A stretch of 64,000 nt of DNA from Eledone cirrhosa (lineage: Eukaryota): positions 96,658,001 through 96,722,000 of the forward strand of contig OZ024741.1 of the NCBI GenBank assembly GCA_964016885.1, in the 5' to 3' direction. The position numbers were made by a program, and so were the translations under genes. Under the pieces are notes generated by a model. It saw nothing but the letters and a program-made list of their open reading frames with translations, did not search any database and was not told the DNA's origin. Within the stretch, counting starts at the first letter, position 1, and each line of letters opens with the position of its first letter. This document shows, in pieces, positions 1 through 64,000 of the stretch.

Positions 1-70
1 ACGTATACATACCTATATTTAAGTATCAGCCGTACTCAGAGTGAGAAATGAAATTTCATTGTTTCCATTT
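1..70 (+). mobile_element. 3' terminal fragment of HHR-bearing non-autonomous family A
   Basis: Reverse complement of the terminus aaatggaatagaatgaaacgaaatttcatttctcactcttagtacgg seen at 3292 and 23258; abuts (TA)n. Confidence 0.75.
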
Positions 71-96
71 ATATATATATGTATATATATATATCA

Positions 97-264
97 GATA
101 GTGTATGGTAGAAACCAGCTAGACCATAACCCACCAGAGTATTCCATACTCGGAGTAGTAGAGTGGGTAATAGGAAAAGATTCAGGATCCGAACGAAAGC
201 CTTTAGTTCGGATCTAGCAGTCGAAACAACCGCAGCTCAGTTGTCGGGTTTCCTGAATCATTTC
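97..264. mobile_element. Family B fold-back mini-element (diverged copy) between (TA)n tracts
   Basis: Shares ccataacncaccagagta...gtagtagagtgggtaataggaaa with 4367, 15053, 19183, 44154; contains GAAA-CAAC-loop-GTTG-TC-GGG half-hammerhead. Confidence 0.75.
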
Positions 265-306
265 ATATATATATAATGTATATATATATATATGTTTATA
301 TATATA

Positions 307-369
<63 letters not shown>

Positions 370-453
370 ATAATAATAAATTTGAAGACTAAAATCCAAA
401 GAGGGCTCGATAAGGATAAATATATATCAAATATATAAGAACCGTAGAGCAAA

Positions 454-707
454 TATTGATTAAAATAACAGATTAAAGTTTAAGCAAAGAATCGCTGCTT
501 TCACCCGTAACAGGATCTTCTGAAATTAACAAAGTCAATCTGTGAACGCGGAAGTGAATATTTCAAAAAACGTTGCAACCGGTTGCAACGTTTTTTGAAA
601 TATTCACTTCCGCGTTCACAGATTGACTTTGTTAGTTTCAGAAGATCCTGTTAAGGGTGAAAGCAGCGATTCTTTGCTTAAACTTTAATCTGTTATTTTA
701 ATAAATA
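454..707. mobile_element. Family C near-perfect palindrome (~127-bp arms, no spacer, centre 580/581)
   Basis: Arms are reverse complements around gcaacc|ggttgc; right arm recurs at 41036-41160; followed by (TA)n. Confidence 0.9.
634..684 (+). ncRNA. Type-I hammerhead ribozyme candidate, U4A core variant (mirror copy 477-527 on -)
   Basis: AGTTT-CAGAAGA-TCCTgttaAGGGT-GAAA-GCA gcgattctt TGC-TT-AAACT: stems I, II and III all pair. Confidence 0.65.
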
Positions 708-708
708 A

Positions 709-772
<64 letters not shown>

Positions 773-1521
773 ATACATTTATCTATCTATATCTATATAT
801 ATATGAAGTGATAATTTAAACAAGATATTAGGTAACTGTAAATTTTATATCGATTTGTTTTTCTCATGAAAATCTCTCACTGTATATATTACCTATAATA
901 TAATGATTTCTTTAATTTCTTTATATTATCTATAAAATAATGGAATCATTTACAATTAGAGTCGCACATACCCATATACGTCTATCTGACGCAAATAATA
1001 CGCATATACCTACGTGATTTACATCACTCACACCACCCACACACAAGAATACAACTTTAGAGCGCCTTATGTAAGCGGTATTTAAGCGAATACTTGATTA
1101 AAGACTGCTCCCTAAGGGACGTATTTTAAAGTGGTGATAACCGCATCGGATAATGGCCACAGGCAAGAGGCATTTGGCATCAAACTTAAACATTTGTCGT
1201 CCGAAACCCTAACAAATGATTTGACTTACATACGCATTTAATTTCTGAAATCTACCAGACTGCAGGCATATTGTTAAGGAGGCGGAAATTATGCTCTCTT
1301 AGGGTCGGCATAGAGCTTCAGAACATCTTCGATAATTTGGATTCATAGGATGGTTTTGTGTGTAGTGTGTGAATGGTAATAATTGTCATTGATGTGGTGG
1401 CGCTGGTGGTTTTAGTGGTAGTGCTCGTGACTATAGTGTGCTTGTAGTTGAAGTATTGGTTTTTAGAGGTATGACCGTTGTGTTGGCTTTGGTCATCATA
1501 TTATTATTACTATTACTATTA

Positions 1522-2247
1522 GGGCGGTGAATTGGCAGTATCGGTAGAGAGTCAGACACCATGCTTTGTAGCATAGAGTTACGGCCCTTTGCGGTCTGAG
1601 TTCAAATCCTTCCGATGTTAATTTTGCCTTTCATCCTTAACAGGGTTGATAAAATAAAGTACTAGTCACGATTTGGGGTCGATTTAATCGATTTTCCCCT
1701 CCCCCAAAATCTCTGGCCTTGTGCCTATATAAGAAACCATTATTAGAGCATAGTGTTACGGCCCTTGCTATTCTGAGTTCAAATCCCGCCGAGGTTAACT
1801 TTGCCTTTCATCCTTACGGGGTCGATAAAATAAAGTACCAGTAATGTTCTGAGTATTTGCTGGCCTTGTGCCTAAAGTAGAAACAATTATTAGAGCACAG
1901 TGTCATGGTCCTTTAATTTCTGGGGGTCGATAAAATAAAGCACCACTAATACACAGGGGTCGATTTAATCGACTTTCCCTTCCTCTAAAATTGCCTTGTG
2001 CCTATAGCAAAAGTCATTACCATTATGATCATTACTATTATTATTATTAGTAGTAGGTGGATTGGCAATATCGGTAGAGGGTCGGACGCCATGCTTTCCG
2101 GCATCGTTACGTTCCTTTACAATCTGAGTTCAAATCCCGCCGAGGTTGACTTTGCCATTCATCCTTACGGGGTCGATAAAATAAAGTACCAGTAATGCAC
2201 TGGGTAATTGCTGGCTTTGTGCCTAAAGTAGAAACAATTATTATTAG
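1522..2247 (+). mobile_element. Cluster of four head-to-tail tRNA-derived SINE copies (1522-1744, 1745-1891, 1892-~2020, 2056-2247)
   Basis: A-box-like ggattggcagtatcggtagag, B-box-like gagttcaaatcc, conserved body gcctttcatccttacggggtcgataaaataaagtacc, (ATT)n tail. Confidence 0.88.
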
Positions 2248-3127
2248 TAGAAATTGTTGTTGTTTATCCCCAGGCCTGTACAGGAATGAAATATACACCA
2301 AAGCGTTCGAGCCGTAACCATCGCATCTTTTTTTGCATATTACAGACTACATTTTCCAATGCGTCAATTATGTTATCAATCAGAATTAGAATATATTTGA
2401 CGGAAATTTGTTTGATATCTCGAGTACGTAGAATGACCACAAGAAGGTTTCTTATTTCCTCGTTGTCGAATTAAAATTGATGCTGTTGTGATGCTGGTGG
2501 TTGTTTATGGAGGTGATGTTAGTGGCATAACAGCTGTTTGCGGTAGTTGGTGTTGAATGTAGTTAAATTACTGTTGTTATTAACGTTGTTGTTTGTGGGG
2601 GGTGCAGTGGTGGTGTTTGTGTTATTGGTGGTGGAGACGGTAATGTTGCTTGTTTTTGTGGTGCTATTGAGGTGTTAGTTAAGGACAAACTTGATTGATG
2701 AGACTTATGAACAAAGACATTCCAGTTTTTATCACCCTGTCGTGTTTTAGGCAATGGGACTAAGCTCCATTTTATAAATCCGCAGGGTATGTTTTAAGAG
2801 AAGTCTGCCTGATATTTTGAGATGTCAAATTGTACGCCACTTGTAGGCTTGTGTTGTTATTCATTTTTCTCTGTTGTTTGTCTTAAAGCATAATTTAAGT
2901 AATTTTTTCAAGAATTGAAAGTTATCCATTTGAACGAAAGTGAATTAGATATTTTTTTGTAAACAAATAGATTTCGTTTAAACTTGAAATTTTTAAATAT
3001 ATTTTAATTATATTTGTAATCATACTGTCATTCCCAATACATCGAAACTGAAACAGAATGCGTAAACATTAATGTTTACTCGTATCAATACATATAAACT
3101 ATGTTTATACACTTCAAATACACGACA

Positions 3128-3157
3128 ACACACATACACACACACACACACACGCGC

Positions 3158-3248
<91 letters not shown>

Positions 3249-3291
3249 CATATACATATATACATATATATTTATATATATATATATATAT
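3128..3291. repeat. (CA)n/(TA)n compound microsatellite
   Basis: Direct reading. Confidence 0.95.
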
Positions 3292-3765
3292 AAATGGAAA
3301 AGAATGAAACGAAATTTCATTTCTCACTTTTAGTACGATAGTTACTTAAAAGTAAGTATGTATGTATACGTACATGCATATATGTATAAATACGTACAGT
3401 AGTATGTATATATATACATACATGCACACATATATATATGTACGTATCGGCTCACCGAACATCTACCACAACGCTCGGTTTGTTTGTAAACATACAAACA
3501 GCCCGAATTATGCTGTACAGTGTTTAGGCAACCACGTCACCTTTTTATCCAACACTGACACAGGAACGATGTACTAGTTTCAAGCTTATTAGCTATCGTC
3601 AGCATCGCACACCCTCCTGCCAGATGGTTGAACGTTTGTTTACAAACAAACCGAGCGTTGTGGTAGATGATCGGTGAGACGATACGTACATATATATATA
3701 TATATGTGTGCATGTATGTATATATATACATACTACTGTACGTCTGTATACATATATGCATGTTT
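3292..3765 (-). mobile_element. Family A non-autonomous HHR element with partial inverted 5' arm
   Basis: Homologous to 23258-23720; 3372-3495 is inverted at 3633-3762; TA-flanked. Confidence 0.85.
3567..3607 (-). ncRNA. Minimal type-I hammerhead ribozyme
   Basis: Minus strand: CGATG-CTGACGA-T AGCT aata AGCT T-GAAA-CTAG-TA-CATCG; palindromic ACTAGT stem III, GUA cleavage triplet. Confidence 0.85.
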
Positions 3766-4366
3766 ATATATATTATATACCGCAGTTGTAAATAACCTAA
3801 ACCTAATTATTTGCTTATAGGTGCAGGAAAAAAAATTTCATTCACGTTTTTTTGTTAATTTAATTAAATACAACATTTGCAGATTGTGTATCTCTGATGT
3901 GCAGTACAAACATCTAAAGATATTTATTTTTCATTTTTTAATGCAGTAATAAAAAAATTGAGAGCTATTTTAAATAAACATCCGCTAAAACTAATGTGCG
4001 CATATTTTATCATTCATCTGTTTTGCATTGGATGGATAAAATGTGAAGCTGACGCTGATGATGTTTGAAATCAGAAGTTAGAGAAGTAAGAAATTACTTT
4101 CCTTTACAGTTCACGGAAATACATTGGTCAGTTGTTTTTTCGTTCATGTTATAATTAGTAAATAATTGTCGTCGTTAGAAGTTTTCTATGGCCCAACCAC
4201 TAGTTTATGATATTTCTCATCGAGGTTGTGACCTAGGATTGTCTAATTCGACAGGGGAAATGCCCCACAAAGTAGTTTTATAATTCAATATTTATTGGAG
4301 ACAGATATCAACATACCTTGACGCTGACGGGAGATTCCATAATATATATATATATATATATATATA

Positions 4367-4652
4367 GGAGGTGTGGTAAGGAACCAGGTGGTCCATAAGG
4401 CACCAGAGTACTCAATACTTCGGGTAGTAGAGTGGGTAATAGGAAAATGTTCAAGATCCCGACGGCAGAGCACAAGCCGTTTCCTCGGCTATTTCTAGAC
4501 GTCTATTTCTGAGTCCAGAAATAGCCGTTGAAACGGCTTGAACTCTGCCGTCGGGGTCTTGAACATTTTCCTATTACCCACTCTACTACTCAAAGTATTG
4601 AGTACTCAGGTGCGTTATGGTCCACCTGGTTCCTTACCACACTGCCTTCGTT
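4367..4652. mobile_element. Family B palindromic mini-element
   Basis: ~130-bp inverted arms; centre has ctatttctg-agtc-cagaaatag hairpin followed by GAAA-CGGC-loop-GCCG-TC; TA flanks. Confidence 0.9.
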
Positions 4653-4704
4653 ATAATATATATATTTTTATATATATAGACATAAGAAAGAGGGTGTTGT
4701 AAGC

Positions 4705-4831
4705 TACCGGGTGGACAATAACGCACCAGAGTACTCAATACTTAGGGTAGAAGTGTGGGTAGTAGGAAAAGATTCAGGACCCCGACGGCTGAGCTCCGGC
4801 GTTTGGGCTGCGTTCGGGGTCCTGAATATTT

Positions 4832-4833
<2 letters not shown>
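4705..4833. mobile_element. Family B diverged/shortened copy
   Basis: gtggacaataacgcaccagagtactcaatac...ttcaggacccc/ggggtcctgaa inverted pair; ends in (TA)n. Confidence 0.75.
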
Positions 4834-4878
<45 letters not shown>

Positions 4879-6374
4879 AATGTTAACAAAGAGAGAAGAA
4901 GACCACGGACGAAAAAGCTTAAAAATTTATTTTTGAAATGTAAACGAAGGACACAGAGCATCAGCGTATTGGCCGTTGAGGTGGACGTTTGTAGGTTCGA
5001 CCCCAACCAATGGTACTGCTGGTCCATCCGGGGTCATAGGGCCTCACACAAACCAAATGCTGTCCAGTGGAGTAAGAGATGGAAGGAAAAGCATTGATTT
5101 ATAGAATTAAGCTACAACAATTACACATAGAATTTTATGTGATGTCAAGGAAAAGGTGTGGTACCTCTTATAGCACGAGAGTTATGAATAAAAAATGAAT
5201 AAAGGAAAAAGAAAGGAAGAAAAAGCAGCAAGAAGGAGAACGTAAGATATCGTGTTAAAAAATGTGTAAGCCATTGCAATAAGAGGTGGGGGATAACACG
5301 TTGGTCACATTAGTATTGATAAACTGAAGAAAATTAACAAAGAGAGGACAAGACAACGATCGAAAAACAAACGTTTAAGGGGAAACCTTAAATATTATTT
5401 TAAAAAAAAAAGAAAAAAAGAATGAGACAGAACTCCAGGGTCATCGGAATTAGAAATGCAAACGAAGGACACAGAGCACCAGCGTAATCGGCCGTTGCGG
5501 TGAACTTTGGCAGATTCGACGCCTAACAACCAGGGCCGAGGCTACAGCGTCTGAAAAATGATTAATTAGAGATTAATCATTTTTTAATGTCGAGTAAGTT
5601 TTCCATTAATTTGGAGTTTCACCTGTATGTTCAAACTCTCATTAGACAAGAGTAACAAAACTGTTAAAAGGAGAGAACAGGGACATAGAAAAGAGAGTAA
5701 GACAAAAAGGGAAGTGGAATAAGTTCATTAAAAAAGGACACCACCTCTTTTAGCCAACGTGCGAAAGACTGTTGTCCACTGACAAACCATAATACATAAT
5801 GCATGCATACATACATACATGCATGTGATCAAAGGATGAAAGAATGCATAAGGGATGAGGAAGAAGAAGAGGTTGAAGGGACAGCAGAAAACTGAGAGAT
5901 GGCAGAGAACGGGAAAAAAAGAGGACAGAAAATGTGGCGAAGAAGGTGTACATAATGCAAGTTGTTTACTCTGTTGTATTTATATGAAAGTTTACTGCAA
6001 CATAAAAAAAATTAGTCAAAATTTAATAAAACACTTAATTCCTATAACAACATCCTCCTCAAATACAGAGAATATGAAAACCTTTTACGAAGGTTCAGTT
6101 TCTGAAAACGAATATTTAATTACAGTTTCTTCTTTCCCGTGATAACAGTTTAAACTGTTATATTCTTTATTCTCGTTATTTTAAAATAATGATTTCAATT
6201 CAATTTCGTCTCATGTTTTTAATGAAAGTGAGTGTTGTAATTTCTAAAGAACTCGACTAATAGCTGTTTTTACTTTTGGTAGAATGACAGCAATTTGAAG
6301 GAAAGGGGTAAGTCGTTTAAATCGATCCCAGTGTGATATGGGGGTTGATATAAGCTTCTGATGAAAGCTTCTAC

Positions 6375-7232
6375 TTCTCCTTCGTCTTCTTCTTCGCCCA
6401 CTTATTCCTGAGCGGATCATGGGAGCAGAGTCTTCAAACAGTCCTTCCAGAGCGTCCTGTCAGAAACAACCGTCTCCAACTGATCCAGCTGGATCTCAAC
6501 CGAGACAAGCCAAGCTCATGGATGTTATCCAACCAGCTTGCTCGGGATCTACCTCTGGGCTTCCTGTCGGTTGGTTTTGCCCGTAAAATTATATTTTTTC
6601 CTGAGAAATTCTAACCACACGTCCATAGTATTGGAGCTGTGATATCTTAATCTGAAGTGACTCTCTGAAGTGACTCTCTGATCTCCGAACCATGCACTAT
6701 TTCGAGTAACGTTACTACAAAGACCCTTCGGAAAAACGCTCTTTCGGTTGCTTGTATTCGCAATAAAATTATTTAGGTCATTCCCCAAGATTCGTGACCA
6801 TAGGTAAGGGTAGACACGAATACCGAATTGAAGATTGCAAGTTTGGCTTTTTCTGATTATGGAATGCTGAAACTGGTGTATTACAGCAGCAACTCCAGCC
6901 ATTTTTGCACTTAATTCATTCTCCTGTTTACCATCACTCGTGAACATGGTCCTGAAAGACTTGAACGTCTCTACCTGCTTCAGTCGAACTCCATTCATAT
7001 GATGCGTGCACTACCCTGGCTAGTTTGAGAGGACGAGTGTCTCAGTGTTAGCAGCACTGATTTTCATTCCAGCCATGCAGCCCTAGGCATCAAACCTATC
7101 AAGTACAAGTAGCAGATCACCTTCTGTCGAGTTATGTAACACCATGTCGTCTGCAAATTCCAGGCGACTAATTTTACCCCCCCCCCCCCAGTCATGATAC
7201 CACTTTCAACCCGGCTGTGCATGTCAATCCTG
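6375..7232 (-). mobile_element. RTE-clade LINE 3' remnant (RT C-terminus, degenerate GAA tail)
   Basis: Minus strand SRLEFADDMV near 7140-7169; ORF 6549-6998 LKQVETFK..FTSDGKQENEL; homologous to 17150-17390 and 57536-58227. Confidence 0.8.
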
Positions 7233-7275
7233 ATTATGTAAATAATGAAGAGGAGACGTGATAGTATGATACGTA

Positions 7276-7350
<75 letters not shown>

Positions 7351-7399
7351 AATATATAAATACTTATATATAAATACATATATATATATAATTACACAC

Positions 7400-7436
<37 letters not shown>

Positions 7437-8286
7437 TATATATATACCACACGTATATGCATATATATTTGTATATATAATATATATATTTCTGAAGGCC
7501 AACTGAAAATTATGATTGGCAGCAAACAAAAATTCTAATGTCTACAGATGTTTTCTTGCTTCCGCATTACATCACATTTTAAAAAATAATACTATTCACT
7601 TGTCTATCATCTATGTAATTATTTTTCTCGCTCTTAAATCTCTTCTGTTATACATAGTTTCTACACTTTGAACATCTTTTGTTTTCTTTTTCAGTCGTAT
7701 CTACTTGAATCTTTACGTTGCCCCACCACTCTAGAATTTTAGTACACTATCATGGTAAGATGTCGAGAAGATGTCGACTAGTGGGTTCCGTCTACTTAAA
7801 ATATCTCACATATGCTGAAATTTTTTCTACTTTCTTTCAATTTCATTCAAAATGGCATTTTGCTATGAATGATGACAACTAAGTGTAGATTAGATAGAGG
7901 TTCTGATCCCAAAGATGGTTTCGAGAGAAATGGATAATGTATTTATTCATTTACACACACATGAGGGATGCAAGATATGAACGATGCATGCTGTTTATGT
8001 CTTTGAATTACATGGATCTATTTATATTTTCTATAAAGGTCTTTATGGGTTTTGTTTGGGCCAGCCGTGGACAGAAAAATTATCGAGACGATTTATGTTC
8101 ACTTATCAAGGTTTTCCTTTCCGAGCAACACACTCTCTCTGCACATTCAAATCCACACACACATGCATTTATTCATACATACATACATAAATACATACAT
8201 GAATACATACATACACACACACATACACACACACTCACATTATATATATATATATATATGTGTCTATATATATATATATGTATGTA

Positions 8287-8337
<51 letters not shown>

Positions 8338-8338
8338 T

Positions 8339-8500
<162 letters not shown>

Positions 8501-8806
8501 ATGGCGTGCTGCGTGATTGCACATGGGTTACATATGAATAAAATTAGTCCTTCATCAGTGATCTTCCAGCCTTCATTGGTATTTCATCGCTTTAAATATC
8601 ATATACCTCTGATTGGTGCGAGCAATAACTAAAGAAAATTATTGGGACACGTAAAATAGGGTGAAGCGAGCGAGACATGTAAACAAACAAAGATGGTAAT
8701 GCAACGGAAAGATAGGAAGAGGAGAAACAAGTCCGTGATATCTGTGAACTTAAGTTCGGTGAAATCATAGACGAGGAGAGATACAGACCATATATATATA
8801 TATATA

Positions 8807-9033
8807 TTGTTATGCTTTGGGAGGGTCATGTTGCCAATATGAAACACACGCACCAGTTGCTTTCACTTCAATTTATTATAAATTAAATTTATAAATTTAG
8901 GAATTTATAAATTTCCGGTTCATACTGCTGCGTGTGTTTCTTATTGGCAACATGACCCTCCCAAAGCATAACCATATCGGTTTCAACACACGTTTTTAGA
9001 TAAAGAATCTTGCTAAACAAATTCAGAAACGAA

Positions 9034-9034
<1 letters not shown>
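8807..9034. mobile_element. Miniature inverted derivative of the 35-40 kb Penelope-like family
   Basis: 8807-8920 matches 35172-35285; 8928-9034 matches 39747-39854; both sides (TA)n. Confidence 0.9.
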
Positions 9035-9087
<53 letters not shown>

Positions 9088-10685
9088 ATATGTATGTGTG
9101 TGAGACTTTATTTATTTATCTCATTAATTAATATCTGTCTAATTCATCATGAGACATTTCAAAAATGAGATTATGCTCAGATCTTAGTTAAAAAGTTATC
9201 ATTACATGATATCAGTTGTGGCTCGTATTTTGTATGGCCGAAATTTTATTTTGCCATTTCTGAAAGAAGGATACAGGAAATAAAAAAATATTGAACGGTA
9301 CACTCTCTTAAAATTATTATATTCTGTGTTGATTCAAGAGCCCCATATGAATTCATGGTTAGAAAAAGTACCGAAAAATGTTGTATTTTGTCAATGTATA
9401 CCTAAATAAATATTTATCCGAAGAAATATTTTGCATGGTTTTTCAAATGATAGTATCTATACACGTTTGGTGTTGTAGACGTGAATATTCCTGATATACA
9501 CAGCAAAGTTATAGAATGCACTCACACACAGACTTACACACGCATACACACAAACACATACATACAACCCTAAGTTTTCCAATTTTTCAATGACAATTAA
9601 CAGTTTGTTCAATGAAATAGATTCCACTAAAATATTTAAATTAATTGCACGTAATTTATGATTACTTGCTTTGTGCTTCTTGCTTTACATGCTTACCAGA
9701 ATATTTTTCTCATTTACACAGCTACAGTTTCATTTACGATATTTTCGTCCTACTCAGGTGAAACAATTTCTTTCTTTTATTTCACACTAATCGAACACAT
9801 ACTCACATACACTCACACAGCCTTTCATTCATACACAAACAAATACATATACAACCATGCATATACACACTTGTTACTACATGATATGATATCAGGTAAA
9901 GTAGAAAGAACAGAACGTAGAACATGAAACCTTTCAACGTGGAACAATTAGTCTAAGATAAAAAGTATGAACAGGATTAAAGTAAAATATTCTGATGACG
10001 CAAATTAAGCACTTGATAATTCCTAATCACTAAATTTTCATTTATTCCTTATTGCCGTTGTCTACTTGTATTGATTGCTTAATAGCGTCGCCGTACTGTC
10101 TTGAACACTTCCCATGTAATGATGACAATTTCTAAGATAACTACTATTCATTTACATGGCTTCTATTGATTTCCTTCAATGTGAAGATTATTCTGTCCTC
10201 TATTATATTCCTCCCTATTTGTGGAAGGTGTAGTTGTGATCTGTCTGTAGACACTGTTTCTTGGTGGAAACTGGGTAGGCATCAATAAATGGTTCAAATC
10301 TATGTACATATTCTTTCCACTTACGTCGGCAGAATGTCTTTCTATTTGAATACTATTTGAAGTCAACACATATCACATAATTACTTTGAATCTTTTAGAG
10401 ACGTATGCATTTAGCTAGCCTTAAATCGCAAGAAGTTCTTAAATGATAGTAGGGGATTTCCCTCCGCAAACTTTTGCATGAATAAGTGCGAGATATACCA
10501 GCACTAAGCGAATGAATTCATCCCATTATCTGAAAGACAAAGTTGACACGGTGGTGTTTGAATTCAGAACGAACATATAAGACAGGAACAATTATCACAA
10601 GGCAATCCATCTGTCCGACTGTATGGCAGTTCTGCTATGCTACCACTTCAAATCTATAATGTAGTCGATAGATTATCACTAAACT

Positions 10686-10784
10686 TTCTTCTTCTTCTTC
10701 TTCTTCTTCTTCTTCTTCTTCTTCTTCTTCTTCTTCTTCTTCTTCTTCTTCTTCTTCTTCTTCTTCTTCTTCTTCTTCTTCTTC
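10686..10784. repeat. (CTT)n microsatellite
   Basis: Direct reading. Confidence 0.97.
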
Positions 10785-11336
10785 AAGTTGGTTACATATC
10801 GAGTTCAATTCTCACCGAGGGTACATTCAGCTTTCATCTTTTTGCGGTCAGTAAAATGACGTATTAGTCAATTCCATGGTTCTGTATACTCAGTTCCCTT
10901 CTCTCCCAAATTGCTGGTTTTGTGTACTTCTCCTTTTTAAGAATCAAGGTGTGATATAAAATAATTTCAGCAGCTCTTTCTAGCATGTGGAACGACTATC
11001 TAGAAACTCTGGCGTTTGAATATGTCCTTGTCATGATAATGTACGGCTTCAGCTAAGATGAAATGAAAATGCCTGAAAACATCTTTTATTTCTTTGAGTG
11101 AGTTCTTTATTGATAATATATTTCTCTGTGATGTTAATGGATGGTCAAATGATGAAGATAGTGAATAATTTATTTCTTATTTTGATTTCATATAAGTAGG
11201 CGCATTCGTTTAATAAGATGTCCAGGTTTTTGTTCGGCTTCTATGATTTAACGTAAATTTAGGTGAAATAAGGACTGAAAAAATGTTTAATATCAGAATT
11301 TCATTACAGCCAAATTTCAGCTAGTTCAAAGTCATT

Positions 11337-11345
11337 CTCTCTCTT

Positions 11346-11440
<95 letters not shown>

Positions 11441-11447
11441 ATCTATC
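11337..11447. repeat. (CT)n/(CTAT)n microsatellite
   Basis: Direct reading. Confidence 0.97.
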
Positions 11448-12127
11448 CTTGTGGCTAATAAAGAAATATATCTTTCTATCTATCTCATTCTCTCACAGAC
11501 ACGTACACAAATATCATTCAACCAAGTGTAGTTAATTTGCTAATAGGTTGTGTGCTCTGTTCAAAACAAGGAGTCGCATGGTTAAATACATTTTAGCCGT
11601 GACAGTCATTTTCTACTAGAAAACCCATTATGTAATTTGTCATTTGTCATTTAATTCCATATGATGTAATTTGGCTGGTAATTCTAATCTGTAAAAGGAT
11701 CACACACAGGCTTTCACCTCTAGCTGGTTTGTTGTTTACCCCAGGTTAACTCAGTCTGAGTAGAAGTGTGATCAAAGCTTTTCCAGGCATGACAATGCCC
11801 ACTTTCTCACGAGCATTTATTATCTACGACAATATTATGTATGTCAGTGGGATATAATATGAGGGAGATTTAACTACTACATTTAGAGGAAAGAGACGCA
11901 ACGTGAAGGCTCTCTAGTTGGCTGGTTTACTGCTATTTAGAAAATTTAAAAGCTGATACAAGATACCAATGGAGGTCAGAATAGTTGCAGATAAATATAT
12001 CAATTATTTGATGGTGAGGTTAACAAAGAAGTATCTTTACGGTCGTCGGACATGCTAGAAATAACAGCCACATTTTCCTCAATCTAAACTATACCATCTT
12101 AAATAAGGAAACACTTATTGGAAATCT

Positions 12128-12168
<41 letters not shown>

Positions 12169-13156
12169 CGGAATGGTACAGATTAAACATCACTTTAACA
12201 TAGGTCTATTCAATCAGAGTTAACACGGGCTGAACAACAAGATACACATTGTTCTGAAGCCTTTCGATTTGTTAAATTGTCATAACATAAAAATCTCCAG
12301 CGTAGGCTTACTGGGAAGAAGCGTTTGTTATCGAAACCAGATTTAACAGCATCAGATATGTCAATGTAACCTGCATTTCTCAGTAGAGAATTGCACTGGT
12401 TGAGATAATTACACACTTACTACTAGTCACATGCACTTGCTAGGCAAGTCGTCGTAATTTGAAAAAATAGTGGGTGTGTGTGTTGGGGGGGGGGGGTGAG
12501 AAAACAACAACAAAATCAAGAATAAAACCACCAACAACAACAATAAGTGAAGCATTAGGAAGGAAACAAGATAAATTCGTTTCCGAGATCCTACTTCAAA
12601 GCAAAATAAAAATTGATGAGCATTATCATCAATTTGTCGATAATAGCGGAAGAAGGAAAAACGAGTAATGCACGTCTAAAATGCGATGAAATTGCAGAAG
12701 GATTAGATTTGCTAAAGTACCTTGAGATGTAGTAATTCTAAAAGATGTAAGAAGGGAATGTAGTACCACTTCTTATTGCATTCAGTCGAACTAACGCTGA
12801 AGGTAGTGATGGTAAATAAGGGAATAACGGTATAAGAGATTCTAATTTAATTGATCGTTACCACATGTTTTCCCTATATAAGTAAGACATCATTTAAGCA
12901 AGTTTATATTCACGAACATTAAACAGACTTACGAGAATATATGTTTATTTTCCTCACTCTCCTTTCAAATCTGGTCTTCTGTTTTCCGTTTTCGATCCAA
13001 TAAATATTTATCATTATTTAAAAAATTTAGATGGTTTATTTGCATCTTAACTTTCCATTTGTTATTTTTTTCTTTGTTTTGTTTATACATCAACACTCTG
13101 ATTTTTGTGAATTCACTTTTATAAAAAAAATACGCATGGGGCATTAGTTTTCCGGC

Positions 13157-13203
13157 TACTACTACTACTACTACTACTACTGTTGCTGCTGCTGCTGCTG
13201 CTG

Positions 13204-13302
<99 letters not shown>
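13157..13302. repeat. (CTA)n/(CTG)n microsatellite
   Basis: Direct reading. Confidence 0.97.
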
Positions 13303-14876
13303 TAAAGATAACAAATTTCCCTTCTATATTTCAGAGTACAGTTAACAGTTCTTGGTAAACAGCGTTAATAAGTAAAATGAGAGCTGCTCCTCTTTCGAAT
13401 CAAACCGGAGAGGTCGAAGAAAAAATAGAAGAGTAAAAAGATATCATATATTGGGGAGCAATATTTCATTTCTCAATTGAACATTTTACTTTACATGTGG
13501 ATTCTAAATGGTACATTTTGATGTTGAATTGCAATACATAGATATATGAATGAACCCATCATAGCTGAATATTTAAACATTTCCTTATATCCTACGCAGC
13601 ATCTTGCGCAAGTGTCATTTACCATTACTTCGGGTCGACGCAAGCTTTGTGAGTGAAATTAAGTGGACAGAAACTATTTAGAAGTACATAAGGTGGACTG
13701 TACCTATTATATAAAGGGTTGACACACACTGTGTCACATTCAATATCACAGAGAATGACATTAGGGATACAATGTGTCTCTGGAATGCTCAGCCATTAAA
13801 ACGTTAATTTCATGTGCAGGCCAAACAACTGGAACATTGACCTTTGAAACCATCGGAGTAGCTTCAATGGATCAATCGAGATATATAAAGAAATGTTTTC
13901 CGAATACACAAGATCATCACCCTCATTATTTACGTAATACATTCCCTGTTACATCCACTCACTTTTAAACAGTCCAGGTGGTTGAATCACTATTACGAAT
14001 ATATAATAAGCAGCATGGACTATACCCAACCTTCAACTTTGAGGTCGCTGTTAAGAAGGTAAGAAGGGTGTAGAAATAATTGTTGAGAGAGAGGTGGAAT
14101 TCCGAGGGAACTGACACTGAGAAATTTATACATAATTGTGACAAATTAATCTGACAAACATGAATTTAGCTGTTTCTGACCCAGCATCCGAGTACAAAGT
14201 AGAACACCTGCCATCACCAAGATGGCAAAAATACCTCCATACAAAGATGGATTGGGTTGACCAGAACAATATGGATCCCCGAAAACCATGATCAAATAAG
14301 AAAGATCATCGCACCTGCGATGGGAGCAAGTACTGAAGCTACTCTAAAGTGTTACATGTTTAAAGTCAATCATTAAACATATTCCCAAAAAGAGGATCGG
14401 CCATCAGCTCCAGGATATCTGGTGACGAGGCCAACCTATTTAGAATTTTATAACATTTTCTGAAAACCTCATTGCGGTTATATACATTTCTATGGCATTA
14501 TGTGATTCAATCAGACAGCAATTATGTAATTCTTCTTACAGTCATATGTTCCGGGGGAGTATTCTTGATGTTGTCACCTGAAGCCCGGCAAACATATCAG
14601 TCTTGGTAAATTGCTCTCTATCTAGCACCACATGGAGCGTGTCCACATTAATCATTGTTTGAATCTAGTTCACCCGTAATTTCTCAACACTGACCTTCCC
14701 TTCATGATTAGAGGGTTATTCTCCCCATTAAGAGAATTTCAAGGACATTATTAAAAGCCTCTTAGATGGTATGTGGTATGAAATAGAAAGATGAAGAGTG
14801 ACATAAGGAAGGAACGGAAAAATATGAGAAAATAACATACGCGCGTATTCAGTCAGCCGTTCTAGAGCACACACAC

Positions 14877-15309
<433 letters not shown>

Positions 15310-15373
15310 GTATATATATATATATCAATCTTTCGCTTTCTCTCTATGCATATATGCATACGCACATAGATAA

Positions 15374-15413
<40 letters not shown>

Positions 15414-17149
15414 ATATATATATATAATACAGAAGTATATAATATTTTCTCATATGAATAGTATCGTGATGAGGATGATAAAAACATAAAATGAAGTAAG
15501 TTTTGTTTTCCTTTTCAAATGTCACCTCGTAATAACATATCTGGTACCACAATTCTAATCACTTGTCTATCGCGAATAACGAAGCAACCGGATGTTACCT
15601 GGAACAGGGCTAAAGAATGGCGATAATTGCAACACAGAGTGAAGGTGTTATTTCTGCAATCTACCTGATGGGTGATGAATCTGTTTCCCACGTAATTGTT
15701 GCGATGTTCATCAGTGTTCAATTGTGTGAAATGGCTGTTATATAATGACAAGAAATTATTGCTCAGGGCGATGTTACGTTAGAAATATTAAATATTATGT
15801 TTCGAAATTTTTTAAAAGCTTCCTTATATTGCAGTTCTCTCAGAATCAACTGTCATTCAATCGCGTAAATGAAAAAGAGCAAATCTTAAATGTAAAAAAT
15901 TAACATTTTGATGAACAACATACATAAATATTCTACATATAAACATATAACCAAGCAACAATATCATTATGTACTGAGACGGTAACATTGATAAAGAGAA
16001 ATCTAGTTTGCTTATCAATGAAAATTAAATATTCCTTAGGTAGCCGATTGAGATTCTGCAACACACATATTTCTCTAATCTTAATACTCATATATATAAA
16101 TGCCTCACATGGTTCTCAAAGGTTTTCACCATGAGCTGACCTTCACATTTATATCTCTATCAATTAAACACAATTATAATAATTTGATGCTTGAGCTATG
16201 CATGTATATAACCTTCAAGTCTGTCATGACTACCCCGATTTATGTTCGAAACCGTTATCATTTTTTTTATTCTTCTCAGAAAAGCGTGTCTAAAACGACC
16301 GTATCCTTATGGAAAGGCCATTCTTCAAGTTTTATAGAAATTTTGTTTTAATTACAGCAACATCTATATATTTTTGGAAGTGAATCGCAGCATAAGGCAC
16401 TTCAGTTTCATTGAATGGTATCAGATATGTAAATTGGCATAGAAAATGGATCGTAAACTCAACTCAGCAGACATTTCTTATTATATGCCGCATGTCATTT
16501 TCTTAAATGTAACAAATACATCTCATTGAATATTTCTATTTTACTGCAGATTAGATAACAACTACTTAGTTGTTGTTTACTTATAATTTTGAGAAATTAA
16601 TACTAGACTCCATCATTACCTATTCATCTAAAAATTGGGCTTAACTAATCATTGCCCCATATGATTCCAGTATGTCTCTAAGTGTTACTTTAAATGTATT
16701 ATTACGAATGATAGTTATACGTGGTTGGGCTGTAAATGGTAGGACCTTTAGAGTGTCGGATAAATAGATTAGCTGTATTTGAATTGCCTCTTTATATTTG
16801 AGTTCAATTCCCGCCAAAGGCAATTTACCATTTCGTCCTTCCGGAATCGGTCCAATAAAATATCAGTGAAGTACAGGGGTCTATATAACGAGTCTCTCCA
16901 TACACCAAATACTTAAATGAAAAAACACTATTTGAAGGGCAGTGCTATGACAGAATGGTTAGCGGGGCAAACGAATGACGATCTGTGTTCAATTTTAGCC
17001 CAGTTCACGTTTACCTGTAATCCTCTTAGGTTCGATAGAACAAAGAAACAATCGGGCACTAAGGTTAATTTAATAAACATACATTTCCTCCCAAATTTCT
17101 GGAATTGTGTCTATGATGCTGGAGGTGGTGGTGGTGCTGCTGCTGATGC

Positions 17150-17390
17150 TCTCTTCTACTTATTCACCCACTTATTCCTGAGAGGGTCGTGGGTGCAGAG
17201 TCCTAAAACACTCCTTCCAGTGGACCCTCTCTAATGTAACTGTCTCTAACTGATCCGGTTGTATCCCAATTTCAACCATATTACTCGGGATGCCACCTGT
17301 CACTCCTACCGGTTGGTTTTGCCCGTAAAATCTGTCCAGCGATTCTTTCCCGAGACATTCTAACCACACGCCCATAGTATCGGAGTTGTA
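17150..17390 (-). mobile_element. RTE LINE 3'-end fragment
   Basis: Homologous to 6397-6640 (cccacttattcctgag...ggttggttttgcccgtaaaa...ttctaaccacacg). Confidence 0.75.
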
Positions 17391-18043
17391 TATAAAAAAA
17401 TGTTCATACTATATATACCTACATACATATATATATATATATGTACATATATATATTGTTATACTTGGGGAGGGTCATATTTGTGTAATATTGCTAGAAT
17501 TAATAACAGAACACACTCACTGTTTGGTTGGTTTTCGCTTCTGTGTCTTTTATATCGGTTAATTTAATTTATTCGGTCCTCAATGTTGCCATTGACTGAC
17601 CAACAGTAAAAAATACAGATACAATATAGACACAAACACATATATATAGTCTATCAAACTTCTTTCGTTGCACATCTGCAACATCGTCGGTGTTGCTATT
17701 ATGTTTCCTCCCGTTGCATTGTATGCTTACGCCATCTTTATTTAGTCTGTTTATTTATTTATTTGTTTTTTACTGTCTTCTCTCCGCATGCGTTTGCGTA
17801 TAGTGTTTTGTCTGATGTGTGTTCTTGTTTGGGTGACTGTGTATTGGTTAATGTATTCTATCTTAGTTTACTAGTGTGTGTTTATATGTGTTTATTGTTA
17901 TTGTGCTTGTGTATGCATTTATCTATTTATTTATTTATCTATCTATCTATTTATACTTCTCTTAGGTCAGTGATGTCAGCAAAACCTACCCTTTTAAGAA
18001 AACCCACTGTACTAATAGGAAATGTATCATATGTAGAGTAAAC

Positions 18044-18411
18044 CCCCGGATAAACTGTAACACTAGAAACGTAGTCTATAGCATAAGATTACAGAGGGTA
18101 CTTGCAGAAACATGACAACAACATACATAGTCGAGACAGCTCGTAGCATAGGTGAAAGGAGAGACCAACACTGGGGGGAACTAAAAGGACGAAAAAACGG
18201 TTCAGTACTATATGAACATGCCAGACAACAACACAACGGTAACATAGACAACATAGAAGTTAGAATATTATCTAAACATAGAAATGACCCAGCAAATAGG
18301 CAAATCAGAGAGGCCAGCGAAATAGAACTTAGAAGGCCAACGCTAAACAGAAAAAATGAATGGAATAACAACAACACCCAAACAAACAACACTGACCTAA
18401 GAGAAGTATAA
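18044..18411 (+). pseudogene. PLE GIY-YIG endonuclease domain (frameshifted)
   Basis: INCNTRNVVYSIR / frameshift / TCRNMTTTYIVETARSIGER..H..RQIREA..I..P.LNRKNEW. Confidence 0.85.
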
Positions 18412-18657
18412 ATAGATAGATAAATAAATAGATAAATACATAGACAAGCACAATAACAACAAACACATATAAACAGACACTAGTAAACTAAGATAGAATA
18501 CATTAACCAATACACAGTCACCCAAACAAGAACACACAACAAACAAAATACTATACGTAAACGCTTGCGCAGAGAAGACAAAAAAAAACAAATAAATAAA
18601 TAAACAGACTAAATAAAGATGGCGTAACAATACAATGCAACGGGAGGAAACATAATA

Positions 18658-18703
18658 GCAACACTGACGATGTTGCAGATGTGCAACGAAAGAAGTTTGA
18701 TAG
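18658..18703 (+). ncRNA. Minimal hammerhead ribozyme candidate in pLTR (mutated mirror copy 17651-17696 on -)
   Basis: CTGACGA-T-GTTGCA gatg TGCAAC-GAAA-GAAG-TT-TGA; stems I and III imperfect; same position as the HHR of the related 35-40 kb element. Confidence 0.65.
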
Positions 18704-18934
18704 ACTATATATATGTGTTTGTGTCTATATTGTATCTGTATTTTTGACAGTTGGTCAGTCAATGGCAACATTGAGGACCGAATAAATTAAACTAACCGAT
18801 ATAAAAGACACAGAAGCGAAAACCAACCAAAGTGTGTTCTGTTATTAATTCTGGCAATTTAGACAAATATGACCTCCCCAAGTATAACAATATTTGTTTC
18901 GATACACGATTTCATATCAAAAACCTCGCAAAGC

Positions 18935-18969
<35 letters not shown>

Positions 18970-19173
18970 GTTATTCTGGGTTGAATCGGAGGTAACCACA
19001 GTAAGTAAAGCAATCAATACATAGCAGAATATAAAAGTTTTAATATATATGTGATTCTACAGGACTAGAACTGTTTCATTCTTTAGAAATCATCAGGCAG
19101 GAATCAGATTCCTGATGATTTCTAGAGAATGAAACAGTTCTAGTCCTGTAGAATCTCATCTATATTAAAACTT
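18970..19173. mobile_element. Palindromic HHR mini-element (palindrome 19035-19173)
   Basis: Arms ...ctacaggactagaactgtttcattctttagaaatcatcagg / cctgatgatttctagagaatgaaacagttctagtcctgtag... Confidence 0.85.
19106..19156 (+). ncRNA. Type-I hammerhead ribozyme
   Basis: AGATTC-CTGATGA-T TTC taga GAA T-GAAA-CAG ttctagtc CTG-TA-GAATCT; 6-bp stem I, GUA site. Confidence 0.85.
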
Positions 19174-19182
19174 ATATATATA

Positions 19183-19320
19183 TAACGAAGGAAGTGTGGT
19201 AAGGAACCAGATGGACCATAATACACCAGAGTACTCAATACTTAGGTTAGTAGAGTGGGTAATAGGAACGTGTTCAAGACCCCGAGTCCAGAAATAGCCG
19301 TCGAAACGGCTTGAGCTCTG
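19183..19320. mobile_element. Family B internally deleted copy
   Basis: aacgaaggaagtgtggtaaggaaccag...gacccc joined to gagtccagaaatagccgtcgaaacggc. Confidence 0.85.
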
Positions 19321-19389
19321 TATATATATATATATATAGAATAAGAAAATGCGAAGTAGATTCAGATATTAAAGTCCTTTATTGATAAT

Positions 19390-19464
19390 GCTGTGATACA
19401 TATTTCAATGACGACAGTGGCCACATGATTCCGTGCACCCAGTGCCATGACATCATCAGACTTC
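19390..19464 (-). ncRNA. Hammerhead ribozyme candidate with long stem II, in a TA-adjacent element with inverted repeat 19446-19488/19575-19617
   Basis: Minus strand: GAAGT-CTGATGA-TGTCATGGCAC...TGTCGTCATT-GAAA-TATGTA-TC-ACAGC; stem I imperfect. Confidence 0.5.
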
Positions 19465-19774
19465 TTCTTACGTAATAAGGTTACGTTCGCGAGCCAATCC
19501 ACGGGAACGGACGAGGGGTATAAGAACACACGCCTTGTCCGTTCTCTTCACGTTTCACTTTACATTGCTTCGGGAATGTAACCTTATTATGTAAGAAGCA
19601 GTCTAATGATGTGATGATTGAATTGGGAACTTTCATCGTAAATTTGACTACGGGAATTTAAATTGTATATTTATATAATTTGTCGATCGACTTTCGTCAA
19701 ATGTGACCTAAGAAACAATGTTTCTGTTGGTCTTTCCAAATGCTAATACTACCTAGCGGTCACAACTCCAGGTA

Positions 19775-19895
19775 GACGGAGCAACGTGAAATCAAGTGTC
19801 ATGCTCAAGGACATAATTCATCACCCGGTCCAGGAATCGAACTGAGAACCTCACGATTGCGAATCCAGTTCTCCAACCAAACAGCCACTCGCCTC
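19775..19895 (-). mobile_element. Second tRNA-derived SINE family (5' part)
   Basis: Minus strand gaggcgagtggctgtttggtt...cagttcgattcc...tgtccttgagcatgacactt (A/B boxes and CORE-like motif). Confidence 0.7.
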
Positions 19896-20166
19896 ACTAA
19901 ATTGTACAACAGGACATAAATTTTCCCAAAGCAGAAAAATATGGACTTCGGCACGCGTGGGGTTCGAACCCATAGTTCTTCTTTACCGGACAATCTGCTA
20001 ACGATTACAGGAATCTTCCCACTACACACACCTATAAACATATATACATACATATATGCATATATATATATGGTTTTAATGTATTTCATATATATTTATC
20101 CTTATCGAGCTCTCTTCGGATTTTAGTCTTCACATTTATTATTATTATTATTATATATATATATAA

Positions 20167-20359
20167 GGACGGTGGATTGGCAGTATCGGTAGAGGATCGG
20201 TCGCCATGCTTTTCAGCACAGTTACGTCCCTTTACGATCTGATTTCAAATCCCGCCGAGGTTGACTTTGCCTTTCATCCTTACGGTGTCGATAAAATAAA
20301 GTACCAGTAATGCACTGGGTAATTGCTGGCTTTGTGCCTAAAGTAGAAACAATTATTAT
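20167..20359 (+). mobile_element. tRNA-derived SINE, full length
   Basis: Close match to 2056, 30224, 61558 copies. Confidence 0.9.
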
Positions 20360-20366
20360 CATATAT

Positions 20367-20397
<31 letters not shown>

Positions 20398-21230
20398 AAA
20401 TTATATATAACGATATATAACGATATATAAATATATGGTAGAGGGATGTGTATGTGCATATGTGTCTATGTTTGTAGACACAAACACACGCGTGCGCGCG
20501 CATACACACACACGTACACGCACATGTATATATATATTTAGATTAAAAGAAGACGAATACATTCAAAGAGTTATGACCCTCCACGTCCGTTGCTAAATCG
20601 TAAGTCAACTTGAATCTGGAAACAGGATCATGAAGATTGGATGAAAGTGGACAGCATTACTCAGTGTTCCTCTTTCCGGCTAAATCCCATTGGATTCCTG
20701 TAGATGATTGATGTTCCATTGAACACTTGTAATGATTCCGTAAACCTCAATATATTTAGTCTATATTTCGGAGTTCTCGACAATTTCTAAAAGAAATGCT
20801 GTATAGTCCAAACACATACAAAAACCAGGAAAATGAAAATAATGATAAATAGACAAAGTCAAGCATTATTGAATATGCATCAGATTAGATTTATTCTTTC
20901 AAACATATATTTTCATTTCCCTGTGTGTTTTTTCTATCGGATTCCTGTCTTTTGATTATCAGGAAAATAGAAAAAAGAGGAAAATATATAATGCTGGCCA
21001 TATTCTACTGGTGCTACAAAGAATAGTATTCAGGACCTATGCCATCAATCCGGTATACATTCTTTAGATCTACGGACATTGAAAAAAATATATTCATGCA
21101 AAAGAAAAGTAAAAATCGAATGGACCGAAATAAATTTAGTTTCTATATAAAAAAACATGCCATAGCAAAAAGGCTATAAAATATCGAACTTACCCAAACA
21201 TGTATATGTATATATATATATCTATTAAAT

Positions 21231-21329
<99 letters not shown>

Positions 21330-21395
21330 CACACAGAGACGTTACTTATATAGGATGGATAGATTGATAGGAGAGATGCCGTCCTTTCATTCCAC

Positions 21396-21469
<74 letters not shown>

Positions 21470-21900
21470 TAGAGAGAGAGAAATAGAGAGACAGAGAAAG
21501 TCTAGATAGACAGACAGGCAGACATATATACAGACAGATAGATATATTGAAACATAGATATAGATATAGATATATACTGAAGCAGGGTGATACATACATT
21601 GGGCAAGAATTGGCACATATAATGATGTGGGGTTAAAGACCTCTACGAACGAAGAGTTTTTTCAATGCCAGCGTCCATTACCAGCAGATATAAAGAGAAA
21701 GTATTGAATATCTCTCTGCAGGAGTAAAGAAGGAAATAAAATAACGATATAGTTTTTTTTCTTTATATTCCATTTTTTGCTTGCTCGTTTAATAACAGCC
21801 TCAGTTCCTTCCGCTTGAATTCTATTTTTTTTTTTTTTCGATTTGCCTTTGTCTTTTTCTCATACATAAGAAATGCATATATAAATGCATAATATATATC

Positions 21901-21987
<87 letters not shown>

Positions 21988-22018
21988 GTATAATATATAT
22001 ATTAATTTATTATACATT

Positions 22019-22068
<50 letters not shown>

Positions 22069-22153
22069 TATATTCATTTATATATATATATATATATATA
22101 TATTCATTTATATGTATATATATATATATATATACAAGTGTCTAATATATAAA

Positions 22154-22245
<92 letters not shown>

Positions 22246-23215
22246 TATATATATATATATATACATATATCCTAGATATATAGTGTTCGTCTTTATTGCG
22301 CAGAAAAGAGAATTAAGAGATTGTATCATCTCCTTACCTTCTTCAAGCACTTCACAGATGTTTTTGCATAAAAATGTTCATACTCAACATCATGTAATCT
22401 TCTTTCTATATATCAATGTAAGGATTTCTAACATTAAATAGACACATATAAACACTCTTAAACACGCATTTACACATGCATATATTTGTATACATAATTG
22501 TGTGGTCACGCTTTCCGACTCTGTAAGTATACATATATATCGTTATCGTACTTCTCTCCTGCTAGTGCACTTTTTAATATATAACTTAAGTAACTACAAA
22601 CACGAGAGCTAATTATATACAAATTAGTACGCCCACTTCAAAGTAATACAAAGATCGAATGGGTATATTAACCCATCAAATACGTGTTGGCTTGTGATTG
22701 CTTTGATGATATACACACCTTCTAATGAGAGCCCAAATAGGACCAAACATCGATTAAACGTGTTTATCATTTTTTTTTATTTTACAGGAAAATTGGTAAG
22801 TTCTGATATGTTTACATGCCTACATATTAAAAATACGTACTGTATCTGTAAGGTGGATAGTCGCCAGTGTCGTTAGAACGTTGTGTAGAATGATATATTT
22901 GCTTCAACTCTTTGCTCTCTGAGTTAAATCCCCGGCGAAGTAAAGTTTGCTTTTCATCCTTTCAAGGTCGAAAAAGAAGCGACCAGGATCGATGCTTTCT
23001 CTATTTCTCCGTCGTACCACTTCCATTCTTTTACTCTCTATCCTTCTCTGGAAAACATTTACTGTGTTCAGACAGGAAGACGGATGGGTTCTGCCAGGTT
23101 TTAAAATACCCACGAAACGCCGTATGTCAATTCAGTACACCAACCATTCCCTCGGACGTTACGGGAACATGCAAGCATAAACACAGTGGCACAGTCTCGA
23201 TTAACCAGACATTAC

Positions 23216-23256
<41 letters not shown>

Positions 23257-23257
23257 T

Positions 23258-23367
23258 AAATGGAATAGAATGAAACGAAATTTCATTTCTCACTCTTAGT
23301 ACGGCACTTACTTAAATGTAAGTATGTATGTATACGTATGTACATATATGTATACAGACGTACAGTA

Positions 23368-23406
<39 letters not shown>

Positions 23407-23770
23407 CAGGCACACATATATATATGCACGTATCAGTTTACCGAACATTTATTATAATGTTCGCTTTGTTCGTTTGTAAACAAACGAACAGCCTGATTTA
23501 CGCCGTACAGTGTTCAGGCAACCACGTCACCTTTTTGTTCAACACTGACACAGGAACGATGTACTAGTTTCAAGCTTGTTAGCTATCGTCAGCACCGTAT
23601 ACCTTTCTGCCAGATGGTTGAACGTTCGAAAGTATATACTTTCCTTATGAAAATTAACGGTTGAGCAGCCTAATTTGCATATCGAGTGAGTTCAGTCGGC
23701 CAGGCGCACCGAAAACGGTAAATGGAATAGAATGAAACGAAATTTCATTTCTCACTCTTAGTACGGCACT

Positions 23771-23816
<46 letters not shown>

Positions 23817-23863
23817 GCTACTGTACGTCTGTATACATATATGTATGTACGTATACATACATA

Positions 23864-23867
<4 letters not shown>
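23258..23867 (-). mobile_element. Family A element with terminal redundancy
   Basis: 23258-23311 repeated directly at 23720-23773 (period ~462 bp); 23813-23867 inverted fragment; TA flanks. Confidence 0.85.
23557..23597 (-). ncRNA. Minimal type-I hammerhead ribozyme
   Basis: CGGTG-CTGACGA-T AGCT aaca AGCT T-GAAA-CTAG-TA-CATCG (a G-U wobble keeps stem I paired). Confidence 0.85.
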
Positions 23868-23943
<76 letters not shown>

Positions 23944-24145
23944 GTATAGGCTTATCCTTGAAGCATACACAAAAAAACTTAACTTAAAGCAATTAAACAA
24001 CTCTACAAAACAAAATATTTTAGTAACAGATGGGCAGAACGTAATATCTGCCTCCCAACCACTAAATGGGAGACGGGTATTACACAATCCACCTGTACTG
24101 CTATCACAACCTATCCATGGTATACCCGCTACCCACAACAAAGAA

Positions 24146-24571
24146 TGTAACTGCCATCTACCTGAAAGATGTCCATTGAAGAATGAATGCCTAAAGTCCA
24201 ACATTGTTTACCAATGCACGGTTGAATCGAACGACCAGAAATGGTATTATATCGGATCTACCACCACCTCGTTTAAATCTCGCTGGTACCGTCATCGATT
24301 CTCAATCAAACATCCTAATCACCGTTTTGTGACCACGCTCGCCAACAAGACCTGGCAACTCCGTGAACGCAACCAACAGTTCACCTTAAAATGGGATATA
24401 CTTTCCAGCGAAAGTGCATATCGGAGTGGATTGAAGTACTGCAGGTTATATAACCTTGAACTCTTTTACATATTAAAATCCAAAAACAAACTACTTAACG
24501 ATAGAATTGAACGATCATTATACTGCAACCACAAACTAAAAGCTAAATTCTCTCACTATAAAATAACTTAA
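24146..24571 (+). pseudogene. PLE GIY-YIG endonuclease with upstream CxC-x5-CPL Cys motif
   Basis: [24 protein letters not shown]...[21 protein letters not shown]...LKWDIL...CRL; homologous to 31330-31750. Confidence 0.88.
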
Positions 24572-25046
24572 CATTCGAACCCGTAACTATGACATCGCTT
24601 TCTAGCTAACCACCTTCTCTTCCTCCACACTACAAGACAATACACTGCTTATCACTATAAATGGTAACTCAGTGCAATTCGCAGATTACTACTATGAACC
24701 CAAAGTTCACTCACCACATAGACTTCGTCTGTCCCCTCTCTACCTCTCTCTCTACATCCATTACACTCTCTCTCGCTTTTGGCCTACCTCCCTCTCCACA
24801 TCTATGAACCTGCCCTCTGAGGCAATAAATAATTCCGACCTTAACTATCAACGCATCTCTCCAAAAGTAACCAGTATAATAAAAACATTTTGATTAAGAT
24901 ATCTACAAACCACTCTCTCCTATTTCTCCAACCCCTGCATATCTTTCTCTCTCTCTCCCTCTCCCCTACTTTTCTCTCTTCCTTTTCTACTCTATCTTCT
25001 CCAACAACCCCACTTAAGGGTATTTACATCGTACATTTTACCATTC

Positions 25047-25158
25047 TGCTCTGAGGATACAGTGGTCACAGCATTGGATATTTGAGTTCTGCAAATAGTT
25101 GTAAATTTGCACATAGCATAACTAGGCTGTAGTACCACTGTGGAAACATTTGTAAGCA
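25047..25158 (+). ncRNA. Type-I hammerhead ribozyme with large stem II loop
   Basis: TGCT-CTGAGGA-TACAGTGGT...(~67 nt)...ACCACTGTG-GAAA-CATTTG-TA-AGCA. Confidence 0.8.
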
Positions 25159-25210
25159 CACGGAATAAATTACCTTTTTATGATGTCTACCTGTTTTTAT
25201 TCATTCTTTG

Positions 25211-25241
<31 letters not shown>

Positions 25242-25299
25242 ATAATAATATTGAAACGAATTCATCCGAATGAACAGAAGTATATCCGACCGTTTTCTA

Positions 25300-25348
<49 letters not shown>

Positions 25349-27310
25349 CACACACACATACATGTATATGAGGTGCAAACGTATTTCTTATGAAATATGT
25401 TTGTTCAACTGTTGTCACTGAACCAGCTTGTTATTGTTGTTGTTTAACGGCCAAGTCAAACTTCATGGAGCAAAACTGTTATCAAATAAACCTAACCATC
25501 ACAAATTGTAATTTCCTTCAGAGTCTGTGCTTCAGGTTTCACTACACCCTCAGCTTCTTAAGACTGCAGAGTGTGGTTTTAGAGAAAGTATCTCTTGTAA
25601 GTGACAGTAGGCGAGGCTCTAATAACCATTCTGGTTAATAATATCCATAACATCTACTCGCTGATTACCAGATTTTATTGTTTATTTATTTATTTGTATT
25701 TCCTCACTATTTTTCCTTTTTGCATTTAATCAATTTGTAAACAGATTTAGAGATTAACCATCGGACTACAGAGAACTCTGATCTTCACTTTTGCCCTTGC
25801 CAGCATATTCATTTCATTGCATTAATGTCGTTTAATCCAAGCGTACGTCTCTTATACACAAAGCAAAGATATAGTTATAAGAAAGGATAACGAATAGAAA
25901 GAACAGGATGTATTAAAAAAGAAAGCCTATTCGTCATGCAGAAATTCTGTCTGGCAACTGATGTATTCCATAATATTTATTTTTCACATTGATCAAACGA
26001 CAGGAATTGTTAAGGTAGAAGTTTTAGCTGATTGATTCAACCAGTATAAGTTTAGGTTTTTTTCTTCTTCTGGCAAAGAGAGGAAAATCAAAGTGGAGTC
26101 TGTTGTTCATGGGTTGTAATAAAATATCATAAGTCATTTCATCCGAAATGTAATATTTATATTGTTCCAATAAAGAATGCGATAGTTTTTTTATGAATCA
26201 TTATGATCCACTATGAACTGTTCGCCCATGTCTCTAATCTGAATAATATTACAGTTACCAGCGGGTAAAAGTGATAGTTTATTTATAGCATAAAAAGATC
26301 TTGAGAGCTACGAAATCTTATTTCCATAGCAATCTAAACTGATATGCCAAGATTGTTTATAATTCATATTATTTCTAGCTAGAATTGAATATAACAGATA
26401 TAAATACCTTTTTGTTGTATACAGTATGTTCGCGATTAAAAATAAAAAGAGGTAGAAGCTGATCATGAGATACATTTTAATAAGTGACGGAGTATTCTTT
26501 TTATCTGCCCTTTGAGACACTGATATATAGCCACTATTACTAAAGGATTCAGTATACCGGACATATAGATGTACATCTATCACACTTTCTTCAGAGCTAG
26601 TTCGGTTATCAAATTACCGTTACTTTAAAAGTATGGTATCAATGCTGCACCAAATTTGATGGGACCACTTCATAACTCATGCTGAGCCCCACCTGTCCTT
26701 TTTTCCCTATCTTTCTCTTTCAAACTCTTCTCGTTCTCAACATCACTCTTGATTCTTTCGCGCGATGAATAGGTTAGAACCTTTAAACTAATAATAATTT
26801 TGTAAATGTTCTTCGTGTTTGCGTTTTTAATTTTCATACCAGTGCAACGTTTCTATCTCGTGATACGAGCTCATTCTACCTATTTACTTACATAAGCAAC
26901 GACTTTCCTTCTCCCCTTCACACTTTTACTCTCATTTCACTGTTTTCTCACCGTGTCATCCCTCATCCGCTTACTAATGCATGCTCAGTTACGTGTTTCT
27001 TAATATCCGGCCCTTCTTTACCTGGCGTATTTATCGGCTTTCTGCGATACCATCTGCACAACTTGTCCTGTTTCCAATTTGAAGACTTTCAAAATATTTT
27101 ATTTTGCCTTATGGTCGAAAGACAATTTGGCGTCGTTCTTTGTCTCTGTATCGTTGTGTTGTCTCCTATGCATCTTTCCGCCGACTACTTCAAGTCACCG
27201 TGCTCTCTGGACTCATTATTTTGCAGCCACATCGTGATCCACGAAATTGCATTTCTCGGTATTGACCAAGGAGGGGGATATATGCTATTCTTCCTATTAT
27301 TATTAATAAA

Positions 27311-27697
27311 GGGTGGTGAATTGGCAGAAAGGGTGGAGCGTCAGACCAAATGCTTCGTGGCATGGATTTACGGCCCTTTACGTTATGAGTTCAAATTCAG
27401 CCGCGGTTAGCAGGGTCGACAAAGTAAAGTACTAGTCATGCACTGGGGTCGATTTCATCGATATTCACCTTCCCCAAAATTGCTGGCCTTGTGTCTGAAT
27501 CAGTGGATTGGCAGTATCGGCAGAGAGTCGTACACCATGCTTTGACGCATAGAGTTACCGCCCTTGCCATTCTTAGTTCAAATCCCGCCGAGGTTGACTT
27601 TGACTTTCATCCTTACGGGGTCGATAAAATAAAGTACCAGTAATGTACTGGATAATTACTGGCCTTGTGCCTCAAATAGAAACAATTATTATTATTA
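27311..27697 (+). mobile_element. Two adjacent tRNA-derived SINE copies (27311-~27500, 27503-27697)
   Basis: Same A/B-box head, body and ATT tail. Confidence 0.85.
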
Positions 27698-27929
27698 ATT
27701 TTGTGATACATTTGTTTCTGCTCTGCTGCACAAAGTCAAAATTAAAGTTCGATGTTGCAAATAAAGACTGACACATTTATATATTATGTACAAGTGGATA
27801 ACTCACGATTGCTAATATCCTTATATTTTAATATTCCAGTGTAACTTCGAAGAGAATACAATATAGATATACTTACAAGCAGTCATATATAAACATATAT
27901 ATACTCACAAACACGCATACGCACATGTA

Positions 27930-28038
<109 letters not shown>

Positions 28039-28082
28039 ATATATATATATATAATATATATATATATATAATATATATATAC

Positions 28083-28202
<120 letters not shown>

Positions 28203-29539
28203 AAAGTTCTATTTACATTGTTGGGATACAACAAGCAAATATTTTTATAACTGATATAAAGCACTCAACAAATAATTGTAGTAAAAATACGATATTAACA
28301 AAAGGAAACTATATTTATAAAACCATATTTATTTCATTATACATATTTCAAGGACACCAAGTTAAATTATGGTGTGCTTTATTCCGATAAAATATAATAT
28401 AGTGCAGTTTTATAAATAAATATTGACACACCCTTAAAGAATGCAACCATTACTGTTGTAAGCTCCCGGATAGAGGGGTTATAACTTTATTTATAGTAAT
28501 ATGTAAATTAGTATTGGATATTTTTAAATAAGCCGTTGGGTTACAGAGAAAGAGATGGAGAGAGAGAGAGAGATAAGAACAAGAGAGAGAAAATAGAGAG
28601 AGAAAGGTGACAGAGAAGAGAGAGCGAAAACTCTAAGTGATAGGTTGTTGAGTTATCTTAACATTTGAGATGAAGTGAAAGAATAAATAAATATTTATTT
28701 TTTATGGATGAATAGAGAAATGTAAATAATCGTGAATGGAAGATACATATATAATATGAGAATTTTAACCATTGTTTAAATATGATTAAATGTTTAGTTT
28801 ATCATTTAAATTATCGAGATCTATATATTAGGAAATCTATGTATTATTATTAAGACTATATATTATTTAAAAATCTCTATATTATTAGAAGAATATATTC
28901 ATATATATACACACGCAGGCGCAGATATACATACATATACACATATAAATACATATACATATATATCTACGTATATAATATATACATACAAAGTATAAAG
29001 GATTTTTTTAATTTAACATAGGAATTTTCATAAACTTATAGATTTTTCGTAGAAAATTTTATAAAATCAGAGAAATTCATTTCTATATAAGATCAAAGCA
29101 GCGTGAAGGAAGTTACGTTATTTATTTATATAAATGTTACAATTGTTAACATATTAAAGGATATTTTATGTTATACACACTTTATGTTATTATACAAATT
29201 TTGTTTATATATATAAGTTTTATATCTAATAAACCTACCTGTTATGTAGTTATGACTGTTATTATATAGGTTTAATTATCACGAACCTTAAGATAGTCCT
29301 TATAAACAAGTGCAATCGAATTGTATGCATATAGATATAGATATACACAATTCGCACATATATACACATAGACGTACCTACACATATGGTAGATATGCAT
29401 CACACATATACATATACACATACATACACACACATTAATATATGTACATGCATATAAATACATATATATATATATACACACATATATAGAGAGATAGTTA
29501 TATAAATACAGTACATAGTATAATTGAAGTACAAAAATA

Positions 29540-29800
29540 CATAATATAAAATAAAATATAATAAAATAAATTAAATAAAAATAGAATAAAATAAAATATA
29601 ATAAAATAATAAAATAATAAAATAATAAAATAATAAAATAAAATGAAATGAGATGAAAAGAAGTAAAATAAAATAAGTAAAATAAAATAAAATAAAATAA
29701 AATAAAATAAAATAAAATAAAATAAAATAAAATAAAATAAAATAAAATAAAATAAAATAAAATAAAATAAAATAAAATAAAAAATAAAAAGAATAAAAAA
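29540..29800. repeat. (AAAAT)n array within the PLE arm (counterpart 32150-32565)
   Basis: Direct reading. Confidence 0.95.
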
Positions 29801-29909
29801 GAATTATATTACGATTTGGAAATATAATTATAAGCAATATAATTTAAATCAATATTCTTTTAACAATATTATAGAATATTTCAAGTTATAATTTTAAAAT
29901 AATAATATG

Positions 29910-31750
29910 AAGGATCACAAAAGGAACTTTGAAACTGATTTACCAGTCAGATTAATTGCAACATCTAAATCGGACCTTGGCAGACTTAGCAAGAATATTT
30001 TGGACAGAATAATACCACAAATTAAGAATTTATCTTATTTAAAATTATGGAAAGTAATTAGTGAAGTTATCGATTGGTTTAAGGAAATTAAACATAACTA
30101 TAATAATAAGTTTATTCAGTTGGATATTGCTAACTATTACTCATCTATCACTCCTAATCTACTGAATAAAGCACTAACTTACGCATTTAAACATACAGAC
30201 TTAACTACCAATGACATTATATTTGGATTAGCAGTATCGGTAGAGGGTCGGACGCCATGCTTTCCAGCATAGTTACGTCCCTTTACGATCTGAGTTCAAA
30301 TCCCGCCGAGGTTGACTTTGCCTTTCATCCTTACGGTGTCGATAAAATAAAGTACCAGTAATGCACTGGGTAATTGCTGGCCTTGTGCCTAAAGTAGAAA
30401 CAATTATATTATCGGCACGGAAAACATTAATAGAATTTAAAAACCAACTCTGGACTAGGGCAGATAGAAATAATAACTTTGATATAACTATGGGATCATC
30501 CGATTCCGCTCAGGTAACGGATCTTGTGGGCCTCTTTATAAATAATTCTCTACATAGGAAAATACCTGAGATGACCGGAGCTTTATATCGTGACGACATG
30601 CTTTTACTTATTGAAAATAATAACTGTAAACTAAATAGGAAAAGAAAACAAATTATACAATTTTTTAATTACCTTAATCTAAAAGTAGAAATAGAGAATA
30701 ACCATAAAATATTTAACTTTCTAGATGTAACACTAAACCTTAACACATGTCTTCATTATCCATTTCACAAACTAAATGAGAATTTAAACTACGTCAATTT
30801 TAACTCTAATCACCCCAGATCTGTTAAAAATACTATAGTGAACTCTGTACAGCAACGCATTTCGAGAATTTCAGCTAATAAGAATATATTTGATGAAAAA
30901 GCACATTATTAGAACGAAGCGTTAGGTAGAGCTGGGTATAGAAATAAAATTAAATACATTGATAATAATAATATAACAACTAACCATAATCTTAAAAATT
31001 AACTATTTTAACTATTTTAACAATGTTAACAACCATAATAGAAAACCTTACAATAATTCCGAAAACAAAAAAAGAAATAGAACTAGGAATAAATTATGGT
31101 TCGCTCCTCCTTTCTCATTAAATATTAAAACCCCTATTGCTAAACTATTTTTTTAAAGCTCTTGACAAATGCTTCCCTAGAACACATAGATATTACTCAA
31201 TTTTTAATAGACATACTATAAAATTAACTCATTCTTCCACCAAAAATTTAGCGTAAAATATTAATAGAATTAATAGAAATTTAAAACCTAACCAAAATAC
31301 CACTAATAACCCAAGTAATATCCAATTTGATAAATGTAACTGTATAAATAAATCCAACTGTCCGTTAAATAACAATTGCTTAGCTAAAAATATAGTATAT
31401 AATTGTTAATATAAAAACTAATTTAAATTCATTTAATTATGTGGGATCCACTTCCACAGAGTTTAAATCCCGTTTCAATAATCATAAACATTCTTTTACG
31501 AATCCAAACAAACAATCTTCAACTTCTTTATCTAGCTTATTATGGGACCTCAAACAAAAGAACGTTGAATATTCGTTGCTTTGGAATATTAATTAAAATG
31601 CTTTAACTCCTCTTCTGAAAATTGTGATCTTTGTATAGAGGAAATATTCTTTATATTAAAGACTAAACATTCCCTGAACTTAAGGAACAATTTATTCAGT
31701 TGCTACAGACATAGATTGAACTCGACGTTTAAATATAAATTTAAAATTTA
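29910..31750 (+). pseudogene. PLE reverse transcriptase (YRDD type) plus C-terminal GIY-YIG; 5'-truncated, SINE-interrupted, stops and frameshifts
   Basis: KDHK..RLI, QLDIANYYSSI, FDITMGSSDSAQVTDLVG, LYRDD, FNFLDVTL, SNHP; CNC..CPLNNNCLAKNIVY, YVGSTSTEFKSRFNNHK, CDLC. Confidence 0.92.
30224..30410 (+). mobile_element. tRNA-derived SINE inserted in PLE RT
   Basis: attatatt duplicated at 30216-30223 and 30403-30410; removing 187 nt rejoins the RT frame. Confidence 0.92.
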
Positions 31751-34735
31751 ATATATAATTAATTAATTATTTCTATTAATATATTGAACCCATCGGTAAT
31801 TCATTAGATTCCTTCATTTTGACTGCTTAAACTCTCAAGTTAAAAAACTTTTCTTCCTAAATATAAATAAATATTAAAAACTCTTCTTGAGAAACATACT
31901 GAAAGCTCTTAAAAGGGGATAATATTATTTGTGATAGTTTCTCCTATTTTCGAAAGTTCCTCTTTTGAAAGTTTCTCATTCTTTCTCTTATGGATATAAA
32001 ATTAAGTTAAATATACGAAGAAAATGTTTATACTAAATTTATTAAACATATTATTATTTAAAAATTATAACTTGAAATATTCTTAATTTTTAAAAGTATA
32101 TTGATTTAAAGTTATATTGCTTATAATTATATTTCCAAATTGTAATATAATTCTTTTTTATTCTTTCTATTTTTTATTTCATTTTTTTATTTTATTTCAT
32201 TTTATTTTATTTTATTATATTTTATTTTATTTTATTTTATTTTATTTATTTTATTTTATTTTATTTTATTTTACTTATTTTATTTTACTTATTTTCATCT
32301 CATTTCATTTTATTATATTATTTTATTATATAAATACAGTACATAGTATAATTGAAGTAGATAAAATACATAATATAAAATAAAATAAAATAAAATAAAA
32401 TGAAATAAAATAAAATAAAATAAAATAAAATAAAATAAAATAAAATAAAATAAAATATAATAAATAGATATATAAATACAGTACATAGTATAATTGAAGT
32501 ACATAAAATACATAATATAAAATAAAATAAAATAAAATAAAATAAAATAAAATAAAATAAAATATATCTATCTCTCTCTATATGTGTGTATATATATATG
32601 TATTTATATGTATATACATATATTTATGTGTGTATATGTATGTGTATATGTATATGTGTGATGCATAGACCTATATGTGTAGGTATGTCTATGTGTATAT
32701 ATGTGCGAATTGTGTATATATATATGTATATGCATACAATTCGGTTGCACTTGTTTATAAGGACTATCTTAAGGTTCGTGATAAATAAACCTATATAATA
32801 ACAGTCATAACTACATAACAGGTAGTTTTATTAGATATAAAACTTATATATATAAACAAAATTTGTATAATAACATAAAGTGTGTATAACATAAAATTTC
32901 CTTTAATATCTTAACAATTGTAACATTTATATAACTAAATAACGTAACTTCCTTCACGCTGCTTTGATATTACATAGAAATGATTTTCTCTGATCTTATA
33001 AGATTTTCTACGAAAAATCTATAAGTTTATGAAAATTCCTATATTAAATTAAAAAATCCTTTATACTTTGTATGTATATATTATATACGTAGATATATAT
33101 GTATATGTATTTATACGTGTATATGTATGTATATCTGCGCCTGCGTGTGTATATATATGAATATATTCTTCTAATAATATAGAGATTTTTAAATAATATA
33201 TAGTCTTAATAATAATACATAGATTTCCTAATATATAGATCTCAATTTTTAATGTATAGATCTCAATAATTTAAATGATAAACTAAACATTTAATCATAT
33301 TTAAACAATGGTTAAAATTCTCATATTATATATGTATCTTCCATTCACGATTATTTACATTTCTCTATTCATCCATAAAAAATAAATATTTATTTATTCT
33401 TTCACTTCATCTCAAATGTTAAGTTAACTCAACAACCTATCACTTAGAGTTTTCGCTCTCTCTTCTCTGTCTCCTTTCTCTCTCTATTTTCTCTCTCTTG
33501 TTCTTATCTCTCTCCCTCCTTCTCTTTCTCCGTAACCCAACGGCTTATTTAAAAATATCCAATACTAATTTACATATTACTATAAATAAAGTTATAACCC
33601 CTCTATCTGGGCGCTTACAACAGTAATGGTTGCATTCTTTGAGGGTGTGTCAATATTTATTTATAAAACTGCTCTATATTATATTTTATCTGAATAAAGC
33701 ACACCATAATTTAACTTGGTGTCCTTGAAATATGTATAATGAAATAAATATGGTTTTATAAATATAGTTTCCATTTGTTAATATCGTTTATATATATATA
33801 TAAACCACTGGTAAATGAAATAATTATCTTATGTTATTTATTATATAACTAATAAGCTCTGCAACCTACATAGAGCACACTTCTTTCCTGGACCTTTCCG
33901 ACAGATTACTTCATTTACATATATATATATATATATATATTTAATTACTCTAGTAATATATGTGTGTTAATGTAGGCGTTCTTGTCATTGAAGACCACTA
34001 ATAAGCTTCAAGAACTGGATAACTATGGCCACAATTGCAACAAAAATAAGCGTATTAAAACCACAATACGGAAATGACTAGTAAAATCTCAATATAAAAT
34101 TAAATTGAAGGAAATAAATGAAATTGTACAATGTATTGTATACTTACAAGACTCTAGTAATGACGATATCTACAATGTTCAGAACATTGAATGATATTTA
34201 CAGTGTTACTAGGAGCTACGTTGAAAAGTACTAAGAGCTAGATAGATGGATATATGAATATGTAGGCAGAGAGGAGGAGAGGAAAGAGATGATATGATGA
34301 GATAACGGGGTAAAACGAGAGGAGGCGAAAGATAGACGTGAGATCGATATAAGATATATATATATGAGTTTGATATATGGGCAAATAAGTGGGAGAGAAA
34401 GAGCTGGAGTGACATATTCGCACACAAGTGAGTGAGATTCGCACACAAAGAAAGAGAAAGACTGACAAAATAAGAAAATGAAACAGTGTGGTATGCATTT
34501 TGAAGCTTTTCCATTTTGTAGCTTTTTCATAAATGCGCATTCTAATGATGTAGCTACATTTATTATAGAGTATTCATTTTATGTGACGAACAGTAAAAGA
34601 AGTGTTTTCAAATCAGATATAATTTGATTTTTACCTATAGATATAATATCCTGTTTTTTTTTTAGTCGACAATTGAATAATCGTTAGTACAAGACAGATA
34701 TTCAATTTATCAACCCGAAACGAGAAATAACCAAC

Positions 34736-34902
<167 letters not shown>

Positions 34903-35104
34903 AAAAAATCTGAGAAATTGGAGCAAACATCACGGGCGCTCTATCTCAAAATTATTTGGGAAAAGCATTAGAAATGCGCAACCGGTAAACACTTAAAACT
35001 AAAACTGAATACTAACCAATACTAATTGCTAGTTTATACTTATTCCTAATTAAACTATTTTTCACTGGGAAAAATTTGTCAGCATTTTCTTTTCCTTTTA
35101 CTAA

Positions 35105-35177
<73 letters not shown>

Positions 35178-35611
35178 ATACTTTGGGAGGGTCATGTTGC
35201 CAATAAGAAACACACGCACCAGTTGCTTTCACTTCAATTTATTATAATACATTTATAAATTTAGGAATTTATAAATTTCTGGTTGGTTGGTTGGTTCCAC
35301 AACCAGATAGTTGTTTATATATTGTCAAAGTTCTTTCGTCACACATTCTGAGACCTCTTCAATGACTGGGGATTCTTTTCTTTGTTTTTGTGCCTCTCCT
35401 TTGTTCGGTCCTACGCCATTTTGTTTCTGTGTGTGTGTTGTGTGCTCAGTCTGCGCATGCGCCACATCCGGGTGTCTGTGTCTGTTTATATTTGTTTATT
35501 TATTTGTTTATTTACATGTTACCGGTTGGTTGTTTGTTCTATGTGTATGTGTGTTTTCATTTTGTCCTTAATTGTAAGTTGTGATGTTGCTGTTCCACTC
35601 ATATTTTCTAT

Positions 35612-38600
35612 TTAATTTTGGTTGTAATTCTTTTATGTTTATTGCCTCTGTGATTTGTCTAAACATTGCGTCTTTTCTGTGTGTAGATTCTATTTTTATT
35701 TCTATGTTCTCTAATTTACCCTTATGTTCTATTTTAGCATGTTGGTAGAGTACAGATGATTCTTTACTATCTTGAAGGTCTCGTCAGTGTTCATTTATCC
35801 GTTCCCCTACACTACGAGCTGTTTCACCTATGTACACTATATTTTTGTCTCTACATTGTCCTTCAGTACATCTTATGCTATACACTACATTTCTAGTTTT
35901 ACAGTTAATATGGGGGCTTATATTACAGGTTATACATTTCTTATCAAATACAGGGGGGTCTTTGGAAAGGGTATGTCTTGCTAATAAGTGTTTTTACGGA
36001 GGTACCTGGTCTTTCTACTATCTAAATATTGAGTTTATCTTTATCTAGGACCCTTCTGAATTAGTAAGCTAATTCACCTCTAGGGGTTGTATCGATGAAC
36101 ATTACACTCTGGTATTTATTGCTATCATACCATGAGTTTATTCTATTAGCCTTATTCCTAGTTCTTTCTATTCTATTCCAAAATTTGCTCCTATACAAGG
36201 GGCAGGTCCCATTTGTGTCATTATTTACCATTTTTTCCCATTTGGTTCTGGCTCCTCTATACACTCTGATTCTATCTCTCTGATTGTAGCCAGAGAATTG
36301 CATACGGTGGATGAAGTGTTGTATGTGTCTCTCTAGTTCTTCGGGGTTGCACATGCGGGACACGTTTCTCATCACCCGTACCAAATCCGCAATCAGTATG
36401 TTGATTTTGGTGTGGTCCGAAACAGCCGAGTTTCGGTGGATCAGATGTTTGGAAGTCATGGGTTTGGCATAATGGGAATGGAGGATTTGTTTTTTGTTAT
36501 TAATGGTATCTAACCAGAGCTCTGTGTCTAGTACAGGTAATCGATGGTTGGGGTGTTTACTTGGGTAGTCTATAGTAAATATAATACTCTGGTGGATGGA
36601 GTTAGCTATTTGCTGGATGCTTTCCATTGTGTTTTTCTCTAGTTCCTGACTGTTCTCTAGTGGGGGTGTCTTAACTACGATGTTTATATCGTCAACGTAG
36701 CGGGAGTACATTATCAGGGTTAATGGGTCTTCTAATTGTTCTTTAAGTTTAAGTTTAAGTCTACTGTCCCACCATACCATGAATAAGTTAGCTATGTCGC
36801 CTGCAATGCTAACACCAATGGCTGCTCCTTCCTCTTGGGCATATGTTTTTCCATTAAATTTTAACATATGTTCCTTAAGGGTTAGTTTTATGCTAGCCCC
36901 TACCGCATGTGCAACCATTTTCTTCAGTTCATCGTGGTTTTCGGGTGTCCGTATGGCTCTGGGCCACCCGTTCCATCTATCTGTGTGGGTTTTCTTAGCC
37001 ATTGAGGTAATGGTAGGTGGTCTGACTCTTGCTGGTCTTGTAGTGCACAGGTTGCTAAGTTCATATGTGTCTAGGTAATTATTACTATAGGTAAGTTTAA
37101 GTAGGAGTCCCAGCTCACTGATATCAATCCCACGGAACTCAACATTGCTCTCACTGATCATTTATACGCATTTCTCCACAGCAAAATCCACGTCAATAGA
37201 TGGATACAGGGACACAACATCCATACTACCTATTATGCAGTTTGTTAGGTTCCTAGATCGGTTACCCTCGCCGATTCTGCTGAGGAGGTCATCCGTGCTG
37301 TCACATACATCTGGGGACATTTCAATGATGGGGCGTATGATCAGGGAGAGGAAGTAGGACAGTCTGTAGTTACTAGCAATGTTAGTCCCACAGACTGGCC
37401 GTGTTGGTGGTCCGGTGACAGGGTCACTGCCCGTTTTATGGTCTTTTCGAAGCCCATACAACGCCGGCACGTCATTGTTCCAGGCCTGGAAGTTGTTGGC
37501 AGTCCTTTTGTTGGGCTGCATTATATTCGTCCACATCACCATATGGGCATTGAGGGCTTTTTCTCTATCCTCATGCTCCTGTGGTGTTACCTCTCTTGTG
37601 TTAGTGATGTGGGGTTGCATTGCCTGGATTTAGTTTGGCAGGCTGTCAACCGACCATTCTGCCAGACTTGTCTGTTGGAAAGCATGCTATCTCTCCATTA
37701 CGTGAGCGCTGCATGAGCCTACGCAAGCCATTTGCAGATTTTTCTCCCAGTTGCTGGGCCTCCATTCTATTATGCTTCTTGCTATACTGTTCTATCATAT
37801 TTCTAAGTTCGGATTTAGCTATACTAAATTGTGCTTCTGTTTGTTCATTTACCTGCGACGGCAATTGCGTGCTTTTGTTAAATGGTAAAGTCGTGGCGTG
37901 GGCTCGTCGCAGGTCGAACGACTTATCGGAGGGATTATAAAAAGTAGAGTTCCAGGCTGCTGCTTTATGTATACTAGTGCTATTGTTATTGTTAGTTGTG
38001 TTGTCTCTATTTCTATTACTATTTCTATTTCCACCAACAGCCTCATTGTTGTTTCTATGTCTCTCATAATTACACCTGTCTCTTTCCACTGGCTCATTGT
38101 TATTATCTACTCTATTTTGTGTGTCTGTGTGTTCGTCTTGGTTATTTTCTTTGTCCATAGTCTCCCTTCTCCTTTTAATCCTATTACTTTCCCTTATTTC
38201 TGTGATTTCTGTGCTACTGTCATTACTTGTTTTCTGTGTCTGTGTGTTTGTTAAGATTGTGGTGGTGGTGAGAGGCATTGAATGTGTGTGTGTTGTTGTT
38301 GTTGATGTGTGCTGTTGTTGATGTGTGTTGTTGTTGTTGTCTCCGTGTGTGTTATTATTGTTGTGTGTGTTGTTATTCTTGTTTGTGTCTGCGTGTCTGT
38401 TGTTGTTGTTTCTGGGTATGTTATTACTGTTGGTGTGTGTGTTGTTGTTATTGTTGCTGTGTCTGTGTGTCTGTTGTTGTTGGGATGTGTGTTGTATAAG
38501 TGTATGCGTATATTGTTACTTTTGTTTTTGTTTTTGTTTTAGAGGCTCCAACGTAATTTTGTAAATAATTTTTCTATTTCTGACAGACAACTAATCATAT

Positions 38601-39272
38601 TTACCTTCTTGAATGTCGCAAATTTCGGTGGTAGAAGTAATGCAGATAATTCATCAGGGTCTATTACCGTGTCGCCGTATATATTTGTTTTGTTGTTGTT
38701 GTTGAACTCATCTGTTAATGAGGTGTCGGCCATATTTATACCGTCAATTTTGTCGGGATATCTATTGGTATTCTCTACAGTATCCTGATTTAGTTTTATC
38801 TGCTTAAGCCACTTTAGTTTCTTGTTAAAGTGCTTATCACATTCTTGAGCAATGTACTGTTCTTCAGGACGTATAAGGCTTATAAATATTAGTTTCTCTC
38901 TTGGTGTGGTGATCCTAGCTATTTCTTGTATTAGGTTACGCTTATGTTTTTCTTGATGACTTAATTCTCTATAGATTTTTTTATGTTTAGAATTAGTGTT
39001 CCTTTAAGCCTATCTGCTTCTTTTTTGGTGAGTTGTAATCTTCTTACGTCGGTGTTGATGGTGTTGGTGTAAACTCGGGACGAGGCACATTCTTTTATGA
39101 AGTGTTGTTGTCGAGATCTTATGGTTTTTTGTAGACAACAGAACATGGTGGTTTTCAGTATCTTGTTAGCCTGGCTAAGGCTTACGATATCTCGTTTCTG
39201 AATTTGTTTAGCAAGATTCTTTATCTGAAATCGTGTGTTGAAACCGATATTGTTATACTTTGGGAAGGTCAT
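35612..39272 (-). pseudogene. PLE polyprotein: N-terminal domain, low-complexity linker, RT (YVDD), thumb, GIY-YIG; several stops/frameshifts
   Basis: PTDKSGR, LYGLRKDHK..PTRPVC, GSMDVVSLYPSI, EGAAIGVSIAGDIANLFM, RYVDD, LPVLD; CKTRNVVYSIRC...VYIGETARSVGER at ~35790-35905; in-frame stop at 37162-37164. Confidence 0.92.
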
Positions 39273-39599
39273 GTTGCCAATAAGAAACACACGCACCAGT
39301 TGCTTTCACTTCAATTTATTATAATAAATTTATAAATTTAGGAATTTATAAATTTCTGGTTGGTTGGTTGGTTCCAAAATGAAAACACACACGCACACAT
39401 AGAAAATGAAAACACACACACACATAGAACAAACAAGCAACCGGTAACATGTAAATAAACAAATAAATAAACAAATATAAACACACACAGACACCCGGAT
39501 GTGGCGCATGCGCAGACTGACCACACAACACACACACAGAAACAAAATGGCGTAGGACAGAACAAAGGAGAGGCACAAAAACAAAGAAAAGAATCCCCA

Positions 39600-39642
39600 G
39601 TCACTGAAGAGGTCATAGAATGTGTGACGAAAGAACTTTGAC
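39600..39642 (+). ncRNA. Minimal hammerhead ribozyme in pLTR (C3U-mutated copy 35324-35366 on -)
   Basis: GTCA-CTGAAGA-G-GTCATA gaatg TGTGAC-GAAA-GAAC-TT-TGAC. Confidence 0.75.
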
Positions 39643-39850
39643 AATATATAAACAACTATCTGGTTGTGGAACAAACCAACCAACCAGAAATTTATATATT
39701 CCTAAATTTATAAATTTATTATAATAAATTGAAGTGAAAGCAACTGGTGCGTGTGTTTCTTATTGGCAACATGACCCTCCCAAAGTATAACAATATCGGT
39801 TTCAACAGACGATTTCAGATAAAGAATCTTGCTAAACAAATTCAGAAACG

Positions 39851-39887
<37 letters not shown>

Positions 39888-39893
39888 GAATCG

Positions 39894-40119
39894 AAAATGC
39901 AAATGGAGTATTTTAAGAATGTTTATTTATCTACTTTACCGGTTTTACATTTCTTATGCTTCTCAAAATTAAAATTGAGATAGAGGGTTGCTGTTTCTGT
40001 TGTGGTTTCACAACAGAATCATAAACCCTCCATCACAATTTTACTTTTGAGAAGCATAAGAAATGTGAAACCGGTAAAGTAGATAAATAAACATTCTTAA
40101 AATACTCCATTTGCATTTT
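39894..40119. mobile_element. Palindromic HHR mini-element
   Basis: ~95-bp inverted arms around a ctgttgtg-gttt-cacaacag hairpin; lies beside (TA)n. Confidence 0.9.
40042..40081 (+). ncRNA. Minimal hammerhead ribozyme, U3-A8 covariant core (mirror copy 39932-39971 on -, G12A)
   Basis: TACTT-TTGAGAA-GCAT aagaa ATGT-GAAA-CCGG-TA-AAGTA; palindromic ACCGGT stem III. Confidence 0.8.
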
Positions 40120-40210
40120 TTTTCTTATACTCTCACCCGTGTAGGGCATCTCATTCTTTTCTTTCGTTTTTTTTAAAAATAAAAACCGTTATTTTCTCAC
40201 ACACATACAA

Positions 40211-40263
<53 letters not shown>

Positions 40264-40331
40264 CATATATTCATACACACACACGCATATATATATATAC
40301 ATACATACATATATATGTGTATGTATATATA

Positions 40332-41160
40332 TTCTGGTATTTAGGGCTTGGTTATGTGTATATGGGAGTTTTGCGTCTGCGTGAGTATGCAGGTTCGTAC
40401 GTATGGTGGGTGTGTGTTTATGTGTACTTCTTGTTTTAGTTGACTTACGTCTCCGAACCTTCATGTATTTATTTGTAGGTATGTGTAGGCGCTTGTTATA
40501 TACGTATTTATTTACTTATATACGTTTATATAATTATTTATTTATTTGTACACAAGCATACACACATACACATATTTATATGTGCGTGGTTTTGTATACC
40601 TATGGTAAGGTTTTGCGTATGCTTGTGTATGTACGTATCTGTTTGCGTGTATGTATTTATTTGTTCCTATTACTTCTGTATTGTATTTATTTACTTTGTT
40701 CTTAACTCTGTAGCGGAGATTCATTCGGTCTCCTAGTTAGAATTTTAGTCTACGACTTCTGCTATACCATTTACGTGGTTTTGTCTTTGCACGCTATTGT
40801 TCTCCACGCTCCACATATGACTTATTATCTTCGTTTTTTAGTTCATTTCCAGAGAACGTCTCTATGCACCATTTAGAGAACATTAGTCTACGACCTCTTT
40901 TATACCATAAACGTGGTTCTGTCCTTGCACGTAATTGTCTTTCACCGCTCCTATTAATGACGTATTATTCGTTTTTCCCGTTCTTTGCCAGCGAACGTCA
41001 CCATGAACCAAAATATCGTCTTCCTGTCTTCCTCCGGTTGCAACGTTTTTTGATATATCCAGTTCTGCGTTTACAGATTGACTTTGTTAGTTTCAGAAGA
41101 TCCCGTTAAGGGGGAAAGCAGCGATTCTTTGCTTAAACTTTAATCCGTTATTTTAATAAA
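40332..41160 (+). mobile_element. Longer non-palindromic family C element ending in HHR (41089-41139)
   Basis: 41036-41160 matches 581-705; internal diverged ~140-bp duplication (40745-40870 / 40883-41010); TA flanks; 5' boundary approximate. Confidence 0.7.
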
Positions 41161-44125
41161 TATATATATATATATACATATATATATTTATATGTGTGTG
41201 TGTGTGTGTATGTGTATGTATATATGTATATATATGTGTGTGTCTGTGTGTAAGAAAATGAGGGTTTTTATTTAAAAAAAAACAAAAGTAAAAAAATATA
41301 TGTTTATATATAAATATATACTAATTTAAAGTATTATAACATGCATGATATGAGTGTTTGTGCTCGACGGCTGAGCTCTTGTCGTTTCGATTGCGAATCG
41401 ATAACTGAATAATATTTTCATTTTTAACTATTTCCAAACCTTGTTTTTTAATAAGCGGCATCCACATATATCAGATTAGGACCCTCTCTTTGATGTGAAT
41501 GGTGTTTTGAAATCGCTGAAAGTGAAACGTTATTCAGTTACTTACTTAGTAACTCACCATAGTTGGAGAAATGAATGTGTTTAGATCGAACGCTTTCTTC
41601 AGTAAAATCTCTCGATGTCTAGTTGGTGGCGTTAAACCAGGTGAGAAATATAATGAGAAATATAATGAGAAATATAATGTCCCACTATCATCTTAGCTTA
41701 ACATTTAACTAGAACAAAAGAAATAAAAATAAAAATATATTTTTTCTAGTAACGAGATTGATCTTCCACATTTTATTGTAATTCGAGTAATATCTTTACC
41801 CGGGGACATACGTAAACTCTTATTGATTATCAAATAACAAAATTGCGATGAAAAAATACGACAAAATTAGACATGTTAGAAAAGTTCACCGGTGAGAAAT
41901 CTAAACAAATTAAAGATAATTTAATTTCTAAAATTATATTTATAACTAGAAGCTGCTGCAATCATTGTTTCATTACTATGATTTTAGCAATTATGGTTAA
42001 CGAGATATTATTGAAAACTAATGTCAGTTTCTCTTTTCCTTTGTTTATTTTTACCGAATTGTGTTAAGTCAATATTTTAGACCAACATCTAATCATCGTT
42101 AGAGTTCTTTATTTTGCTGTTTCAAGAAGCTTTCCGGAAATTGATTTAAATTATTAGCTCTGCATCGGACAACAAAATGAGTTAGTTATTGCCTTTCAGT
42201 AAGATGAAAGTGTTCTATTTGAATGATTAAATCGATAAGAAAATTAGTAAGACAGTGTTTGGCATTATCTCAGAAATGAAAATCTAAATAGTGTTTGAAA
42301 AACCTTACCAAAAATGTGACCGGAAAGGTTATGCGGTGTTCATATATGACTCAGCTTTAATGCCATAACTGCTATTAAAGCGAACGAAAATCGGTTTGGC
42401 CACTGACACAATTTTTATTGCATGCTATGCGAAATGAATCAACAATGGAGATTCTTTGTCCATGCTTATTCGGCCTGAAAGCTATAGCCGTATGCAAGAG
42501 TCATATGTGCTCTTTTAAAAAGTAAATACAAGAATTTCCAAAATTATAGTCTGTAATTAAAGTACAGTGAGTGACTTTCTATAACTGCCATAACAACTCA
42601 ACCGAGAATTTTCTGTCCTATAATGAATAACACTAGAGATTTCTAATAAATGATATAAAACATTGAATGTCCCTTTTCCTACTTTACGAGATAGAATCTT
42701 TCCTTTCGCAATTTTATAGCCAATAAAATAAGTTGCTGCAATTGTATTGTGATATATTAAACAGGCTGTGATCCTCATTACAGACTATTGAACGGAAGCC
42801 AATATTTGCACTTCAATATTTACTTGCAATTTGGGAATCAGTACTAGGAAATATATCACGTACATCAAATTATTACATTTCAATCGTGATTCACAATTAG
42901 AAATTATAAAATAAATGAAATGTGTGAAAACAGATCGTAGTCGTTTGAACGTCATAATCTCCAATTTTGCTTTGTATAAAGGATTATTACTTCAATCGTA
43001 TTTTGCATTAGTGAATCTGAAGGACAAAATCAACTTTGGTGCGATTTGAAGTGAAACTGTAAAAGGATGTAACTAAATACAGCGCAATATTTTGTCTGCC
43101 ATTAAAGTGATCCTACCTGTTTGTCGACCTGGTGTATATTGAGTGATGCTAATGTAAAGTTAGAAAATTGTCCAGTAATGATGGAAGTGAGTCTCCTGTT
43201 GCACGCTAACAAGTTACTCGTAATTTACACATTCAATAAAATGTATTATGTATCACGACATGGTACCTACATGCAGTTAGGTGGACTGCGCCATTGACAA
43301 TTTTCCAAGAACAGATTTGAGCTTTGATTGAACATTTTAACAGCATCCGGAGCCCTTAATTATTGGCAAGTTATATTCTTGACACACATAATCAGTTGTA
43401 ACTAAAGAGAAAAGTAAAAGACGTCAACAAGCTTTCTGATCTGAAATATGCTTGCAATGTTTCTCATTAATGTTCAACTATTATAACATTAGATTTCATT
43501 AAAAACAATCCCTGGAAAATTGCTTGTTTCAAAACAAAATTAGAATTTGTGGTCGTCAAAAGACAAGGATTTATTTCCGCACGCATCCATTTTGTAATTT
43601 CCCGTTGTGAATCAAGATTTGCATTGATAGAATTCTGACTTTCACCTTAACATGACTAACCTTCGAAGCATAACATGTTTCTTTAATAATTACAAACCCA
43701 TTCTTCCCTCTTGAAACTATTCTTGTAAATATTCCAATGTTTGTTATGCCAATGAAACAACTATCCAGCTCTGAAAAATGGCCGTAGCTAAAATTTAGTA
43801 CAACGTTCTAACAGTGAATATCACAAGAATCGTTATAATGATCGTTTCATTTGAAATATATTACTGTATATTCAACACTATTCGATAAATCAGGGAGGAA
43901 TATTTGCAACCAGAAAAGGGTGTCGTACTTAATGTCTTCCGGTGTTTTGTTACTTCCCTTCATGCCCTTAATTCCATTCACGCGGGGTTTATGAGCCTGC
44001 GTTTGGTCCCTAGAAAGATACAAGTAATGAAATAAGTATATTCAAATAAAATGTATTTTTCTTTTTATAATTATTCATTCTTTATGTCTGCGGGGATATT
44101 TGTATACACATACTCGATTTCTTCC

Positions 44126-44153
<28 letters not shown>

Positions 44154-44158
<5 letters not shown>

Positions 44159-44378
44159 AAGGAATTGTGGTAAGGAACCAGATGGACCATAATGCACCAG
44201 AGTACTCAATATTTAGGGTAGTAGAGTGGAAAATAGGAAAGAGTTACACAGTTTGATACTGCCCAGTGGCGGCTAACCACTTTTTCATATGTATAGTAGT
44301 ATTTTACCTGATTTTTCTAAGCCATTATTTATAGTAATCGACTGTAATTACAGTTACTTTCTTCCTTTGAGATTTTTA

Positions 44379-44433
<55 letters not shown>

Positions 44434-44538
44434 AAAGGTATGACGCCGACGGCAGAGCTCAAGCCGTTTCGACGGCTATTTCTGGACCAAGAAATAGCCG
44501 TCGAAACGGCTTCAGCTCTGCCGTCGGGGGTCATACTT

Positions 44539-44608
<70 letters not shown>

Positions 44609-44748
44609 TAAAAATCCCAAAGGAAGAAAGTAACTGTAATTACAGTCGATTACTATAAATAATGGCTTAGAAAAATCAGGTAAAATACTACTATACATAT
44701 GAAAAAGTGGTTAGCCGCCACTGGGCAGTATCAAACTGTGTAACTCTT
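44154..44748. mobile_element. Family B composite insertion: tail 44154-44238, palindromic core 44431-44542, outer inverted repeat 44239-44430 / 44543-44748
   Basis: Arms read as near-perfect reverse complements, including the TA tracts. Confidence 0.9.
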
Positions 44749-46087
44749 AAATCCTGTCTGAGCGCTCATTGCAGTCAAACGACCCCCGGAAACAACTTTC
44801 GGTTAAATAGAAGACTTATTATTTATTTTCGAAACAACATTTGTAAAATAAACTATCGTGCGTTGGCTGAGACTCAGAAAATATAAAACTCTTAAACGCA
44901 GGAAATAGTTGTAACCACAAACTGAAAAATGTCTCCAGAAGCCGCTACAATGAATCGAACTCCGTTTATTGTCCAAATATCTATATCTAGCTATCAAGCT
45001 ACGTATATATCATATATATAGTTAGAGGAAGAGAAGAAAATGTATATAAATACATCTTCTCTATAAAATTATATTGAAGATTTATTGTGCTTGCTCCATT
45101 AAAGTGCTACGATTCAACAGATACCATCATCAAACTGTTCATATGTATTAGGTAATAATATGCCTCTACGTTTACATATCGAGCACTCATATATTTAAAT
45201 TCCCTTTTCCATGACCATTCATTCAAATGGTTGTTATTTGAGATATTTTTTCGCGAAAAGAATAATAAACTATGCTTTTCATATTAAAGTTTGTGAACAT
45301 TTCTGTTTGCTTCCGCTCATAAGGAAATATCAATGACGAACGGAGTAGATACCCACACCTCCCACATAGGCATATATATCAGCAGCAAAATATTAAGTTC
45401 GTATACGATTTCTCTTAATACCAGTAAGCCGATATTTGTTAATATCTTTGTATTTAATGAAGATTTCAAACTCTTATCTAAGCTGTCATTTAACATCTTC
45501 TCCATAATTAAAATTAATACAATCATAGGCGACAAATCTCAAAACCGTTTGTCAGTAATCGAAATATATGTGATCTTTTAATTTTCTTTCTTTCATATTT
45601 TTAAATGTATTTTGATTGTGACGATCCCATTTTCTTCGAATTAAAAAGATAAAGTGTAATTGTAATATCGGCTTTTGAAATTTACATCTCATAATGGTTT
45701 TTTCAGTGACGTCAGTCTGAGTACTATTGAGTTTACTCTAGCGGAACAGATTACCTTGCTATCGCTCTTCTGTTTCAGAGATTTGTTTTTATTATTTTTA
45801 CGTGAACATTATATTATCACTTATTATTTGTTTAGATAAGCTATTTGTAACACTGATTGTAAAATTATAGCTGTCCCCCTTCATTGTTCCTGCTACAGCT
45901 AGTATAATGGGAAATAGTTGTCAGGATGAAGTGCTAAAAACTGTTTTGCTAGATTGGTTTCTTTTTATTTAAAGGATAGGTTAAGCCATAAGCTGATTGG
46001 TACTTCTGAAAATATTGGATGTGAAGTTCACCTTATACACACACGTACACACACATATATATGTGTGTGTGTGTGTAAAAAGCGAGG

Positions 46088-46270
46088 GGCCCCGATGGCT
46101 GAGCATTTGTCGTTTCAACTGCCATTTTCGGTCTGGAATTAGCTGATGAAATGTCAAGATCTCAGTCGTCGGGGTGCCCACTCATTCATATCACCACACT
46201 CAACCACCCGAAGTATCGATTACTCTGGTTATTAACGATCTAACCAGTATTTTACTGTATCCATCTTGAT
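46088..46270. mobile_element. Old family B-related palindromic element (another remnant at ~41363-41400)
   Basis: gccccgatggctgagc..gtcgtttc / gaaatgtcaagatctcagtcgtcgggg. Confidence 0.6.
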
Positions 46271-46681
46271 TTACACACACATATATATATATATCAAGTA
46301 AAAATAACGGAGCAAAGGACTCGCTTATAATCCTGTAATTAAATGAGGTCAAAGGAAATAGTTTTCATGGGCACTTCAAAATACAATATATAGAGGGGAA
46401 AGACACAGAAGAGTGTGTTTATCATTACAGAAATTTCGAACCACCAGCGTGAGGAGAATATAAGCTACTAGAGGCATTGGTAAAACATTAAAATTAAAAG
46501 TATAAATTGAAATGAAAAACCATCCTCACCTAAATAACACACGTACACACTTACCAGGAGCATGTTTCGCCATTTTAGTGGGTCATCAGCATGTGGAAGG
46601 CCGATATTGTCCGCACTACTAGAGAGAACTAAAATAAACTACCCTTAGCACGTGTAGACATAAGAGAAATGCGTATATATA

Positions 46682-47022
46682 GAGAGAGAATGCTGAGGAT
46701 GGTCCTGAACATTAATCAGTATACACTGAGGATGAAATACTCAGAGCTGTATGGGAGCCTCCCAAAAGTCAGCTCAAAAGTAATACAGAGGAGACTGCGG
46801 TTAGCTAGACATGCTCACCGACATCCAGAGTTGATATTGCACTCAGTGATACTGTGGGAGCCCCTACATGGGTACACTGGAAGAGGAAGACCAAGGTTAA
46901 CGTATGTTGATGCGCTATGGACAGACAACTGCTCTGTTGGAGACGCAGGATATGCCAGCGATAATGAGGGACAGAGACCGCTGGAGAGAACTCGACCATG
47001 GATCTCGGGAATTTTACCCGCC

Positions 47023-47024
<2 letters not shown>
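46682..47024 (+). mobile_element. LINE 3' end (RTE/RTEX-like ORF2 C-terminus)
   Basis: RMLRMVLNI..ELYGSLPKVSSKVIQRRLRLARHAHRHPE..VILWEPLHG..GRGRPRLTYVD. Confidence 0.8.
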
Positions 47025-47064
<40 letters not shown>

Positions 47065-47129
47065 TTCTATTCTACACACCCATTACCGGTTCCATCACAT
47101 ATTCCCTCTTCCAGCTCACCCTTTCTAAC

Positions 47130-49700
47130 ATGTCCTTTTGAGGATTTCCTTGCCTCCAGCCCGGTTTCAGTTTCACTGATATTCCCCAGTGTGATATTTG
47201 GTTTCCCAACTCGTTGTATACATCTGGTTTTCAGAAAAGGACTCACCTAACTGATTCATTGTGCTGTTTCACATGCCTGGCTAATGCGAGCATCCGTCGC
47301 CTTATTATGTCATAAATGCGAAGGTGTTAACTGAAGAGCGATCTACTTGCTATGTGTGTTTTCCAGATGCTCTAGATATTTCTCGGCATTCTCGTGAATG
47401 TGCCTTTAATGCTCTTTGTTAGTGTTTTCGTTAATGTCCATGACTCACATCAGGTAGAGAAAAGAAGACTCACCCGCTGCTTTGAAAAGCCGGATTTTTG
47501 ATATTTTCTTGATCAGAGATATACAGACTTTCGATAGAAAGTTGAGAGTAAGCCATGCCTTGCGTATCCTGGTGTCCGCATCTTGCCCTGTCTTCATGGA
47601 ACTGCCAACGTATCAGATGTTATCTACATTTTCAATCTTCGAACTGTGTACCGCATGCATTTAATCGTTCAATGTTGCATTCAGATGAACGAATTGTGTT
47701 TTATCGGTATTCAAAAAAGGTCCAATGGATTGCCCTGCATCTCTATGTAACACCTTCTTAGGTACTTTGCTGGCTTTATCCAGAACTATGTCATTTGCAG
47801 AGGTGTCTCCGGATGTCGAGTACTTTGCTGATTTTCCAGCATAACCAAGGCATATCACAAAATTGGAAGGAGCCAGAGGATACCCCTGGAGGAAGCCAGT
47901 ATTAATTCCATACGCAACCAGAGCATCTTCTTTCGGTTGATCGGATCAATAGCCCTATTGAAATCTATGAATACAATTGTTGCCTTTTTGTTGTGTTTCC
48001 GAATCATCTCAACAATCATTCTGAGAGCCAACATGTTTGAGGTAGTAAAGTGAGATGGGCAACATCCATTTTGGCTGGAACGTAAAACGTTGTCGGCGCA
48101 TGGTCTGATTTTATCCAGGATCATCCTATTATAGGTCTTTACAGCAAATTTCGTAAGGCTGTATAGCTGCTACAGATGCTGATGTTATTTTCCTGGGTAT
48201 TTACACTCTTCCTGGCATTCCCCATTCACCAGGCATGTGACAATCAAAGGTTTCTTTAGGTTTCATTGTCTTAGAAAAGGGTGACCTTTGGGAGCATAGG
48301 TCTATAGTTAATTATCAATGCCTTTAGAGCATTGTTCACTTCTTTCATACAGAATTCGACGATGCTTATCTCTGGATGAACTTCAAAAACTGGGTCAATC
48401 GCTACGTCTGGTATACAATAATTTTCAGCTGATAGGATTTTATAAAATTGCTCCCACCAAGGCACAGGTGGTCTTCTCCTTGGATATATACCTTTCCTTG
48501 TTCCTTGTTCTCTTCTTACCAGAAGGTTTTGTATCTGTCTTCAATCGGTTTTGGGGGTGTTGTTAATATTTCGAAAATAAGCTAGCGTTTGGTTGATTCT
48601 TCAATAATCCAGATGGTCGACATTATAGTGCCGAATATTCTGATGATGCTCAATTTATGTACGTTTGGGCGTGTCGCCTCTCACTGTAACCATTGTTTTC
48701 CTTTCCACAATCGGTGTGGTATAACGTGGAAGTCTTGGTAGGATTTCCTCACTTTACTTCATTTGAGATGGATAAAAATCAAGTATAATTTTTATCTTCA
48801 GCTAGCAAGGATTCAAATTTATCAGCATTTGAGACGTCAATGTTTTTTGCAAGATTGACTTCGTCACTTACTGCTCTGTTTCCTACAGGATCTCCTGTTT
48901 GACTGAAGGCTAGGTTTCCCTTTGCCTGCCTTGATGATGTTGCGAACTCTTCCTATAACGCCAGAGGAATTTTGTGTGACAATCCTGAATATTTCTCCAA
49001 CGTTTCCTATAAATTAATAAGTGAATTTGAGGAAAGTACCCAGCTGGGTGTCTCCAAGTCCACAGGTTTCGTTTCGGTTTTGGGAAAATGGTATTCCCGG
49101 CTTGGAGATTATGTCGACGAAAAATCTCTTCTAGGAATAGGTCATTTCTGTTAGCACTTTGGTGCTATGAAAATTTGATTCTAATTGGTGCGTAGAAATG
49201 ACATATAGGGATACTTCAGAAACAGTTGAAGTCAGTTGATGTTAAAACTGTTCCACTTCATCTCCCGGCTGATGGAAATAGTTTTTGCATTTCCTTTGAA
49301 TACTGATGTGACAATCTGGTCATTGACCTTAGATACATTTGTCAGTAGAAGAAAGAGATGTGATTGTACTGTCCAACCTACTCGAACAATTGCATATTCT
49401 GGGTGATTATGTCGGGATCAATTTATTTGTGGATAAATCAGTGTTCTTGAACACATACAATGACAATGTTATATGTGATGATATGCTTGTTGAACTCCAC
49501 GCTGGAACAGTAGGATGTGAGTCAGCGGCAGTTCAAAAAGCCGAAGATAAAAGGTCTCTTTGGATCTGACATTGGACAAAGCTCGTCCAGTTAGATTTAA
49601 AATATCTTCATAGGAAGATGTTGAGCCTTCTTCAGGGCTATGGATGAACAGATAAATCACAAGCTCTAACCGTGGGGCTATTGTTTGCACCAGTCTTGTT
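47130..49700 (-). mobile_element. Highly degenerate LINE (RTE/RTEX-like RT; upstream part probably endonuclease)
   Basis: MILDKIRP..DNVLRSSQNG..LALRMIVE..ATIVFIDFNRAIDPINR (RT domains 2-3); many stops; boundaries approximate. Confidence 0.75.
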
Positions 49701-50779
49701 TTCTATTTGCAGAAATACTGCGATGATTTGCTACGAACCTCACAATATTCCAGGGTCAATAAATAACAGCTTAGTGTTTGAGAAAATATATTCGAATGCT
49801 CCCTTATCATAAAATATGTGGTCTTCTACTTAAATTACAAACCAATAGATCTGATCGACTATAACATCTATACTGCAAATGAATATTTTGTGTTTCTTAA
49901 AATCTGCCTTGATCGAGCATAACTTTCATGATACCAAGGCCACCCAATTTCAAAACATTCTATTGGCCTATATTGCCTACCATTTGTTTGAATATTAGTA
50001 TGCATATCTACTTCTTATTATGCTAGCAATTAGAAATTTCCACATTTTATCGCCTGTATTCCTCTTAGATTTTACCCTCAAGATCAGATCCAGTTCCATT
50101 GCTGTGATATAATAATTGTTAGCTATTGCGTCTGCTTTTTATGTAATGCCACGCACTACAAGGGAATCTTTTCTTTTTCTAATTGTTTGGATAATCTCAG
50201 GTAATGGATAATTTTGAACGCAATATATTACGTATATGAGTTTCTACCACGATTTATGCAGTATTCACGAAGCCGTCCATTTATATATACATATGATGGA
50301 GTATCTCTCTGTCTGTAGATCACGTTTAAAGAAAGAGTTTTGGTATCGTTAAAGTAGTGCTGGCTTCACAAGACTTGGTATGAATAAAGTTAAGGTAGTA
50401 GTAACGTTTATGAATGCACGCCTAACCTAACATTGTCCACTAAACGATATTCTCTTTTCCTATCCCTCCATATACGGCATTCAATGCTGTTAAGTGTCCA
50501 TTTATCTAAGGAATTTTATTCTTTATGAGATAGTTACAATTACGTGGTAATGAATCTGAGCATATGTCTATCTTTGAGTACTGCGGCATACCTCTTATAA
50601 GGTTATTGTTTGTAAATTTACATTCCATCGTGAGCGGTTGTATATTCATATATACACACATGCGTCTGCATAATGATTCACGCGATGAAGCATCTGGATG
50701 TTTTCCTTCGTGTGTATTTCAATGTCCTGTCAAAGTCTCTCACATTTATTCCCTCCTCTTTCTCTCTCTATATATACGT

Positions 50780-50918
<139 letters not shown>

Positions 50919-51029
50919 TTTGTGTGTAACAATATACGTATTTGAGTTTATTTGTTAATAAGCGTTTAAGTTAATGCGTACAATTATAAATATATGTCAG
51001 TGCATATATATGTATATAAATATATGTTC

Positions 51030-51070
<41 letters not shown>

Positions 51071-51932
51071 TCACAGACACACACACACACACACATACAT
51101 ATATATTTACATATATATATATCAACATATATATCAACATGGGGTGGTAGTGAATTGCGTGTGACTGTGATGAACAATTGCGCAATTGTACTATTAAGTA
51201 AAACGGCTGGTATAAGACCAGGAAAGGAAACAATAGGAAATTACATGAAAATTGCAAAAAATTAAAAAGACAAATTATTTTAATAAATAATTAGAAATCA
51301 CTGAGACAGATGAAAATGAAAAAAAAAAATCCAATAAAATATATGGTAATATAAAAAAATTGTGGCAGAAAAAGAAATAAATTAAAAACGATAGTTAAAG
51401 AAAAAACGATAGTTAAAAAAAAAAACGATAGTTAAAAAAAGGTGTAAAGAATCACACAAAAAAAAGAACAAAATGGGACCAGAAGAATAAAACAGAAGAA
51501 AGTGAAAAAAATGAATAAGATATAACATGGCTGTATAAAAAGTTGAGATGAAATTAACCAGAGAAAATTGTGTTTTGTTCAGAGAACCCCCATTGAATGT
51601 CCATCAATTAGATGATACTATGAAATGGAATGAGCTTATAATTTGTCTAGAGCTAAAGTGTCTTGGAGAAAATACAGAGCTTAGTGTTATGAAATTATTG
51701 CTTGAGTGCAAAACTCTTCTATAGATTTCGTTATTTTTATAATCTTTGACTTTCGTTCATACTGTTTTTATATTTAGTGTTTGAGACAGAAATTGTCAGT
51801 CGAAGATTTGGGGGTCTCTGTGTGTGGGTGGGGTGTCTCTACAACAATTAGATTAAAGATTGGATTCTATTGTTCCGATGAAGAGTAAGACATTTTACTT
51901 TTATATGTTTATAGTGTCGGGCAGAGAAAACT

Positions 51933-52012
51933 CCTTCTTCTTCTTCTTCTTCTTCTTCTTCTTCTTCTTCTTCTTCTTCTTCTTCTTCTTCTTCTTCTTC
52001 TTCTTCTTCTTC
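51933..52012. repeat. (CTT)n microsatellite
   Basis: Direct reading. Confidence 0.97.
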
Positions 52013-54385
52013 TAATAGTGTTATTATTAATAGTTGTAGTAAGATTTGTAGTATTTGTGGCGGTAGTCGTAGAAATGTGTGGCATCAGTAGATCAACGGC
52101 AGACGACGAAAATACTGGTGTAGCCAATAATTTTTTTCTTCGAGTTTAAACCACGACCATGTGTATGTTCATTTAATTCATCCTATGTTTATAGGAAACC
52201 ATATAAATATTAGGATCAATCGAATAAACTATCTTTTCCTCAACCTTCTTATGCCAAGTGTATAAATCCTTCTCCTCTTGCTCCCTTTTCTCTTCTACCC
52301 TAACTATAATTCTTTCAAATATTAGCATAAGACCAGCAACTTTGGGTAAGAGGAAAGTCGTTTATATCGACCGAAGTATTTAACTGGTTCTTTATCTTAT
52401 TGACCTGGAGGGTGAAAATCAAAGTTGATCTTATCTGGTTTTGAAACCAAAAACATTTCTGAGTGATGGAAGAAAACTTATACTAAAAGAAGTGGAATTT
52501 CTGGAGCTTTTAACAAGTAGGAATTTACCAACTGGGTTATATTGTAAAGTTTTATCTCGGTGGTAACATCTGTAGACTTGTATGCCAATGACATCCACGG
52601 AATTAAACTGAGCAAATTCGTCAATCAAGTTCTTGAAGTCTCAATTTAGAACTATGAGTCCCTTTATTTACAAATACTAAAAATTATGTTTTAGTTGCAT
52701 TTTAATACTTTCTGTTGATGGATGATTCATGGGCGTTTATAGTCCTCTTTAATTAGAATATCCCGTCCAGAAGGAGTTAGAGACACCTCACCATACCCTA
52801 CATTTAAGAAGCAAGATTAGACACTAGATCTGAAGTAGCAGAGCCGGGTTAAACGGATTTCCAGCGGCATGTCATCAAATGGGGTTCCATGGGGAATGGG
52901 AATCCCGGTACAGTTTATTGCGATGTCCATTTTCTTAAAAATAAGTTCGTACTTTACACAAAATTTACCAGCGAGAGAATGGTTGTATGAGGGGTATGTG
53001 ATTTTTTAATACATGCTTTAGGTATGACTAAAACGTTGAGAAATGAAATATAACGTAATAAAAATAAATACTGAATAAATTTATTTTAATATTAGACCTT
53101 AGTTAACTAGACGATGTATGTAGCGTAGACATATTTACGTGGAATGTGAAATGAAGAAGAGATATTAGGATTTGGGTGAAGCTCTTTATCAAAGTACACT
53201 AAGAAGATATGACGAGATGAGAAAAAGTGTAGGAACAAAAGATATTTGGAATGTGCTTTCTAAAATATATTTATATATATATATACACATACATACACAC
53301 ACAATGGAGCCTAAAATCAGAGATATGTTCTGAAATAAATACATATTGTACCAGCATTTATCAATTGGAAGTAAAACAACATTTACAAAATAAGTTTCAT
53401 TTATACACGCTACGTCTCTTTCAATTCAAATTTAAGTATTTTATAAAATAGCGATATATATAAGCCTTTATCCGATCATGAAGTGATTTTAAACCTTAAG
53501 TTCAATTATATTTGAGAACATTCTATAAGTCTTATAGGCAAACGATTGTATTTCTCATCTGAAAATGCATGTTATTTCGCACTCTCTCCATATTGCGACA
53601 ATTTCAGCGAATATAAAAGAAAGGTATTCTCTTGATATAGATTATGTTTCACATTGATGAATAATGTGTAACCTTCAAACTTATGCTTAGGTCAGGGTAT
53701 ATAATACGAATTTATTTTATTATGTATGTCTGGATTTTCTTCTTCGAGTTCCATTATTTAGACTTCAACTTCTATATTCCTAAAGAATTAACTATGTATA
53801 CATGTAATCAAGGAAATAAAGCTATTTAAATAAATGCTACTACAAATTGCAAACACAATTTCTAAACATTTTAAATCTGAATCACTTGAGCAATTTAGAC
53901 TAAAGGATTTTCGGGAGATATGATTTATTTGATTTACATTTATAACCACAATATCTCTAAATGGAAAGAAAGTTCGAAATAAAAGCTTTCACCCGCAGAG
54001 GAATATCTTTTAAAATATGTATATATATATGCCGTACATTGATATATAATCACGTCCTCAATGGCAGGTATATCAAAAGTAAAAAGAACCATTGTTTTTA
54101 TTTATATTATGTGTTCCAAAAGATAACGCATTGAGTAATCGATGAATTAAGATCTTTTGGTGTCTTTGAAATGTGCATAACAGGATGATATAATTGAATA
54201 AAATGATATTGAATATGAGACTAAGTATTTGCGGAAAGTAAGGACGATATATGTAGCTTAGAAATATTTACACCTATGTGAAATGAAGAAGAAAGCTAGT
54301 GATTTGGGTGGAGCTCTCGAGATGAGTGTAGGAACGAAACAAATTTGGAAAATCCAATGCGCATTGTACATATACATTCTCTCTC

Positions 54386-54497
<112 letters not shown>

Positions 54498-55073
54498 CAT
54501 ACATACACATACATATATATATGTATATATATGTATATCTCTCTCTCTAAATATATATATAAATATATATATATATATGTGTGTGAGTGTGTTTCTGTGT
54601 GTGTGTATGTGTGTGTATATGCCTGTATACACATACAATCATCCATCCAAACATACATACATGCATACATACATCCTTAAAGATAGATAGATATATAAGT
54701 AAATATAAAATGTCATGAAATAACGTTCTTTAGTTAATTAACTTAGACAAGCTGAATGTAACGAGCGTTCGGTGTATAAGTGTCAGTTTATAATTTCTAA
54801 CACACAGTTGAACACATTATATTTATCTACTAAATCTGTATGTGCTTAAAGCTTGCCACTATTAAATTCTAATCTCATATACAGCTAGACACTCACGTAG
54901 ACTTCTACAAAACCGCTGTCTCTTTTTACTTTCTTTCATAACATACATGCACGCACAGATCCAAACACGCCCCGGCCACATATATGCACATCTTCACCCA
55001 CTGCCGTAGCTAAATGTGTACTATCCTCTATTTCCATTACCCATAAACTTCATGCTAAACAATCGACACACAA

Positions 55074-55144
<71 letters not shown>

Positions 55145-55173
55145 TATACATATATATATATATACATATATAT

Positions 55174-55285
55174 AATTGTTTCTACTTTAGGCACAAGGCC
55201 AGCACTTACCCAGTACAATACTGGTACTTTATTTTATAGACCCCGTAAGGATGAAAGGCAAAGTCAACCTCGGCGGGATTTGAAC
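55174..55285 (-). mobile_element. 5'-truncated tRNA-derived SINE in (TA)n
   Basis: Reverse complement of SINE body from the B-box to the tail. Confidence 0.85.
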
Positions 55286-55641
55286 ATATATATATATATA
55301 ATGGGGGTATATGAGAGCATGCATACCATTATATTATACGCTTATATACATTAAATATATGAGTAGTCTCCCTATCTAGGAAAAAATATTCATTCCTAAT
55401 GAAATAAATTCATTTTCTCTATTTTCCTCTGTGAATTCATCATATATATTTCTTCAGACACACCTATTATTGTTAAACGCTCTCTTAGTGTTACACTTTC
55501 ACCATCTGCCCCTCTCTCTCTCTCTCTCTTGTACACACATTAATACACCCCACCACTCACATCTATCTATCTATCCATCTATCTATCTATCCATCTCTCT
55601 CTCTCTCTCTCACACACACACTCTCTCTCTCTCTCTCTCTC

Positions 55642-55737
<96 letters not shown>

Positions 55738-57535
55738 TATAGCTTATTAATTTATAGCAAATACTTTTCCTTTACTATTTCGTTTGATTCAAAACAACTT
55801 CACATAAAAGATAATTTCATAACTGATTTGTTGATCAATAATTCATTGTTAATTAAATGCAGTTGATAGAAATGCCCACACATCCCATGTTTTCAGATAA
55901 ATAGTTAAAACTAATACTAAACAATCTATTAAGTATGTTTTCGAAATGATTACTTGCGTTGACAGTCATATTTTTACGCAATATAAACAAGATATAAAAC
56001 ACAACACTTAGGTCAACTAAGTTACGTCACGACTGGGCAATTCAAATTCACACTGTTTAAAAAAGCAGCTAACCCACTCCTGGATCATTTTACAAAATGA
56101 AAACGTAACAGAACTTACGTAACATTATATGGTGAGGATAAAATGCATATATAACTAGAGATATGTCATTTAAGTTGAACAATGATTACAGACACACATA
56201 CACATATATATGTATATACTTATAATCATCCATCCATCCATACATACACCTATATAGGGATAACAACTTAGTAAGAAAATATAAACTGAGCATTTATGAT
56301 CAATCAATGAAAATCAGAAAAAGACGAAGATAAGAACTGAGAAAACACGATGGTTAACCAGAGGAAACAAAATTATCTTAAGTCAATATTAAGATGATTC
56401 AGTAAATATGAAATAAAAGGTCGTAATAAATGCATAGACATAGAAAGTGCATGAGAATAGATGAATTGTTGGTAGAGAAATTGAAATCTAGCAAAAATAC
56501 AACAGAGTATTTAGTAACTGGTGAACTAAAAAATAACATTGCCTTGAAAATGTGAGCTGTGTATCATGCAACTATGTTGTAATGCTTGAGGGAAACACGA
56601 AATGTATTGATGTATCATATCGTAATTAGATTAAGCTATTACAGTAAATTGTAAATTGAATTAAATCTCGGAGAGTATGGACACAATATTAATGTACATT
56701 TTTTTGAAAAAATATAAGATATGTTAAATATATCGAAATACGTAATTAAAGAAGAGAAAATGAAATAGAAATATATTTCTCAGGTGAGTATAAAGCAAAG
56801 AAGGAATATCGAATTGAAAACAGAGGTTTTAAATTTTTAAAAAGCTACTGAATAAAATGAATAGTGTGAGTTTATAAAGAGAGTAAGCTAAAAAGAGAGA
56901 TTATTAGATATTGTACTGTTTGTCCTTAATAATTACATGAGGAAAATATGAAGTTATTTACGAAAGAATTAAATTAATTAAAAAAAATTAATACAATATT
57001 AAAAAAAAGGACAGAAACTGGGGTATTAAATAAAATATATAAATGAGATTCCAAAAATATAAATGGAAATTACTTTTAATAGACTAAATTACATAGAATA
57101 CAATTTGATAAGGAAGAAAAGTTCTCCACAAAGTTAAGTATAAAGTTGGAATTTAAAAGTGGTAAGGCGATTAAAGTAAATAATGAAAGTAAAGGTTTAA
57201 AATAAATATTTAAGAATATGAAATATTTTGGATTTTGGAGCACAAAAATTCTAAGACGAAAATTTACTGCTATAGGTAAAATATTTTTCAAGAAAATAAA
57301 GCAAATATATATAAAATTTAAAAAAGAAAACAACACATCTTGCAAAATAGTTGCAGTTCAATGAAATATACTACAGTGTAATGAAATAAAACGGTCAATA
57401 GCGTAATAGAAACAGTTGATAGCTATTTCGTATTAAGTAGAGGTATTAATGCTATATTGTAGGATATGTAGTAGGGTTAAATTTTCGAGGACGCATGTTT
57501 GCAGTGTGGAGTCGGACTCCACAAATAGAGTTCCC

Positions 57536-58227
57536 TGAAGCAAGTAGAATAGCTGGAGTATCTCAAGGCCGTGTTCCCGAGTGATGGAATGCAGGAGGCT
57601 AAATTAAGGGCAAAATTTTCAGGAGCTTATGCAGTAATGTGGCAGCTTCAGCATTTGGTAAATGGGGGTTGTTGTAAAAGCCGAAATCGCTATCTTCAAA
57701 TCGGTATTCGCGCCAACCATTAACTAAGGTCATTAATATTGAGTAATGACCGAAAGAATACTATCACGAATACAAGCGGTCGAAATGGAGCAATGTTAAT
57801 CGGTAGAGTGCGTATCTCTGGGATTAGAGAGACGCTACAAATCCCGCCGAGGTTGACTTTGCCTTTCATCCTTACGGGGTCGATAAAATAAAGTACCAGT
57901 AATGCACTGGGTAATTACTGGCCTTGTGCCTAAAGTAGAAACAATTATGTCTCAGGAAAAAATCGCCGGGCAGATTTTGCTGAGAAACCAACCAACAGGA
58001 GACCCAGTTGTAGATCCCAAGCACGATTGTTGGATAACATACATAAGATTGGCTGATCTCACTTGGGGATCCAGGCGATCCAGTTGGAGACGGTTGCTTC
58101 TGAGAGGACCTGTCGGTCTCATGAAGAAGAAGAAGAAGAAGAAGAAGAAGAAGAAGAAGAAGAAGAAGAAGAAGAAGAAGAAGAAGAAGAAGAAGAAGAA
58201 GAAGAAGAAGAAGAAGAAGAAGAAGAA
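57536..58227 (+). mobile_element. RTE LINE 3' remnant with expanded (GAA)n tail (58123-58227), interrupted by truncated SINE (57838-57948)
   Basis: LKQVE.LEYLKAVFPSDG motif; homologous to the reverse complement of 6400-6990. Confidence 0.8.
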
Positions 58228-58811
58228 TGTAGCAATGCAAATATCCAGGTGACTCTCGTTATGATAGCAACCTCAAAATGACTAATCTCAGTAAGTAATA
58301 ACAACAAAATCAACGTGGATACCTACAACGGCAGCTGTGACGAAAGCACAATAATCGATAACGGCCTCATAAATACACATTCGTTCATGAGCAAATTTAG
58401 TTTAAATAACGCCATCAGTAAAAATATTATAATTATTTCTACTATAGGCACAAGGCCAGCAATTTTTAGAATTCTGACGGAGGGGAATAATTGATTAAAT
58501 CGACGTGTGTGTGTGTATGTGTGTGTGTGTTGGCAGAGGTCCCAAGATCTATATATATATATACACTTATTGGTGGGTTTTGATGGACATGTGGGAGTAA
58601 AGTAGGGTTAAGTTTAAAAGGTAGCCTGTAAGGATGATGGATAACGGGTAGAAATATAAACACTAAAGGACGAAAAAGTAAAATATAAAATTATATTTAA
58701 AAATATATATAAAAGGCTTAAGTAAGAATATAACAAAAAATAAAAGTAAAAGTAAAAGTGGGGTGATAAATGTTACAAGAATAATGACAAAAATAAAAAA
58801 TAAATATATAA

Positions 58812-58996
58812 TAATTGTTTCTACTTTTGGCACAAGGCCAGCAATTTACAGAGTATTACTGGTACTTTATTTTATCAACTCCGTAAAGTTGAAAGGCAAA
58901 GCTAACCTCGGCAGTATTTGAACTCAGAACTTAAAGGGCCATAACTCAATGCTATTAAGCATGGTGTCTGTCGCTGTACCGATACTGCAAATCCAC
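58812..58996 (-). mobile_element. tRNA-derived SINE (another 3' fragment at 58432-58503)
   Basis: Reverse complement of SINE consensus. Confidence 0.85.
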
Positions 58997-60299
58997 TATA
59001 TCATAATAAGCTATAATAAACTAATAATTCAGATACCAATTCACTATGGATTAGAAATGATATCAATATTCATATGAGTTTTGACAGGCACGGCTATTTG
59101 TCTCACAAGAAATTGGGTTAGTGATCGAAAAGATGAAGACCCTACGTAGTTACTAAAATAACAACTAGGTCTGAGTGCTGCTAGTGAATGGGACTTTAAG
59201 GAGGTCGATATATACATCAACCGCAATCCCACAAAAGTCATTGTTAGTTGGCATTGGATTAGATTTGTTAGATAATTTCATACTAGCGCTGGTTGTTTCC
59301 ATACTTGTGTACAATTCTACGTTTCTTTATTAACTCCCTCATGGTCTTGGCCACGAGGAATATGCTGATAGTTATGATGAAGAAAATCATGGTCATAATT
59401 ATGATGAGAATCGTAAAGATCTTAATGTACTCGTATATGAAAGCAATAATGAATATTAGTATTCTTAAAACATCGTGTATTTCATTTGGGAAACTAGAAA
59501 ATGTAATGAAATCTCACTGATAATTCTCTAAAGGAATTAAATGGCAGACACCTTTTATAATTATCAATATTATAACTGATAGTACTAATTGCCAACATTT
59601 GGTAATTCATCTATTATGGTACAATTTTGAGTTAGTTCAATGTAATATAAGCTGATATATCTCCAATAATTGTTGCACACTAATTACTGCTTCTGGCAAT
59701 GACTATATTCCGGTTGGGGATTATGCAAGTGTCATATAATATACTACATCACAGTATTGTTTATAGAGGTTATGTAACAGTATATTAGTGATACGCTTTT
59801 AATGCCGCCCTCACGTATATTTTTATAAATGCCGAAATACACACTCTAAAATTATTTATCGCTTTTAAAGGACTAGGTCGATAATGAATACAATCTATGA
59901 GGTGGAGAGGCGCGATTTAGTAGGATCGATATCCATGAGGGATAATAAAAATATAATGATGTTACAATTTAATATGACAATAATGATACTGACTTAGAAT
60001 AATTAACATTATCATAATAATTATAATTCTTTCAAAAATTATTTTCCTAAAGCAAATACTTTTTAGGAGAAGACTGGTGTTTGTATTATTGGGCTTGGAA
60101 TGAGGAAAAGATAAAATCGACTCCAGTGAAATTAAACTAAGAATGTACATGGACGTAATTAATAAAATATCACGACTAATTAGGCCGTTCGTTCTACAGA
60201 CGTGGGATGGTTGACGAAATCACCTCCACTGGAATATAAACTGGGACATAACTAAATACCACAATGTATTTCCTCTGGTGTTATGATGATTCAGCCATC

Positions 60300-60770
60300 T
60301 ACCTATTCTTCTTAATCTTCACCAATTTATTCTCGAAAGAGTCGAACATTCGTATAAAAACAGCAGGGCAACAAGGGGCTGACCATCGATACTGTACCCC
60401 TGCACAACCTTGCACATCAGGTCCCGAGGAACGGGGTCATATGCCTTTTCGAGGTTTTCAAAACAAGAATATACCTCTCCGCAATGCTTCCACGATTTTT
60501 TAAAAACCTGCCACAGTGTGAATATATGGTCGGCTGTACTGCATCCGGGGCGAAAACCGCACTGTTCATCAGCTAGCTTGGACTCGACAATCTCCTTACA
60601 TCTCTTTGCCAGACAGTTAGCATAAGCTTTACCGGGGAGCATTAACAAGGATATCCATCTGTCTGCCTTTTTGAAAATTTGGATTATCTCACTCGATTGC
60701 CATTGCTTAGGTGCCTTTCCAGAAATCCAGGCCACCCGGTACACACCAGTTAGGAAGAGAATATCTATTC
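60300..60770 (-). pseudogene. RTE-clade LINE RT fragment
   Basis: AWISGKAPKQWQ..IFKKADR..ISLL.LPGKAYA...EQCGFRPGCSTADHIFTL...LEKAYDPVPR. Confidence 0.88.
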
Positions 60771-61557
60771 TAGGCAGGGCTGTTCGGCTAGAGAACGGGT
60801 TGCACGTAGTGGATAGCGGTACACCCACCAGATATGATCGTTAGTTGCGATAATATCTGGCAGCCGCCGGACGATAAGCTACCGCGGACCAACAGCGGTA
60901 CACTGCTAGGGGAGTTTGAGCAATGTGTAACATCTGTAGCTCCCAAGAAAACTCTCGCAACTCAGTGGTGTAGGTATGACGAGGTGAGTAAAGGCCGCCT
61001 CTAAAAAAAATGCAATATTGTGAGAGGTACGAAAAAGAACCATCCCGGGATGGGATAACAAGGGACGCGTTCAGGACTATGGTAGTGGGGCCTATTCGAA
61101 TAAGATATTGCATCTTCATTTGTTGCTGCAGAAACTGGCGATGGGCCTGCGACATATCCTGGGAGGCGTCGGATCGAGCCACAAAATATGAGTATCTGAG
61201 AGCACAAAAAGCTTTTGGAAGAGAGCACACCTTAACATTTTTAACCTGGAATATTGTGTTTCCGAAACCCAAAATTAATATTTAGTTTCTTGATTCTGTA
61301 TAGATAGATAAAAACCGATATTATTTACAATTAGTGTTGTCATGAAGAATGACAAGAGAACCTAACCGTAAACATCCATACTTATACTTGTATTATTTTA
61401 TTCAACATTCCTTCAAATATATGAGATGTAAGTTATATAATTATTTAAAATTAGTATAGTATCCCTAATAGAATTATTATTATCAACTATGGTGAGAATT
61501 GAACCTAGAACGCGTAGTACGTTGGTGGAATCGCGAAATTATTTAGCCTGCCACTTT

Positions 61558-61750
61558 GGGTGGTGGATTGGCAGTTTCGGTAGAGGGTCGGACGCCATGC
61601 TTTAACGCATTGAGTTACGGCCCTTGCCATTCTGAGTTCAAATCCCGCCGAGGTTAACTTTGCCTTTCATCCTTACGGGGTCGATAAAATAAAGTAGCAC
61701 TAATACACTGGGGTAATAGCTGGCCTTGTGCAAAAAGTAGAAACAATTAT
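61558..61750 (+). mobile_element. tRNA-derived SINE with 21-bp TSD
   Basis: aattatttagcctg(c/t)cacttt at 61537-61557 and 61745-61765. Confidence 0.93.
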
Positions 61751-62015
61751 TTAGCCTGTCACTTTAAGAAAATATAAGTTTACTTATTTGAGATTACAGA
61801 AAAGTTCCCCATTCCAAGAATATATAAGATAGGACACAGGCATTCAGAAATGTCTATGAATATAAAAGGTCACATTCTATTTCAGCTTACCACTCTACAC
61901 GTTTCAAATATTTGTTTGCAACAAGGCTAAAACAAATCCCAATATTATATGGAGAGGAAAACAGGAAGTGTACGTTCATGCTTTTCTCATGGGAAATATT
62001 CTTGCGTCACATTGA

Positions 62016-62050
<35 letters not shown>

Positions 62051-62262
62051 GAGAGAGAGAGAGAGTGATAAGGTGAGAGAGAAAGGAATTTTATGAAGTT
62101 ACAGACAGGAAAATACCTAACTTTTGACATTTAAGCATTTTTAAATATCAAAAGCATGGCAAATATGATCGTCTTAATCTTGAATTATATACATAGAAAC
62201 TGCATGCATACACTAGCACATAGACGCACGTGCGCGCGAAGGCACTCCTCACAAAAGCACAG

Positions 62263-62295
<33 letters not shown>

Positions 62296-62398
62296 CAGTG
62301 GGTGTCCCTCAAAAATCTATACACAGCTTGATTACCTGTAAAGGCAATATTTATTAGAATGCTTTTGAAGTGTCCATACATTTTTTCGGGACACCTTG
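62296..62398. mobile_element. Tc1/mariner-type MITE
   Basis: TA|cagtgggtgtccc...gggacaccttg|TA imperfect TIRs with TA target. Confidence 0.65.
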
Positions 62399-63266
62399 TA
62401 TATATATATATATTCTGGTTTTCCTAAACATGTATACACAATTCAACAGCATTCTCATAAATATACACCTTGTATATATTGGTTTAGTTTACATATATTT
62501 ATTACTATTTCTATGTCTTTCGAAACTCTGACATAAACTCACAATCTTTGAAGGATGCAACTAAATCAGCCTTTTGGGAACAAGAAATAATCATAGAAAG
62601 ACTATACATTATCTTGACATAGGAATTTCAATGAAAATGCTGACCCAACAATAATTATCTAGCTTTTAACCTTATCAGGAAACTGCAGCAAATTTAAACG
62701 AAACCAGCTCATTAGAGTCTTTATTTAGTAGGTATTATAATTTTATAAATAACTTTATAATTCAATTTGTTGTGATTAGCAATGCAGTAATATAACTAAT
62801 TATCCAAAGAAAATCCATCCACCTGAATTTTACGTCATGCGACTGCTAAACGTGACGCCTAATATCAATTACATAATTATTAGTACTTCACTGGCATGAT
62901 TATAGCTAAATTATATTTCATTTCCGAATAGACACATATAATCCCAATATAACAGTGAACATGCAGAGACATTGAATCATCGAATAAAATGTATTGCAGC
63001 ATTCATTTCGGCTCTCTGTGACCCTAGTTCAAACCCTGCCTACTAGTAAAGTACTGAATTCAATTCCTTTTTTTCTTTTTCTGCTACTTTTTTTTTAAAT
63101 TGGGTGCTTCCAAACCACATGAAGCATGGGTTCAACCACGTATAAAAATATTGTACACCATATTTCATGACACTCATACAATACAAGCGGATTTGATGGT
63201 TAATGGAAGAAGGTGGGATCATATATATATATATATATATAATTACTTGTATGAACGTCATATAAT

Positions 63267-63453
63267 TGTTTCTACTTTTGGCACAAGGCCAGCAATTACC
63301 CAGTGCATTACTGGTACTTTACTTTATCGACCCAGTAAGGATGAAAGGCAAAGTTAACCTCGGCGGGATTTGAACTCAGATCATAAAGGGACGTAACTCT
63401 ATGCTTCAAAGCATGGTGTCCGACTCTCTATTGATACTGCCAATCCACCGCCC
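63267..63453 (-). mobile_element. tRNA-derived SINE with 15-bp TSD
   Basis: tgaacgtcatataat at 63252-63266 and 63454-63468. Confidence 0.93.
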
Positions 63454-64000
63454 TGAACGTCATATAATGATATGAAGATATTAATGTATATGTATATATT
63501 TTCATGAGATTAGACATGGCTTATTAGCTTCAATTTTATTTAGAAGTTTATCAATGACGTAAACCTAGGCAAAAAGTTGTTGAAGAGCAAATTCCTCATT
63601 GAAAACAATGACAATGACGACCGTAATCATCAGGTTTATGCCGACTTCCAGGTGCCATTTACATTGTAAGAAAGCCAAAAATGTTTAAGACTTGGAGTAA
63701 AGGAGCTAAATTTGTCAGAGCAAAAATGATGATTATATCTCCAGGTTCTAGAGCTTTATACTAATTGCTGAAAGGCCGCCTCTCAGTGTGTAATGGAAAG
63801 TTGTGCTTTAATTATTCTAAGCTTAACGTCAGAAAAGCAGTTCATACTGAGACTTAACCCATTATCAACAATTATCTATCCCAGTTGTATAGATGCCTCT
63901 ACTTGTTATTACAATAGGTGGAAGCAACTTAGGTATTATGAAATATGTCAACCGAATGTAAACTTAAGGCTAACAATATAGTCTCGAATAAGTATCAAGT

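Follow-up and report, generated by a model that had tools for sequence, protein, structure and literature searches.

Positions 4,367 to 4,652 of the 64,000-nucleotide window (the whole stretch of DNA analysed) hold a short palindrome with part of a hammerhead ribozyme on its arms, and the question raised by this locus is how such a structure comes about. The first-pass annotation grouped it with similar copies as family B, assigned the group to the inverted ends of Penelope-like elements (PLEs) and proposed that a cDNA had folded back on hammerhead stem II. The palindrome itself is real, with imperfect arms that are 88% alike and a (TA)n run on either side, and short stubs like it, derived from an intact Penelope-type element, number in the tens of thousands. 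Both arms carry GAAA-CGGC-9 nt loop-GCCG-TC-GGG, with GAAA placed by motif scan at 4530 on the plus strand and at 4483 on the minus strand; the 5′ half is missing from both arms, which leaves the palindrome without a complete hammerhead core. In the numbering used throughout, the G of the hammerhead GAAA is 0 and negative positions lie upstream. Arms with an outer end at about +120 are called tailed and those with an outer end at about +42 tail-less. The parts of the locus are as follows.

4340..4366, unstranded: (TA)n target, left side, from the sequence.
4367..4500, minus strand: left arm, tailed, about +115 to -17, GAAA at 4483-4480 on the minus strand; from blastn against the natural long copy L101 and the motif scan.
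4501..4511, unstranded: 11-nt junction insert, a near copy of neighbouring arm sequence; from the sequence and the junction parsing of L001.
4512..4652, plus strand: right arm, tailed, from -18 (A of AGTCC in loop II) to about +120; 88% to the intact element L226.
4519..4557, plus strand: predicted hammerhead 3′ half, from the motif scan, with its partners present in long copies; stem II 3′ strand 4519-4529, GAAA 4530-4533, stem III 4533-4551 with a 9-nt loop, C17 at 4552, stem I 3′ strand GGGGT 4553-4557.
4573..4652, plus strand: the 'tail', about 80 nt, lying between the two fixed ends; full-length copies have it as the beginning of the following unit's 5′ leader.
4653..4679, unstranded: (TA)n target, right side, from the sequence.

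Judged by its letters, the insert at 4501..4511 is a short snap-back or templated fill-in and not native stem II. With its two tails, the 4367 copy is a minority form. The other family B copies of the window differ from it and from one another in centre and arm length, as had been noticed in the first reading.

97..262, unstranded: old-subfamily copy in which a tail-less arm reaching -21 faces a decayed tailed arm head-to-head; GAAA at 223.
4693..4830, unstranded: second, older copy beside 4367, with the tailed arm on the minus strand and a rearranged centre.
15053..15241, unstranded: typical one-tailed palindrome; 139/139 nt identical to the end of the intact element L226.
19184..19320, unstranded: tailed arm stopping at about +23, joined to a partner starting at -18; non-overlapping twin-primed form.
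44155..44240, minus strand: tail-side fragment, +35 to +120, interrupted by another insertion.
44431..44546, unstranded: palindrome with two tail-less arms, a rare form.
46088..46270, unstranded: heavily decayed old copy with incomplete stem III pairing on either arm.

The 44431 palindrome is flanked by a 193-nt, 99% inverted repeat of unrelated DNA (44239-44748), as if the flank had been co-copied.

The motif GAAA-stem III-TC-GGG is also found at 223 (copy 97), 15173/15199 and 44470/44503. A hammerhead 3′ half with a GUC site had been attributed to six copies; it is present at 97, 4367, 15053 and 44431, and the copy at 19183 stops before GUC. In copy 46088 the CGAC lies on the minus arm and the GTCG on the plus arm, so the two do not make a stem III pair, and 2 and 3 of 4 pairs are formed on its arms. 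The covarying stem III once read from these copies dissolves with this: the 46088 pairs are not real, and CAAC/GTTG occurs in copy 97 only and in 0/356 arms from fetched loci. Among those 356 arms CGGC/GCCG (229) and CGGC/GCTG (45) dominate, and stem III displays no real covariation. Rfam, with 127 rows at E≤1 over the window, yields no hammerhead match. The window has 14 CTGANGA..GAAA matches, all of them outside the family B copies, in agreement with the earlier statement that no copy has CUGANGA.

Other PLE-type sequences and repeats share the window with family B. At 19050-19150, adjoining copy 19183, a palindrome of another family carries a complete CUGAUGA hammerhead on both arms with the axis 5′ of the core. 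A 429-nt inverted repeat at 17518-18836 has a GIY-YIG-like fragment between its arms and a CTGACGA hammerhead-like motif. Inverted PLE-type ends with the hammerhead-like motif CTGAAGAG are found at 39187-39856 and 35170-39796, and the same family is joined to family B arms in loci L034 and L042. A further repeat with a CTGACGA..GAAA motif has two copies, one at 3440-3700 that has inverted ends and one at 23420-23800. Other Hydra-like PLEs have left broken ORF fragments, 36-49% identical to the family B protein, at 29907-31590 and 24140-24583, the former within a large inverted repeat (28282-33794). Outside the window, locus L068 (G000:C2:218084615-218084714) has a family B arm that ends at -18 and continues, without a change of orientation, into the hammerhead of another family at its cleavage site; the two share an AGTCC at the join, an arrangement that suggests a template jump between two RNAs.

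Family B is very large. Across the 3.0 Gb of genome searched, a 27-nt arm pattern has 40,175 exact matches against 0 for its reversed control, far beyond chance. Sixty fixed-interval 10-kb stretches of the four largest contigs contain 30 arms, which corresponds to about 150,000 genome-wide if they are representative. A position-ordered sample was composed of the window, the sixty stretches and the first 100 pattern matches on contig 1 with their flanks. Inner ends were taken from 163 arms that differ from the anchor by no more than 3 mismatches, a threshold that makes this sample lean to young copies; arms near locus edges were dropped.

The longer, non-palindromic parents that had been predicted do exist. 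A search with the sequence upstream of one long arm gives 296 genome matches, and among the 30 fetched most continue into a pyrimidine-rich UTR and some into a frame for reverse transcriptase (RT) plus GIY-YIG endonuclease. A protein search of the genome returns many long open frames, and in ten fetched regions there are frames of 764-795 codons together with pseudo-LTRs, inverted partners and a tandem of ~3.54 kb units. The parent is an intact Penelope-like element of ~3.55 kb with a 717-aa RT-endonuclease (counted from the first ATG), which confirms that family B represents PLE ends. Its single ORF encodes RT and GIY-YIG endonuclease, with a YRDD motif and endonuclease motifs recognised by eye. 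The protein has 673 homologs at E≤1e-20; Pfam gives 0 matches on the intact parent protein and RVT_1 on 1/4 homologs. Pseudo-LTRs from partial tandems, an inverted 5′-truncated partner and a one-sided tail are all present. At G000:C1:91468001-91488000 (L223, L224) there is a head-to-tail tandem of at least 4 intact units, each with a complete predicted hammerhead.

By its motifs (RWR 104, DKT 184, CNCPDRSIC 639, CNLC 737, CKH 765) the parent belongs to the Hydra clade, which PMC8557442 defines by an RWK-like motif, DKT, CxCX5C, CxxC plus CxH, a C-terminal endonuclease and a (TA)n target. A Neptune/Nematis-like identity was dropped in favour of Hydra after this motif comparison. As in Hydra-1_Obim and Hydra-2_Amil, RWR replaces RWK, DKT and the CxCX5C linker are present, and CxxC plus CxH surround a conserved E and N (PMC8557442); by eye, the protein follows the Hydra alignment in the supplement of that paper. 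Hydra elements are also described there as having (TA)n targets, a hammerhead near the 3′ end, an inverted 5′-truncated partner and a one-sided tail, all as in family B. The family B unit is longer (~3.55 kb against generally <3 kb for Hydra elements in PMC8557442), as is its tail (~80 nt against 30-40).

The long copies establish that the arm is a hammerhead 3′ half, with partners for both stem I and stem II. The order along them is ACCCC, TTGANAA, G, stem II, a 31-33 nt loop, C, GAAA, a 5-bp stem III, TC and GGGGT, and loop II contains an inner CTAA/TTAG hairpin. The predicted structure is a type I hammerhead with a U3-A8 core and the helix order stem I-core-stem II-GAAA-stem III-NUH-stem I. 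The parent sequence forecast by the first-pass annotation was nearly right in ACCCC, the stem I partner, and in CGGCTATTT, the stem II partner, and wrong in the core, which is UUGANAA; this U3-A8 swap is why CUGANGA is absent. In 71 long copies, chosen by a pattern allowing 2 changes, the core is TTGA-N-AAG with position 7 being A in 33, G in 8, T in 6 and C in 4; the remainder comprise U3-G8 in 3 and scattered single variants in 17, and C3-G8 occurs in 0. Longer copies lacking CUGANGA and a stem I partner had been named as a refutation, a test that, taken literally, would have misled since none of the 71 has C3-G8. Searches for parents with CUGANGA produced 42 and 35 pattern matches, and the 30 listed of the 42 are chance junctions or joins with other PLE families.

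Folding agrees with this model in part. The minimum-energy folds of L091 and L149 are three-way junctions (z -2.41 and -0.58), and that of L206, a decayed old copy, is not. Helix cells are paired at 91% on 21 long copies versus 26-42% for slid controls. Three stem II pairs are changed on both sides between the young and old subfamilies, which amounts to a single lineage split; four intermediate copies break two of the three pairs, and the old-family rows were selected by their 5′ strand. On 16 mostly young long copies covariation is no greater than in shuffles. L318, L320 and L329 combine an old stem II 5′ strand with a young 3′ strand and a U3-G8 core, and by these features they are an intermediate or chimeric subfamily. 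The 9-nt stem III loop consists of 2 nt, GAGCTC and 1 nt; the palindrome is conserved and the flanking loop positions vary between subfamilies. The HIV-1 dimerization loop has this layout. The U3-A8 swap has been published for Schistosoma PLEs (PMC4209133), and natural U3-A8 hammerheads are described as active in vitro (PMC3088659).

How two such arms come to face each other is best read from the way they pair. Outer ends are fixed at two TAT sites adjoining (TA)n, at about +42 and about +120, and the stretch between them is the PLE tail, which in full-length copies is the 5′ leader. The 56 short palindromes comprise 52 with one tailed and one tail-less arm, 1 with two tail-less arms, 0 with two tails and 3 unclear (52/53 of those classified). 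The same mixed pairing is found in 13/13 classified long inverted pairs (16 found) and in 6/6 full-length insertions with an inverted partner, where the main copy may be of either type. Both arms belong to the same subfamily in 47/52 palindromes (shuffles: mean 10, maximum 20). Shared variants between arms number 19 against a shuffled mean of 5; they fit one template, and also one source locus or fold-back. The stem III variant was discarded as a marker of one versus two RNAs: arms are discordant in 16/16 with a partner among 30 loci, and the variant is scattered over subfamilies and thus uninformative on RNA number.

The two arm types behave differently. In seventeen cases a tail-less arm lies opposite a tailed arm that ends short of GAAA, or in 16 after removal of L203, which has an internal deletion; the reverse is found in 0. 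Five of the 17 early-stopping tailed arms hold the tail alone, and 3 end at +36 to +39, at the starting point of the other primer. Tailed arms without a partner number only 4, three of them shown to lack any very short tail-less partner, which could escape detection. The tailed arm reaches further in 23 of 51 palindromes and the tail-less arm in 19, with 9 ties, so the idea that the tailed arm always reaches further is ruled out. The commonest centre is 30 nt (3,295 insertions); 20 of these were parsed, and the tail-less arm owns the extra bases in 9/15 informative cases. Centres of 30-32 nt make up 20/56 short palindromes, and many centres carry short templated inserts.

The stubs are probably head-to-head 3′-end insertions of two cDNAs that were primed on the same RNA at a cut (TA)n repeat and then end-joined. 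The element's enzyme would cut both strands of the repeat, and each cut end would be extended on one RNA from one of two fixed start sites, +42 and +120. The +42 primer would copy first, and the +120 primer would copy the tail and then have to displace the first cDNA, at which it would sometimes fail. Both cDNAs would stop near -18, and their ends, ..TGGACT-3′, may pair imperfectly or gain short templated inserts before joining. At centres of 30-32 nt, two ..TGGACT ends would be in register for imperfect pairing, a reading drawn from the letters rather than from a computed energy. One-tailed pairing together with the early failure of the tailed arm alone makes two primers on one RNA the simplest reading. 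In vitro, both strands are cut and extended by a PLE protein, which begins copying at two internal sites of the RNA, one on each side of the tail, and is predicted to be a dimer (PMC11167929). That paper finds no difference in start site between the strands, a point against strict use of one site of each kind. Double junctions can also be written as repeated refolding of a single strand, and some asymmetric centres could instead reflect central deletions that followed insertion (in L196, L203 and L261 the break is at a repeated motif).

Refolding of one strand is the basis of an improbable alternative, in which a cDNA halted near -18 turns back through a 3-6 nt loop and serves as its own template, the second end arises by an endonuclease cut or a jump to +42, and mirror centres follow later by flip or deletion of the spacer. 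Identical arms with one tail are explained by such fold-back, the short templated centre inserts show that cDNA ends can snap back, and self-priming has been proposed for PLE palindromic junctions (PMC3846280). However, a single fold-back strand needs the tailed arm as its template, which is contradicted by the 19/51 longer tail-less arms unless extra steps are added. It cannot account for the 16 insertions in which each arm holds sequence missing from the other, nor for joins between two families, such as L048 and L053, which came from a targeted search and have a family B arm head-to-head with another PLE family, and it gives no reason why 6/6 full-length copies pair tail-less with tailed ends. 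Snap-back would survive on a smaller scale: inserts of a few to ~15 nt at some centres, including 4367, are where it would act, as junction repair after twin priming.

A similarly low probability attaches to two cDNAs made from two RNAs, one for each enzyme subunit, that would be linked as a kissing dimer through the GAGCUC loop of stem III. In the 356 arms, scanned with 2 changes allowed in the hexamer, conservation is 95-99% at the six positions of the loop palindrome and the flanks are variable; metazoan PLEs typically have a palindromic loop III and dimeric hammerheads (PMC4209133). That two RNAs can take part in one event is shown by the two-tailed copies and the cross-family joins. Ten two-tailed copies are known, all from a search seeded with 4367, and their subfamilies match in just 3; on that account copies of this kind, 4367 for example, are likely two-RNA events or later recombinants. 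Equivalent RNAs should, however, often give tailed-tailed and short-short pairs, at odds with the 52/53 mixed palindromes, and a dimer offers no reason for the early failure of the tailed arm alone (16:0).

The inner ends bear on the fold-back that the first-pass annotation had placed at stem II. The 163 arms end at 0 to -11 in 24 cases, -12 to -20 in 93, -21 to -43 in 29 and beyond in 17, and ~90% end within the predicted ribozyme. For the further-reaching arm of each palindrome (n=51) the end is at -17 in 14, -18 in 11, -19 in 5 and -20 in 0. An end 17-18 nt before GAAA lies 6-7 nt into loop II, ahead of the stem II 5′ strand, and by eye the old-subfamily copies L037, L087 and L133 share this end point. 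An independent measure, contig depth in DNA run X1, which is not a copy number and possibly comes from the same sample, rises 13-fold at the bin starting at -20 and drops nearly 300-fold within two bins past +120. Twenty-six copies continue into the ORF; 15 of these span at least 1.4 kb, 14 of the 15 reached GAAA, and 13/14 passed the whole ribozyme, versus 17/163 terminal arms (Fisher p 9e-11), ORF-long copies being selected for processivity. The -18 stop is not an intrinsic block, since those 13 cDNAs went through.

A cDNA that reached native stem II, folded back on it and self-primed the inverted arm would leave a left flank of GTTTCGA-CGGCTATTT with loop II intact. Inner ends do cluster beside stem II, and the parent has the predicted stem II partner. 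A pattern that admits both snap-back and parental flanks has 298 matches, and among the matches listed 100/100 are parental and 0 snap-back. Arms end before the 5′ strand would have been copied, nearly all the ORF-long cDNAs passed the structure on which the fold-back depends, and in the neighbouring PLE family at 19050-19150 the core is intact with the axis 5′ of it. The central hairpin is merely the palindrome centre, with no evidence of stem II in it, and the true stem II covariation is in the long copies; snap-back at this helix is accordingly a very remote prospect. As for a miniature inverted-repeat DNA transposon inserting at TA, with the hammerhead likeness due to chance, short, high-copy, palindromic, TA-flanked copies with fixed outer ends might recall one, but its probability is negligible given the direct continuity with an RT-endonuclease ORF, the full identity of copy 15053 to an intact PLE end over 139 nt, and two end types per copy with variable centres in place of the fixed terminal repeats of a DNA transposase family that the annotation had named as a refutation.

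Why twin-primed cDNAs would stop near -18 is the least certain part of the account. The favoured cause, tentative and somewhat short of an even chance, is an RNA 5′ end at -18 set by a putative promoter inside loop II. The A at -18 stands within TTAGTC or TCAGTC, which resembles the invertebrate initiator, and TATTTA lies 29 nt upstream in young subfamilies. The length of loop II is kept across subfamilies, and 3/11 copies starting or rearranged inside the ORF end at -15 to -18, one of them after ~950 nt. PLE pseudo-LTRs contain promoters (PMC2377424, PMC3846280); a plant retrozyme promoter was rejected as a precedent, its start being upstream of the ribozyme (PMC12029980). No excess of a cap-derived G at -19 appears at single-arm (TA)n junctions (T 80, C 10, G 9, A 1 in the first 100 of 567), and in palindromes G at -19 occurs in 10/39 and is mostly accounted for by the other arm. 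The TATA-like string is absent from the old subfamily, and TTAG is equally explained by pairing with CTAA in the conserved loop II hairpin. Stalling of the initiating complex at this small hairpin is the other candidate, plausible and rated below the promoter. ORF-long cDNAs end at -15 to -19 in 0/15, which fits the promoter model only if self-cleavage removes the downstream priming sites.

A more specific and rather unlikely version would place the putative promoter in the element's own ribozyme. The mRNA would start with the hammerhead 3′ half and lose its downstream priming sites by self-cleavage, and twin priming near the 5′ end would turn ~90% of insertions into dead stubs. Loop II would then be held at 31-33 nt as it spans a TATA-like box (-47) and the initiator (-18). 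Full-length transposition would need read-through or a circular RNA, the circle possibly closed by a hammerhead assembled from both RNA ends.

Family B shares features with several described systems. The Hydra elements of PMC8557442 carry canonical hammerheads, whereas family B has the U3-A8 core and a loop II of 31-33 nt. The hammerheads of the Schistosoma Cercyon PLEs (PMC4209133) resemble those of family B in being type I with U3-A8, a long stem II, a palindromic loop III and motif pairs on opposite strands. Unlike them, family B has a 5-bp stem III with a 9-nt loop, and should for that reason fold as a monomer, as well as a second small hairpin in loop II; in addition, ~90% of its copies keep the 3′ half alone. 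The Poseidon element PAc of the green anole resembles the model in vitro: its protein cuts and extends both strands, copying begins at two internal sites on either side of the tail, the target is AT-rich and the RNA template is uncleaved (PMC11167929). The available text of that work gives no account of inverted ends and no strand preference for the start sites, whereas family B uses one site per side. Animal non-LTR retrozymes (bioRxiv 10.64898/2026.07.22.740005) are likewise non-coding, hammerhead-bearing copies moved by PLE proteins. The family B stubs, in contrast, are truncated ends of a coding element and not tandem units with a full ribozyme: they lack the 5′ half, no tandem non-coding hammerhead units are found, and the sole tandem seen is of the coding unit. 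In LINE-1 twin priming, two primers from one target break copy one RNA, giving an inversion with a repaired junction, and the cDNAs are not known to overlap. In family B the cDNAs mostly overlap fully, producing an inverted duplication, and both start sites are fixed.

The Hydra clade, the U3-A8 core, the inverted partners, the tail and two-strand priming in vitro are already in print. Family B adds three things: an autonomous element on which fold-back could be tested, the 16:0 asymmetry, and inner ends that stop within loop II; a search of openly accessible papers found no prior account of them. As family B shows, searches built on CUGANGA miss abundant PLE hammerheads. PMC8557442 describes the origin of PLE inverted ends and of the one-sided tail as undefined, and what follows priming is called unvalidated in PMC11167929. 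From tens of thousands of young insertions and the intact coding copies comes a rule, tailed with tail-less and the tailed arm alone failing early, and this pairing rule links two-site priming in vitro to genomic structure. The origin of PLE inverted ends thereby becomes testable, with a natural protein.
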